Shown here: piece after piece, positions 1-64,000 of the stretch
How the letters are laid out: the number at the start of each line of letters is the position of its first letter
Numbering within the stretch: position 1 is the stretch's first letter
Assembly: GCA_965263355.1 (NCBI GenBank)
Contig: CBDHHL010000056.1
Span: forward strand, 2,304,001-2,368,000
Length of the DNA: 64,000 nt
DNA from: Leptolyngbyaceae cyanobacterium
GTDB lineage: Bacteria > Cyanobacteriota > Cyanobacteriia > Phormidesmidales > Phormidesmidaceae
Direction of reading: 5' to 3'
Notes under the pieces: model-generated
Database searches by the model: none
What the model saw: the letters and a program-made list of their open reading frames with translations, nothing else
Told to the model about the DNA's origin: nothing
Program-made: the position numbers and the translations under genes

Positions 1-36
1 GCAAAGACCTTCGTTAATGGCGCAAGTCGTGCGTGC

Positions 37-1017
37 CTATTGCAATTTGATCCAGCCATGCTCAACCCAAGCAAGCCGTCCCCCTGGCAACGGATCGGTT
101 TGTGTTCGGTTGGGAGCATGGGCCAACGCCACCAGTTTCTCGATATGCTCAAAGTTGGGCTGCTGAGGTAAAGCAGCTTGTAGCAAACGGCGAATCACAC
201 GTCGCTGAAGGGCTAATGGAGCATTTGCAAACCGTGAGCGCTGAATCTGCCACCCCTGTTCCTTAACTTCAATCACCTCGGCATAGAGTTGATCGACTTG
301 GGCTTCTAAATAGACAACTTCGGCGGTAAAGATTTCAGCCGTTTGAGCGAGCGTAGTTTCAACATTTGGGTTGAAGTGCGATCGCAAATAAGGCATCAGT
401 TCCTGACGAATGCGGTTACGGCGATAGTATAGGCTGTCGTTAGAGCTATCTTGCCAAACAGGGAGTGCTAACGCCTGACAAAACGTCCCTGTGTCTTGCC
501 GTGTCAATTTCAGCAGGGGTCGAGTCACCCAAATCTTCGCAGGCTCATGCCTTAAGGGTCGTTGCCAGCTTAAGGCTTGGACACCATCGGCCCCACTACC
601 ACGCAACAAATTATAGAGCACTGTCTCCGCTCGGTCAGTGGCCGTATGGCCAGTCACCACATGATGATAGTCATTGTTACTGGCCAGGGTTGCAAATACT
701 CCATAGCGCCAATCCCGAGCTGCTGCCTCCGTCTTGGGTAACCCCTGAGCTGTTTCTACAAAACAAGGAATATTCCATTGCTGCGCTAGCCGCGACACAT
801 GGGCAGCATTCTCAGCAGAATCAGAGCGCCAGCCGTGGTCACAGTGAACCATGGCCAAATGCCAATCCCATTTTGATCGCAGATCTAATAGCAGTTTGGC
901 CAAACATAAAGAATCCTGCCCCCCAGACACAGCCATCAAAATAGATGAGCCTTTAGGAAGCAGGATATTTGTTTTTAGCAAGGTATGAATCCTAGCGTGA
1001 ATATGGGTCCAAGGCAT
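37..1017 (-). CDS. tilS: tRNA(Ile)-lysidine synthetase
   Basis: PP-loop SGGQDS, GHTATDRAET and RNRIRQEL motifs; ATG at 1017 chosen as start. Confidence 0.95.
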   Translation of the reverse strand: MPWTHIHARIHTLLKTNILLPKGSSILMAVSGGQDSLCLAKLLLDLRSKWDWHLAMVHCDHGWRSDSAENAAHVSRLAQQWNIPCFVETAQGLPKTEAAARDWRYGVFATLASNNDYHHVVTGHTATDRAETVLYNLLRGSGADGVQALSWQRPLRHEPAKIWVTRPLLKLTRQDTGTFCQALALPVWQDSSNDSLYYRRNRIRQELMPYLRSHFNPNVETTLAQTAEIFTAEVVYLEAQVDQLYAEVIEVKEQGWQIQRSRFANAPLALQRRVIRRLLQAALPQQPNFEHIEKLVALAHAPNRTQTDPLPGGRLAWVEHGWIKLQ

Positions 1018-1078
1018 GGGCAATGAGCAGTGAATAATAGCCAACCAAGAAACTCAATTTCCTACCCTGGACACCGCG

Positions 1079-3280
1079 CTAACCATCCAAGTCAGTTAGT
1101 TTATCGGCAACATCAGAAGCCTTATTGATACCTCGCTGACCAAGCTGACCAGCTTGGTCCTTAAGATTGCCAGCTTGTTGCTTAGCCTGATTAGCCATGT
1201 CGCTGGTCTTATCAGTGACAGAATCAGCAGTATTATTGACGTTATTGCGTACACGCTGCCAAAGAGACCTAGGCGCAGAAGTACTACCTTTTATAGCATT
1301 ACCAGCATCATCAGCCATCCCGCCAAGCTTACCAGTAACGGCATTGGCTCCACTTTGGACTGCATTACTAGCACTACCTAAACCACCTTTGAGGCCGCTG
1401 CCCCCCTGCTGAGCAGCTCCCTTAACAGTACCAAGACCGTCTTTAGCCGCGTCACCGACATTACCAAGACCATCTTTCACAGTGCCAAGACCGCCCCTAG
1501 CCGCATCACCGACATTACCAAGACCATCTTTCACAGTGCCAAGACCGCCCCTAGCCGCATCACCGACATTACCAAGGCCATCTTTCACAGTACCAAGACC
1601 GCCCCTAGCCGCATCACCGACATTACCAAGACCACCTTTCACAGTACCAAGACCGCCTTTAGCCGCATCACCGACATTACCAAGACCACCTTTCACAGTA
1701 CCAAGACCGCCCCTAGCCGCATCACCGACATTACCAAGACCACCTTTCACAGTGCCAAGACCGCCCCTAGCCGCATCGCTAACATTATCAAGGCCACCTT
1801 TAGCCGCATCACCTGTTTTTTTAGCAGCAGACCAGGCAGCACTACCACCAGCAGCAGTTCCTGCTGCGATACCAGCACCGGCTGCTTTCCCAACACCTGA
1901 CACACCACTAGCAACATTAGGCCCTTGAGCAGTGGCATAGGTTGCATCTTTGTCCTTACGACGAGCACCCCAGGCAACTAACCCCAAACAAGCTGCAGGA
2001 ACAATCAGCAGCCACCAGAGATTGGCACGGCTGATAGAAGACTGGGGACTAACGTCTCTCCCCTCTTGATTCGTTGCTGCTGCAACGTTACTAGCCGCAT
2101 CGCTTGCGGCGTCGGCAGCACCCTCGACCACATTACCGGCAGCGTCGGCAGCACCCTCGACCACATTACCGGCAGCGTCGGCAGCACCCTCGACTACATT
2201 ACCGGCAGCGTCGGCAGCACCTTCAACTACATTACCCGCAGCATCCGTTGCACCCTCGACTACATTACCTGCAACATCAACAGCACCTTCAACCACATTA
2301 CCGGCAGCATCCGTTGCACCCTCGACCACATTACCTGCAGCATCGGCAGCACCCTCGACTACATTACCCGCAGCATCGGCAGCACTCTGAACCGTATTAC
2401 TAGCGGCACTAACCACACCATCCAAGGGATTAGCAGCCTTCAACGCAGACTGCCCAGGCTCACCAGCGGCATAGCCTAAAAAGGCTGCTACGGCGGGAGA
2501 AGGCTCTCCTTTGTAGACAAAAGAAAAGGGCTGAGAGAAGGGATAACGAGGATCAGTAGGCAACGTTTTGTGCATCGACAAGATACGCACACCGGCCAGA
2601 TCCTCAACTTCACTAATCAGGCCATAGCTAATGCCATCGGCCCCTAATTCCTTGGCGATATCCTTAGTGCTATCGGTATTCAACTGTGAGGCACTACTCC
2701 CTGTAGCAAATTCAGCCGCCTGGAAAACAGGATAGGGTGCCAACGCCAGACGTGTATCACTAGTATCAGGGCGGTCTACCAGACGAATCGCTCCGCTAGG
2801 GCCCCCAACTTCCGACCAGTCAGTAATCTCACCCCGGAAAATCTTGGCAAATTGCTCGGTGGTTAAGCTCTTACTAAACGGATTATCCTCACCCACAATC
2901 ATCGCAATCTTAATGCGATTAACATCTACAGCAGACAGGCCCTGAGCCCGCTCATTTTCAGTTAGAGGCCGACTGATGGCAGCCAAGTCAGCATCACCAT
3001 TGATTAAAGCCTGAATAGCCTGATTCGCACCCACAGCATCCACATTCACTGCAGCACCATCAAACTTACCTTCAAAGTCGGCTTTAAGCGCATCACTGAT
3101 TAGAGTCATGGCATCGGAGCCACTACTGACTTGGAGACTCGTATCGCTAGGCACAGAGGTAGGCACTTCAAAGGCAGCGGGCAATGCCATCGTGGGACGA
3201 AAGAATGGCTGGCTAGGTACAATTACCGTCAGCAAAGCAACCGTAGCAGCCAAAGACAAAGTAGAGCAGGACTTAAGCAT
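1079..3280 (-). CDS. PstS-like (PBP superfamily) substrate-binding domain membrane protein with repeat arrays
   Basis: N-terminal signal; PBP-like domain (ADLAAISRPL, IFRGEITDWSEVGG); 11-aa repeats; TM segment LWWLLIVPAACLGLVAWG; Gly-rich 18-aa repeats. Confidence 0.75.
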   Translation of the reverse strand: MLKSCSTLSLAATVALLTVIVPSQPFFRPTMALPAAFEVPTSVPSDTSLQVSSGSDAMTLISDALKADFEGKFDGAAVNVDAVGANQAIQALINGDADLAAISRPLTENERAQGLSAVDVNRIKIAMIVGEDNPFSKSLTTEQFAKIFRGEITDWSEVGGPSGAIRLVDRPDTSDTRLALAPYPVFQAAEFATGSSASQLNTDSTKDIAKELGADGISYGLISEVEDLAGVRILSMHKTLPTDPRYPFSQPFSFVYKGEPSPAVAAFLGYAAGEPGQSALKAANPLDGVVSAASNTVQSAADAAGNVVEGAADAAGNVVEGATDAAGNVVEGAVDVAGNVVEGATDAAGNVVEGAADAAGNVVEGAADAAGNVVEGAADAAGNVVEGAADAASDAASNVAAATNQEGRDVSPQSSISRANLWWLLIVPAACLGLVAWGARRKDKDATYATAQGPNVASGVSGVGKAAGAGIAAGTAAGGSAAWSAAKKTGDAAKGGLDNVSDAARGGLGTVKGGLGNVGDAARGGLGTVKGGLGNVGDAAKGGLGTVKGGLGNVGDAARGGLGTVKDGLGNVGDAARGGLGTVKDGLGNVGDAARGGLGTVKDGLGNVGDAAKDGLGTVKGAAQQGGSGLKGGLGSASNAVQSGANAVTGKLGGMADDAGNAIKGSTSAPRSLWQRVRNNVNNTADSVTDKTSDMANQAKQQAGNLKDQAGQLGQRGINKASDVADKLTDLDG
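1421..1798 (-). repeat. 7 x 54-bp coding tandem repeat (GGLGNVGDAARGGLGTVK)
   Basis: visible in DNA and translation. Confidence 0.95.
2105..2383 (-). repeat. 8+ x 33-bp coding tandem repeat (AADAAGNVVEG)
   Basis: visible in DNA and translation. Confidence 0.95.
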
Positions 3281-3937
3281 ATTTAAAACCTCGTATCAAC
3301 AAAAGCCAATTCACTAGAAGCTAAACAGAATGTGTGTAAGAGCCTGACAAGCACGGCCTCAGAATTGAACGGTAATTTTACCGTTGCAGAAAAAGACAAA
3401 TCAACATGCTACGTTCGGAAAATCAAACAAATATCTAGTTAACTTGAGGCTTCAACTAGACATTTCGGATTTTTGCTTGAATACAGAGCGTATAAAGCTA
3501 TAAATCAACTAAATCAAGACTTAAGAATGTGTGCTTGGACAGATGTATCAAATTTAACAATAGGGCTGATTCAATGGTTCAATTCAGAACTTCAGTATTT
3601 TTTCGGGTTAAATACTGAAAAGTTCGTGTAAACGTCGCATGGGGATTAAGACATTTGTATTAAGCCACCTGGCCATGGCCGCTTATGACTCGTTAGCACC
3701 AACGGTGTTAAAACCTGGACCAAACCCCGGATGATAGTTACAATATGCGCTGATTCACGAGAGGGTAAACCTGTAGTGGTCTATGCTCCTCGTTGACCTT
3801 GTGCACATCCAAGTTGCCGCATAGAAGTTCCTCTACGGTAAAGCTACAGTTCTGGACGTGGACAAGGTGTATTGCATGATCAATGTTTTTTACCTGTAGC
3901 TAGGAGCATCCTAGAGACCCTCTTAGCCAACTTCAAC

Positions 3938-4921
3938 ATGGATAATGGCGCAGCCAACAAAACACCCAAGCACGAAGGTTTCGATAGCCAGCTAAATCCA
4001 GGCGAATCGAACGTTGAACAGCTCAATGCTGAAAACACATCCCCCCAGGATAGTCGTTCGGCGTTGGCTGCCCGCTTAAGGACCTCGAAAAATGTAGAAC
4101 TCTACGTTTATGAAGCAGAAACTAACGAGACTATTGAAGCCTTAACCGATGTATCCTCCCTTGACTTGGAGGTGGGAGAACCACAAGACGATATTTCTAA
4201 ACAGCAGATTACGTTCAAGAGTGAGCAAGGCAGACTACTATTGTTGCTGCCGACCGCTGCTGAAAAAAGTTTTACTCCCGTGGAATGGGAAGAGTTATGT
4301 CAACAGCTCAAGCGTCGTCTCATTGCTGAAGACAGATTTTTTCAAACTGATACGATCGTTCATCTAATTGTTCGGGATCGATTGCTCGATAATCGTCAGC
4401 TACAAGAAGTGGACGAGTTACTTCAGATGGCTCAGCTACGCCTGAAGCGAATTTATACCCAGCGTCGACAAACAGCCGTCGCTGCTGCAACAGCAGGCTA
4501 TTCGGTAGAGCAACAAACCAAATTAGAGCATCTAAATAATGACGATCGAGCACAAGGACAGGCGTTAGAAACGCCCATGTACTTGCAAATGACCGTACGC
4601 TCTGGTGTTGAGATTCGTCATCCGGGCACGATCGTCGTTCTTGGTGATGTGAACCCAGGGGGGGCGCTGATCGCGGCTGGGGATATTTTTGTGTGGGGGC
4701 GACTTCGGGGTGTGGCTCACGCAGGCTCAGAGGGCAATACAGCCTGTCGCATCATGGCATTACACATGCAACCTACTCAGCTCCGTATTGCTGACCATGT
4801 AGCTCGAGCACCCGAAAAACCACCGGCTTTATATCAACCAGAAGTTGCTTATGTAAACAAAGATAGTATTCGGATTGCGATCGCATCCGAATTTGCCCAG
4901 ATTCACCTCAACTCCCCTTGA
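3938..4921 (+). CDS. minC: septum site-determining protein MinC
   Basis: TVRSGVEIRHPG...GDVNPGG...WGRLRGVAHAG C-terminal domain; upstream of minD; start uncertain. Confidence 0.93.
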   Translation: MDNGAANKTPKHEGFDSQLNPGESNVEQLNAENTSPQDSRSALAARLRTSKNVELYVYEAETNETIEALTDVSSLDLEVGEPQDDISKQQITFKSEQGRLLLLLPTAAEKSFTPVEWEELCQQLKRRLIAEDRFFQTDTIVHLIVRDRLLDNRQLQEVDELLQMAQLRLKRIYTQRRQTAVAAATAGYSVEQQTKLEHLNNDDRAQGQALETPMYLQMTVRSGVEIRHPGTIVVLGDVNPGGALIAAGDIFVWGRLRGVAHAGSEGNTACRIMALHMQPTQLRIADHVARAPEKPPALYQPEVAYVNKDSIRIAIASEFAQIHLNSP

Positions 4922-5073
4922 ACTAAGGTTTCAATACGGGCTCAAGTCGTTCAATTCAACAAGGCGCAAAAATTCCTTTGAGAATTTCCCATAAAATTTG
5001 CCACAACGTGCGATTATTGCCCTACTTAAGCCCTACCTACCGCGAACACCGTCCTCAATCGCCCATTTAATCC

Positions 5074-5874
5074 ATGGCTATGAATCGTATTATTGTCATT
5101 ACCTCCGGCAAGGGAGGCGTTGGGAAAACCACCTGTACCGCCAACTTGGGAATGGCCCTAGCCAAGTCAGGGAAACGCGTCGTAGTGATTGACGCTGACT
5201 TTGGATTACGCAACTTAGATTTGCTCCTAGGTCTGGAAAATCGCATCGTCTATACAGCCCTAGATGTATTGGCAGGTGAGTGTCGTCTCGATCAAGCCCT
5301 GGTCAAGGATAAACGTCAGCCTAATTTAGCCCTGCTGCCTGCAGCTCAAAATCGCTCTAAGGAGTCAATTACCCCAGAGCAGATGAAAAAACTGGTACGA
5401 GCCCTGACCAAAGCTTATAACTTTGTATTAATCGATAGTCCTGCTGGAATTGAGATGGGTTTTCGCAATGCGATCTCAGCGGCGCGGGAGGCCATTATTG
5501 TCACCACACCGGAAATTTCTGCCGTCCGTGATGCTGACCGTGTAATTGGTCTGCTGGAAGCCAATGACATCAAGGCCATGCGACTGATTATCAATCGCCT
5601 CAAGCCCTCCATGGTAGAAGCTGAACAAATGATGTCGGTCAAAGACGTGCAAGATATTTTAGCGGTACCGCTCCTGGGCGTTATTCCTGATGATGAGCAG
5701 GTAGTGGTTTCTACCAACAATGGTGAGCCTCTAATTCTAGACAAAGAACTCTCTCTAGCGGGGACTGCCGTCTCCAACATCTCTCGTCGGCTACAAGGCG
5801 AAAAAGTCCCATTAATGGATTTGAGCGTACCAAAAGATAGCTTCTTTAAGAAACTACGCCAGCTATTTAACTAA
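5074..5874 (+). CDS. minD: septum site-determining protein MinD
   Basis: deviant Walker A SGKGGVGKTT, DFGLRNLD, C-terminal amphipathic FFKKLRQLF. Confidence 0.97.
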   Translation: MAMNRIIVITSGKGGVGKTTCTANLGMALAKSGKRVVVIDADFGLRNLDLLLGLENRIVYTALDVLAGECRLDQALVKDKRQPNLALLPAAQNRSKESITPEQMKKLVRALTKAYNFVLIDSPAGIEMGFRNAISAAREAIIVTTPEISAVRDADRVIGLLEANDIKAMRLIINRLKPSMVEAEQMMSVKDVQDILAVPLLGVIPDDEQVVVSTNNGEPLILDKELSLAGTAVSNISRRLQGEKVPLMDLSVPKDSFFKKLRQLFN

Positions 5875-5941
5875 CCTTTTAACCCCAACGGTCGATGGGT
5901 GGCGACCGTTGCTTATGCCCTTCGCCTTATCGGAAACGACT

Positions 5942-6331
5942 ATGATTAGCGACTTCCTCGAACGACTTTTTGGCTCCCGTGAACCGGTTAGCCGTGACAC
6001 AGCTAAGCAGCGACTAAGATTTGTTTTGGCCCATGATCGGTCTGACATCTCACCCCAAAACTTAGAAAAGCTGCGCCAAGAAATCTTGGAGGTGGTATCT
6101 CGCTATGTCGAACTTGACTTTGATAAGCTTGAATTTGCCCTCGAATCGGACCAACGTGTGACAGCCTTAATGGCCAATTTACCCATTCGACGTGTACGCT
6201 CTAATCCACTAGAGCCTGATAGTCCGGTAGAGACCATCAATCAACCTAACCTTGCACTGGAAGATACGGGTATCGATTTAGAGGAGGCCGTTGAAGAAGT
6301 CTCTGAAACGGCAGATATTCCTCTAGATTAG
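5942..6331 (+). CDS. minE: cell division topological specificity factor MinE
   Basis: AKQRLRFVLAHDR, EILEVVSRYV; acidic C-terminal extension. Confidence 0.93.
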   Translation: MISDFLERLFGSREPVSRDTAKQRLRFVLAHDRSDISPQNLEKLRQEILEVVSRYVELDFDKLEFALESDQRVTALMANLPIRRVRSNPLEPDSPVETINQPNLALEDTGIDLEEAVEEVSETADIPLD

Positions 6332-6334
6332 TAT

Positions 6335-6817
6335 TTACCGCCATTGTCGGTTGTATTCGTAGATTGCGATCGCCCCTGCCGTTTGCACATTGAGAGATTC
6401 CACTTGGCCATATTGGGGAATCGTCAAGAGCACATCACATTGAGTCTCAATATCGCTAGGGATACCAGTTAATTCTCTACCCAATACCAATAATGTCTTG
6501 GCTGCAAAGGAATACCCAACAAGGGACCGTGCTTGGCAATTAGCTGTTAGGGCGACGCGGGTATAGCTCAGTTTCTGAGTCAACCAAGCTTTTAGTCGCC
6601 AGGGGGGACAATAGTCGACTGCTTGCCATTGTTGGGCTGAAGCTGAGATTTTACGAAACTCCCAGGAATTATCCGACTCAGGCAAAATTAAGCGATTAAC
6701 TCCTAACACTTCACAGGTACGACACAAAGCTGCCTGATTAGTAATTTTTTCCACTAATGAGGCACAGACTACCAGGGAGGGCGCGCCATCTTTAGTCTCC
6801 GGGCACAAGCTCCACAT
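6335..6817 (-). CDS. TrmH/SpoU family RNA methyltransferase
   Basis: LVLGRELTGI and IPQYGQVESLNV SPOUT motifs. Confidence 0.85.
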   Translation of the reverse strand: MWSLCPETKDGAPSLVVCASLVEKITNQAALCRTCEVLGVNRLILPESDNSWEFRKISASAQQWQAVDYCPPWRLKAWLTQKLSYTRVALTANCQARSLVGYSFAAKTLLVLGRELTGIPSDIETQCDVLLTIPQYGQVESLNVQTAGAIAIYEYNRQWR

Positions 6818-7397
6818 TTAATTCATTCACCGGACGACGACGCAACACTGCCGACTCCTCGCGAGGCAACAGACCAAAGACTTCTCGAAAGACATCGTCT
6901 ACTGCTTCATAGCTAACAGCCCCCATTTGATCAAACCGAACATTGCCGTTGCTATCAAGCACTAACGTCTGCGGCACAGATCCTTTGAAATAGTAGCCCG
7001 GTTCACTGGGGGTAAAGGAATCCTTTAAGGGAATAGCGTCAGCCATCACTGGCACAAAGTTAGCAACTCTGCCATAGGGTGCCTGCAGTTGGGAAATAAC
7101 AAACGAATATTCTTTGCAATCTCGACTGTCATCCACATAGAAAAACAATAGGGTTGGTTTTGCTTGCCTTAGAGACTGGGCCAGATTAACTCGGGGCGGC
7201 ACAATCGCACCATTCCCTGCATAGAGGGCAAAAATATTGCCATCGTAGCTATCATCGTGGAGACTCGCCCAAGCGTGGCCAGGAAAGCAGAGTGTGGGGA
7301 TGAGGAATGTGGCGATCGCAACTCCAGTCACTAACCAACGCCGTATCGACAGACAATCAACCCATCTTTTCAAGCGCTCAATTGCAAAACTGCCCAT
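6792..7397 (-). CDS. thioredoxin-fold thylakoid protein (Slr1796-like photosystem I accumulation factor)
   Basis: DDSYDGNIFALYAGNG and FYVDDSRDCK conserved cyanobacterial motifs. Confidence 0.75.
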   Translation of the reverse strand: MGSFAIERLKRWVDCLSIRRWLVTGVAIATFLIPTLCFPGHAWASLHDDSYDGNIFALYAGNGAIVPPRVNLAQSLRQAKPTLLFFYVDDSRDCKEYSFVISQLQAPYGRVANFVPVMADAIPLKDSFTPSEPGYYFKGSVPQTLVLDSNGNVRFDQMGAVSYEAVDDVFREVFGLLPREESAVLRRRPVNELNVELVPGD

Positions 7398-7465
7398 AAA
7401 ATCCCGACTCTTAGAGTTACACCACTACCATTACGCCATAGAACGGGCTCTCCCTATAGATATTC

Positions 7466-8074
7466 TTAGCTTCCTCGAAAGCTCTCAATCACACCCTGTA
7501 ATTCAGCTTTAGCAGTTGCATACTCTTCAGCCGTAGTCCATGCAACTACTTGGTAGTAATTAGTCTTACCCTCAACCGTGGTGTGCAAATAAACAATCGG
7601 CAAATTATCGACCCTGCCTCGTACTTCATACTGCATAACCTTCAGACCATTGAGCGAGGTCATCGTAGTAGCTGTTTCAGTTTGCTCCTGAGTCAGCCCC
7701 CTATCCAAAAAACTCAAATACTGAACTGCATTGTTTCCCAAACTAAAAGCACCCACTTCAGACGTCTTTGGATCGGCGAGCACCAGTACATACATTGTCC
7801 TATCTTCGTGGGCGACATACAAATCTGCATCGGGACGTAGGGTCTGCACATCGACCCACCCTGCAGGTAGAGTCAGCTGCACATCGCTCTCTTCATTCGT
7901 CAATAGTTGTCGACCATTAGACAAATTTTGAACCGTGATGGCATTGATCACATCTTTAGTACGTTCACCCACTCGGTTACAGCTGGTTGCACCCAGTAAA
8001 CAACCAGCGGCAACCGCAATGAGTGCAGATCGTCGTAATAGGCCTGCAGTTGGTTGCTTAAACTTAAAATCCAT
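7466..8074 (-). CDS. hypothetical lipoprotein
   Basis: signal peptide with lipobox-like GATSC; 202-aa ORF. Confidence 0.6.
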   Translation of the reverse strand: MDFKFKQPTAGLLRRSALIAVAAGCLLGATSCNRVGERTKDVINAITVQNLSNGRQLLTNEESDVQLTLPAGWVDVQTLRPDADLYVAHEDRTMYVLVLADPKTSEVGAFSLGNNAVQYLSFLDRGLTQEQTETATTMTSLNGLKVMQYEVRGRVDNLPIVYLHTTVEGKTNYYQVVAWTTAEEYATAKAELQGVIESFRGS

Positions 8075-8285
8075 GATTATCCGCTTGACTCAAAACACCA
8101 GATACCAGTTAGCCAAAAGCATAGACCACATCTACGTACAAATTGCAAACTTTGACCATAAATTTGACCATGAAAACCATCAACCATTGTTCTACGTGGA
8201 ATTAAATTACGGCTTTCCCAGGCATTAAGGTTAGCGCTTTGACCTATGCTGGACTATGGAAATTTCTTCATAAAAATTAGAGACC

Positions 8286-9377
8286 ATGCTTAGAGCTGGA
8301 ATCGTCGGGCTCCCCAATGTAGGCAAATCAACCCTTTTCAATGCATTAGTCGAAAACGCCAAAGCCCAAGCAGCGAACTTCCCGTTCTGCACCATTGAAC
8401 CAAACGTCGGTGTCGTTGCCGTACCCGACGTTCGGTTGACCGTTCTGACGGAAATTTCCCAATCTGAAAATACAGTTCCGGCCCGCATTGAGTTTGTCGA
8501 CATCGCAGGTTTGGTCAAAGGGGCTAGCAAAGGGGAAGGCCTCGGCAATCAGTTTTTAGCGAATATTCGCGAAGTGGATGCCATTGTCCATGTTGTTCGT
8601 TGTTTTGAAAACGATGACATTATCCACGTGGATGGCTCCATTGACCCATTGAGGGACGCTGAAATTATTAACCTGGAATTGGCCTTGGCCGATCTCGAGC
8701 AAATCGAACGCCGCATGGATCGGGTACGTAAACAAGCACGCAAAGATCCTGACGCCCAAGCAGAACTAGCTGTCTTAGAGAAAATTCAACCCTTATTAGC
8801 GGATGGTAAATCAGCCCGCACTGTCCAACTCGAAGACGAGGAGGAATTACTGATCAAGTCCCTGGGGTTCCTCACCCGCAAACCCATTATCTATGCCGCC
8901 AATGTATCCGAAGATGAACTGGCTGATGGCAACGCCTGGGTTGAGCAAGTCAAAACCCTAGCAGCCCAAGAAAACGCCCAAGTAGTGACGATTTCGGCCC
9001 AGGTCGAGGCAGAACTGCTAGAACTCCCGGAAGACGAAAGGACCGATTTTCTAGAAGCTCTGGGGGTGACCGAAGGGGGCCTTAAATCCCTAATTCGGGC
9101 GACGTATGATCTGCTGGGATTGCGCACCTATTTCACCACTGGCCCCAAAGAAACCCGGGCCTGGACTATTACTGCAGGCATGTCTGCTCCCCAGGCAGCA
9201 GGGGTTATTCATACTGACTTTGAGCGGGGCTTTATCCGGGCTGAAACCATTGCCTATCAGGACTTAGTCGATCACGGTTCGATGAACGCCGCAAAAGAAA
9301 AGGGGTTACTTCGGAGTGAAGGCAAAGAATATACCGTTCAAGAGGGCGATGTCATGCTCTTTAGATTTAATGTTTAG
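8286..9377 (+). CDS. ychF: redox-regulated ATPase YchF
   Basis: GIVGLPNVGKST, ANFPFCTIEPN, DIAGLVKGAS, C-terminal TGS domain. Confidence 0.97.
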   Translation: MLRAGIVGLPNVGKSTLFNALVENAKAQAANFPFCTIEPNVGVVAVPDVRLTVLTEISQSENTVPARIEFVDIAGLVKGASKGEGLGNQFLANIREVDAIVHVVRCFENDDIIHVDGSIDPLRDAEIINLELALADLEQIERRMDRVRKQARKDPDAQAELAVLEKIQPLLADGKSARTVQLEDEEELLIKSLGFLTRKPIIYAANVSEDELADGNAWVEQVKTLAAQENAQVVTISAQVEAELLELPEDERTDFLEALGVTEGGLKSLIRATYDLLGLRTYFTTGPKETRAWTITAGMSAPQAAGVIHTDFERGFIRAETIAYQDLVDHGSMNAAKEKGLLRSEGKEYTVQEGDVMLFRFNV

Positions 9378-9383
9378 TCAACG

Positions 9384-9857
9384 ATGAATACGCAAAAGAT
9401 CCTCGCCTCAGGTCTACACCTGAAGCGACCATGCTTATTAGTCGCAGATTTAGAACGCTCCCTCAGCCTGTATCGAGATTGTCTAGGATTTCAGCTAGAC
9501 TATGTTGGCAAAGCTGACCCTGACTCTTATCTATATCCAGTCTTTCAGCTTCCGGCCACAGCAGAGCTACGATTTGCAGCTCTGAGTACAGCTCAAGAGC
9601 CACGGGCCTTAGCCCTGACTGAAGTTAAGGGCAGTACTCTACCACCTCCAATACCGCCTTACCGGGGGGCTACTGTTATTCGCGTGCCCACCTTAGTCAG
9701 GGTAGTATCAGAGTTGCGATCGCTAGGGTTAAGCCCCATCGAAGCCAGCTCTTTTTCCACACCTCCCAATTTGACATTTACAGAACAAGCTGTATGCGAC
9801 TTTGATGGTCACTTGATTGTGCTTTACGAAGTGCAACAACGCTATTCCAAAGCTTAA
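9384..9857 (+). CDS. VOC/glyoxalase family protein
   Basis: LVADLERSLSLYRDCLGF and DFDGHLIVLYE motifs. Confidence 0.75.
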   Translation: MNTQKILASGLHLKRPCLLVADLERSLSLYRDCLGFQLDYVGKADPDSYLYPVFQLPATAELRFAALSTAQEPRALALTEVKGSTLPPPIPPYRGATVIRVPTLVRVVSELRSLGLSPIEASSFSTPPNLTFTEQAVCDFDGHLIVLYEVQQRYSKA

Positions 9858-9956
9858 AGGTCACTTCCTTCGCTGCATTCCTCAGCTTGCCCCCAAAAAA
9901 TCTATTGATAGAGACTATCCATACACAGCAGATCCGATTAGAATCTGTCCAGCGCC

Positions 9957-10823
9957 TTGCATACTGGCTTAGATACTGTGGCTAATCGGTTTCTCAAAGC
10001 TCCGTTGACAATTCCCTCGTGGGCAATCCTATCGCTCCTGATGAACGCTGTCCTGTTCATCACGCTCCTGATCCTATGGCAGGAAAAACCTGGTGGTAAT
10101 GACCCCACCGTCATTCCACAAGCCAATGCAGCCTATGCCAACGATCCCAAGACCACCATTGATTCTGCATCAGTACCTCAGGTAACCACCCGACAACGCC
10201 TGAGCTACGAGCAGTGGGTCACCGTACTCGGTCAGGAAATCGCAACCATGGCCGAAAAGAACCCAGATCACCTCACTATTTTGCTAGGTGACTCACTGAG
10301 TTTATGGTTTCCAGCAGAGCTACTACCAGGTCGCCGGGTATGGATCAACCAGGGTATTTCAGGAGAAAAAACCTACACCCTCTTGAACAGACTCCATCTG
10401 CTTGATGTGGCCGAGGTAGACACAATTTTTTTAATGATCGGCATTAACGATTTAATCTGGGGCCAAAGTGACCAGCAAGTACTGGAAAGTTATCGCGACA
10501 TCATGGACTATCTGACTACCAAACATCCTAATACCCAGGTGGTAGTCCAATCGATCTTGCCCCACGGCGCAGAAACATCTACTTGGGAAAGCCGTCACCT
10601 ACTGCTCGAATTACCCAACGAACGAATTCGAACAATGAATCAATCCTTGCAGGATATCGCCAAGAATTACGATGCCCATTACCTAGAGCTCTATCCAATT
10701 TTTGCCAACGGCGAAGGCAACCTCAGACCCGATTTAACCACAGACGGGCTGCATCTAAATCGTCAAGGCTATTTGGTCTGGCGGGCTGCAATCTCACTTT
10801 ACAGCCAGCTAAAATTGCAATAG
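9957..10823 (+). CDS. GDSL/SGNH hydrolase, membrane anchored
   Basis: GDSL, NQGISG, GIND and DGLH blocks; N-terminal TM; start uncertain. Confidence 0.85.
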   Translation: MHTGLDTVANRFLKAPLTIPSWAILSLLMNAVLFITLLILWQEKPGGNDPTVIPQANAAYANDPKTTIDSASVPQVTTRQRLSYEQWVTVLGQEIATMAEKNPDHLTILLGDSLSLWFPAELLPGRRVWINQGISGEKTYTLLNRLHLLDVAEVDTIFLMIGINDLIWGQSDQQVLESYRDIMDYLTTKHPNTQVVVQSILPHGAETSTWESRHLLLELPNERIRTMNQSLQDIAKNYDAHYLELYPIFANGEGNLRPDLTTDGLHLNRQGYLVWRAAISLYSQLKLQ

Positions 10824-10933
10824 AGCAATTCATAATTTTTCAAGGCATGGCCTGCAATGTCCCTCTCCATTACCCATTGCCCATTCCCCCTTTTCGGTAG
10901 ACTAGACATATCTTCTGCCTCTTTGTAAAACCA

Positions 10934-12154
10934 ATGGATACCAGAGCTTTTCGCCGTAGCCTAAACAAGTCTGACAACTACTATCGAAATCAGGGGTTTG
11001 GCGAAAAAGAGCAAATCGCAGCCCAAATGGGTGACGAATACCAAAGTGAGCTGATTACAACTATTCGTGCCCAAGGCTACACCTACACCCAAGGCAATGT
11101 CACCATTAAGCTTGCTAAGGACTTTGGCTTTTGTTGGGGTGTTGAACGTGCCATCGCCATGGCCTATGAAGCTCGACAGCATTTTCCCAATCAACGCATC
11201 TGGATTACGAACGAAATTATTCATAACCCCGGCGTTAATCAGCGACTGCAAGAAATGAATGTCCAGTTCATCCAGGTCATTGATGGGGTCAAGGACTTTT
11301 CGGTAGTCGATCAAGGCGATGTCGTCATTTTGCCCGCGTTTGGTGCCAGCATTGACGAAATGAAATTGCTTAACGAACGGGGCTGCACCATGATCGATAC
11401 CACCTGTCCCTGGGTATCCAAGGTTTGGACCACGGTGGAAAAGCATAAAAAACAGTCATTCACCTCCATTATCCACGGTAAATACAAGCACGAAGAGACG
11501 GTCGCCACCAAGTCCTTTGCTAACAAGTATTTAGTCGTTCTAAATCTAGATGAAGCCAAATACGTCGCCAATTACATCCTTAATGGTGGCGACCGTAACG
11601 AGTTTTTGACTAAATTTGCCAACGCCTATTCCGAAGGATTTGACCCTGACCAAGATCTAAATGCCGTGGGCATAGCCAATCAAACCACAATGCTAAAAGG
11701 AGAAACTGAACAAATTGGCAAGCTGCTAGAACACACCATGTTGAAAAAGTATGGCCCCCATGCCCTCAACGAGCATTTTTCTAGCTTCAACACCATCTGT
11801 GACGCTACCCAAGAACGTCAAGATGCCATGTTTGAGCTAGTCGATATGAAGCTAGATCTGATAGTCGTAATTGGTGGCTTTAATTCATCCAACACCACTC
11901 ACCTGCAGGAAATTGCGATTGAGCAGGGAATCCCTTCCTATCACATTGACAGCCCTCAACGTTTGGGACCCGGCAATCAAATCGAACATAAACCCCTGCA
12001 CCAAGCGACAACAGTTGATCAAAACTGGCTACCAGCAGGGAAAGTTGTGATTGGCATTACCTCTGGTGCCTCCACCCCCGACAGATCTGTTGACCAGGTC
12101 ATTCAACGGATTTTTCAACTCCAGGCAGAACTGCCTACAGCTGTAGGAGTTTAA
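10934..12154 (+). CDS. ispH: 4-hydroxy-3-methylbut-2-enyl diphosphate reductase
   Basis: [34 protein letters not shown]. Confidence 0.97.
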
Positions 12155-12642
12155 AGGGCTGCCTGATTGGCTGAATGTATATGCCTCATACGCTGAGCAA
12201 TAGTAATGATTAAAGCTCCAAAGATACCCATTTAGAGAGGATCATGGACATAGTTAACGCTCTAAGCGATAAAGGCAACCCTAGGCGTCCTAAGTGGCGA
12301 CAGAGAGGGTATTTTCCCTAAAATATCGAGATGGACATACACAACTTGTCAACCGACTTTTTTGTTTGTAAGTAGACAACGGTTTTTCACAGAGGTCATG
12401 GGACAGTTTTTAATTTTCTGCCATTAAAAACCTTACTGCCAAAGTCAGTGAGTGCAACCAGCTTCTACACACTGCAAAAGTTCTATACGCAAGTATTCCA
12501 GCATCTACCTAGTCTGATTTGATACCTGGTTAACATCTCAGACATGGCTTCAGTAGAGCCACGGGTGCAATTGCATCCGAAAATCATTAATTCTTTTAGG
12601 TAGACTTAGCTGACAACATGTAAGTTCCTGATTGAGTTCCTG

Positions 12643-14007
12643 GTGACTATGGTTCGTACAGATATCCAGAACGCCCAACACGTTTTATACGATTTCTTTC
12701 TCTACAGTGTTCAAACAGAACCTGTTGATGTCGTTTTGGCTACATTTCGCCGTCTCTTTGTGGATTATGTCGAATCATCCACTGAGTCAGAGCTTCCCGT
12801 CGCCCTTTACTCCATCGTTATTGCCAATAGCGAAGAGCAATTTCTGTTTACCCTGAAACGGGTTTGCTACATATTGATCAATAACTGGGGCATTCAACGT
12901 CGACCAGAAGCAATTAAAGCTCTCATCAAAATGTTTGATGACCAAGTGCTTTTACGCCCAGGTGTGTCGATCATCCTCAAACGATTGCGTAGTTGGATGA
13001 AGAGCTTTCTGACCAGTCAGGATTTTCAAGATCTCAAACTGTTTGCTGCCCGCTATGAGCAGGAGCAACATTGGAGTGAACGATATACATCCTATCTACT
13101 GGCACCTCAATACCTTAATCTAGAAAATCCTATAGAGCAGCGGGAAGCTGCTCGCAGTTTATCGTCGCAACTCAAGTCTAAGTTTCGCTTTGACCTAGCG
13201 ATGTATACCGCAAAATCACAGATGGATTGCCCTTCAACCACAGTGGACAATCCAACGATGTTGGGCGAAACTGCGATCAATTTAATTAAAATGCTGCTGC
13301 TTCAGCCAGGGCGCTTTGGCTACGAAAACCTAGCAAATTTGTTGCACCAGCAATGTCATCAGCTTAATTACTGGAACTTCAAACGGGCGCTTCTACATTA
13401 TCTGGCCTATGCCTTACCCAACAATGCCATCACCGCATCCCTAAAGGAAAAGCTACCCAATTCCGTCCTGCCCCTATATCGCCATAACGATACGGAACTG
13501 ATTACAGAAGCCTTGAGTTTGCGCACATGCAAGTGTGTAGTTGACTTTCTTACCAGTGCCGACGGCGAAAAGCCCTCCCAGTTATTTAGTATGTTTCTGG
13601 CCCAGGGCAACCCCCTCGTGCTAGTGATTTTATTGTTGAAGATTGCCCTGTTTTGCCCCCATGTACAGGCCCATCTTGAACTTCGCATTGCCAGCTTAAT
13701 TCGTTATTACGAAATTTACTCAGAAGGTGACTGTCGCTGGGTAATCAACTTTTTTGAGGTATTTCGCATTACCTTTGCAGTTTATGCCAGTGGTACACTC
13801 TACAACCTCGTACATGTCTCGACTGATGATTCCTCTCCCTCATCCCTGAGTGCCTATCGGATTTTTTCTCAGCTGCGTGACCAGCATATTAAATTAGAGC
13901 AAGTCACACCAGAATTAGTACAGGCTTTGACTGAGGAAGATACACTGCACATGACACCCCTACCAGCGGAGGTGCCCACTATCTCACCTCAGGCGATCGC
14001 AAGTTAG
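12643..14007 (+). CDS. hypothetical protein
   Basis: 454-aa ORF; resembles a cyanobacterial family of unknown function, no recognisable domain. Confidence 0.7.
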   Translation: MTMVRTDIQNAQHVLYDFFLYSVQTEPVDVVLATFRRLFVDYVESSTESELPVALYSIVIANSEEQFLFTLKRVCYILINNWGIQRRPEAIKALIKMFDDQVLLRPGVSIILKRLRSWMKSFLTSQDFQDLKLFAARYEQEQHWSERYTSYLLAPQYLNLENPIEQREAARSLSSQLKSKFRFDLAMYTAKSQMDCPSTTVDNPTMLGETAINLIKMLLLQPGRFGYENLANLLHQQCHQLNYWNFKRALLHYLAYALPNNAITASLKEKLPNSVLPLYRHNDTELITEALSLRTCKCVVDFLTSADGEKPSQLFSMFLAQGNPLVLVILLLKIALFCPHVQAHLELRIASLIRYYEIYSEGDCRWVINFFEVFRITFAVYASGTLYNLVHVSTDDSSPSSLSAYRIFSQLRDQHIKLEQVTPELVQALTEEDTLHMTPLPAEVPTISPQAIAS

Positions 14008-14033
14008 TCCCTGGCAAGAGTCTCAACGCGGCC

Positions 14034-14834
14034 CTAGTCAGCCTGACGAGCAAACTGATAGGCTCCTTGGACAGAAAGCGCGATCGCAACTATTAACAGC
14101 ACTGGTATTGAATACCAGGGAAATTGATTAAGCGGCTGATATGCTGCAGCACGTAAACCAACTGTCGTGTATGTCAGGGGCAACAGATAAACAATGCCCT
14201 TAAGCAAGGTTGGCAGTGTGGATGGCTCAAAAAACGTTGCTCCCAGAAATGACATCGGCACAATCAAAAAGTTGTTAAACAACCCGACGCTTTCTAAGGA
14301 CTTAACATTTAAGCCAACGATCACCCCCAGACCGGCAAAGACTGCACAGTTCAGCACCAATAGCAGCAAGAACAACGGGTTTAGAAAACTCCACACATCA
14401 CGGGTAAATAGCACCGCTACTAAAATCACTGAGCCTGCCGTCAATAGGCCACGCACAATACCCGCCAACATTTTCCCTAAATGCATTGCCAGGGGATGAA
14501 TGGGAAACAGCAGCATTTCCTCAAAATTTTTCGTAAACAGTCTTTCCCCACAGATGGAAAATGTAGTCCCGCCAAAGCTAATCACCATGGACGAAAGCGC
14601 CACCATACCAGGCAAAATAAATTCTAAATAACTATCCCCAATTGGCGGTGGCGCTACCTGATCAAGAGAGCTTCCCAAGCCTAGGCCAAAGGCAAGAATA
14701 TAGATCAGTGGCGACACCAATCCTGAGGCCGCCACCTGGGGAATCCGCACCCGCAAATCCAACCAGTCTCCCCAGAAAATGGTCCAGGTGTCTGCCAAGA
14801 GTGTGCGCAGTGTACGATCGCTCAAGATTTTCAC
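14034..14834 (-). CDS. ABC-2 type transporter permease
   Basis: multiple TM helices; YLEFILPG and LPLTY motifs. Confidence 0.88.
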   Translation of the reverse strand: MKILSDRTLRTLLADTWTIFWGDWLDLRVRIPQVAASGLVSPLIYILAFGLGLGSSLDQVAPPPIGDSYLEFILPGMVALSSMVISFGGTTFSICGERLFTKNFEEMLLFPIHPLAMHLGKMLAGIVRGLLTAGSVILVAVLFTRDVWSFLNPLFLLLLVLNCAVFAGLGVIVGLNVKSLESVGLFNNFLIVPMSFLGATFFEPSTLPTLLKGIVYLLPLTYTTVGLRAAAYQPLNQFPWYSIPVLLIVAIALSVQGAYQFARQAD

Positions 14835-15198
14835 AACGTTCTAAGACTAGATTATTAAGATATCTTTATTATCGACGGTTACGGCCTTGTTTTTCCCATA
14901 TTCTTGCCTAACTGAATTAGCTCTACTTCAAAAGTCATACTGATTTTCCTAACCACAGGGCAATCACCACCAAATTAGAGGGGTTGTTCGATCACAGGCA
15001 CTAAATCTAGTGTCTTGACCGCCTAAAAGTTAGGGCCAAACATCGCCATAATCCTAGATTTATCTAGCAGATCAGGTTATTTGAGCGAGTCTACAGATTT
15101 CAACTCTGAAGAACTATTACGCTTCCTCACAAAGAATGTAAACAGCGTCATGCACAGTGATAGATTTGTGAGCGATAAGGTTGAGAGATAATATTTCC

Positions 15199-15627
15199 AT
15201 GTCTGAAGAAATTACTGGCAAAACTCCGATCTTTGGTGGCAGCACTGGTGGTTTGCTTTCCGCTGCTGAAAAGGAAGAAAAGTACGTTATCACTTGGAGC
15301 AGTACAAAGGAGCAGCCCTTTGAAATGCCCACTGGTGGTGCAGCTATCATGAATTCTGGCGCGAATATGCTTTATTTGGCTCGTAAAGAGCAATGTTTAG
15401 CTCTCAGCCGCCAGCTTAAGACCAAATTTAAGCCCAGAATTACTGACTATAAGATTTACCGTGTTCTACCCACTGGCGAAACTACCTATCTACATCCTGC
15501 TGATGGTGTAGTCCCTGAAAAGGTAAACGAAGGTCGCGCCTTCAACGGTAAGAAAGATCGCAGCATCGGTGAAAATCCCAACCCCGCCACTATTAAGTTC
15601 AGTGGTAAAGAGACCTACGAAGTTTAA
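15199..15627 (+). CDS. psaD: photosystem I subunit II PsaD
   Basis: [30 protein letters not shown]. Confidence 0.98.
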
Positions 15628-15680
15628 GCCTAATAGCGACTCGCTGAGTGCATTGGCTTAGAAAGCAATACTATGGTTTC

Positions 15681-15710
15681 AAAGAGGCAGTCCATGGGCT
15701 GCCTCTTTTT
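15681..15710 (+). terminator. rho-independent terminator after psaD
   Basis: AAAGAGGCAG...CTGCCTCTTTTT hairpin with T-run. Confidence 0.8.
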
Positions 15711-15873
15711 AGTGGCTCAACTGAATAGCTCCATGGGTCAGCCGTCCTGCTGCTTGCCAATGGTTCAAATCATAAGGCAGGCTGAGTAAACGTTATCCAT
15801 AAACTATAGTTTTCTGTAGAGCAAACTCAAGGTTTCAACGCTATTGAGCCTGTGTCTACCACTCCAATATTCC

Positions 15874-17406
15874 ATGATCTATCCAGACCTAGCGACGTTT
15901 AAGGCCCTTGCCCTACAAGGTAACTTTGTTCCGGTATACCAGGAGTGGGTGGCCGATCTGGATACTCCAGTATCAGCCTGGTGCAAAGTATGTGCAGGTC
16001 AACCCTATAGTTTTTTGCTGGAATCAGTAGAAGGGGGTGAACATCTTGGTCGCTACAGTCTTTTAGGATGCGATCCCCTATGGACACTAGAAGCCAGAGG
16101 GGAAACAACTACTCAGCGATTTCGAAATGGGGATGAGCAGGTTTTTACAGGTAACCCGTTTGAGATTTTGGCCAACTGTCTTGCTCCCTACCAGCCAGTA
16201 ACATTACCTGAATTACCCCCTGGTATTGGTGGACTCTTTGGATTTTGGGGCTATGAATTGATTAAGTGGATCGAGCCGACAGTGACGATCCATTCTGCCA
16301 ATCGGGACGACCTGCCCGACGGTCTGTGGATGCAGGTGGATAGCCTGCTGATTTTTGATCAGGTTAAGCGAAAAATCTGGGCCGTCAGCTATGCCGATTT
16401 GCGTGATCCGACGGTTAATTTAGACCAAATCTATGGAGAAAGTTGCGATCGCATCACCACCCTGGTCAACAAACTCAACCTGCCCTTATCTAACCAAGAC
16501 AGTCGTCTCTCCTGGACTCCCCCCAGCAGCAACCAAGCGACAGAACTGAAATACACCAGCAATCGCACCAAGGAGGAGTTTTGCCACTGTGTCGAAACCG
16601 CCAAAGCCCATATTAAAGCTGGAGATATTTTTCAGGTAGTCATCTCCCAACGCCTGACCACCGACTATAGTGGCAATCCCTTTGACCTCTATCGTTCATT
16701 ACGGCTAGTTAATCCGTCACCTTACATGGCCTACTTCAACTTCCAAGATTGGCAAATTATCGGCTCCAGTCCTGAGGTAATGGTCAAAGCCACCCGTGAA
16801 GGAAATGACAATACCCTGTCTGCGCTTTTGCGGCCTATTGCTGGTACCCGTCCTCGCGGTAAAACACCGACCGAAGATAATGCCTATGCGGAAGATCTGC
16901 TAGCCGACCCTAAAGAAATTGCTGAGCACATCATGCTGGTAGACTTGGGCCGAAACGACCTGGGCCGCGTGTGTACCAGCGGCACCGTCAGCGTAGATGA
17001 ACTAATGATCATCGAACGTTACTCCCACGTGATGCATATTGTCAGTAACGTAATTGGTCAACTGGCTCCTGGAAAAACTGCCTGGGACTTGCTCAAAGCC
17101 TGCTTTCCCGCCGGCACCGTCAGTGGAGCGCCTAAGATCCGTGCTATGCAAATTATTAACGACCTGGAACCCTGTCGTCGAGGCCCCTATTCTGGTGTCT
17201 ATGGGTACTACGACTTTGAAGGACAGCTCAATAGCGCCATTACTATCCGCACCATGGTAGTGGAAGGCAAAGAAGATGGCAGCCATCGCATCAGCGTTCA
17301 GGCTGGAGCAGGATTGGTTGCCGACTCAATCCCTGACAACGAATATCAGGAAACCCTCAATAAAGCCCGGGGAATGCTTGAAGCTGTCCAATGCTTGAAG
17401 ACTTGA
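15874..17406 (+). CDS. trpE: anthranilate synthase component I
   Basis: LLESVEGG, NPSPYM, SSPE, PIAGTRPRG, GTVSGAPK. Confidence 0.96.
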   Translation: MIYPDLATFKALALQGNFVPVYQEWVADLDTPVSAWCKVCAGQPYSFLLESVEGGEHLGRYSLLGCDPLWTLEARGETTTQRFRNGDEQVFTGNPFEILANCLAPYQPVTLPELPPGIGGLFGFWGYELIKWIEPTVTIHSANRDDLPDGLWMQVDSLLIFDQVKRKIWAVSYADLRDPTVNLDQIYGESCDRITTLVNKLNLPLSNQDSRLSWTPPSSNQATELKYTSNRTKEEFCHCVETAKAHIKAGDIFQVVISQRLTTDYSGNPFDLYRSLRLVNPSPYMAYFNFQDWQIIGSSPEVMVKATREGNDNTLSALLRPIAGTRPRGKTPTEDNAYAEDLLADPKEIAEHIMLVDLGRNDLGRVCTSGTVSVDELMIIERYSHVMHIVSNVIGQLAPGKTAWDLLKACFPAGTVSGAPKIRAMQIINDLEPCRRGPYSGVYGYYDFEGQLNSAITIRTMVVEGKEDGSHRISVQAGAGLVADSIPDNEYQETLNKARGMLEAVQCLKT

Positions 17407-17587
17407 AAGAGATTTTCTAGAAAATGTGCATAATTTCAGAAAATTGCACGTAAAACTTTATGTCACTGCCCTAACGCAGAAAAATAAGAACTTCTGAGTA
17501 TCTTCTGATGTTATTGCTGTTCTAGGCAAACTAGCTTGGATAAAGGAACATAACTTAGCAACAAAAATCAATATTTGTGCTCAAACC

Positions 17588-17932
17588 TTGTCTGAAAAAA
17601 CGTACTTTTTTAATCCAGAGTTATGCCGTAATGAAACCGAGGTTGTTAGCAAGTTTATTGTTCATTATTTACTCCCTGCCCTAGGATATACCCCGAGCGA
17701 TTGGGGGCAGGAAGTCACGATAGGTAATCTGCGATTAGATGTACTTGCGATCGCAGCAAACATACTCAACCAAAAACATTGGTTTCGACTAGTGATAGAA
17801 GCCAAAGGCCCTAAAACATCGTTAGATGCTCACGTCAGAAAACTACGTCAATATCAAAACAGCTTTCAAGCCCGTTACGGCATATTGACGAATGGGAAAC
17901 AGGTTAAGCAACACATGGCTAACCAAAATTAA
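17588..17932 (+). pseudogene. type I restriction HsdR N-terminal (PD-(D/E)xK) domain, probably truncated
   Basis: NETEVVSKFI..LL..LGY, QEV, RLD, VIEAK, YGILTNG; ORF ends just after TNG. Confidence 0.6.
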
Positions 17933-17939
17933 CTATTAA

Positions 17940-18865
17940 CTAAACCTCATTCGGATCAATGCCTAGCTCCTGTAACTTAGCAGCAAGACGTTCAGCTTTA
18001 GCTTGTGCCTGAGCAATCTGCATTTGAGCCTGAGCTGCTTGAATCTGAGCTTGAACAGCGCTCTCCTCCGGAGTGAGTAATCGCTTACCCATTTCGTCAT
18101 ACCAATAGAGCCATTCACGCTCCCATCCCTGATGGATACCCCGATCTCGCCCTAACGCCAGACCGATTTCCGGTAGCCAGATCGGGCCTGCATCGCTTAA
18201 ACGCTGGTAGCCACCGTTGACCAAATGGTAAACCTCCAGAGGATCTCGGTTTTGATACCGTCTGGGGTTAGGCAAATACACCGCATAGTAGGGAATGCCC
18301 AGATCAATGTAGCGTTCTCGCTTGCGCTCATATTCACCTCCATAGGTTTTAGAGACTACTTCTAATGCCAGGGTAGGGACAATATTATCTTCTGGTAGCC
18401 ACCGTTGACCAAATGGTAAACCTCCAGAGGATCTCGGTTTTGATACCGTCTGGGGTTAGGCAAATACACCGCATAGTAGGGAATGCCCAGATCAATGTAG
18501 CGTTCTCGCTTGCGCTCATATTCACCTCCATAGGTTTTAGAGACTACTTCTAATGCCAGGGTAGGGACAATATTATCTTCTTCCCACAGCACATAGCTCA
18601 AACGACCGTCTTCGCCATTCACCCGGCGTTCTACACCTAAGCTGAGAAATCCATCGGGAACAATAGCAGACTCCTTGGGGGCAAAATATACGCCCATATC
18701 AACACCGAAGAACCAGTCATCACGGGTTGCCCAGTTAAGGGCCAGGGTGCTGGCCAACAGGTTAGGAATCAGATTTTGTAACTCGTTATCCACCGGGGTA
18801 TCGTCCGAGTCGGGTAGCTCGAATGAAGAGGGCAAACGCTGCGTCGGATCGTACTTAAGTACCAT
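17940..18865 (-). pseudogene. Uma2 family endonuclease frameshifted by an internal 188-bp duplication
   Basis: LPDSDDTPVDNELQ, VPDGFLSLG, LEVVS, WLPEIGL, WLYWYD motifs split across two frames. Confidence 0.88.
18204..18581. repeat. perfect 188-bp tandem duplication
   Basis: 18204-18391 matches 18392-18579; CT microhomology at the junction. Confidence 0.95.
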
Positions 18866-19394
18866 GCTGAAGACGAGGAATAAGTATATCTATACTAGCC
18901 CACTAGACGAGACACCCCATGCGGATGGCTTTCATACAGATACAGCCAACATTCCACACTCTCAACTGTCACAATCAGATATTAAATTTGAAAGCCTTTT
19001 CCATAGAGACTTTGAGTACCTAGATAATTCATTTGAACTATTCCCAGATCATTCTCAATAGTTAGATTCTATTGAGAATTCATGTCTCTTTAGATGCTGT
19101 GATCCGTTGGCTTCGTTATTAATTATCCGATGTGCCAATTTAATGGCGGAATGTGGGATACAGATAAAATATTTACAATTATCGACGGTTAGCAGCGATT
19201 AGCCATCCTCAGCATTTTGGCAATCGATGTAATTGAGAAAATAGATTAGCTGACACAGAAAGGCATTGATGTCTGAAAACATCAAGATCTCCAGGAACTT
19301 TTAAGGCAAACCTATCTTGGCGATCTCGACCCGTGTTTTAGGACATCCTCCCCTTGTTTGGTCAGGGGAGGTACTGTAAGCAGAGGTATAAGGG

Positions 19395-20474
19395 CTATAG
19401 CAAATGTAGAAACTTATCTTCCTTACCCAGTGCCTTAACAGCTTTTTTGATTTCCTGGGTGCGTTCTTTTTTCACAATCAGGGTGGCATTGCCATCACGC
19501 ACAATCACCACATCTTCTAAGCCAATGGTGACGACCACCTCATCTTCATTAGAGGAGTAAACAATACAACCATTGGTATCGTGGGCCTGGTGCTCACACA
19601 TATCCACATTGGCAGCATCCCCCTTCATTAAGCGCTCAATGGCATTCCAATCACCCAGGTCATCCCAGCCAAAGTTAGCAGGAATCACGTAGGCTTTCTG
19701 GGTTTTTTCCATCACTGCATAGTCGATGCTGAGCTTTTCTAATTCGGCATAGGCATCGACTCCCTTGCTGAGCAACGGTCCCATCAATTCAGGTGCATAG
19801 GTTTTGAGTTCGTCGATCATCACACCAGCCGGAAAGATAAACATACCGCTGTTCCAGCTGTAGCGACCGCTGGCTAGAAACTCTTCAGCAACGCTGCGCT
19901 CGGGCTTTTCAGTAAAACGACTAACGCGGTAAGTCGCCAAGTCACCATATTTTCCTGCATCATCGCCCTGCTCAATATAACCATACCCAGTGGAGGGGAA
20001 AGTGGGTTGAATACCAAGTGTGGCAATTGCCTGCTGACTCTGGGCTAGTTCAGCTGCAGCGTGAATCGTAGCTCGGAACTTGGGTTCATCGGTGATGTAG
20101 TGATCGGCAGGGAAAAAACATGCGATCGCATCATTCCCATGGCGCTTAGCCACCTCTAGCGTTGCCCAAGCGACCGCTGGTGCAGTATCTCGCCCCTGAG
20201 GCTCCACCAAAATATTCTCAGCGGGCAGCTCGGGTAGCTGTTGTTTTACCCCCTCTGCCAAATGAGATGCCGTAATTACCCAAATTGCATCCCAGCCACC
20301 AGCCAATGGCAACAACCGATCAGCTGTAGACTGCATCAAACTACGACCGCTACCGTCTAAACATAAGAACTGCTTGGGATTCTTGAGACGACTTACGGGC
20401 CAAAAGCGCTCCCCTTTACCGCCAGCTAAAATAATCGGCACTAACTTTAGAGTTTGATTGATAGGTTGTGTCAT
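19395..20474 (-). CDS. manC: mannose-1-phosphate guanylyltransferase
   Basis: ILAGGKGERFWP, PKQF, GYGYI, FTEKP, WNSGMF, SIDYAVMEK. Confidence 0.93.
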   Translation of the reverse strand: MTQPINQTLKLVPIILAGGKGERFWPVSRLKNPKQFLCLDGSGRSLMQSTADRLLPLAGGWDAIWVITASHLAEGVKQQLPELPAENILVEPQGRDTAPAVAWATLEVAKRHGNDAIACFFPADHYITDEPKFRATIHAAAELAQSQQAIATLGIQPTFPSTGYGYIEQGDDAGKYGDLATYRVSRFTEKPERSVAEEFLASGRYSWNSGMFIFPAGVMIDELKTYAPELMGPLLSKGVDAYAELEKLSIDYAVMEKTQKAYVIPANFGWDDLGDWNAIERLMKGDAANVDMCEHQAHDTNGCIVYSSNEDEVVVTIGLEDVVIVRDGNATLIVKKERTQEIKKAVKALGKEDKFLHLL

Positions 20475-20785
20475 TGTTTACTTAATAAAGTTAAATTACG
20501 GCGTTAAAATGATGTGTCCCTATGGAGTTCCGAACAATATTAGCGACTACTCAAAACACACAGTGAACAGGTAGCTTAATATTAGTTAACTTCTCAACTA
20601 TGTGTAGACCATGTCAAATGTCTTTAACCCCATAGTTCAGGCTAGTTTGGCAACGTTATCTACCCATGAGTAACCCATAAGCAAATTTGTTGCTTAAACC
20701 ATGTCTAAGTTAAAACCTGCAGCTTCCCCTACGGAAAAACGACCGTTCTGGACATGGACAAGGTTTAACAACCAACCAACCCAAA

Positions 20786-22249
20786 ATGTCAAATTACATT
20801 CTGCCCCTCAATGGGTGCTTACGTAGTTTGACTTTAGGGGCCACTATTAAGTTCTTTGCTAGACGAAATAACCCTCGTCCGGGCATTCTAAATAAACAGT
20901 CTATGTTTCCCTCTTCGCCATCTAAGTCCGACTCTATGGCCGTTTCACATCAGCCTAAACGCCGTCTATTCGTCGGCAACTTACTTAGATTTTTTGCCTG
21001 GACTGGTATTTTCGGAACAACCGCAGTGGTGTCTGGGGCAGCCGGAGCTGCTTTTATCTTGACTGTTCCCCTGCCTAAGGGTCTGGGTGAAGCCACCGCG
21101 AATCCTCCCCTGAGCGACCTGTGGCAATCTGGATTTCGTTATCAGGTATCTCGTCCCGTTACTATCCTATTGATGGGTCTGGATGAAGCAAGGGATATCG
21201 AAGGTGCCAGACCAGATGATCTGGTCGGCCGCACTGACACTATCTTACTGGCGCGAGTTGATCCTGATGCGGAACAAATCAACGTTATGTCTATTCCCCG
21301 CGATACCCGTGTGGAAATTCCAGGCTATGGCGTCGATAAAATCAATCAGGCAAATGTGGAAGGTGGAGCCGAACTGGCTGCTCAAACCGTCAGCTATAAC
21401 TTTAATCAAGTTGAAATTGACCGATATGTACGGATAAGTACCGCTGCATTTCGCGAAATTGTCGATTTAATTGGCGGAGTGGAGGTGTTTGTCCCTAAAC
21501 CCATGAAATATGAGGACAAAACCCAAAATCTGGTGATTGATTTAGAACCTGGTTGGCAAACCCTCAATGGGAATGAAGCTGAGCAGTTTGCCCGGTTTCG
21601 GCAAGATAATTTAGGGGATATTGGTCGAGTACAACGGCAGCAAATCTTGCTAAAGGCATTGCGCGATCGCATGCTCAACCCCAAAGTCATTACCCAATTA
21701 CCCCAAATTGTTCGCATTCTGCAAAATCATATCGATACGAATCTATCGACCGAAGAGATACTTGCCTTAGCAGGCTTTGGACTGCAGCTAGATCGAGAAT
21801 CCCTCAATATGGTGATGCTGCCAGGTCAGTTTAGTAATCCTGAAGAGTATAGGGCCAGCTATTGGATTGCTGACAATAATCGCACTAACGAGGTCATGCA
21901 GGAGTTCTTTGATACTGAACCTGATGCTCTGCTAGCACACGACACTCCGCGACGATCCATTAGCCGCCTGCGTATAGCCATCCAAAATGCATCGAGAGAC
22001 CCCTATATGGCCCAAGCCGTAGCCGATCACCTACGCAATGAAGGTTTTCGAAATGTATACCTGATTGAGGATTGGCCAGACTTTCATCATCAGACAACCG
22101 TGATTGCTCAAAGAGGTGATCTAAATGGTGCTGATTTTCTAGAAGCCGTCTTGGGTACTGGGAAAGTCGTCGCTGACTCGACTGGAGACCTTGATTCTGA
22201 TATTACCATTCGCGTTGGCGATGACTGGACCGAGCAACTAACTCAGTAA
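20786..22249 (+). CDS. LCP (LytR-CpsA-Psr) family protein with LytR C-terminal domain
   Basis: GRTDTI, SIPRDT, KINQA, FARFR, GDIGRVQRQQ; true start probably downstream (~20902 or 20936). Confidence 0.9.
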   Translation: MSNYILPLNGCLRSLTLGATIKFFARRNNPRPGILNKQSMFPSSPSKSDSMAVSHQPKRRLFVGNLLRFFAWTGIFGTTAVVSGAAGAAFILTVPLPKGLGEATANPPLSDLWQSGFRYQVSRPVTILLMGLDEARDIEGARPDDLVGRTDTILLARVDPDAEQINVMSIPRDTRVEIPGYGVDKINQANVEGGAELAAQTVSYNFNQVEIDRYVRISTAAFREIVDLIGGVEVFVPKPMKYEDKTQNLVIDLEPGWQTLNGNEAEQFARFRQDNLGDIGRVQRQQILLKALRDRMLNPKVITQLPQIVRILQNHIDTNLSTEEILALAGFGLQLDRESLNMVMLPGQFSNPEEYRASYWIADNNRTNEVMQEFFDTEPDALLAHDTPRRSISRLRIAIQNASRDPYMAQAVADHLRNEGFRNVYLIEDWPDFHHQTTVIAQRGDLNGADFLEAVLGTGKVVADSTGDLDSDITIRVGDDWTEQLTQ

Positions 22250-22284
22250 TCTAGTAAGCTCGAACCAGTGAGAATAACAACTAT

Positions 22285-22383
22285 TAGTCTGTCAAGCCTG
22301 AGATTTAGGATGAGGCAAGTAAAGAGTAACTCTTTACTCTTGATTAATACAGAATCCTAATTTTTAGCATTGACGCTGCACTG
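22285..22383. repeat. ~100-bp palindromic MITE/REP-like element
   Basis: imperfect terminal inverted repeats around a perfect 10-bp central inverted pair. Confidence 0.45.
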
Positions 22384-22516
22384 GTTATGTATGCCTTCAG
22401 GAAACAGGGTAGCTTCTAGGACATACAGGGTTCCCATTTATGCTGATCAAGACCTTACTGACCACTCTGCTAGCTTGTGTTTGGCTACTCTTAGCCGCAA
22501 CACCTGCTCAGTAAAG

Positions 22517-23215
22517 CTATCCTAATGCTTGCATCAACGGTGACCATGCTGAAATATCGGCCATAAGGGTACGATACCCTAAAACATTTGGATGTAACCC
22601 ATCTTCACAAAGTCGCTCGTTGCACCAAGCCTGTCCTTTCGATTTCCATCGCTGAAACAGGTCTAAATAAGGAATCTCCCTGGCTTCACAAGCATGACGA
22701 GTCATTTGATTGTAATGAGCCTGATCAATACTGGAAAAGTAAAGTACATCTGCATAGGGCATCGGCGCTTCATTTACAGGCACCATTCCTACAAAATAAG
22801 TGGGGCAGAGTTGACTGGCTTGATCCAATAAACCGTGTAGCTCTCGGGTAAATGTAACCTCATCCGTCATCTGACGTCCCGTAGGTCTCCCCAAACGTGC
22901 ACTATCATTTAAGCCCACTGACAACACTAAAACGTCAGGCACTCGACGACGCAGTTCACCACGCAGCTTAAATTCACCTTCTAGTCTTGTGGCAACTTGC
23001 TTCACGCCATCGCCCCGAACACCCAAGTTATAAATAATTGGACCTGGCTGTGATGGATCCATCCATTGGCGACGCAAACGTTCAACCCAGCCACCCCCCT
23101 CAGTATCACCATAACCATAGATCAGGCTGTCGCCCACTATAACGACTTTTTTAGGATGAGCTGTTTTAGGTTGACAACCAGGAGCAACAGCAGCACGAGC
23201 AACAAGAGCAGCCAT
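22517..23215 (-). CDS. GDSL/SGNH hydrolase
   Basis: GDSL, NLGVRG, GLND, DGLHP. Confidence 0.88.
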   Translation of the reverse strand: MAALVARAAVAPGCQPKTAHPKKVVIVGDSLIYGYGDTEGGGWVERLRRQWMDPSQPGPIIYNLGVRGDGVKQVATRLEGEFKLRGELRRRVPDVLVLSVGLNDSARLGRPTGRQMTDEVTFTRELHGLLDQASQLCPTYFVGMVPVNEAPMPYADVLYFSSIDQAHYNQMTRHACEAREIPYLDLFQRWKSKGQAWCNERLCEDGLHPNVLGYRTLMADISAWSPLMQALG

Positions 23216-23376
23216 AGGAGACTTTAAAAAGAGCGGAATAACGGAACTAATGACGTTAGCCCCAGGAGCAAGTCCTTATATGTAGACTCCCGCAAATTAA
23301 CATTTTGTACCGCTTATTTTCAAATCTTTATGGTTATAAGCATATTTCGTGAATCTTGTAAGTATTTTGCATAATA

Positions 23377-23408
23377 ATTCCCCCGGCGCGATCTCACCCC
23401 GGGGGAAT
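23377..23408 (-). terminator. GC-rich hairpin downstream of gifA
   Basis: ATTCCCCCGG...CCGGGGGAAT inverted repeat. Confidence 0.6.
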
Positions 23409-23434
23409 ATTCATTTCAAACAGTAGAACAATCG

Positions 23435-23635
23435 CTAGCTCATGGCCGCATGGCTTCGACCATAGATATGCTGTACATCATACCTGGGCTTACCTTGAAT
23501 TCTAATGCCTGCACCGATTGCATCGATGGGCATACCTACATCAGTAGCAGCACGGCTCAACAAAGAACGCTGTCGATTAGTAACAGCATGGCGATTACAA
23601 GCGATGCGAAGTCTGGCAGATTCCTGAATAGACAT
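23435..23635 (-). CDS. gifA: glutamine synthetase inactivating factor IF7
   Basis: 66 aa MSIQESAR...NRQRSLLSRAATDVG...IQGKP...YGRSHAAMS matches the IF7 pattern; GGAGG RBS; next to glnA; NtcA box over promoter. Confidence 0.9.
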   Translation of the reverse strand: MSIQESARLRIACNRHAVTNRQRSLLSRAATDVGMPIDAIGAGIRIQGKPRYDVQHIYGRSHAAMS

Positions 23636-23704
23636 CCCTATTAACCTCCTACAAAAGTGATTTCAGAGGCACCGTTAGAGTGCCACACAATCTTTTCATC
23701 TTCA

Positions 23705-23744
23705 ATTATAGTCAATAAAACCGTATAAAATGATACGGTTTTAT
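23705..23744 (-). promoter_or_regulatory. gifA promoter: TATAAT -10 with NtcA site in repressing position
   Basis: GTA-TAAAATGA-TAC at 23723-23736 within a 12-bp-arm palindrome; minus-strand TATAAT at 23705-23710. Confidence 0.8.
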
Positions 23745-24116
23745 GATTAAATCAAAAAATAAATATTAAGTTTTGAATATGCGTTGTCAATATTTTCTAT
23801 ATCTTGTTGCTGTCTACCGCTAATTTTTTAACCTCATACAAAATCTGGGTATCCACTCAAGCTGGGAAATTCTGGTTAAGTAGGAATCTAGAATCCAGGA
23901 GCCAGAATTTAGAAGGGATATGGCTTCTGGCTCCTGACTTCTGATGTCTATCCTTAGGAAAACTTCCCGCTTTAAGTTGGTACCCCAAAATCTTGGCTAT
24001 CTGCACCCAATATCGGAAGGCATCCATAAGAGAGTGCCCCTCAAGACTGATACATTGTTTATCAGCGTTAATGAACTCGGATTTGGTATCACACAGCACT
24101 AGAAACATTGAGCAAT

Positions 24117-24148
24117 AAAAAACGCCAGCATTTAGGCTGGCGTTTTTT
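24117..24148 (-). terminator. bidirectional terminator after glnA
   Basis: AAAAAACGCCAGC-ATTTAG-GCTGGCGTTTTTT. Confidence 0.85.
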
Positions 24149-24188
24149 ACTTAAGTATTAAGTGAGCAATAAATTGCAGACGAATCGC

Positions 24189-25610
24189 TTAGCAATCGTA
24201 GTAGAGCGCTAACTCATAGGGGTGAGGACGAATATCCATGGGGATAACTTCCGTATCAAGCTTGTAGGAAATCCAGTTTTGGATAAAGTCTTCTGTGAAG
24301 ACTCCCCCTTGAGTCAAAAATTCATGATCAGTTTCTAATGCCGATAATGCTTCCTTCAAAGACCCTGGAGTGGATGCAATCTTAGCCAACTCTTCAGGGC
24401 TAAGCTCATAGATATCTTGATCAATAGGAGCAGGGGGCTCAATCTGATTCTTAATTCCATCGATACCAGCACAAAGCATTGCCGCAAAGGCCAGGTAAGG
24501 ATTAGATGTTGGATCAGGACAGCGGAACTCTAAACGCTTAGCCTTAGGACTATCACCAGACAGGGGAATCCGAATTGCAGCAGAACGGTTACCATTGGAG
24601 TACACCAAGTTAACAGGTGCCTCAAAACCAGGCACTAAACGCTTATAAGAATTTGTACTGGGATTGGAAAATGCTAGTACTGCAGGTGCATGCTTAAGTA
24701 GGCCACCAATATACCAAGTGGCTAACTGACTGAGGCCTGCATACATATCACCCGCCATTAATGGTTGTCCATCCTTCCAAATGGATTGGTGAGTGTGCAT
24801 CCCAGAACCGTTGTCCTCAAACAAAGGTTTCGGCATAAAGGTAACAGTCTTGCCGTACTTTTTCGCGACATTCTTGATGCAGTACTTGTAGGTCATCAAC
24901 CAGTCAGCTGCTTGGATCATTTCCCCAAAGCGGAAACCTAGTTCACACTGACCACCCGTTGCCACCTCATGGTGATGCTTCTCAATGGGCACACCACAAG
25001 CTGCCATAGTCAATAGCATCTCAGTCCGCATGTCTTGGGAAGTGTCGGTAGGAGACACTGGGAAATACCCGCCCTTATAAGCAGGCTTATATCCTAAGTT
25101 ACCGCCCTCTTCTTCACGCCCCGTATTCCAACGGCCTTCAACGGTGTCTACATGGTAGTAGCTGGCATTGGACGTGGTATCAAAGCGAACATCATCAAAA
25201 ATAAAGAACTCAGCTTCAGGGCCAAAATAAGCGGTGTCACCTATGCCGCTGGCCTTTAGATAATCCAATGCTTTTTGAGCAATTACACGGGGACAACGGT
25301 CGTACCACTCGCCAGTACGTGGCTCCTTAATCGAGCAAACCAAACTTAGGGTAGGCTCCTTCATAAAGGGATCAATCCAAGCCGTCGCCGGGTCAGGCAC
25401 CATCGACATGTCAGACTCGTTAATGGCCTTCCACCCACGGATACTTGAGCCATCAAATGCCACTCCATCGGTAAAGCTACTTTCATCAATCTGGCTGCGA
25501 TGCACCGTGAGGTGTTGCCAAATACCAGGCAAATCGATGAACTTCAGATCAATCATCTGGATGTCTTGATCGTTGATCATCTGCAAAACTTCTGCGGCAG
25601 TTTGAGCCAT
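24189..25610 (-). CDS. glnA: glutamine synthetase type I
   Basis: [39 protein letters not shown]. Confidence 0.99.
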
Positions 25611-25942
25611 GGATTACTCCTTATATATGCATTCACTAAAGCCGTCTTTGAACTTCTTGAGGGAAATGTAGGCTTTGCAGTACGGACAGGCCAACACGTT
25701 TAACGGCCAAAACATTAAACAATGAGTGAGACCGAAAATGTGTACCTATTAGAAATTTTCTATATTCCTAAGTAGCGGCAAGCATATTCGCTCAACTCGG
25801 GCCACCTGACATGGCAAACAGAGAACTTCACTCATCCCCATACAACCCTTGAAACCGGCTAAGATTCAAAGGCTAGCCAGACCATTCAACAAAGCACTGC
25901 GTTTGAGTAAACATCAGTATTGACTCTGCCTAGGCTGGGATA

Positions 25943-25985
25943 ATCCTAGGAACAGTAATAACGAGCGATTGTATCTCTTGTTACA
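25943..25985 (-). promoter_or_regulatory. NtcA-activated promoter of glnA
   Basis: minus strand TGTAACAAGAGATAC-N22-TAGGAT fits GTA-N8-TAC-N22-TAN3T. Confidence 0.85.
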
Positions 25986-26392
25986 AATTCAGGTTTTCTC
26001 TACATGCTGGCGGGGCAATTCAGACAACTCCTTCCACCTGAGGTGCAACAAACAATTGTTGCGAAACATTGCACATTGTAAAAAATAAGTAGCCCAATCC
26101 CTGTCTCGCTATGGTGTTTTGTCTGCTGTTTAATCCACCGTGGTAAACTAAGTTCTGGTATTTGAGTGTTGATAAGCGTTGTCGCTGAACGAGTTTCAGG
26201 ATTTATATGGCAGCGGCAAGACACTTGAAAAATACTTAGACAAGCAGCCAGATAGCTCTTGCGTTTGTTCTCATATTTAGTTCATTCCAATGGCTGATCA
26301 ATGCTTGAACAAGGACTTTCACCCCTAGTTTGGTTATAAGTTCCTACTTGATTTTTTGAGTCGCACATTAATCGCATCGGGAGAAAGGTTTC

Positions 26393-26902
26393 ATGCGGGA
26401 TACGGTGACGGGTTTAATTAGCACCTACGACATCACAGGTCGTTACCTCGATCGCGACGCCATCGCTTCTCTAAAGTCTTATTTTGAGAGTGGTGCTGAT
26501 CGAGTTAAAGCTGCAGCCTATGTCAGTGCCAATGCATCTAGCTTAGTAAAAGCTACTGCTACTGCGTTATATGAGCGAGTGCCTGAATTACTTCGTCCGG
26601 GGGGCAACTCCTACACCACGCGGCGCTATGCAGCGTGCCTACGAGATTTGGATTACTACCTGCGCTATAGCAGCTATGCCCTTGTAGCAGGCAATTGTGA
26701 TGTTCTGACAGAGCGGGTACTCAATGGTCTACGTGAAACCTATAATTCTTTGGAAGTGCCTGTGGGACCCACAGTTATTGCCATACAGATTATGAAGGAT
26801 GTCCTGAAAGAGCAGCTAGCGGCCCAAGGAATTGGGGACACTACATTTGTAGATGCGCCGTTTGACCATCTTGCCCGTGAACTAGGCGAAGTCAGTGTGT
26901 AA
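26393..26902 (+). CDS. apcF: allophycocyanin beta-18 subunit
   Basis: YDITGRYLDR, RPGGNSYTTRRYAACLRD; 169 aa; divergent from glnA. Confidence 0.95.
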   Translation: MRDTVTGLISTYDITGRYLDRDAIASLKSYFESGADRVKAAAYVSANASSLVKATATALYERVPELLRPGGNSYTTRRYAACLRDLDYYLRYSSYALVAGNCDVLTERVLNGLRETYNSLEVPVGPTVIAIQIMKDVLKEQLAAQGIGDTTFVDAPFDHLARELGEVSV

Positions 26903-26928
26903 GCCTATCTAAGCAAAATAGTTTTGCA

Positions 26929-26959
26929 ATGAGGTACTCAGTCGAGTACCTCATTTTTT
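26929..26959 (+). terminator. terminator after apcF
   Basis: ATGAGGTACTC-AGTC-GAGTACCTCAT followed by T-run. Confidence 0.85.
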
Positions 26960-26969
26960 ATGCTTGTTT

Positions 26970-28217
26970 ATGAATTATTTGGGAATTGATTTTGGCACCT
27001 CAGGTGCACGGGCGATCGCAATTGATGTACAGGGACAAGTTGTTGGGGAAACACGCGCTCAGTACCCATCGCTAGAACCTAATGCACACGGATGGGAGCA
27101 AACATTATGGGCGTTGATTGCTCAGATACCAGGGGATGTGCGGCAAAAGATCAGCGCAATTGCCATTGATGGCACGTCGGCTACGGTTTTGCTATGCGAT
27201 CGCAATCACAAACCGCTCACGCCTCCCCTGCTCTATAACGATGCTCGTGGCGGTGTCCCCACGGTTGCCCCAGCTATGAGCCCCGCCCATAGCGCCACAT
27301 CTAGTCTGGCTAAGGCCCTGTGGTGGCAACACAATCTACCTGGCAGTTTGCTTGCCGATGCCCGTTTCCTAGTCCATCAAGCCGATTGGATCAGCAGCCT
27401 ACTCCATGGCCAACCTGGCATCAGTGATCATAACAACGCCCTGAAATTGGGATTTGATCCACAGACCTTGAACTATCCTGCCTGGCTCACAACCCTAGAA
27501 CTAATAAGTGATTGGCTACCACGTGTGATCGCACCAGGCGCAGCCGTCGCACCGATTCAAGCCCATCTTGCTAAGCATTTTGGACTGCCGGTCAACTGCA
27601 TGATCAAAACCGGCACAACCGATAGCATTGCTGCTTTCCTAGCCAGCGGTGCCAGGTCCATAGGAGACGCTGTCACTTCCCTGGGCTCCACGCTAGTTCT
27701 CAAATTGTTAAGTTCTGTTGCTATCAACGACTTTGCCAGTGGCATATACAGCCATCGTCTTGGCAACAAATGGCTGGTGGGTGGAGCATCCAATACAGGT
27801 GGGGCAGTCTTAAGCCACTACTTTAGTGATAATGAATTGCGCTTACTGAGTAAACAAATCAACACTAGCCAACCTAGCGGCTGCGATTATTATCCCCTCA
27901 TCAGCACTGGCGAACGATTTCCTATCAACGACCCCAACCTAAAACCACAATTGACACCCCGTCCCACAGACCCAGTAAAGTTTCTCCATGGCTTACTAGA
28001 AAGCATGGCCAGGATCGAAGCCCTAGGCTATCAAAAACTTATAGCCCTGGGCAGTGGCCCTATCAAGCGAATCTACACAGCCGGAGGTGGGGCCCAAAAT
28101 ACCGCATGGCAGACGTTACGTTCTCAGGCTCTCAGCACTCCGTTAGTGCCATCACTGCACACTGAAGCAGCCTACGGAACTGCATGTCTAGCCGCCGGAT
28201 TAGTTAGCCACGGCTAG
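26970..28217 (+). CDS. FGGY family carbohydrate kinase
   Basis: LGIDFGTSG, IDGTS, GTTDSIAA, GERFP, AGGGA. Confidence 0.9.
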   Translation: MNYLGIDFGTSGARAIAIDVQGQVVGETRAQYPSLEPNAHGWEQTLWALIAQIPGDVRQKISAIAIDGTSATVLLCDRNHKPLTPPLLYNDARGGVPTVAPAMSPAHSATSSLAKALWWQHNLPGSLLADARFLVHQADWISSLLHGQPGISDHNNALKLGFDPQTLNYPAWLTTLELISDWLPRVIAPGAAVAPIQAHLAKHFGLPVNCMIKTGTTDSIAAFLASGARSIGDAVTSLGSTLVLKLLSSVAINDFASGIYSHRLGNKWLVGGASNTGGAVLSHYFSDNELRLLSKQINTSQPSGCDYYPLISTGERFPINDPNLKPQLTPRPTDPVKFLHGLLESMARIEALGYQKLIALGSGPIKRIYTAGGGAQNTAWQTLRSQALSTPLVPSLHTEAAYGTACLAAGLVSHG

Positions 28218-28312
28218 ACCGTAAAACTGCCGCTATCCATGATTGTCAGCAAAAAGCCAATGTTCACTATGAACACTGGCTCAGTAAAAGCTCTTATCAA
28301 AAAAACTCAGCT

Positions 28313-28426
28313 CTAGAAGTTGAGCTGATCACCACGGCGATACTGCATATAGGCAGCGACAAACAAACCGGCCAACGTTACCGGAATTAGACCCAAAACA
28401 ATTCCTGATAGTAAAGGTTCAATCAC
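28313..28426 (-). CDS. petG: cytochrome b6f subunit V PetG (absent from ORF track)
   Basis: hand translation from [40 protein letters not shown]. Confidence 0.97.
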
Positions 28427-28718
28427 GCCGCATTTTCCTCAATGACTTACAAGCTAACAGAAGCAATGACAGCTACACATTACTTCTTCTACCTTTATAT
28501 TAAGACATTGCCTTAATTGAGCCTAGCCCTAGAATCAATTTCCCAATAATTCGGCCAGAGTGAACATCTGGCTCGTTTGCTAAAATTCAGAGCTAAACCA
28601 TTAATAGTTTAATAAAAGCTAAAGATTTCACCCTTATTTTCAAGCTGAAACAACTTGCACTCTCTCCTGAGAAAACTTTAAACTGTGTATCATACGCGTA
28701 ATAAAAAAGTGTTACGTT

Positions 28719-29135
28719 TTGCTTGTGACCCAAAATACTGTCGATAGTCCAGCCATTACTCAGTCCCCCCTGACCAACCAGGATAGTCGGCTGGTTGTAC
28801 AGTTTGCCTTAGCAGCGACTACTATTTTGATATGCATCATCTTAATTGTTTGGGGCATTCACAAGGTCCAGATTTCTGATCCCTACATTCACGATGTTTT
28901 AAATTCTGTGGGCAACCTCGAACGGGGTCAGCAATTGTTTTGGCAGAACTGTGCCACCTGCCATGGTTCAAACGGAGCTGGTGAGGTTGGTCCTGATCTA
29001 CAGAGTGTTTCAGAGCGTAAGTCACAGGTCGCCTTAATTAGACAGGTCATCAGTGGCAAAACTCCACCCATGCCGCAGTTTCAACCCAGTACTCAGGATA
29101 TGGCTGACCTGTTGGTATTTTTAGAAACCTTATAG
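28719..29135 (+). CDS. cytM: cytochrome cM
   Basis: TM anchor, CATCH heme motif, GKTPPMPQFQP; divergent from petG. Confidence 0.85.
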   Translation: MLVTQNTVDSPAITQSPLTNQDSRLVVQFALAATTILICIILIVWGIHKVQISDPYIHDVLNSVGNLERGQQLFWQNCATCHGSNGAGEVGPDLQSVSERKSQVALIRQVISGKTPPMPQFQPSTQDMADLLVFLETL

Positions 29136-29340
29136 GGTTAGGTATTGGCATCGCTAGGTAATCAAAGAACAAGAGGGTGATATCTGCTTGATTTTCACCC
29201 CCTTGTTTTTTGTCATAACGAATACGAAATCCTGGCTACTTACTCAATATGACAGATTGACCACAAAGGGTTGGCTCCAAAGATTGATGCCGTTAGAAAC
29301 GGGGTCAATTTGCGGATTTGGGGTAGCGGATCAATGTCAC

Positions 29341-30399
29341 CTAACCTTGCCGACCGGTACGTTCTAGACCTAATTGAATCAACTGATCCACAAGCTGAGC
29401 AAACTCAATCCCAGACGCTTGCCATAGCATAGGATACATACTAGTCGCAGTGAATCCTGGAAAAGTATTGATTTCATTGATGAGTACTTCGCCAGTACTC
29501 TCTACATAGAAAAAATCTACCCGTGACAAACCAGCCCCATCAATGGCTTGAAATGCTTGAACAGCCTGCTCCTGAATAGTGGTTACCACATCACTTGGCA
29601 GCGGTGCCGGAATCGCTAAATCGGCTTGACCACTGGTGTACTTGGTCTCGTAGTCATAGAAATCGGCATCAAAGCTAATTTCACCAATGACTGATGCCTT
29701 CGGATTGTCATTGCCCAGAATTGCACATTCCACTTCACGGGCAATGACACCAGCTTCCACAATAATGCGGCGATCATAACTGGCGGCACTATCAAGGGCT
29801 GCCTCTAGTTCTTGACGATCCTTAGCTTTGGCAATACCTACAGATGAGCCCAAGTTAGCAGGTTTTACAAAGCATGGATAGCCGAGGTTATCTTCTATCT
29901 GATCGCATAGCTTCGGAAAAACGCAGGGATTGGAATAGACTTGCGATCGCAACACCTCGATATAGTTCACCTGGGGCAATCCCACCTGTGCAAACGCAGA
30001 CTTCATCGCCAGCTTATCCATACCCACTGCCGCAGCCAAGACGCCACAGCCCACATAGGGAACCTGCATCAGCTCAAACAGTCCCTGAATCGTTCCATCC
30101 TCACCATTGGGTCCATGGAGCACAGGGAACCAGATATCCACATCAGTTGCTAACTTCGGTAGGCGATCGATAAGTGATATTTCATCCGTCCCAATCACTA
30201 ATGGCTTACCGGAAGTCAATACATCCTGGGCATCCATAACCCACACACCATCCTTACGGATATAAACGGGTAGGATTTCATACTTCTCAAAATTCCCCTT
30301 GAGGCTTAACCCATGGGCAATCGCCTGGGCCGAACAAATAGATACCTCATGCTCTCCAGAACAACCACCAAACAATAAGCCTACGCGCATTTTTGCCAT
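29341..30399 (-). CDS. ddl: D-alanine--D-alanine ligase
   Basis: [36 protein letters not shown]. Confidence 0.96.
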
Positions 30400-30590
30400 C
30401 AAGTCGGCCCCTTTTTACCTAAAAAATAAATTAATGCTGCTTTAGAGACACAACCAAGTCAACGTTCCCCTTGGGGCGTATTGGAGCATCTACTCCATAA
30501 GTAAAAAGCAACACTAAAAAGAATATTAAGAGGTTAACCGATCACAGGCTTAATCTATTCATCACAGGAGTTCTCAAAAGATTACTGGGC

Positions 30591-30649
30591 AAAAAAAACT
30601 CCTAAGCCCTAAAAGGGCTCAGGAGTCAGACATCAGGGTGCATCTACCA
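30591..30649 (-). ncRNA. NsiR1-like sRNA copy 1
   Basis: UGGUAGAUGCACCCUGAUGUCUGA, then hairpin and U8; TCCGGA at 30679-30684. Confidence 0.75.
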
Positions 30650-30767
30650 GCTAACTGTCCACGGCATTCACCCTTACTTCCGGACAGAACAAAAATTAGC
30701 ATGCACATTCTCATAATCCTTTATTTGACTCAACGACTGGACTCCAAATATGACCCTAAAAATTTTG

Positions 30768-30826
30768 AAAAAAAACTCCTAAGCCCTAAAAGGGCTCAGG
30801 AGTCAGACATCAGGGTGCATCTACCA
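30768..30826 (-). ncRNA. NsiR1-like sRNA copy 2
   Basis: same sequence as copy 1; TCCGGA at 30856-30861. Confidence 0.75.
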
Positions 30827-30943
30827 GCTAACTGTCCACGGCATTCACCCCTACTTCCGGACAGAACAAAAATTAGCGTGCACATTCTCACAATCCTTTA
30901 TTTGACTCAACGATTGACTCCAAATATGGCCCTAAAAATTTTG

Positions 30944-31002
30944 AAAAAAAACTCCTAAGCCCTAAAAGGACCCAGGAGTCAGACATCAGGGTGCATCTAC
31001 CA
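30944..31002 (-). ncRNA. NsiR1-like sRNA copy 3
   Basis: two stem substitutions that retain G-U pairing; TCCGGA at 31032-31037. Confidence 0.75.
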
Positions 31003-31139
31003 GCTAACTGTCCACGGCATTCACCCCTACTTCCGGACAGAACAAAAAATCAACTGGCATTCAATCATTGGCATCACTTACCAAAAGAAAGCATCAAGAT
31101 TTTAGAGACCCCGTGAAAAAAACAACATGACCAGAGATA

Positions 31140-31514
31140 ATGCCATTGCACCCTCGACCTTACTCAGGATCTGTGAAATATTTTTTCTTGTCCGACGGCT
31201 GGACCACTGGCAGAGTATGGGAGTTTGGCGGCCTATGGAATGAAATCGCCTGGCAGCGCAAACCAATCATTAAACAGTTAAGGCTTTACATCGAAGAAGC
31301 CACCGAAAAGTTATGGCTATATCAAGTTGAAGACGACGTCTTAATGGTCGAAGTTCGGCCTGAAGATGACACGGCGATCCCCATTGGCCAAGTTGTTTTA
31401 AAGCGACTGATAACCGCTGATCAAGTGATCGAAAAGCTATGTGAAAGTAGTCATACTGCTATCACTGCTAACTTAGAGGCTAACCTTCCTAAGCAAGCTA
31501 GTTATCCCTTATAG
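31140..31514 (+). CDS. hypothetical protein
   Basis: YFFLSDGW..GRVWEFGGLW and IGQVVLKRLI look like conserved cyanobacterial motifs; start may be downstream GTG. Confidence 0.7.
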   Translation: MPLHPRPYSGSVKYFFLSDGWTTGRVWEFGGLWNEIAWQRKPIIKQLRLYIEEATEKLWLYQVEDDVLMVEVRPEDDTAIPIGQVVLKRLITADQVIEKLCESSHTAITANLEANLPKQASYPL

Positions 31515-31531
31515 GAACAGAGTGATAAATG

Positions 31532-33403
31532 CTATAGGGTAGACCGCAAATTACTGACAGCCCGTTGTAAAGAGGCTAGAGCACGGCTATAACCGAGTGC
31601 CGCACTGACCCAATTGCCTTCAGCCTGGGTCAGCTCGGATTGAGCTGTCAAAACATCTAGCTGGGTACCTACACCAGCATCCAGACGTAAGTTAGCCAAC
31701 TCTAAGGCACGTACAGCTTGATTAATAGCCGTTCTAGCGGTGCGTACATTTTCTTCATTAGACCGCATCGTAAAGTACGCTTGTTCAACTTCAAAACGGA
31801 CCTGATCCAAAACCTCAGAAAAACGTTCTTCAGCGATAGCAGCACTCGCTTCCTGCTGACGGGCTCTGGCATAAGCAGCACCACCATCTACAAGCAACCA
31901 ATTTAATTGGGCTCCAAAGTTATAGTTATCTGAAGAATTATCAAAAAAATCACTCCAAGTATAGTTAGCAAATAAACTAACTTGAGGTTTAACAGCCGCT
32001 CGAGCTGCCCGCGCTTGCTGCAAGCCAATTTCCCGTTGAGCTAACTGCTGCTCTAGCTCCACACGACTTTGAAAAGCTAGTAAGACGCTATCTTCGAGGG
32101 TTAAGCTCCAACGCTCGTAAGTAGCCTCCCAATTCTCTGGAGCCGGAACAGGGGTAGCATTAATATCGACAGTAGAGGGCAAATTCAAGAGTCGTGCAAG
32201 ATTGCGTCGAGCAATGCGCTGCTGAGCTTGGGACTGAATCAAATCCTGCTGGGCATTAGCCAGCTGTACATCAGCACGCAACACATCAAATGTAGTGCCC
32301 ACACCAGCTTCCTGACGCAACGCATTGTCACGTCTATTACGGGTTGCTTCATCTACAAACGCCTGATTAATGCGAATCTGCTCGCCACTTTCTTGCAAAT
32401 CGTAGTAAAGCGTAGTCGTATTTAGTCTCAGTTCTTCACGGCGGCGATCAACCTCAAGCTCACTCAGACGTACTTGCTCTTTAGCCGCTCGCAATGTAGA
32501 AATACGCTGTCCTGATGTAAACACATCGTAGGTTACCTGTAAAGCAGCATTCACCGTGGTGTCAGTACCATCATTCCCAACCTGTCCAAACAGTGTTTGT
32601 GTACTTTCGGTTTCCTGCGTGGTCACATTAGCAGACCCCGATACTACAGGAGAAAATGCGGCACGGGATTCAGCTAGAGTGGCTTCTGCCTGCTCTAACT
32701 CCAATAAAGCGGCTTGCAAATCTTGGTTATTAAAGTAAGCCAGTTCAATCGCTTCTTCAAGCGAGATAATCTGCTTATCCCCTTCTGGTAACGTTACTTC
32801 AGCTTCTAGCGTCGGCACATTTAATGGGTTTGGATCAGCCAGTAACTCCGTAGGCGGGAAGTCACTTGTATCTAGCAAATCATCGCTAGCAGTAGACTCT
32901 GCTTGTCCTGTGTCCGGTACAATTTCCCCCGTATCACTAACAACGGGTGCACCAGGGCTTGCATCCTCAGATGATGCATCGTCTATATCAACATCAACAC
33001 TATCAACCTGCCCATTTGACTCGTTGGTAGGGGGCTCAACACTTTCACTGTCACCATCACTATCCCCCCCTGGCTCAGCATCTGGCGGCAAGGTAGGTAA
33101 CTGAGACACCTGGGTTAGCTGGGATACCCCGTAGTCCATGACTGATTGAGCTACAAAGGTCTTTGAAGGAACACTTACAATCGCAGCTGGAGCAAAAACA
33201 TCCTCTGAATTCGGTAATGAGTTTAGCAGGACAGGATTAAATAAGGACTTATGCGATTCATCAGGCATCGAGCCTACCTGGGTTACGCTTGGTGTTGTTG
33301 GGCCATCGGTTAATATCTTGGCAAGCACTGGCAGAGGAAGCAATGAAAGCGTTCCTCCAAACACAGCTATCCGGATTAAAAAGGAATGGTTGATGTATCC
33401 CAT
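31532..33403 (-). CDS. TolC family outer membrane efflux protein
   Basis: two OEP repeats (AGVGTTFDVLRA, AGVGTQLDVLTAQ); long acidic N-terminal extension. Confidence 0.92.
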   Translation of the reverse strand: MGYINHSFLIRIAVFGGTLSLLPLPVLAKILTDGPTTPSVTQVGSMPDESHKSLFNPVLLNSLPNSEDVFAPAAIVSVPSKTFVAQSVMDYGVSQLTQVSQLPTLPPDAEPGGDSDGDSESVEPPTNESNGQVDSVDVDIDDASSEDASPGAPVVSDTGEIVPDTGQAESTASDDLLDTSDFPPTELLADPNPLNVPTLEAEVTLPEGDKQIISLEEAIELAYFNNQDLQAALLELEQAEATLAESRAAFSPVVSGSANVTTQETESTQTLFGQVGNDGTDTTVNAALQVTYDVFTSGQRISTLRAAKEQVRLSELEVDRRREELRLNTTTLYYDLQESGEQIRINQAFVDEATRNRRDNALRQEAGVGTTFDVLRADVQLANAQQDLIQSQAQQRIARRNLARLLNLPSTVDINATPVPAPENWEATYERWSLTLEDSVLLAFQSRVELEQQLAQREIGLQQARAARAAVKPQVSLFANYTWSDFFDNSSDNYNFGAQLNWLLVDGGAAYARARQQEASAAIAEERFSEVLDQVRFEVEQAYFTMRSNEENVRTARTAINQAVRALELANLRLDAGVGTQLDVLTAQSELTQAEGNWVSAALGYSRALASLQRAVSNLRSTL

Positions 33404-33605
33404 AGTGTTTGCGTCAAATATATAGCTAATAAATCTAGTAAGTTCTTACACAAGCAGAGCTTTAGGGGTGCTCAAAAAGGTATACACCCCTTCAAGCCAA
33501 GAGACAGCCAACCTAGAGTCATGAATTCCAATACAGGATACGAGATCACAGCTAAACACTGAAAGCTTCCAAAATTAGAATTCCATTCTTAAAAAAATAA
33601 ACAGC

Positions 33606-34955
33606 TTATAATGTCACGCAGGCCCTTAATAACCCGGTGATATCATCCACAGGCCACACTGGGCATTGCAGCTGATGTTTCAGCTCCGATAAGGACATGT
33701 CGTCAAGGAAATAACTCTCCTCTGGTGTGGCCTGATGCCCTCGCTTTAACATCAAGGACGGAAGCAATATTCCATCCCCCAGGCTGTTTTTTTTCAGTTT
33801 TCCTAAGATATCGTAACCTGTCAGCAGCCCAGTAACTGTAATCTGCTGTCCCCAATATTTGCTATTGAGTGCAGCCATGGTAACAGTGAGGCCTTGAACC
33901 TGATTTAGCCGCTCTACGATCGGTTTAAATGCTTGTTCTACAGCATTACCAACCACCCATGTTAACTGTCTAGGCGGCTCAACTCGATCAGGCAATGTCT
34001 GGGCGGCTTGCTCAAACTGTTTCAGAAACAAACGAATCGACCCTACACCATTGCCAATTTGAGGGTAGGTTTCGTAATGTGATTCCGGCGGTAAGTTCCG
34101 CCGTGCAATTAAAAACCATTCATCTGCCAGCCATGCAAATGTAGAGCCAAATCTTGCTTGAAATTCAGCTTGTAGCCGTTCTACTTGCTCAATCACTTCA
34201 TTAGCTTTAGCAGTATTCACCGGTATTAGCTCATCTTCAATGGGCCGAAACCGTGTCAGTCCAACCGGCACTACCGCTGCTGAAGCAACAGCAGGAACTT
34301 CGCCAGTATAAAACTCGGCCAAATCCCTCAACGTTCTCTCCAGATGAAGACCATCATTAATGCCAGGGCAAACCACTACCTGAGCATGAATCTGTAGTCG
34401 ATTTTCCTGAAACCATTTGAGCTGCTCTAACAGCAACCCAGCCCGAGGGTTTTTGAGTAACCGTTGCCTAACATCTGGCTCAGTTGCATGAACGGATACA
34501 TACAACGGCGATAATCGCAACCTAGCAATCCGATCCCATTCTGCTGGGGATAAGTTGGTCAGAGTAAGATAACTGCCATAGAGAAAGCTAAGACGGTAGT
34601 CATCATCCTTTAGATAAAGCGTGTCACGTTTACCAGGGGGTTGCTGATCAATAAAACAAAACGGACAGCGATTGTTGCATTGGATCAACCCGTCAAACAG
34701 AGCACTCTCAAATTCCAATCCCAGATCTTCGTCAAAATCTTTCTCAATTTCAACCGTATGGAGCTGTCCAGCAGCATCTGATACTTCCAGGGTCAACCAC
34801 TCATCTGAGCATAAAAATCGATAGTCAATTAGGTCACGGGGACGCTCACCATTGATCGACACTAAGCGATCGCCAGGCTCAAAGCCAATGTCCTCTGCAA
34901 TGGAATCCTTCAGAACACGGGTAATGACAGCCGGCTGGATAGATGCACTACGCAT
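33606..34955 (-). CDS. PDZ-containing Fe-S protein (TIGR03279/DUF512 family)
   Basis: N-terminal PDZ-like segment; CNNRCPFCFIDQ; KDDDYRLSFLYG. Confidence 0.88.
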   Translation of the reverse strand: MRSASIQPAVITRVLKDSIAEDIGFEPGDRLVSINGERPRDLIDYRFLCSDEWLTLEVSDAAGQLHTVEIEKDFDEDLGLEFESALFDGLIQCNNRCPFCFIDQQPPGKRDTLYLKDDDYRLSFLYGSYLTLTNLSPAEWDRIARLRLSPLYVSVHATEPDVRQRLLKNPRAGLLLEQLKWFQENRLQIHAQVVVCPGINDGLHLERTLRDLAEFYTGEVPAVASAAVVPVGLTRFRPIEDELIPVNTAKANEVIEQVERLQAEFQARFGSTFAWLADEWFLIARRNLPPESHYETYPQIGNGVGSIRLFLKQFEQAAQTLPDRVEPPRQLTWVVGNAVEQAFKPIVERLNQVQGLTVTMAALNSKYWGQQITVTGLLTGYDILGKLKKNSLGDGILLPSLMLKRGHQATPEESYFLDDMSLSELKHQLQCPVWPVDDITGLLRACVTL

Positions 34956-35031
34956 ACACTATCAGGCTAGACAATTACTTAATCATACTCATGGAGTCAG
35001 CTGCTTGTGGGCATGGTTTTGAGGGAATGCC

Positions 35032-35937
35032 CTATAGGTTTTGAATAGCATTTGTCGCTAAGCCAATCAGAATAGCTACACCAAACGCGAGACGGTACCA
35101 GACAAATACCCAGGTGCTATGACGTCTCAAAAATTTGATTAGCCATGCGATCGCAAGATAGGACGAAATCACTGCCGCAATCAGTCCACCTATCAGAGGC
35201 ACCAAACTCGCATCTCCCACCTGCGACATTTCATCCAGCAGGCTTTTAAGTTCTACCAAACCAGACAGCAAAATTGCTGGAGTCCCTAGCAAGAAAGAAA
35301 ATCTAGCTGCCGTATCTCGCTCTAACCCCAAAAACAGTCCAGCAGTCAGGGTTGAACCTGAACGAGACACCCCTGGAACCAGAGCCAGGGCCTGCCCTAT
35401 ACCAACCCCAATGCCATCCCATAAATCTAGTTTTTCAAAATTGCGTTGGCGCTTCCCCACTTTCTCAGCCACACCCAAAAGTAAAGCCATGACAATGGAT
35501 GTAATGGCAATCGCCTGGGTACTACGAATCACGGAGTTCTCATATTCCGTTGCAAAAAATAGCTTAATTAGGAGTCCACAAGACACAATTGGAATTGAGC
35601 CCAGGATAATCCCTAACCCCAAACGGAAATCAGAAGACTGATAACGCTTTGCCAACGCCGCCGTGATGGTACCAGAAGTCACCTTAACCAGATCGTCCCA
35701 GAAGTACCACAAAATTGCCGCTAAACTGCCAAGCTGAATAACTGCCGTAAACGCCACCCCAGGATCTCCCCAGCCCAGCGCAACAGGCACAATTTTGACA
35801 TGGGCCGTACTACTAATCGGCAAAAATTCCGTCAGCCCCTGCACAATACCAATCACAATGGCTTGAAATAAATTAATTTGCGCTGCTTGGCTGGTCGGCG
35901 CTTGGGCCAAAAGATCCAATGATTGGCAAACAGACAT
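35032..35937 (-). CDS. uppP: undecaprenyl-diphosphate phosphatase
   Basis: QGLTEFLPISSTAH, PGVSRSG, AARFSFLL. Confidence 0.95.
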   Translation of the reverse strand: MSVCQSLDLLAQAPTSQAAQINLFQAIVIGIVQGLTEFLPISSTAHVKIVPVALGWGDPGVAFTAVIQLGSLAAILWYFWDDLVKVTSGTITAALAKRYQSSDFRLGLGIILGSIPIVSCGLLIKLFFATEYENSVIRSTQAIAITSIVMALLLGVAEKVGKRQRNFEKLDLWDGIGVGIGQALALVPGVSRSGSTLTAGLFLGLERDTAARFSFLLGTPAILLSGLVELKSLLDEMSQVGDASLVPLIGGLIAAVISSYLAIAWLIKFLRRHSTWVFVWYRLAFGVAILIGLATNAIQNL

Positions 35938-36411
35938 GAAAAATGCTCCAAAGCTCGAACTGATCAACTGGGTCTAGCGCAGACCGCTCCTAAAGGACAC
36001 GAACCATTCATAACCCTATCCGGACTACCCTGACTAGCCTTCACCGATAAAAGAACCCCAAAGGTTCAACTAAGACGCCTTTTAATCCGCTGCCAAAACT
36101 GCTCAGCAACTGATAGGTCGTCAAACAATTACATCAGTCACTGACACAATTAGTCTTAAAACAATCCTCAAAAAAAGCTGAAGTTTAACTGAAAAATAAC
36201 CAATATCCGCTAACGTACTATCTGATAGATAGATAAGCTCAAGAAGTCCATATCGACATCTTTTATAATTGAGCATCCTTAAAGTATTTACATATTGCAA
36301 TATCATCTAAGTCGCCATTTATGAAGCTACGGTTCCTGAGCGGCTTAATTAACATGTTATGTTAAGAATAATTAACCTCACTCAGAATTCCATTGAATTC
36401 ATTAGGCAGCA

Positions 36412-37104
36412 TTGTTATCCGAAACTTCGCCTCAATCCCAACTCACTGAACGGTTAAATTTTCAGTCTGCCGGACAGCGATCGCATGCTTTTTTAGCCGC
36501 TGCATTCTTGGTCAGTTTACCTGTGTTTATTCAGGCTCCCCTGGTGCGTCTTCACCCCTGGATCAGTGTAGTTATCACGTTTATTTGGCTCATCATTGGT
36601 GTGCATATGCTGCGTCAGCCAAAGCTCGAGCTATGGGGAGATTTAGCCATCGGTTTTACATGGACCTGGCTTGCTGGCAGTCTTTACTGGGGATGGCTTA
36701 GGGACAATCCCTATGTCCATTTACCAGTGGAGGCCATTGGCTTACCCATTGTCATTATCTTTATTAGTCACAACCGCTATAGAGTAGGTAGTTATTTTTA
36801 CTTAGGCTCCTTACTGGGGACTGCTATTACCGATCTCTACTTTTACTGGGTTGATTTAATCCCCTATTGGCGTCAGGCGATGCAAGTAGAGCCAACGGCT
36901 GTTGGCAGCGTCCTGCAATCTGCTCTCTTGCAAATTGAAAACCCAACAGCAGTGTTACGGGCGATAATATTGCTCGTATTTCTCGTTATTGTCGGCACGC
37001 TAGCCCTCAAATCCAATCAGGTTCACTGGTGGGCCTTTGCTGGAGCAGTCTTGAGCACAATTCTGGTAGACGCCTTATTTTTATTAGCAGCTAACCTGGC
37101 ATAA
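36412..37104 (+). CDS. DUF3120 family membrane protein
   Basis: LVSLPVFIQAPLVR, HLPVEAIGLP, GTAITDLY. Confidence 0.8.
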   Translation: MLSETSPQSQLTERLNFQSAGQRSHAFLAAAFLVSLPVFIQAPLVRLHPWISVVITFIWLIIGVHMLRQPKLELWGDLAIGFTWTWLAGSLYWGWLRDNPYVHLPVEAIGLPIVIIFISHNRYRVGSYFYLGSLLGTAITDLYFYWVDLIPYWRQAMQVEPTAVGSVLQSALLQIENPTAVLRAIILLVFLVIVGTLALKSNQVHWWAFAGAVLSTILVDALFLLAANLA

Positions 37105-37368
37105 AGCGTCAATAGCGCAGCACTTAGCTTGATCAAACAAGTCAATCTCTTGACAAATTGGGCAGATTACTTCACGGTAGGCATCTAGCGTACAGCTGAG
37201 CAAAATTAGTTGAAGATATGGATAACGTACGGAGCTTTGACCGCACGGACTGCAGATCAGCAGTATCGTGTATGTAGTGCACAATAAATAAGCACAAAGG
37301 CTATAGTGCAGATAAGAACTGTAGCGTTAAGGTATAGGACATAGGCTGACTCGAATCATCGAGGTATA

Positions 37369-38415
37369 GTGTCATTCCCTGAAAAGAAACCGCAAGTTGG
37401 ACCTTATTTGGTCCTTAAAACAGACTCAGGTCAACGTCACCTATCGTTGATTGGTAATAGTTGCTGGACTATTGGCCGAAGTGACGATAACAATTTTGTC
37501 TTGCCTGATCGCTGGATTTCCCGCAACCATGCAATGCTGCAATTTATGGAAAGCGGGGAGTTTTATTTGATTGATTTAGGTAGTCGAAATGGCTCGTTTG
37601 TAAATGGCCGTCGCGTTAGCGTACCTGTCACACTTCGTAATGGAGACGCCTTAACCTTTGGACAAACTGAGCTGCAGTTTTACTGTCCTGCACCAGAACC
37701 AGTTACCAATAACAACACTTCGATCAGTTCCCACGATTCTACGGCAACGGCTACTTTACATGTGCGTCGTTTGATCTCAGTCATGGTGGTCGATATCCGA
37801 GATTTCACAGTGATGACTCGGCAGATCGATGAAAAGACTCTGTCTGAGGTAATTGGTACTTGGTTTCGCCATGCAGGTAATATCATCGGCGAATATGGCA
37901 GTTGGGTGGATAAATACATCGGTGATGCTGTGATGGCCGTTTGGATTCATGGCACCCAAGAGGTAGAAGCTGAGGAAATGCTGAATATTAGTCGTGCTAT
38001 CAGTGCATTGAATGATATGACACGGAAACTTCATCAGCAATTTCCATTGTTACCCTTTCCATTACGAGTGGGGGCTGGTGTCAACACTGGCTATGCCGTT
38101 GTCGGTAACACTGGTACTGGTGATCGGCCTGATTACACTGCCCTTGGAGATACTGTTAATGCAGCTTTTCGTTTCGAAAGCTCAACCAAACAGCTGGGGT
38201 TAGATGTAGCTTTGGGTGCAGAAACCTACAAGTATTTGAGTAAGCTGGGGGCCAATGAGCAAACATTCAAGCGCTATTCAGCTTTACTCAAGGGGTATGA
38301 TAAACCCTTAACTACCTATGCTTGCACGTTTTCAGACTTAGATAGATTTCTGATCAGCTACGATCGCAACAACGCCTCAGTGCCTGTGAAATCCTCATCT
38401 GTCCAGTCATCCTAA
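37369..38415 (+). CDS. FHA-domain class III adenylate cyclase (Cya1/CyaD-like)
   Basis: FHA motifs IGR, SRNHA, SRNG; cyclase motifs DIRDFT, KYIGDAVM, YTALGDTVNAAFR. Confidence 0.9.
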   Translation: MSFPEKKPQVGPYLVLKTDSGQRHLSLIGNSCWTIGRSDDNNFVLPDRWISRNHAMLQFMESGEFYLIDLGSRNGSFVNGRRVSVPVTLRNGDALTFGQTELQFYCPAPEPVTNNNTSISSHDSTATATLHVRRLISVMVVDIRDFTVMTRQIDEKTLSEVIGTWFRHAGNIIGEYGSWVDKYIGDAVMAVWIHGTQEVEAEEMLNISRAISALNDMTRKLHQQFPLLPFPLRVGAGVNTGYAVVGNTGTGDRPDYTALGDTVNAAFRFESSTKQLGLDVALGAETYKYLSKLGANEQTFKRYSALLKGYDKPLTTYACTFSDLDRFLISYDRNNASVPVKSSSVQSS

Positions 38416-38546
38416 GTGAATACTATGGGGACATTTGCGTAACGGTCCGCAACGGATTATCAGCATTACTCAACATTCGAACAGCGAAAGTGATACGCTT
38501 CTCATTAATGCTGTGTATTAGATTTGAATAAATCCGGCGGAGAGAG

Positions 38547-38963
38547 ATGAAACGATTCTTTGGCCTATTAATGGCGCTTGGACTGGTATTTGGTACTTTG
38601 GTGAGCAATGCTCAACCTGCGGTAGCAAGCATGTTGAATAACGGTACAGCACTCTTAGCTGAAACTACACTGCCCCGCAACGCAGTGGATGACAAGTTAG
38701 CTACAGAATATGGCTATAAGCTTGATGTGAATAACACTAACGTTGCGGCATTCAGAAAGTATCGGGGTCTATTTCCAACAATCGCAGGCAAAATCATTCG
38801 GAACGCCCCCTATGAGAATCTAGATGACATTCTAGAGATACCGGGGCTGAGCGATGTTGAAAAATCACGTATCCAAGAAAATATGGATGTTTTCACCATC
38901 TCTCCTCCTAACCCTGCATTAGTTGAGGGTGATGACCGTTATAATAACGGTGCTTATAAGTAA
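38547..38963 (+). CDS. psbU: photosystem II 12 kDa extrinsic protein PsbU
   Basis: signal peptide; KLDVNNT, GLFPTIA, DRYNNGAY. Confidence 0.93.
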   Translation: MKRFFGLLMALGLVFGTLVSNAQPAVASMLNNGTALLAETTLPRNAVDDKLATEYGYKLDVNNTNVAAFRKYRGLFPTIAGKIIRNAPYENLDDILEIPGLSDVEKSRIQENMDVFTISPPNPALVEGDDRYNNGAYK

Positions 38964-39141
38964 GCCCTCATAGCCTGTGCCGATTGCCAAGCATGGAATT
39001 CAGGCTCAAACCTAATTTCAATACTGGGCTCAAGGACTTGAAGGTCAGATAGAGCCCAAACGTTGCGATTCTTTTGTATTGTCTTTATCGCTCATTGCTC
39101 TTGATAGAGTGGTTTAATCCCTCTGTCAGGAGCAAATTTTA

Positions 39142-40815
39142 TTGGCACGTGCGTCTTATTCCCCTGCGTCCTTACCATCACAGTTTGACGTTTTGGTCGT
39201 CGGTGGTGGAGCCGCTGGCTTGTATTCAGCCCTGTGTTTACCGGCAACGTTACAAGTCGGTTTGATCACCAAAGATACACTGTCTGTATCTGCCAGTGAC
39301 TGGGCCCAGGGAGGTATTGCAGCTGCGATCGCACCTGACGATACCCCAGAACTCCACATTGCCGATACCCTCAAAGCTGGTGCCGGTCTATGCGAACGCG
39401 AAGCGGTAGACGTTTTAGTTAGACAGGCTGGACATTGTATCCAGAACCTGACACAGATGGGAGTCGCGTTTGACCGCACAGGCAATCAGCTAGCTATGAC
39501 TCTTGAGGCAGCTCATTCACGACGGCGAGTTCTCCATGCTGCTGACACCACCGGGCGCGCTGTAATTACTACATTGGCAGCCCAGGTAATCAAACGCTCA
39601 AACATCCATGTTTTTAATCAGGCCTTAGCCCTGGACCTATGGATTCATCAAGAAGCCTGCTGTGGTGTACAGCTGGTATATAACCAGCAGTTAACTTGGG
39701 TACAGGCTAAAGCCGTGGTGCTAGCAACCGGTGGCGGTGGTCAAATCTACTCACAAACCACCAACCCAGCTGCCAGCACAGGTGATGGTGTCGCCATGGC
39801 TTGGCGCGCTGGAGCCATTCTACGGGATTTGGAATTTATGCAATTTCATCCCACAGCGTTGACCCAGGAAGGCGCACCTCGATTTCTTATTAGTGAGGCT
39901 GTGAGAGGAGAAGGGGCGCATCTAGTCGATCTCCATGGTCGTAGGTTTGCCTTTGATTACCATCCCGATGGCGAGTTAGCTCCCAGAGATGTAGTCAGTC
40001 GCGCTATTTTTAAGCATCTTCAAAAAAATCCAGATGAATCTGTTGTGTATCTAGACCTGAGGGTTATTGATCCAGAGCGAGTGCAGCATCGGTTCCCAAA
40101 TATCATCCGTAAATGTCGCAAGTGGGCAGGGATTAACGTGTTGGAGACCCCGATTCCTGTTTCCCCTGCCGCCCACTATTGGATGGGCGGCATAGTCACT
40201 GACCTAAATAGTAAAACTACGATTTCTCGACTCTATGCTGTTGGGGAAAATGCTAGCACGGGTGTCCATGGAGCTAATCGACTAGCGAGTAATTCATTGC
40301 TTGAATGTCTTGTATTTGGGGCACAGCTAAACAATCTCACGCCTGAACCGTTAGATAACCTTACCAAACCCAGCATTGCCCACAATAACCTAGGCCCCCC
40401 TGCCGAACTTAATGAATCTAACCAATGGCTTAAGCAACATCGCACAGCTATTGGGCAACTGTTATGGCAAAGTGCAGGTATTTCTCGCGAAGCCAGCCAA
40501 ATGAATACTGGTTTAGAGAAATTAGCTCAATGGCAAACAGATTTTGACATAATGCCCATAACTCAGGTCATGAAGGAATTAAAAGAGCCAGCAAATCATC
40601 AGCTACCGGCTCAACTCACGCTGGAAACATTACGTTTGTGGACAGAGACCCGAAATTTACTCACAGTAGCGACATTAGTACTTAAAAGCGCTCTATTTCG
40701 CACAGAAAGTCGTGGCGGCCATTACCGTAGTGACTATCCTAAAACCAATGACGATTGGCAAGTGCATACTCTTATTCATGCAGAGACATGCTTAAGGTCA
40801 CAATCAGTGGTGTAG
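39142..40815 (+). CDS. nadB: L-aspartate oxidase
   Basis: WAQGGIAA, EAAHSRRR, QFHPT, HGANRLASNSLLE. Confidence 0.96.
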   Translation: MARASYSPASLPSQFDVLVVGGGAAGLYSALCLPATLQVGLITKDTLSVSASDWAQGGIAAAIAPDDTPELHIADTLKAGAGLCEREAVDVLVRQAGHCIQNLTQMGVAFDRTGNQLAMTLEAAHSRRRVLHAADTTGRAVITTLAAQVIKRSNIHVFNQALALDLWIHQEACCGVQLVYNQQLTWVQAKAVVLATGGGGQIYSQTTNPAASTGDGVAMAWRAGAILRDLEFMQFHPTALTQEGAPRFLISEAVRGEGAHLVDLHGRRFAFDYHPDGELAPRDVVSRAIFKHLQKNPDESVVYLDLRVIDPERVQHRFPNIIRKCRKWAGINVLETPIPVSPAAHYWMGGIVTDLNSKTTISRLYAVGENASTGVHGANRLASNSLLECLVFGAQLNNLTPEPLDNLTKPSIAHNNLGPPAELNESNQWLKQHRTAIGQLLWQSAGISREASQMNTGLEKLAQWQTDFDIMPITQVMKELKEPANHQLPAQLTLETLRLWTETRNLLTVATLVLKSALFRTESRGGHYRSDYPKTNDDWQVHTLIHAETCLRSQSVV

Positions 40816-40844
40816 TCTTTACCACAGTTTACAGTCACAGTTCT

Positions 40845-42896
40845 CTAGGGTTGTTGACTATGCTTTATTTGCTCGATCATTTGCGTGTGAGTATTTGCCG
40901 TCTCTTTACAAGTAACTCCCTGACAAACCATTCCTATAGCTCCCTCTGGCAAATGAGCCTCAAGAGATAAGACAGCTGTCGGTAGATACTCACGTAACAA
41001 CTGTTTGCCATGCTCGGCAGTCGTACAAATTAGAGTTTGGCATCGATACCAATCCAGGGCCTGAAACAGTGTTGGGCAGGCGCGAGTCGCTTGATCCATC
41101 ACCACACTAAAAGATCGTAAGCTCTTTTCAGCACAGTCTAAATACGTCAAATCTTTAGTGAGCAAAAAGAGCCTTATGAGATTAGTCACTGCTAACCCAT
41201 TAGCGGCTGGCGTAGCATTGTCTTGATAGCTACGCTCTCGTACTAAAAGACTATCGCTGGCATCACTCGCTGTGTTGTAATAGCCGCTGGCAGCATCACT
41301 CCATAGCCATCGATCAAACTCGGACTGAGTCGCTTTAGCATGAGCTAACCAATCTTCGGTTCCCCTGTCCAAAAAGGCAAGGCTAGCCTGCTGAACATCA
41401 AGTAAAGCCTTGATAAATAATGCATAGTCTTCTGACTGGGCTAAGACAGCTGGAGTGCCATCGTAGTTAAGCCGATGCAAGCGTCCGTTTACCCATTGGT
41501 TATCCAAAATAAACTTGGCTGCAGCAACCGCTAAGTCTAGGTACTCCACTTGATCAAATACGGCAGCAGCACGAGCCAGCCCTGAAATCATTAGGCTATT
41601 CCAGGCAACAATCATCTTAGTATCAGTCACTGGGGGAATACGCCCTGGCCAGGTGGTGTTTTTAGCCGCTACCGCATCAACAGCTGGGGCAAAGGTGTCT
41701 ACGTCAGCTTGACCATACCGAATGACAAACAGTTTTTGCAGAGCAGTCTCTGTTTCGGCGCTGAGCGATTCAGACTGCCGTCGCTTGAGCACAATATTGC
41801 CTTCAAAATTACCATCAGCTGCAATGAAAAAGTCAGCGCTTAGAGCAGAAAATTCTGAATCGGTTAAATAGGCTCGCAAATCGGCCTCACGCCACACATA
41901 AAATGCCCCCTCTTCGGGTTCCGCATCATTGGTTGTAATAAAACTGTCAGCATCCTGAGCTGCATAGAAGTAGCCAGCCCACATCTCTCGTTTTAACCAT
42001 TGCACCGTCCCGGCAATGGCTCTCTCAAAGGCTGGTTCGTGATGTCCTTGACTCCACAGCTCGGCAAGATACTCCATAATCAGCCCGTTATCATAGAGCA
42101 TTTTTTCAAAGTGGGGCACCGTCCAGTTGGGATCCACGGTGTAGCGATGAAAGCCCCCTGCAACATGGTCATAGATGCCTCCTAGGGCTAGATCCAGACC
42201 CCGATGCAAACAAATTTGCTCAGGGTTTAATGAATCTGTAGGCTCAACTAATCGCACAGATCGTAAAGCACTCAGCCCATAAGGAATCATGGGAAAACTT
42301 GTGCCTTGCCCAGACGGGAGAACTATTTTGGCACTGGCTGTCAGCCCTCGCGTCAGTAATTCGGTGCTCAGATTCTCGTCTGCAGGCAATAAGGCAGACT
42401 GTTGCAGGGTTTCTAAAATTTGGGATTTGACAGCACCTACCTTTGATTTGTCTGTATCGTAAAGGTTGCGGAGGATCTCAAGCAGTTGCAAAAAACCAGG
42501 ACGACCATAACGGGGCTCAACAGGGAAGTAGGTGCCCCCATAGAAAGGAACTAAATCGTCGGGTGATAAAAAAATATTGAGGGGCCAACCACCCTGCCCG
42601 ACCAGCATTTGCAGTGCTTGCATGTAAATGCTATCGAGGTCAGGACGTTCCTCGCGGTCTACTTTGATGGGTAAGAAATTGGCGTTTAGATAGGTTGCGA
42701 TCGCAACATCTGAAAATGCTTCCCCCTCCATCACCGTACACCAGTGACAGCTGGAGTATCCGACCGACAAAAATATGGGTTTATCATCCCGGCGTGCCAC
42801 CTCTAGCGCTTCATTACACCAAGGCCACCAGTCGATCGGATTGTGGGCATGCTTCCGCAAGTAAAGACTCTGGCTTTGGGCGAGCCGATTGACCAT
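40845..42896 (-). CDS. YyaL/SSP411-like thioredoxin domain protein
   Basis: GYSSCHWCTVM, DREERPD, GGWPL, PHFEKMLYDN. Confidence 0.92.
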   Translation of the reverse strand: MVNRLAQSQSLYLRKHAHNPIDWWPWCNEALEVARRDDKPIFLSVGYSSCHWCTVMEGEAFSDVAIATYLNANFLPIKVDREERPDLDSIYMQALQMLVGQGGWPLNIFLSPDDLVPFYGGTYFPVEPRYGRPGFLQLLEILRNLYDTDKSKVGAVKSQILETLQQSALLPADENLSTELLTRGLTASAKIVLPSGQGTSFPMIPYGLSALRSVRLVEPTDSLNPEQICLHRGLDLALGGIYDHVAGGFHRYTVDPNWTVPHFEKMLYDNGLIMEYLAELWSQGHHEPAFERAIAGTVQWLKREMWAGYFYAAQDADSFITTNDAEPEEGAFYVWREADLRAYLTDSEFSALSADFFIAADGNFEGNIVLKRRQSESLSAETETALQKLFVIRYGQADVDTFAPAVDAVAAKNTTWPGRIPPVTDTKMIVAWNSLMISGLARAAAVFDQVEYLDLAVAAAKFILDNQWVNGRLHRLNYDGTPAVLAQSEDYALFIKALLDVQQASLAFLDRGTEDWLAHAKATQSEFDRWLWSDAASGYYNTASDASDSLLVRERSYQDNATPAANGLAVTNLIRLFLLTKDLTYLDCAEKSLRSFSVVMDQATRACPTLFQALDWYRCQTLICTTAEHGKQLLREYLPTAVLSLEAHLPEGAIGMVCQGVTCKETANTHTQMIEQIKHSQQP

Positions 42897-42952
42897 GGAT
42901 CAACAAGAAACGAATACCCCTATGAGTGTATCAAGGTTAAACCAAACCGCGT

Positions 42953-43672
42953 TTAAGAACAGCCTTCAGCCCATGTAACCGCAGGAAACTGCCCGGTACG
43001 AAACTGAGTGACCTGCCCCTGCTTATCTGTCTCAAACACTAGACTGTACAAGCTACTGCCAGCAGCGTCTGGGGTTAACGTCAGATAACTTCCCTCGGCA
43101 TATGGATGAGGGGTTACGTCAATTTGACCCTCGTAAACTGCCTCAACCTCCTCAACGGTAGACCCAATACCCAAACCACTGAGGGTTTTAACTGAACTAC
43201 CCGGCCAAATATCAATCCGAATCACCTGATCATTGACCACCATTAGGCCAATTCCATCAATCGAACCAACCCGTGCAGCCTTATCAGGATCATAGATTTC
43301 TGGGAAATAGTACTGACAAGCTTCAGACTCCGTCCTGGGAGCTACTACAAAGCTAACTTGAGCAGCATTGGCAGCTTCCTGAACCGTCATCCCCAGTCTG
43401 ACTGGGCCTAAACCATCTAGGGAGATTGGTTCTTTTTCTAGGGGGTGAGGAACATCCAAACGCTGTTGTACTCGACTAATCAGAGTATCAACAGCCGTTG
43501 CCCTAGCCATAATATGGGTCACTAGCGCAGACACAGGACGCAGAGTAGGCAGCTGAGCCCCCACCATGACACAACTGCTCAGGCCCATAGCAGGTACGGT
43601 TGCCAGTAAAAAAGGCTTAACTCTATGGGTAAAACCAGTTAGTAATCGGGACTTTTGAAATCGAGCCATCAT
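42953..43672 (-). CDS. hypothetical exported protein/lipoprotein
   Basis: lipobox-like LSSC; C-terminal EGC. Confidence 0.6.
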   Translation of the reverse strand: MMARFQKSRLLTGFTHRVKPFLLATVPAMGLSSCVMVGAQLPTLRPVSALVTHIMARATAVDTLISRVQQRLDVPHPLEKEPISLDGLGPVRLGMTVQEAANAAQVSFVVAPRTESEACQYYFPEIYDPDKAARVGSIDGIGLMVVNDQVIRIDIWPGSSVKTLSGLGIGSTVEEVEAVYEGQIDVTPHPYAEGSYLTLTPDAAGSSLYSLVFETDKQGQVTQFRTGQFPAVTWAEGCS

Positions 43673-43819
43673 CAGTCACAAAGGCATTGGTCAAGGCATG
43701 ACCAACTGTCAAGAAATAAACACTTACGTAACAGCTTAATAGAAAGAATAATTTAGAAATGTAAGTAATAACGCCTAAACCAATCCTTTTCTGCCTTATC
43801 TTTATATGGGAAATATATT

Positions 43820-45001
43820 TTGATTAATCCTCTACTAAACTATCAGGAGTCCACCGTGTCACAAATTCCGTCTGACCCAGGTCCCAATAATGGTCGCCGT
43901 CGCTTAGTTACAGACGACGAGCTAATAGCAATGTTCGTAGCATTTTTAACCCTGGGAAGTATCTTATTTTGGGGTTTGACTCGGTCCGGAGTTAATTTAT
44001 TTGGCGACGCAAATATACTCAGTGCAGATGGAACTCCTAATCTGGTGGGTGATTTAGATAATAATCTAGCCATCGGCATAGAGCCTGACAGTGATAATGA
44101 TCCAATTGGCTTTGATAGCACAGAAACGCTAGGTACTGCAGGTGCTGGCACTCTCAGAAGTTTAGATCGCTCAACAGAGAAAGTAACACCTCCGAGAGTT
44201 CAACCCAACAATCAAATCACGGTTAGCCCGCCAGAGCCTACCAGTGATACTCGACCATCGGTGACGCCTACATTACCAAAGCAGGCAGCCCAGCCTGCAA
44301 CCCCTGAAAAACCGGCAGCGGCCCCTGAAAAACCGGCGGCAGCTCCTGAAAAACCGGCAGCACCTCTTCCTCCTCTAGAAGTTACCCAGGAAGCATTACA
44401 GTTTACGGATGTCCCGGATGCTTACTGGGCTAAACCTTACATTGACGCTCTGAGCGAGCGAGATGTGTTTGACGGTATTATTGTTGACGGTGTTTCGGAA
44501 GATGACACCTTTAAACCGGATGAGCCTATCAGTCGTGCCCAACTTGCTCGGGCCATTACGAAGGCATTTCCCTTATCAGAAGAAGAATCTGCAATTTCAT
44601 TTTCTGATGTTGCTGATGATTTCTGGGCCTTTGATTTTATCAACGAAGCCGTTAAGGGTGGCTATATGAATGGCTTTCCCGATGGGAGTTTTAAGCCAGA
44701 GTTACCCGTGCCCCGTGATCAGGCACTGACTGCTATGGTCACAGGTACCAATGCTACTGTGCAGGGAGACGCTGCAGAGGTTGTTACCCGTTACAGTGAT
44801 GCTGATGATATTCAGAAATGGGCCATTCCTAAGGTAGCCGCCGCCACCCAATCTGGATTGGTAGTCAATCACCCTGACCTCACTGTCTTGAATCCAAATC
44901 AACCGGCTACTCGGGCTGAAGTAGCGGCCATGATTTATCAGACGTTGGTGGTCCAGGGCAGAATTGATCCAATTGATGGTGAGTATATCGTTCAGCCGTA
45001 A
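43820..45001 (+). CDS. S-layer homology domain protein
   Basis: TM, Pro-rich linker, three SLH repeats (FTDVPDAYWA, FSDVADDFWA, ATRAEVAAMIY). Confidence 0.88.
   Translation: MINPLLNYQESTVSQIPSDPGPNNGRRRLVTDDELIAMFVAFLTLGSILFWGLTRSGVNLFGDANILSADGTPNLVGDLDNNLAIGIEPDSDNDPIGFDSTETLGTAGAGTLRSLDRSTEKVTPPRVQPNNQITVSPPEPTSDTRPSVTPTLPKQAAQPATPEKPAAAPEKPAAAPEKPAAPLPPLEVTQEALQFTDVPDAYWAKPYIDALSERDVFDGIIVDGVSEDDTFKPDEPISRAQLARAITKAFPLSEEESAISFSDVADDFWAFDFINEAVKGGYMNGFPDGSFKPELPVPRDQALTAMVTGTNATVQGDAAEVVTRYSDADDIQKWAIPKVAAATQSGLVVNHPDLTVLNPNQPATRAEVAAMIYQTLVVQGRIDPIDGEYIVQP
44303..44362 (+). repeat. 3 x 21-bp coding repeat (PEKPAAA)
   Basis: CCTGAAAAACCGGC at 44303, 44324, 44345. Confidence 0.9.
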
Positions 45002-45019
45002 ATACTCAGCCATAAGATA

Positions 45020-45637
45020 GTGGACGGTCTGATTACTGGATCTGATGGACAGCCTCGCTGCTGGTGGCCTGGTGATAGTGCTACATATTTGGCCTATCAC
45101 GACCATGAGTGGGGCTATCCAGTTAAAGACGATATTAAACTGTTTGAAAAAATCTGTTTGGAAGGATTTCAGGCAGGGTTGAGCTGGTTAACGATTTTGC
45201 GCAAGCGGAACAATTTTCGAGCTGCTTTTGAACAGTTCAATTTTGAAAAAGTTGCTCATTATACGGAAACTGATGTCGAGCGACTACTTCAAGACGCTGG
45301 TATTGTGCGCCATCGTCGCAAAATCGAATCCACGATTAATAATGCTCAACGGGCCTGCGACTTAGTAGACGAGTGGGGGTCATTGGCGGCTTATTTCTGG
45401 CAATACAAGCCTAATGAACGGCCTACTCGCTTTGACTATGCAACCCTATCCCAGTTGATTAAAACTCCAGAATCCATCGCCTTGAGCAAGGATTTGAAAA
45501 AACGTGGCTGGTCTTTTATTGGTCCAACTACAGCCTATGCTTTTATGCAAGCGATGGGTTTAGTCAACGATCACCTTGAAGGTTGCTGTATCCGTCCCTT
45601 AGTCGAAGAACAACAGACTTTATTTGAGCATCCATGA
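45020..45637 (+). CDS. tag: DNA-3-methyladenine glycosylase I
   Basis: YHDHEWG, LEGFQAGLSW, FMQAMGLVNDH. Confidence 0.95.
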   Translation: MDGLITGSDGQPRCWWPGDSATYLAYHDHEWGYPVKDDIKLFEKICLEGFQAGLSWLTILRKRNNFRAAFEQFNFEKVAHYTETDVERLLQDAGIVRHRRKIESTINNAQRACDLVDEWGSLAAYFWQYKPNERPTRFDYATLSQLIKTPESIALSKDLKKRGWSFIGPTTAYAFMQAMGLVNDHLEGCCIRPLVEEQQTLFEHP

Positions 45638-45756
45638 AGCTCGATGATTTTAAGATTTAATTCTGGGGATAATGCTCAGATGGTACACAGTTGCTGACAA
45701 CTATGAGGCAAACTAAACTCGTCTAACAAGTATCTTGAACGCGTGGAGGTTCCCCC

Positions 45757-47097
45757 TTGGCAGATGCGATCGCAATTTACCTAGTCAACGAAGAGGAACT
45801 TCAGACCGATCATCCTGACAGCATTGTTTGGTGCCAAGCATCTGGATTTTCCGGCCAAGCTGGGAAAACATGTTTAGTCCCCGATGCGACAGGCAACCTC
45901 AGCAAAGTATTAGTAGGCCGCCCTGAGAGAATTGATACATGGACCCTGGCCGCACTACCCAAAACCTTACCAACCGGTAATTACACCCTGGGCAATTCAT
46001 TTGCTGTCAGCAACGCCACAAAACTCTATCTAGGCTGGCAACTGGGGAGCTACAACTTTGATCGCTACAAACTAACTAAAGTCGGGCCGCTCGCCACTCT
46101 ACAAACCCCCAATAATATAGATTTAACCTACGTTAAAGCTGCAACTGAAGCAACCTATCTTGTTCGAGACCTCGTCACTACCCCATCTAACAATATGGGA
46201 CCTGATCAGTTAGAAGAAACCGCCCGTAACCTGGCTGATCGCTACGAAGCCAAAGTACGCGTCATTGCTGGTGGCGATTTAGTGATCGAGAATTACCCAA
46301 TGATCTATGCCGTTGGTAAAGCCAGCACCCGTGCTCCACGGCTGATTGATTTACGTTGGGGAAATCCAGATGCGACCAAAATCACCCTGGTGGGCAAAGG
46401 CGTTTGCTTTGACAGCGGTGGTCTGGATGTGAAATCAGCCACTGGCATGCGTCTCATGAAAAAAGACATGGGAGGTGCGGCCCAAGTATTCGGGTTAGCG
46501 CAAATGATCATGGAAATAGGGTTACCTATCAATTTGCGAGTACTCGTAGCAGCCGTTGAAAATAGTATTGCAGGTAATGCTCTACGGCCCTTAGATATTT
46601 TGACCTCCCGCAAAGGTACCACGATTGAAGTCGGCAACACAGACGCTGAAGGTCGTTTAGTCATGGCCGATGCCCTATGGGAAGCCAGTAGTGAGGAGCC
46701 AGCCTTAATTATCGACTGTGCCACCCTTACAGGTGCTGCCCGCGTGGCCCTTGGCACCGAACTACCGGCCTTTTTCTGCAACCATGACGACACTACTGCC
46801 ACACTGCTTAAGGCAGGTCTAAATCTAGACGACCCACTATGGAATCTCCCCTTACATGATGCCTATCGCTCAATGTTAGATAGCCCCGTTGCCGACATGA
46901 ATAATATTGCCAATGGCTCCTACGGTGGCTCAATTACAGCAGCTCTATTTCTACAAGAATTTATCCAGCCAGATATTCCCTGGGTCCATGTAGACTTCAT
47001 GGCCTATAACCTCCGTAGCCTACCCGGTCGGCCTGAAGGTGGAGAAGCCATGGGCATGCGAGCATTATTTGAGCTGATCAAACAGCACATAGCTTGA
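45757..47097 (+). CDS. M17 leucyl aminopeptidase
   Basis: GKGVCFDSGG, MKKDMGG, NTDAEGRL. Confidence 0.93.
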   Translation: MADAIAIYLVNEEELQTDHPDSIVWCQASGFSGQAGKTCLVPDATGNLSKVLVGRPERIDTWTLAALPKTLPTGNYTLGNSFAVSNATKLYLGWQLGSYNFDRYKLTKVGPLATLQTPNNIDLTYVKAATEATYLVRDLVTTPSNNMGPDQLEETARNLADRYEAKVRVIAGGDLVIENYPMIYAVGKASTRAPRLIDLRWGNPDATKITLVGKGVCFDSGGLDVKSATGMRLMKKDMGGAAQVFGLAQMIMEIGLPINLRVLVAAVENSIAGNALRPLDILTSRKGTTIEVGNTDAEGRLVMADALWEASSEEPALIIDCATLTGAARVALGTELPAFFCNHDDTTATLLKAGLNLDDPLWNLPLHDAYRSMLDSPVADMNNIANGSYGGSITAALFLQEFIQPDIPWVHVDFMAYNLRSLPGRPEGGEAMGMRALFELIKQHIA

Positions 47098-47215
47098 TGG
47101 ATTTTGACGCACAATTTTATAAAAACCACCAGTAAAAATTATTGCGATCAAAAAAGAGCTGCGGTGCCAAACCCAAGTATCCTTTTTACCTTCATTTTTA
47201 TTTTTCTGCGGCTCA

Positions 47216-49978
47216 CTAATTTTCGCGTTCCACCACAATCACGTTCTCAGTCACCTTTTCAAAGGTGTCATCATGGCTAATCACAAACAACTGCTTAAAC
47301 GTCTTCAGTCGAGCAATCGCCTCGGCTAAACTCTCCCGTCGAGGACGATCCATATTGGTCGTAGGTTCATCGAAAAAGGCGATATCAATATCGGCCAGCA
47401 CTTTGAGTAACGCTAAACGCACAGCCAGAGCAGCACACATTTGCTCCCCTCCTGACAAATTGATAAACCGACGTGAGTTCCCCCCTTCTTGGACGACAAT
47501 TTCATAGTCGCGAGTCCATTCCAAGGCTACATTTGGACGGTTGAGCAGTTCTCGAAATAGTCGATCTGCCTCTTGAGAAATTCCCTGTACATAGCGCTCA
47601 GTAATGCGGGGACCAGCTTCTTTATAGGCTTTGCGAGCAAAGTTGATAAACCGTTTAACGCGTTCCTTCTGTTTTAATTCAATTTGAGCGTGATCACGTT
47701 TTTCTACTACCTGCTGCAGAGTCTTAAGCTGCTCCGTAAGTTCTGTCTGTAATTTATGCTGTTGGGGTAAACTGCCGGTAATGCGATCGCACTGAGACTT
47801 TACGTCGGCATAACGCTGTTCTAGCCCTGGCAGTGCCAACGGATCAAAATCAACCGAGAGCTGACTTAACTCTGCCGTCAAACTGGTCTGTTGCTCAGTC
47901 AAATCAATAATCAGCTGATTCGCTATCTCCAAATCAGCACTCAATTGCTTTAACACTTGGGCATCGTTTTCATTTTGGATATAAATCAGGTAGCCTGGCT
48001 GATGTGCCTGACGTAACTGCTGCTGTTGTGCTAGTTCTTGATCTAAATCGGCAAAACCAGAAAGCTGGGCCGTCAAGTCAGCCAGAGTTGTTTCCAACGT
48101 TTCACGATGGGTGAGCAGTCGTTCATAGTCGGCCTCAACGTTATCCATAGCTTGCAGCTGTCCCTGCAACACTTGGCGACGACCGTTGGGGTCCCCCAAT
48201 GATTCCATAGCTTTCTCTAAATCAGTCAAACGCTGATTCAGGGGCTCAAGTTGTTGAAGCTGCTGCTCCAAAGTAGCAAGATCAGTTTGTAGTTTTTGCT
48301 GTTGGGCCATCAGGTCTCTGTGCTTTTGCTTCAGCCGGGGGCGATTCCTTAGCTGTGCTCGATGACCATAGGCCAGATTTAACTGAGTTTGGCCAGACTC
48401 TAAATTGTGCGTGAGTTGCTCAGTATCGACTTGTTCCGAGAGATCATTAAGAATAGTCTCTAGAGCCGACAATGTACTCCGACTTAAGGTTTGGCCAGTT
48501 GCGATCGCAGTTTTCAACTGATCAATCACACCAATAGATAATAGGGGTATTGTCTGCTGGAGTGAATCTAATGCATCAAGGGCGGCGGCTGTTTGTTGCC
48601 CATAGTCTGCTGCTTGAGATTTATGGTTCGTGACCAGCTGTCGTAACTCTGTTTCAAACTGTTGTGCCGTCTCCACACGACTCAGCTGTTGTTGCCAACG
48701 CTGCTGCTGTTGTTCCAAAACAGGAATAGTCTCTACACTTGCTTGAAGGGCATCCAGGGCAGTTAGTTCAGTCTCAGCCTGCTGCATATCTCGCTGGTGG
48801 CTAGACAATTTCTCTTTCAAGTTCTGAGAACGCAACTGCACCTGGGCTAAGGACTGTTGTTTTTTCAGCAGTGCCTGATATTCTGTTTCTAAGTCCTCTT
48901 GCTGCTGACATTGAGGCACCAAATTCACAATCTGAGTTTGGAGCTGACTGCGCTGGGCTAACTTTACCTGTAACCCTGCCATCGTCACCGCTTGCTGATC
49001 GAGATTACGCTGCTGTGTTTGCTGACGCTGCAGCAACTGCTGACGCTGTTTGTTTTTCTGTGTTAACGTCTTCAGAGTATGTTCAACATCTAGATAACAG
49101 CGATGGGCTGATGCATAGGTTTGACAGAGTTCCTGAGCCTGCTGCGACTTTAACCGAGCTTGTTCAAGCACTTGTTGAGCCTGTTGTTTAGCCTCTAGCT
49201 GCAAGCTTAATTGCCGTTGTTGCTGTTGCAAACTCTGTATGTTTTGGGCCTGGGCTGCCAGGGACTCTTTTTGTTTTTGAAGCTGCACCAGGTCCTGCTG
49301 CAAACTAGCTAGCCGTTGTTCGCTAACCGTAATCTCTGCAGAGACACTATCATGACGTGCCTGCACGTTATCTAACGATTGCAACTGCTCTTCATACTGC
49401 TGCAACTGATTTTTGAGCAGGTACACTTGCCCCTCAGCATACCGTCGCAGTGCATTCGAGTCTTTATGGACCTGACGGTATTCCTCAACCTTTAAGACAC
49501 TGTCAAAAATAGGTTTACGCTTTTCAGGACTGAGCAAAAAATCGGCAGTAAAGGTCCCCTGGGGGACCCCAATCGTATTGGCAAATAGCTGCCCTAAATC
49601 TGTGCCGATGGGCACTCCCAAATGCTGCTTTAACCAGGGCTCTACTTCATCTTTAATCCGGCTGTAGTTTAAGCGCTCTCCCAGCTGAGGATCAAATAGG
49701 GTATATCCACGGCTGGTACAGCGTTCTACCTCGTACGTTCGACCATCATAACTAGAGACAAAGGCAACCCTAACTTGGGCACTGCCACTGCCATTACGCA
49801 CCAAATCTTCTTGCCGATAGCTACCCCGATGGTTAAATAATGTCCAGGCGATGGCCTCTAAGATACTGGTTTTACCCGCACCGTTGACACCACAAATAGC
49901 GTTGGTACCCAGTTGAAATTCAAAGTTGCGATCGCGGTGGGTTTTAAAGTTGGTGAGGGTAACCGACAGCAAATACAT
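47216..49978 (-). CDS. SbcC/Rad50-like SMC ATPase
   Basis: Walker A GVNGAGKTS, long coiled coil, LSGGEQ signature, FFDEPT, ISHD. Confidence 0.88.
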   Translation of the reverse strand: MYLLSVTLTNFKTHRDRNFEFQLGTNAICGVNGAGKTSILEAIAWTLFNHRGSYRQEDLVRNGSGSAQVRVAFVSSYDGRTYEVERCTSRGYTLFDPQLGERLNYSRIKDEVEPWLKQHLGVPIGTDLGQLFANTIGVPQGTFTADFLLSPEKRKPIFDSVLKVEEYRQVHKDSNALRRYAEGQVYLLKNQLQQYEEQLQSLDNVQARHDSVSAEITVSEQRLASLQQDLVQLQKQKESLAAQAQNIQSLQQQQRQLSLQLEAKQQAQQVLEQARLKSQQAQELCQTYASAHRCYLDVEHTLKTLTQKNKQRQQLLQRQQTQQRNLDQQAVTMAGLQVKLAQRSQLQTQIVNLVPQCQQQEDLETEYQALLKKQQSLAQVQLRSQNLKEKLSSHQRDMQQAETELTALDALQASVETIPVLEQQQQRWQQQLSRVETAQQFETELRQLVTNHKSQAADYGQQTAAALDALDSLQQTIPLLSIGVIDQLKTAIATGQTLSRSTLSALETILNDLSEQVDTEQLTHNLESGQTQLNLAYGHRAQLRNRPRLKQKHRDLMAQQQKLQTDLATLEQQLQQLEPLNQRLTDLEKAMESLGDPNGRRQVLQGQLQAMDNVEADYERLLTHRETLETTLADLTAQLSGFADLDQELAQQQQLRQAHQPGYLIYIQNENDAQVLKQLSADLEIANQLIIDLTEQQTSLTAELSQLSVDFDPLALPGLEQRYADVKSQCDRITGSLPQQHKLQTELTEQLKTLQQVVEKRDHAQIELKQKERVKRFINFARKAYKEAGPRITERYVQGISQEADRLFRELLNRPNVALEWTRDYEIVVQEGGNSRRFINLSGGEQMCAALAVRLALLKVLADIDIAFFDEPTTNMDRPRRESLAEAIARLKTFKQLFVISHDDTFEKVTENVIVVEREN

Positions 49979-50131
49979 GGTAACCCCCGACTAAATCAGT
50001 AAAGATTGCTTGTGTGCTAACCAGTTTAACTGGTTAGAGAGCAATTAAGACAGCGATCTACATCATCGAAGCAGCAGAACAAACTCAATACCAAAGGATT
50101 CACAGTAAGGTTGCCAATTTTCCTTAAGCCC

Positions 50132-50428
50132 CTAAAAAACATCTAAGTGGACAGAAACATTTGCAGGCTGTCGCAACACTGGTAAAGCCTGCTGCGCCCA
50201 AACTTGCACCTTAGGGTGAGAACTCGTTGCCAACTGACGACACAGCCTAATTGCCTGTGGCAATTGACCACTCTCTTTATAAGCGCGCACCAACCAAATA
50301 TTTGCTGAATAATAAAGTTTGCTGGGTGGACGGGCTTGGGACGCAACATATTTCAAGCCACTAATACCTTCCTGGAATTGTCCAACCCTGACTGCATCTA
50401 TAGCAGCCGTCAGCATCTCCTGTGACAT
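50132..50428 (-). CDS. small TPR-like hypothetical protein
   Basis: helical pattern WLVRAYKESGQLPQAIRLC. Confidence 0.6.
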   Translation of the reverse strand: MSQEMLTAAIDAVRVGQFQEGISGLKYVASQARPPSKLYYSANIWLVRAYKESGQLPQAIRLCRQLATSSHPKVQVWAQQALPVLRQPANVSVHLDVF

Positions 50429-51748
50429 ATCGTCTTGCTCTCACCTATTTGTAATGTGTAAATTGCCTGCCGATGATCTGATGCAATGCAGAAGCACCCT
50501 ATCGCGCGAAACATGACTGAGTTCCATGTGAACAAATCGGATCTATCAAACCACCATGAGCCCTATGACAGGCCATCGCTTATCAGCCGTAAAACTTGCC
50601 CACAACAAGAATGAAATACTCTTCACTCCACAAAACCCTGTCCCCAAATTTTCGTTTTACCCTTAAAGTTATCTCTTTAGAAATCCTGACACCCAAGTTT
50701 GTTCCTTACAGCCAAGAATTAAGCTATATTACTGAGTCAACACAAAGCCGCAAAAACACAGTATTTGCAACCACCCACAGCACTAAAATACACCTAATTG
50801 CAAACTCAACTTAGGTGTCAATATGGAATGTGCATTAAATACAGACAGTCACCTACATGAGTATAAAAATGGTAGAAGCTTTTTATCGTCTGAGTATCAG
50901 ACCCTCTGCTTCTTATAGTATCGTCAGCAAGAGATTATGATTCCCCCAGTATTCTTGATGCAATACATCACCTTTAGGCGCAGTAATCTTTTAATTATTA
51001 CCTAAAAAAATAAATAACTAGAAGCACCCAAAAATTCAAACATAATCAATACTTTTATCTAACTGCTTTACTTCAAAAAATAGGTAAAATTCTATCGGCC
51101 AAATGGCTGCACCGGTTATTCACAGGATAGATAACTCAGATTGAGTCCTTGCTTTAGAAAATACGTGTAACTGACGCGAAAGCAATACCTACATCCAATA
51201 ACCATCTAAGTATTTGTTCAAACATTTAAGTAGTCTTACGGAATATTTTCGCCTTAAAATCCGCTAATTGGCTGAGACATATCAATAATTTTTTATTGAT
51301 CAGAAAAATTTTATGTTCGTGAGGCAAAATTAACCTGATAAACACGGTTTTCAGGGAACAATCCCTTTTGAAATTTTAAGCAATAGTACTAATCGCCGTT
51401 CAAAAAATATCAACTCTATTTGATGACTCAATAAGCCTTCTACGAGTTTTTATGCATGGCCCACAATATTTGACGTACCAAATCTTTTTGATGCTAGCCA
51501 ACAGAGGGGATCACCCTCTAGACCATCCGCAAAAACTTCTATTATGTTGAGAATGCAAAGGGTCTGTCCCCAAGAACACTAAGGGTACTTACTGACGGGC
51601 ATCCGTGATGTTCTTGAAAGTTCAGAGAGATTTTGTGATTTGTAGAGTGGTTTCCCTCAGAAAAAACAGTCTATTTGACAGTGCTGTTCTCCTTGATTAC
51701 AGGAAATATGTATAACACCTACGAAATAACCATTGGAATATATGAATT

Positions 51749-54370
51749 ATGTCACGGGATGCACTGATCGTCGGAATTAATAAATATCAGAAACTGCCTG
51801 AACTGACGGCAGCCGGAAAAGATGCAGAGGGCATAGCCAGCCTGCTCGAAACCCATGGCGACTTTCGCGTGCGCAGGTTACCTGAGATCATTCAAGATCA
51901 ACGCCCACAAATCGGCCAGCAAAGTTTTGTTTCCACTCAGCAACTAGAAAACAGCTTAGTCCGTCTGCTATTACCCAAAGGAGAGCACATCCCGGAGGTT
52001 GCCTTTTTTTATTTCTCAGGTCATGGCCTACAAAGAGAAATAGGCATACGAGAAGGATATTTAGCAACTAGCGATACCCAACCAGAGTCTTCTAACAGTG
52101 GATTATCACTCTCCTGGCTACGCCGTCTCATCAGACATAGTCCCGTCCGTCAAATTATTATTATTTTAGACTGTTGCCATAGTGGAGAGTTCCTTTGTCT
52201 AAAGGATGAAACATGGCAGGGGGCTGATGGACACAGCTACCTATTTATAGCAGCCTCTCGCGAGTATGAAGAAGCCTATGAATCACTCAACAGTGACTAC
52301 AGCGTACTTACCCAAGCAATCATCTCTGGATTGCTACCTCAAAATAAACACAGTGGTAGAGTTACAACCGCCGATCTAGTCGCTTCCATCACTAATCGAC
52401 TCAGCAATGAAATTCAACAGCCTTTATTTGAACAGGGCGGCAGTGAAATTGTTATTACCCGACAAGGAGAACACCCATTACCAAAGTCAGACAGTCTTTC
52501 TATAATCTCTCGTCTAAAGCAATATAGTTTTAATTTCTGCCCCTATCGAGGCCCTCATCCTTTTGAGGAAAAGCATACTGATTATTTCTTTGGTCGAGAG
52601 GAGTTGATTCAATCAATCCTAACGTCGTTACAGCAACACAATCTTTGTACCCTAATCGGCGCTTCAGGTAGCGGGAAGACATCTTTGCTGCGCGCTGGTA
52701 TTATCCCTCGTATCTCTGCAGGCCATGAAATTTCGGGCAGTGAGTATTGGCTAGTCCGCTATATGACTCCAGGTGCACAGCCCTTGAGAACACTAGCGTC
52801 AGTCTTTACCATTGCTAATCAAGCAGTCGACATTGCTAAACAGCTATGGCAAGCTGAGCAACTTCTACGACAAGATTGCTCTGCATTAGTCAACTTAGTG
52901 ACAGCAGCACTGCTTAAACAACCTGGAGCGACGAAATTTTGGCTAGTTATCGATCAATTTGAAGAACTCCTCGCGCCAACACCTGATCCTCATATTCAGC
53001 AGGACCGCAACTTGGTGATTGGGGCACTAGTTAAAGCACTGCATTGTCCCTCCATACCTCTAGGAATCATTATTAGTCTGCGAGCAGACGCCATCGACCA
53101 TCTCATAAACTATAACGATTTATTTTCCTTGGTAGAGAATCATCAGATCGTTATTCCCCCAATGAAGTATCAAGCTATTCGAGATGTGATTGAAAAACCG
53201 GCTGAAAAGCTAGGACTTAAACTAGACCCTTATCTGGTGCACAATTTAACGCTTGATCTGACCGGTGCCCCAGGTGAATTAGCCTTGCTACAGAGCACGT
53301 TATATGAGCTTTGGCAATATCGTACCCCAATGGCTCATAGCACAGGTACACCTTGTTTACTCTTGGATAGCTACATAAAACTAGGACGTCTGCCGCAAAT
53401 AATTACAAATAGAGCAACAGAATTGTATCAGTCACTGCCATCAGACGAACAAGCTGCTGCTAAACGAATATTTCTTTCGCTATGTGAGTTAGGAGAAGGT
53501 CATCTCGATAAATGTCGTCAAGCTCATAAATCTGAATTGATCAATCAGCAATTTCCCCGTGACCTGATTGAACGGACACTAAAGAAACTGGTTAAGGCTC
53601 GACTGATAGTCTTAGATAAACCACAATTAGCCTCACAAACCCAGGGAAAAAAAATAGCTGACGTAGCTTGGAAAACAAGTCATCACAAAAAAGCTAAACA
53701 TACCAGTGTAATGGCACAATTGCCAACAGCATTGATGGTATCCGAAGACACCGTTGAACTAGCCCATCAATCTCTAATATCGGATTGGTCCTTACTACGC
53801 CAGTGGCTACAAGCTAACCGTAAAACCCTGCGACACCAACGAGATATTGAAGCGCGTGCCTGGATTTGGCACCAGCGTGGAGAAACGCAATGTTCAGACT
53901 ATTTACTTGGACAACAATACTTGAAAGATGTGAGTCAGTTCTTGACACATGACTCACAAAAGCTATCAATTTTGGCCCAAAGATTTATGCGCCTGAGTCA
54001 ACGTACTGTTACCTACCAACGTTGGCGGGCCCGAGGGATAGCAGTCTTGTTCCCCTTAGCCATCATCACGGGAATGACTCTGTCCTTGGTACGTCAACAG
54101 CTGACTCCCACATGGCGTGTCAATATGGTGCCTACAACATGGGTCAAGGCTCAACTACCGACACGCTGGGGAATATTGGGAACCAAACATTTAGCAATCG
54201 CTTCTCAGATTTTGACCTTTAAGCGCCAGCATTCGCATATTCCACTCCAGGAGTTGTCTATTCACCAGTTAGTCGATCTAATGACGCCTGACGTTATGAT
54301 AGTTAACTCAGCGTCATTGCCGGATGGAGCTGGCTCTTGGGTGAATGATGGTGACGTCAGTAAACCATAA
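51749..54370 (+). CDS. caspase (peptidase C14) + STAND NTPase (nSTAND1-like) + TM protein
   Basis: ALIVGIN, FSGHG and LDCCHSG dyad; CPYRG, FFGRE, GASGSGKTS, IDQFEE; C-terminal TM. Confidence 0.88.
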   Translation: MSRDALIVGINKYQKLPELTAAGKDAEGIASLLETHGDFRVRRLPEIIQDQRPQIGQQSFVSTQQLENSLVRLLLPKGEHIPEVAFFYFSGHGLQREIGIREGYLATSDTQPESSNSGLSLSWLRRLIRHSPVRQIIIILDCCHSGEFLCLKDETWQGADGHSYLFIAASREYEEAYESLNSDYSVLTQAIISGLLPQNKHSGRVTTADLVASITNRLSNEIQQPLFEQGGSEIVITRQGEHPLPKSDSLSIISRLKQYSFNFCPYRGPHPFEEKHTDYFFGREELIQSILTSLQQHNLCTLIGASGSGKTSLLRAGIIPRISAGHEISGSEYWLVRYMTPGAQPLRTLASVFTIANQAVDIAKQLWQAEQLLRQDCSALVNLVTAALLKQPGATKFWLVIDQFEELLAPTPDPHIQQDRNLVIGALVKALHCPSIPLGIIISLRADAIDHLINYNDLFSLVENHQIVIPPMKYQAIRDVIEKPAEKLGLKLDPYLVHNLTLDLTGAPGELALLQSTLYELWQYRTPMAHSTGTPCLLLDSYIKLGRLPQIITNRATELYQSLPSDEQAAAKRIFLSLCELGEGHLDKCRQAHKSELINQQFPRDLIERTLKKLVKARLIVLDKPQLASQTQGKKIADVAWKTSHHKKAKHTSVMAQLPTALMVSEDTVELAHQSLISDWSLLRQWLQANRKTLRHQRDIEARAWIWHQRGETQCSDYLLGQQYLKDVSQFLTHDSQKLSILAQRFMRLSQRTVTYQRWRARGIAVLFPLAIITGMTLSLVRQQLTPTWRVNMVPTTWVKAQLPTRWGILGTKHLAIASQILTFKRQHSHIPLQELSIHQLVDLMTPDVMIVNSASLPDGAGSWVNDGDVSKP

Positions 54371-54584
54371 GGCCTGTATTTGGGAGGTCTCACCAACCTG
54401 CGACAATCAAGGTCAACCGACGATAGATTCGCTCGACATAGACAACAGGAAAGATGCATGATGAGGCTAAAATCAGACTAATGATTAGACGTTATGTGGA
54501 CTATTGGCTACTAGCTGCATTGTCCTTTATGCTGGGAGCCGTTGTCATTCCCAGTATTTAATTGCCCATAGGGCAGCATTTTTT

Positions 54585-55217
54585 ATGGTTAGCATTCTCA
54601 CAAAATGGCAGTTAAAGCAGCTGTTACAGCCAATGCTTTTCAGCTTGCTAATCGGGTGCCTATGGTGTCTAGGGCCTGCTATGGCTACGGCTGAAACAGC
54701 CCAAGCGACATTTGCAGGGGGTTGTTTTTGGTGTATGGAACATCCCTTTGATGCTTTACAGGGAGTCACAAATACAACTTCAGGCTATATGGGAGGCACT
54801 GTCATCGCCCCTAGCTACCGCCAAGTATCATCAGGCAACACAGGCCACGCGGAAGTAATGCAAGTTGAGTATGACCCTAATCTCGTTAGCTATGAGACAC
54901 TTTTAGAGACATTTTGGCGTAATGTAGACCCCCTTGATGCCCACGGACAGTTTTGCGATCGCGGCAGTCAATATCGGTCTACTATCTTTTATCACGACGA
55001 TACTCAGCGCCAGCTGGCCGAAGCCTCAAAGCAGACTGTTGGTCATCTGTTTGAGCAACCTGTCGTAACAGAAATTCTGGCAGCATCAGCCTTTTATCCA
55101 GCTGAAGATTATCACCAGAACTATTATCAGACCCATCCAGCCCGCTATCGGTTCTATCGATTTAGCTGTGGTCGTGACCAGCGTCTAGCAGAACTTTGGG
55201 ATAACTCGCTTGAGTAA
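54585..55217 (+). CDS. msrA: peptide-methionine (S)-S-oxide reductase, exported
   Basis: GGCFWC, TGHAE, QYRS, AEDYHQ; signal peptide. Confidence 0.93.
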   Translation: MVSILTKWQLKQLLQPMLFSLLIGCLWCLGPAMATAETAQATFAGGCFWCMEHPFDALQGVTNTTSGYMGGTVIAPSYRQVSSGNTGHAEVMQVEYDPNLVSYETLLETFWRNVDPLDAHGQFCDRGSQYRSTIFYHDDTQRQLAEASKQTVGHLFEQPVVTEILAASAFYPAEDYHQNYYQTHPARYRFYRFSCGRDQRLAELWDNSLE

Positions 55218-55376
55218 ACGCCCTGGTATTAGTGGCGTATAAACCATGTCAACCTCTAGAAAGATCGTTTTTCTGTAGACGAATCTCCAGGTTTCAATGT
55301 GGACATGGTTTATCCATCCGCTCAAGGGATAAAAAACTGACTAAAGTATAAGGATGTAATCCAACAAGAATTACCC

Positions 55377-56024
55377 ATGACTGCTGTACAGCTTTCTGCA
55401 CGCGATATGATGCGTGCTGCTTATGAAAACCGCTACACCTGGGATAGCAACTTCCCTGGCTACACTACAGATATCGAGTTTAAGCATGGTGAGCAGACCT
55501 ATGTTGGTAAGGCTCGTGTTAATCCCGATCTCTCGGCTGAAGTTTTTGATATAGAGGACGAAGCAGCACTAAAAATAGTTAAGGGGCAACTATGGGAGGT
55601 TGCTATCCATCGAATTCGCCGTGAATTTGAAGATACCCATGGTAAAAATACCTTTGCCCTAGGTGAAACTGATGAGCGAGGGGCTGTAGAAATTCTAGTT
55701 GAGGGTAAATCTACCGGCGACAAATATAAGGTGTTGAACAACGAGGTTGTTCTAGTGCATCGTCACATTCATGGGGTAGTGGTCACTATCAATACTTTTA
55801 GCACCCATGATACGGGCACAGGCTATTTATCCCATACCTATGATTCGGTATATCACGATCCGAAAACAGGGGAACAGGCCAAAGGTCGCAGCGAGTTTAC
55901 CGATGAATACGACCAGGTAGGAAGCTATTTTGTGTTGAGTCGGCGTGCGATCGCATCTGCCGATGACGGCAATATGGAATTCATATTCTCCAATCTTCAA
56001 CTGCTAGACGCCGATGCAGCGTAA
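55377..56024 (+). CDS. DUF3386 family protein
   Basis: RAAYENRYTWD motif. Confidence 0.8.
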   Translation: MTAVQLSARDMMRAAYENRYTWDSNFPGYTTDIEFKHGEQTYVGKARVNPDLSAEVFDIEDEAALKIVKGQLWEVAIHRIRREFEDTHGKNTFALGETDERGAVEILVEGKSTGDKYKVLNNEVVLVHRHIHGVVVTINTFSTHDTGTGYLSHTYDSVYHDPKTGEQAKGRSEFTDEYDQVGSYFVLSRRAIASADDGNMEFIFSNLQLLDADAA

Positions 56025-56097
56025 GTTAAAATCCGACCCGCCTGCGGTTGATCGCCTTGAATTTTACCTGAACTAGCACCCAACAGTGTCCACTCTG

Positions 56098-56592
56098 CTA
56101 TCGGAGTGGACACTGTTGGCGTAGGGTCTCTGTCACCGCTCCCACATTCGCTTCGGAATCTAATTGCAGCTTGCGCACATCAGCCTTTAGTTGCGCGTTG
56201 GGTGTAGGGTTAGCAGAAATTAACTCTGCCGCCTGATAACGATAGTCCGAGGCTTGCTGATAGACTTCAACCAACTGGAACTGAACCGTTTGTAGCTGGC
56301 GATTGGTCAACCGCAGGCTGTCCAACACTTGGGAAATATCATAGTAAATGCGGCCCACCTGACGCTCAATTCCCTGATTGTAGCCAGAGCCACCAAGGTT
56401 ACCCTCATTTATCTCTTGAATACGTAAGCTTCCTTCAGCTAGCGCCCCATTAATCAACGCACAGTCTTCCCGAGGCGTGCATCCAGTTAGAACCAAACCG
56501 GCTACAGCACTCCACGCGAAAACCTGACGAGCGAAAACCTGATGAATTAAACGGTGGAAACGGTCAAAGTTGAACATATAAAATTTAGACAT
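56098..56592 (-). CDS. hypothetical lipoprotein
   Basis: lipobox LTGC. Confidence 0.6.
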   Translation of the reverse strand: MSKFYMFNFDRFHRLIHQVFARQVFAWSAVAGLVLTGCTPREDCALINGALAEGSLRIQEINEGNLGGSGYNQGIERQVGRIYYDISQVLDSLRLTNRQLQTVQFQLVEVYQQASDYRYQAAELISANPTPNAQLKADVRKLQLDSEANVGAVTETLRQQCPLR

Positions 56593-56703
56593 ACACTGAC
56601 TTTGCTGCAGCTAAGGCCTATCTAGTCTAAAACACCGCTCTATCTTAAGGACGGTGTAACTTAAACTCCGCTCGCTGAGCGTTATCACTTCTTAGTTTTA
56701 CAG

Positions 56704-57624
56704 ATGATTCCGGTTAATCCAGGACAGCTGCCATCCAAACATACTGATATCGAGGGACGTAAGTTGAATATTGGTTTTCTAGGTACAGGGCTAATGGGGG
56801 CACCCATGGCACGTCGGTTACAAATGGCCGGATATCAGGTATATGGCTGGAACCGTACGGCTCAAAAAGTCGAATCACTGCTAGCAGATGGGATAAAATC
56901 TAGTAACACACCGGCTGATGCGATCGCAGCATCTCGACTAATTATCTTAATGCTGACCGATGCCACCGCTATTCACACAACTCTGCTCAGTCCAGATGCT
57001 ACGGCTCAGCTAGCAGGCCGCACTGTTTTACAGATGGGCACCATTGCGCCCCAGGAAAGCAAAGCCATTGCCCAGTTAGTACAAACTGCCGGGGGTGACT
57101 ATTTCGAAGCACCTGTGCTAGGCAGTATTCCCGAAGCTAGCGCGGGGAAACTCATTGTGATGGTGGGGGCATCGCCAGACCAGTTTGAGCAATGGCAACC
57201 TGTTTTGACATGCTTTGGACCAGAGCCTCAGTTAATGGGAGCAGTGGGCGCAGGTAGCGGAGTCAAACTGGCCATGAATCAGCTGATTGGGACGTTGACC
57301 ACCGCCTTTGCCATGAGCTTAGGTTTAGTACAGCAAGAAGCGATCGACATTGAGAAATTTATGGCAATTGTGCGCCAAAGTGCCCTATATGCACCGACGT
57401 TTGATAAGAAGCTCCGGCGTATGTGCGATAGTAACTTTGCCAATCCCAATTTTCCCACTAAGCACCTACTTAAAGATATGAATCTATTTGTGCAGGCGGC
57501 TGAAACCTTTAACGCCGACGTTGCTGAAACTGTTGCTCAAATGGTTCAAAAAGCCGCAGAGCAAGGGTTAGCAGACCAAGATTATTCAGCAGTGTTTGCA
57601 GCCGTTAATTCGCCCTTACCCTAA
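56704..57624 (+). CDS. beta-hydroxyacid dehydrogenase family oxidoreductase
   Basis: GFLGTGLMG, EAPVLGS, KLAMN; start may be TTG at 56764. Confidence 0.9.
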   Translation: MIPVNPGQLPSKHTDIEGRKLNIGFLGTGLMGAPMARRLQMAGYQVYGWNRTAQKVESLLADGIKSSNTPADAIAASRLIILMLTDATAIHTTLLSPDATAQLAGRTVLQMGTIAPQESKAIAQLVQTAGGDYFEAPVLGSIPEASAGKLIVMVGASPDQFEQWQPVLTCFGPEPQLMGAVGAGSGVKLAMNQLIGTLTTAFAMSLGLVQQEAIDIEKFMAIVRQSALYAPTFDKKLRRMCDSNFANPNFPTKHLLKDMNLFVQAAETFNADVAETVAQMVQKAAEQGLADQDYSAVFAAVNSPLP

Positions 57625-57719
57625 GTCCTTCTCCCCTAGGGGAGGAGGACTTGGAAGCTAGCTCTCCTCGTCTACCCCAGAGAAAAGAGGATAATTAGGA
57701 GCTATTAGTCTTTGCCCAT

Positions 57720-58499
57720 TTACGCCGTCAAAGCCTTCGCCTTGACTGGCTCTGACAGAGCCCCAAAGCGACGATCACGGTTTTGGAACGCTAACAGCGC
57801 TTGATGAAACTGATGCCGATCAAACTGTGGCCAAAACACATTGGTAAAGTACATTTCAGCATAAGCCAGTTGCCACAGTAAAAAGTTGCTTAACCGCTGC
57901 TCACCACTAGTGCGAATCAGCAGGTCTGGATCACTGCTACCAGCTGTATACAGATGGCGTTCTAATAGCTCTTCAGTAATGGCATCAGCGGAAAGCTCGC
58001 GGCGTTCTACTCGCTCAGCCACAGAGCGACAGGCCTGGGTAATTTCATGACGGCTGCCATAGTTAATGGCCACATTAAACTCCACAGCATCATTGTGCTG
58101 CGTTTGCTCCATGGAACGTTCCATTTCACGGCGGAGTGATGTGTGTAAGCCAGCCAGATCGCCAATAAAACGAATACGCACACCTTCTCGATGCATTTCT
58201 GCTAATTCTTTGCGCAGCAACCGCTCAAATAAAACCATCAGAAAATCAACTTCCTCATGGGGACGTCGCCAGTTTTCGGTCGAAAAGGCATAGGCAGTTA
58301 ACGCCCCAATGCCCCAGTCTTTGCAACAGCGGAGCAAATCCTTGAGTACGGTAGCCCCACGACGATGGCCTTCGATCCGGGGTAGACCTTGTTGGCTCTG
58401 AGCCCAGCGACCATTGCCATCCATAATCACAGCAACATGGTTAGGTAGCCCACGGGGATCAAGATCGGACGGTAGAGTTTGCAGAGTTTGGGTCGTCAT
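57720..58499 (-). CDS. uppS: cis-prenyltransferase (undecaprenyl diphosphate synthase)
   Basis: [36 protein letters not shown]. Confidence 0.93.
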
Positions 58500-58934
58500 A
58501 ATAAAAAATACGTATTGCTCCAAATATGTATTAAACGTGAATGGCCTGTCTGTGCTGTCACGCAACCGATATAGTCAATCAACAAAAAATTAAAATACTA
58601 ACGCTTACAGAACCATTGGCCTTAGGATAACCATCAGCACAATGCTTCTGGATTAAGCGCCATAGCATGATTCAAGGATGCCCTACCACCACTGAATTTT
58701 AGACGTTTCAATAGTCCGCAAACATTAGACTACAGAAGATACATCAAAATCCTTTGATTACAAGACAGGTCAGACCAGTGTACCCCCTTGCTTGGTTACA
58801 CCCTATAGGGTTCTTTGTCTGAGATTGTAGGTAAGGGTACGAATTTAAAGGTCTGGAAAAGTCGGAATATCCTATGCGCAATGCTCTGAAAGATAGCGGT
58901 AGTCTATCAGTGGAAAAACCATTGACCATGGCCG

Positions 58935-61355
58935 ATGGGTGTGGATAGTGCGATCGAATTTACTGACTCTTTGCTCTATGAAAAAACGGGGCAGCATCTC
59001 AGTGATCTGCAATGCTGTATTCTGCAGCAGGTGTGGGGAGGTAAAACCTATCGTGCGATCGCAACCATCGCTGGCTACAGCGAAGGGCATGTTAAAGATG
59101 TTGCCTCCCAGCTATGGCGAATACTCTCCGATATTCTAGGGGAACGCATTACCAAAGGTAATTATCGTTCACGCTTGGTGTACTGGTTAAAGCGGGCGAA
59201 ACGGAAAATGGTCCACGTCGCCGAAGAAGCATGGCCCCGAGCAAATACAGCCAACCTATTAACCCGAAGCACCCTGCATAAGGTTGAACCCCAGCCTATC
59301 AACCCTCATTTTATTGGCCGTGCTAACGCTATTGAGGCCCTCACCAACCTCAGCGCCCAGGGGCATAAAATCATCTTGATTCAAGGCGAAGGAGGATTAG
59401 GCAAAACTACCCTGGCCCAACATTATTTACGCCAAACCACATTCGATGTCGTTTTAGAATGGCATATTGCCCAGGAAACCTCAAGCTTGACCGTCGTTGA
59501 CCACATTCTCGACGAATGGTTACGTCAAGATTTTAATGACGAACCAGGCCAGGATTTGAGCATTAGCCTCAGCCGATTGAAACGTCATCTTAAACAACAA
59601 CGAGTTGGCATTCTGATTGACAATCTTGAACCCGCCCTCGACGGCAATGGTCAGTTTGTCCCTGAAGCTTTCTGTTATATAGAACTACTCAAGCTCTTAG
59701 CGGATTTTTCAATTCAGACAACAACATTAATCACCAGTCGCGATCGCCTCTGCGAACCTGGCATCAAAACCTATCACTATCGATTAACTCGACTCACTCA
59801 AACAGATTGGAAACAGTGCTTTACCTATTATCAGCTGCGCTTACCAAGGACAGATGAGATTCTGCACCATTTACACCGCGCTTATGGTGGCAATGCCAAG
59901 GCAATGGAGATTTTATGTAGCACAGTTCAAACAGATTTCAATGGTGATCTAAAGGCTTATTGGCAAGCCTATGGCGCAGATCCATTAGCAGAAATTGATC
60001 TTAAGAATCTAGTCATTAGCCAGATCAATCGCTTGCAATGCCTGGATCCAATTGCGTATCAGCTCCTCTGTCGCCTCAGCTGTTATCGCTACCAAACTAT
60101 TGCCTCCCTCTCATTACCAGCCATTCTCGCCCAATGCAATAGTCCCGATAGTCAGCGAGCCATTGCCTCCCTCCGGAATCGCTCACTGCTTGAGTTGGAA
60201 AACAGACAGTACTGGCTCCATCCAGTAATTAGAGCTGTAGCTATTGAACGACTGCGACAGAGTGACCTTTGGTACGCAGCGAATCGAGTCGCAGCTCACT
60301 ACTGGACTAATAGTATAGAACTTTTAACAGAACTATTAGATGCACAAAAAGCATTGGAAGCCTACTACCACTATGTTGCAATCGATGAATATCAGGCAGC
60401 TGCCCAAGTGTTGCTAAAAAGTCGTCACAACCAATGGCAACAGTTTTTACCGCTGGCCAGCAGCTTGTATCGCATGGGTTTATTGCAACCAGTGAGCACC
60501 TTAATTTTAGAGGTATTATCCCATTTAGAGTCGGTGTCTGCCCCCTCCTCTCAAGTAAGTGAACTTCGTAATATCCTCGGTGATATTTATTGGATCACAG
60601 GAGACATTAATCAAGCCATTCAATGTCAAGAGAATGCAATCTCAAACACACAACAACATTTAGCAACTCTCGACAAAATTGACCGACTGAATCACTATTA
60701 TCTGCAAATGCTCAATATCGATTCACGCTTAAGTCTGGGTCTGTATGCGATGGATCTATGGGAGTTAGAACGGGCTGAAACAGCTTTTAAGACCGTGATT
60801 TCTCTTGGTCAGGGCACACCCCATCAAGCCTGGGCAGACAAAGCAACCGTTGCGTTAGCGTTAACCTACGCGTTTCAAGATAAACCCAAACGTGCCTCAA
60901 TGTTGGCAACTGACTGCCTTCACAAATTTACCGAGCCCAGCCAACAATCTGGAAGACTGGCCTACTTTATTCAACTCTTAGGACAAACCTACGGTCAGCT
61001 AGGCAAATGGGCGCAAGCTAACACACTATATCAACAAGCCCTCAATTTTGCTGAAGCAGGGCATTACTTACAGGTAAAAGCCAAGGCTCTCAATGGTTTA
61101 GCTACTATTGCCCGCAATTATCAACAGATGGAGCAAGCCTTAGACTATCACTATCAAGCGATTGAACTATTCACTGACATTGGGGCAAAGTGCGATTTGG
61201 CCAATGCCTATGTTGAAATAGGCCATACCCATGTGAGTCTGAAGCAAACAGACATTGCTCACCATAATTGGCAACGAGCATTAGCACTCTATGCCGACAT
61301 TCACGCCCATAAACAAGTCGGCAAAATCACTGACCTACTCAGCCTGATTGAATAG
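58935..61355 (+). CDS. HTH + NB-ARC-like STAND NTPase + TPR protein
   Basis: N-terminal HTH (KTYRAIATIAGYSEGHVKD), GEGGLGKT, ILIDNLE, C-terminal TPRs. Confidence 0.85.
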   Translation: MGVDSAIEFTDSLLYEKTGQHLSDLQCCILQQVWGGKTYRAIATIAGYSEGHVKDVASQLWRILSDILGERITKGNYRSRLVYWLKRAKRKMVHVAEEAWPRANTANLLTRSTLHKVEPQPINPHFIGRANAIEALTNLSAQGHKIILIQGEGGLGKTTLAQHYLRQTTFDVVLEWHIAQETSSLTVVDHILDEWLRQDFNDEPGQDLSISLSRLKRHLKQQRVGILIDNLEPALDGNGQFVPEAFCYIELLKLLADFSIQTTTLITSRDRLCEPGIKTYHYRLTRLTQTDWKQCFTYYQLRLPRTDEILHHLHRAYGGNAKAMEILCSTVQTDFNGDLKAYWQAYGADPLAEIDLKNLVISQINRLQCLDPIAYQLLCRLSCYRYQTIASLSLPAILAQCNSPDSQRAIASLRNRSLLELENRQYWLHPVIRAVAIERLRQSDLWYAANRVAAHYWTNSIELLTELLDAQKALEAYYHYVAIDEYQAAAQVLLKSRHNQWQQFLPLASSLYRMGLLQPVSTLILEVLSHLESVSAPSSQVSELRNILGDIYWITGDINQAIQCQENAISNTQQHLATLDKIDRLNHYYLQMLNIDSRLSLGLYAMDLWELERAETAFKTVISLGQGTPHQAWADKATVALALTYAFQDKPKRASMLATDCLHKFTEPSQQSGRLAYFIQLLGQTYGQLGKWAQANTLYQQALNFAEAGHYLQVKAKALNGLATIARNYQQMEQALDYHYQAIELFTDIGAKCDLANAYVEIGHTHVSLKQTDIAHHNWQRALALYADIHAHKQVGKITDLLSLIE

Positions 61356-61807
61356 CGTTGTAGGTAATAGGCAGCCAACAGAAAACATACAAAATCTAAA
61401 TTCATTACCCCCGATTAAACAGCCATCAGCCCGTAGGGGCAATTCCTTGTGGTTGGCTGGCAATACTGGGGGCTATCAGCCAAGATTTCGTATGAATATC
61501 TTAGAAAACCGCTCTAGCTTCAGGCGAGAGATATGGAAAATCGCGGTAAGTCTGGTGTAAAAACTGCTCGTCAAACGGTTTCATACGTAGAACACACTGA
61601 CTACTGATTTCTTCATCAGTGATTTATCCAATTACTAGAGATACTGACTATTCTATAAATGTGCAAGCTAAGCACGTCAGCAATCTTCCCCGAGACAGAA
61701 GGTAGCTGCCAGTATGATCGGTCTCTTTGATTCTGAAAGCCAATGATTAGACTGTGCGATGCAAATCGGCAGTCTATTTTTTTTGCGTATTCTTTTGTTT
61801 TTTATCT

Positions 61808-62446
61808 TTAATAACTCTTTAACACCTGACCAGACTCTCGCACTACCTTCGCGACTAGTGCATAGGCACCATGATCTCTAAACAACCATTGATGAAAAGC
61901 TCTAAGAGAATGTATCTTACTCGCAGTTTCCAGCAGTGCGTTCAAACTCTTTTCTTCTTTTTGCTGTCGTGCTTCTAATAAGGCTTTATCTATGCCTTCA
62001 TCGCTAACAGTCTGAAAAGAGAGCTGGCAATCTAGCGGCAACCCTTCTAAACGGTAGATCCAGTCAAAAATGGCTTTTGTTCTAGCCATATGAAATTCAG
62101 AGGTAATGACGAGGAGTCGCTTCAGGTTCAATGGTTCAACATGAATCATGCGAGAGAAATACACATTACCAATGGTGTCGTAAGAACTGGTTTCAACAAG
62201 GATTTTCTCTGGAGGCACTCCCTGTTGGCACAGATATCGTGCTGCAGCAACAGACTCAAAAATTGGATAGCCGTCTGCATCTAACGGTGGCGGCTTATGG
62301 GTAGTGCCAGCGCTTAGGGCAATAATGTAAGCATTTTGTCTTTGCTCAATTGCTCGATTTAACCTGCGTTGAGTCCATAGAGGCAAAACTTCGTTAGAAC
62401 GAACTCCTCCTCCTGGGACAAGAATTGCATCACATACCTTATTCAT
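61808..62446 (-). CDS. YdcF/DUF218 family protein
   Basis: AILVPGGG, ETSSYDTIGN, VITSEFHMAR. Confidence 0.85.
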   Translation of the reverse strand: MNKVCDAILVPGGGVRSNEVLPLWTQRRLNRAIEQRQNAYIIALSAGTTHKPPPLDADGYPIFESVAAARYLCQQGVPPEKILVETSSYDTIGNVYFSRMIHVEPLNLKRLLVITSEFHMARTKAIFDWIYRLEGLPLDCQLSFQTVSDEGIDKALLEARQQKEEKSLNALLETASKIHSLRAFHQWLFRDHGAYALVAKVVRESGQVLKSY

Positions 62447-62717
62447 CTAAACAATTGAAGAAATTCACAGACAACTGGTTTAAATAATCAATTAGAAGAA
62501 TCCTGTCTAGACATTCTCCTACATATCGTGAATAGTCTTTATATTCTTCAAAAGTCACTTCACGAGCAGCATAAGTTTCAGAACTTAGATGGGATATCCC
62601 ATTAGAATTAGGTATATCAAATTCAAACAGATTCCTAATTAGGCCTTCATCTAAGTTTTCCTGACATAAGCCTGAGATAAGACATATTTTTCAGGTAACC
62701 AATAATACTGATCGAGC

Positions 62718-63368
62718 TTATCGAGGCAATAGTTTTGCGTACGCGAACTCTGCAACAGCATCAAAGCCTAAACCCTTACGGATAACCATAGGCTCATCCT
62801 CAGTCATATCTAAAATCGTAGATGCTAGATAGCTCGGTTCCGCCTCACTGTCAATAATTATGTCTACCTGTTTTTCTAAGGCATCAAACAATTCGTACCG
62901 CGAAAAATAGGTTTCATCCATATCCCCCGTGTGGGCCGATGTAGAAATAATCGGATTTCCCAAGCTTTTCAACAGCGCTTGACATACCGGACTATCTGGC
63001 ACCCGAATTCCTGTCGTCTTTCGCTTCGGGTTCATCACCAGCTTAGGCACTAGCTTAGTGGCAGGCAAAATAAACGTATAGGGACCTGGCACTAAATAAC
63101 GCATCGTCCGATAAGCGGGATCACTCACATAGGCGTACTCAGCAATATTCGACAGCGACGAGCATAGGAATGTCAGGGGTTTATCATTTGACAATTTCTT
63201 GAGCTGACGTACCCGCTTAATCGCATTTTTAGACAGCAAATCGCAGCCAATAGCATACACCGTATCCGTGGCGTAGAGCATTACCGCGCCACTCTGCAAC
63301 TGCTTACGAATTTTCTCGACTTTGAAAGATTGAGGCGACTCTGGATGCAGAGTATAAAGTGTAGCCAT
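62718..63368 (-). CDS. Sua5/YciO/YrdC family protein
   Basis: YATDTVYAIGC, PGPYTFIL, GIRVP, STSA. Confidence 0.9.
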   Translation of the reverse strand: MATLYTLHPESPQSFKVEKIRKQLQSGAVMLYATDTVYAIGCDLLSKNAIKRVRQLKKLSNDKPLTFLCSSLSNIAEYAYVSDPAYRTMRYLVPGPYTFILPATKLVPKLVMNPKRKTTGIRVPDSPVCQALLKSLGNPIISTSAHTGDMDETYFSRYELFDALEKQVDIIIDSEAEPSYLASTILDMTEDEPMVIRKGLGFDAVAEFAYAKLLPR

Positions 63369-63466
63369 GGGTCGAGCCCTCACTAGTGACTCGTTACTGC
63401 AAGGGGTATCGTAACGAGTGATACCGTAATTTTACTAAAACGGCTACTTCTTGTAACACAAATCCT

Positions 63467-64000
63467 ATGATGATCGCCATCCTTGAAACAGATGTACCAC
63501 TTCATCAGCAAACATTCTCTTTAGATCACTTAACGTTCACTAAGATACTTGCCCACACCGAAAACCTACTGATTATTCAAGACCTGGATGGCGTGTGCAT
63601 GGGATTGGTCAAAGACCCGCTTAATCGTAGAATCACACAGACTTATGTAGAAGCAACCACCGCCTACGATGGTCACTTCTTTGTACTAACCAATGGTGAG
63701 CATATCGGGAAACGTGGAGTCAATGGCATTGTGGCCAAAGCCCTAGGAGGAGATGTGGGGGATTTACACCTACCGGGACTGGCAGCAGGTAGCATCCAGT
63801 GGCAAAACCGCTTTGGTCAACTGAACCATCCAGGAGTGAGTGATGCTGAACTAGCCTTTCTTAAAGCAGTACCTAACCGCCTGGAAACAACACTGTGGAA
63901 ATGCTTGAACAATATTGACCATAGCTTCTCCTCAGAGGATATTACCCACTGCATTAATGCATCTGTATTGGATAATGTGGCGTCTCCCACAGCCAATCTC
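63467..64000 (+). CDS. stpA: glucosylglycerol-phosphate phosphatase (partial, runs off window)
   Basis: hand translation ...ENLLIIQDLDGVCMGLVKDPL...VLTNGEHIGKRGVN...LPGLAAG. Confidence 0.88.
   Translation, partial: MMIAILETDVPLHQQTFSLDHLTFTKILAHTENLLIIQDLDGVCMGLVKDPLNRRITQTYVEATTAYDGHFFVLTNGEHIGKRGVNGIVAKALGGDVGDLHLPGLAAGSIQWQNRFGQLNHPGVSDAELAFLKAVPNRLETTLWKCLNNIDHSFSSEDITHCINASVLDNVASPTANL

Follow-up and report, generated by a model that had tools for sequence, protein, structure and literature searches.

What does a tandem array of a heterocyst-associated small RNA do in a cyanobacterium that probably forms no heterocysts? The question is raised by three short repeat units in a 64,000-nucleotide stretch of DNA from a Leptolyngbyaceae cyanobacterium, all of which is called the window here. 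NsiR1 is still presented in reviews as a heterocyst RNA (PMC6596454; PMC4030482), and its targets in Nostoc are given as hetF, to which it is antisense, and alr3234 (PMC9045159). What is new in the present analysis is the prediction of patU as a target, for which the support is mixed; the presence of NsiR1 outside heterocyst formers is already in print.

The array, its neighbours and its host

A scan of the whole 64-kb window with Rfam returned three matches above the gathering score, all of them to NsiR1 (RF02399, gathering cut-off 39 bits) and all on the minus strand: copy 1 at 30591..30649 (58.2 bits, also backed by terminator scan and folding), copy 2 at 30768..30826 (58.2 bits), and copy 3 at 30944..31002 (56.1 bits). 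An earlier note on this DNA had described three units of about 177 bp, each with a minus-strand RNA of about 59 nt, as NsiR1 homologues, and both the description and the assignment are borne out by these matches. The units are tandem direct repeats arranged head-to-tail, with start-to-start distances of 177 and 176 nt. Copy 1, as a 59-nt small RNA (sRNA) gene, consists of a conserved 18-nt 5' end, a linker, and an intrinsic terminator with its stem at about 30598-30626 on the minus strand (terminator scan, fold). The RNA of copy 2 is identical, and that of copy 3 differs at two positions in the terminator hairpin, with pairing kept both times as a G-U wobble. The hairpins comprise 11-12 bp followed by a U-run (fold z = -4.9 and -2.7), much as the note had read them (11 bp), and the 5' part of each RNA is weakly structured. 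Common to all three units is a core that begins about 45 nt ahead of the RNA and reaches through the U-run, whereas the spacer is common to copies 1 and 2 only; identity of the third unit with the others stops at about 31047, that is, just past its promoter, as had been noticed before.

In sequencing run X1, possibly the source sample of the window, the repeat unitig has a depth of 24.5 compared with about 9 for the flanking and junction unitigs (~2.7x), which fits three real copies. Across 23 orthologous copies, drawn from the window and from close relatives, nucleotides 1-17 are invariant; the terminator stem varies, yet 94.9% of its cells are paired, with 16 double changes (0/500 shuffles), a significance that is inflated by kinship among the sequences. 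Given scores above the cut-off, the conserved 5' end and intrinsic terminator, a length of about 60 nt, the tandem arrangement, and a DIF1 promoter of its own for each copy, the three units are, by sequence, genes of the known small RNA NsiR1, and the array is an ordinary member of the family. Two other candidate features were discarded: a 106-aa open reading frame at 30638-30958 (+), taken as spurious and derived from the repeats, and a sigma-70-like promoter at 31113-31141, at chance level (1 found versus 1.1 expected).

The genomic context is not that of the Nostoc hetF array, as the note had also stated. Downstream, on the same strand, lies ddl, for D-Ala-D-Ala ligase (29341..30402, minus strand; PF07478/PF01820). 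Upstream, a divergent gene for a conserved hypothetical protein (31140..31514, plus strand; called at 124 aa, with relatives at about 112 aa) begins 138-170 nt from copy 3. The latter protein matches no Pfam or NCBIfam family; it has 1152 homologues, the best named ones from Leptothoe and Leptolyngbyaceae at 76-84% identity. This gene is widely conserved in cyanobacteria and syntenic with ddl and a TolC-like gene. In relatives, one to four nsiR1 copies lie upstream of ddl on the same strand at 25 of 27 loci (the best 27 of 80 matching genomes). Each of five close relatives carries four to six copies above the cut-off, spread over three to four loci, so the window array is probably one of several nsiR1 loci in its genome; no copy was found within 1.5 kb of hetF in 5/5 of these relatives.

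This arrangement invites a reading in cis, in which the units would form a HetZ-driven leader or attenuator for ddl, and thus for cell-wall synthesis, or act antisense to the 5' UTR of the hypothetical gene in the manner of nsiR1.1 on hetF. The recurrent position upstream of ddl and the short distance to the divergent gene speak for it, but a strong terminator ends every unit, the same 18-nt 5' end is found beside many unrelated genes, and the close relatives distribute their copies over separate loci. Moreover, for a leader there would be little point in duplicating units in tandem when each of them is terminated. We therefore consider action in cis very improbable.

The window Ddl is 84% identical to that of Leptothoe spongobia, 71% to those of Microcoleus and Leptolyngbya PCC 6406, and 70% to those of Nostoc and Calothrix; in a 28-row tree, it falls in a 12-row clade with L. 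spongobia (support 100/99), apart from both Nostocales. Neither of the marker proteins of the window, Ddl and the hypothetical protein, groups with Nostocales (an SbcC-like protein, present in 1/5 genomes, was uninformative as a marker). Leptothoe is not known to form heterocysts. The host, grouping with Leptothoe, is thus likely non-heterocystous, in agreement with what the earlier note had supposed. That the host is a heterocyst former after all, or that the array was acquired recently or is no more than a silent relic, appears to us extremely improbable: the Ddl placement opposes the former, and synteny of the locus across the clade, together with compensatory changes in the terminator, largely refutes the latter. 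Elsewhere in the window are genes for a caspase-domain STAND NTPase (nSTAND1; 51749-54370, plus strand) and an NB-ARC/TPR protein (58935-61355, plus strand).

We infer the hetR, hetZ and nif content of the host from the genomes of its relatives. Close relatives possess hetR, hetZ-patU, patX-like and hetF genes; nifK exceeded the cut-off in 5 of the 12 closest genomes, was fragmentary in 2, and was not found in 5. In L. spongobia, which carries six nsiR1 copies, only HetZ-related genes were found and hetZ proper was not, in a draft that may be incomplete. A patX-like frame with four to nine RG(S/T)GR repeats lies upstream of hetR in five close relatives, preceded in four of the five by a promoter with the -35 variant TCCTGA.

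Promoters and distribution of nsiR1

Directly upstream of each RNA, on the minus strand, is a predicted sigma-HetZ/DIF1 promoter: 30650..30684 for copy 1 (with TCCGGA at 30684-30679), 30827..30861 for copy 2, and 31003..31037 for copy 3, the latter two identified by sequence match to the consensus. The layout is the same in all three units (TCCGGA, a 17-nt spacer, TGGA, 8 nt, and T at +1), and three of the eight TCCGGA hexamers in the window are placed at -35 of the three RNAs. The published sigma-HetZ consensus, TCCGGA-N16-17-TGNA-N7-9-T, in which the DIF1 motif is read as the -35 box (PMC13342950), is matched exactly by 3/3 window promoters. According to the supplement of the same paper, the consensus was built from nine promoters, an nsiR1 promoter among them, and there is a HetZ ChIP peak on nsiR1; for a leaky hetZ mutant, however, the supplement gives nsiR1 expression as ‘up’, which counts against sigma-HetZ dependence. 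Additionally, the window promoters carry G at -11, which is absent from the substitutions reported to be tolerated in the patS promoter (PMC13342950).

More broadly, a -35 box that deviates at no more than one position precedes 80/80 nsiR1 copies from records with non-Nostocales titles and 81/82 copies from Nostocales, against a background of 1.7%, and a terminator-like end follows 79/80 and 80/82 scorable copies, respectively. We are confident, if short of certain, that the three window units are NsiR1 genes with promoters of the sigma-HetZ type; from these promoters, the units would be expected to be transcribed and to depend on sigma-HetZ. A variant -35 box, TCCTGA instead of TCCGGA, occurs in 24/80 of the non-Nostocales copies versus only 2/82 of the Nostocales copies, and may possibly be read by a HetZ paralogue.

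In a sample of 150 genomes spread evenly over the cyanobacterial phylum, NsiR1 exceeded the cut-off in 42 and hetR was present in 43, with 42 having both, an overlap whose significance is inflated by the relatedness of the genomes. The sole hetR genome without NsiR1 lacks hetZ as well, and its hetR is the most divergent. Among the 42 NsiR1-positive genomes, 41 have a hetF orthologue and 9 lack nifK; hetZ exceeded its cut-off in 28/30 and 29/30 genomes searched. When split by HetF score, 22 of the 42 would be Nostocales-like and 20 not. NsiR1 hence tracks HetR rather than heterocysts across the sampled cyanobacteria (42/42), which supports the suggestion of the note that its role is linked to the former.

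When exact matches to the 18-nt 5' end were sought in the genome collection, 5/64 of its parts yielded 123 loci, of which 64 belong by record title to non-Nostocales cyanobacteria, 25 to Nostocales, and 34 are unclear; a lone non-cyanobacterial match, with neither promoter nor terminator, was attributed to chance. Multi-copy loci are common in non-heterocystous genomes. At 23/82 long loci hetF is the divergent neighbour, also in Symploca, Crinalium and Phormidesmis, which makes the nsiR1-hetF link older than Nostocales; the linkage is absent from the clade of the host.

Four close relatives further contain a divergent nsiR1 paralogue below the cut-off (33-36 bits; L205:1501-1551, L206:1501-1549, L209:1501-1550, L210:1501-1549). 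It retains nucleotides 3-18 and the terminator, has a sigma-70-type -10 box and no TCCGGA, and adjoins a conserved gene of about 120 aa without NCBIfam family. Its GGG-N5-CCC motif, found in 1.2% of random 60-nt windows, is a form of the HetR box (PMC7377430), and the paralogue may therefore be a copy driven directly by HetR.

Homologues outside Nostocales have indeed been reported before, as the note had anticipated. Table S3 of PMC4734099 (2016) records NsiR1 homologues in 38/89 genomes, 27 of them heterocystous and 11 not; section 15 of that paper does not discuss this. A 57-nt NsiR1-like RNA of Limnospira indica PCC 8005, RNA162, was described in 2021 as linked to the hetR locus and among the radiation-regulated RNAs (PMC8400943).

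The patU start as a predicted target

The 18-nt 5' end served as the seed in a blind duplex scan against 778 ORF starts. Its best start-codon matches outside the nsiR1 loci are two patU starts, at -24.0 kcal/mol (one match within a coding region scored -24.4), with hetR (30 loci), ddl and the hypothetical-gene groups at background rank. At the patU start, the seed pairs with a promoter spacer that also holds the Shine-Dalgarno (SD)-like sequence of patU. At 32/32 hetZ-patU junctions, a TCCGGA box is found some 22 nt ahead of the patU start, and corresponds to the published sigma-HetZ promoter of patU5. The -10 box of this promoter overlaps the patU start codon at 32/32 and 26/29 loci (L222-L225, L238-L265, L268-L296).

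Duplex energies of -15.5 or below were obtained at 23/32 junctions, comprising 9/11 Nostocales-like and 14/21 others (6 of these 14 being one identical site). As a control, 6/284 other SD-bearing starts reach -15.5 and none reaches -21. The 20 unique patU sites average -16.1 versus -7.0 for shuffled seeds, with 0/2000 shuffles reaching the mean. In the family of the host, where 26 of 29 further junctions were readable, the site passes in 7/7 further junctions of the Leptothoe clade and, including two from the 32-junction set, in 9/9 closest relatives; in these nine it is non-coding, and its variation includes G-U wobbles. Contigs of the runs that contain the window cover the hetZ-patU junction of a relative at a summed depth about that of the window in X1, which suggests that the host has this junction; of the differences from the relative listed there, three lie in or beside the patU site and none in its 7-nt core.

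The same material can be read otherwise. NsiR1 could be the same HetZ-driven, trans-acting sRNA but have its real targets among other mRNAs, or in a protein, for instance PatR; the patU match would then be a by-product, given a seed that resembles an anti-SD sequence and a junction that is conserved for its functions as promoter, ribosome-binding site and coding sequence. Outside the Leptothoe clade, in the same family, the site passes in only 2/19 junctions and is weak in 17/19, yet nsiR1 lies at ddl in most family genomes fetched; since it is weak in 9/32 junctions of the phylum-wide set as well, the patU site alone cannot explain the invariant seed. When accessibility is included, the energies are modest in the clade of the host, with -8.7 to -12.7 for the closest relatives against a background of -6.4 +/- 2.8 (5th percentile -11.6) and 5/9 passing, and the best Nostocales-like sites are in the top 1% of the background. 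The site is also conserved for other reasons, since it doubles as sigma-HetZ promoter spacer and SD-like sequence and in many cases holds the final codons of hetZ. A 15-letter pattern of the patU-site class occurs in 58/150 genomes, NsiR1-lacking ones included, so that position rather than rarity carries the argument for patU. Finally, NsiR1 is enriched in PatR CLIP, and neither of the known Nostoc targets is patU.

Against a by-product, the pairing extends over 15-16 bp, past the SD core, the best patU sites surpass all 284 SD-bearing controls, and the pairing persists where the site is non-coding. Other candidates fared poorly: no credible trans site was found in the hetF leader of five close relatives, and no ATCAGG site near the starts of three hetP-like genes in two close relatives, a check that covered the relatives' genes. 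Looking genome-wide for other bulged targets led to the inspection of 30 loci, of which 6 are the patU start and the other 24 have no recurrent start-codon site.

Patterns of loss are equivocal. The AGG core of the site is missing in 6/6 genomes with an early-stopping patU frame and present in 22/26 with an intact one, as would be expected if a target site was lost, but also if an unused ribosome-binding site simply decayed. PCC 7120 has a split patU and two changes that weaken the pairing site, where the start is that of patU5, a gene reported to be dispensable and to play no part in differentiation (PMC7377430). A split patU is not unique to that strain, because the frame stops within 36 codons in 6/32 cases. 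Taken together, the complementarity leaves patU a plausible candidate for a real NsiR1 target, at somewhat under an even chance, and the reading with other targets is likewise a serious but tentative one.

A possible feedback loop and known systems

The explanation that we favour is that HetZ, a developmental sigma factor, would transcribe every nsiR1 unit separately from the promoter of that unit, and that the invariant 5' end of NsiR1 would pair in trans with the hetZ-patU mRNA where ribosomes bind to translate patU. HetZ probably has PatU3 as its anti-sigma factor (PMC13342950); blocking patU translation would therefore lower the anti-sigma factor PatU and leave more sigma-HetZ free, which in turn would make more NsiR1. 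This positive feedback loop would reinforce HetZ/HetR activity in a likely heterocyst-free filament, the tandem copies raising the dose of NsiR1, and transcripts from the internal patU promoter, which start past the pairing site, escaping it. In Nostoc, more NsiR1 advances differentiation (PMC9045159); the direction of the loop fits the Nostoc phenotypes, but alr3234 already explains them. As a whole, we hold this explanation to be nearly, though not quite, an even proposition.

We would propose more cautiously still that RNA-based positive feedback on sigma-HetZ through PatU silencing predates heterocysts. Were this so, the loop may have been missed because PCC 7120, the model strain, has a split patU and a decayed site. 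Should patU prove to be a target, current models of the core patterning circuit would lack an RNA feedback loop. The accessible text of PMC13342950, PMC7377430 and PMC11298460 describes no sRNA control of patU, nor does the accessible literature on NsiR1 with patU3 or hetZ, PMC11797042 included, state patU as a target, in a search that was not exhaustive. The function of HetR, HetZ and their partners in heterocyst-free filaments is an open question, and the role of the circuit there has been called a mystery (PMC11298460). Of the known reporters of this circuit, an nsiR1 promoter is the earliest and the shortest; hence, hidden differences in cell state among non-heterocystous and often non-nitrogen-fixing filaments could readily be followed with the window units.

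Compared with NsiR1 of Nostoc/Anabaena sp. PCC 7120 (RF02399; PMC9045159; PMC4030482), the window RNAs are alike in their length of about 60 nt, the same 5' 17-18 nt, an intrinsic terminator, and an organization as tandem copies with their own DIF1 promoters. They differ in number (3 copies versus 12 in PCC 7120), in location (between ddl and the hypothetical gene, whereas the Nostoc array is upstream of hetF with one copy antisense to the hetF 5' UTR), in the linker, which pairs with alr3234 in Nostoc and has another sequence in the window, and in the likely non-heterocystous host. For Nostoc NsiR1, transcription is described as HetR-dependent, nitrogen-induced and cell-specific. With the cases of PMC4734099 and PMC8400943, the array shares the occurrence of an NsiR1-like RNA outside heterocyst formers; as far as the accessible text of those papers extends, they do not treat promoters, phylum-wide co-occurrence with hetR and hetZ, or targets. 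With the core circuit of sigma-HetZ/PatU and HetR/PatX (PMC13342950; PMC7377430; for Leptolyngbya BL0902, PMC11298460), the array has in common that all three of its units carry the consensus promoter of that circuit.
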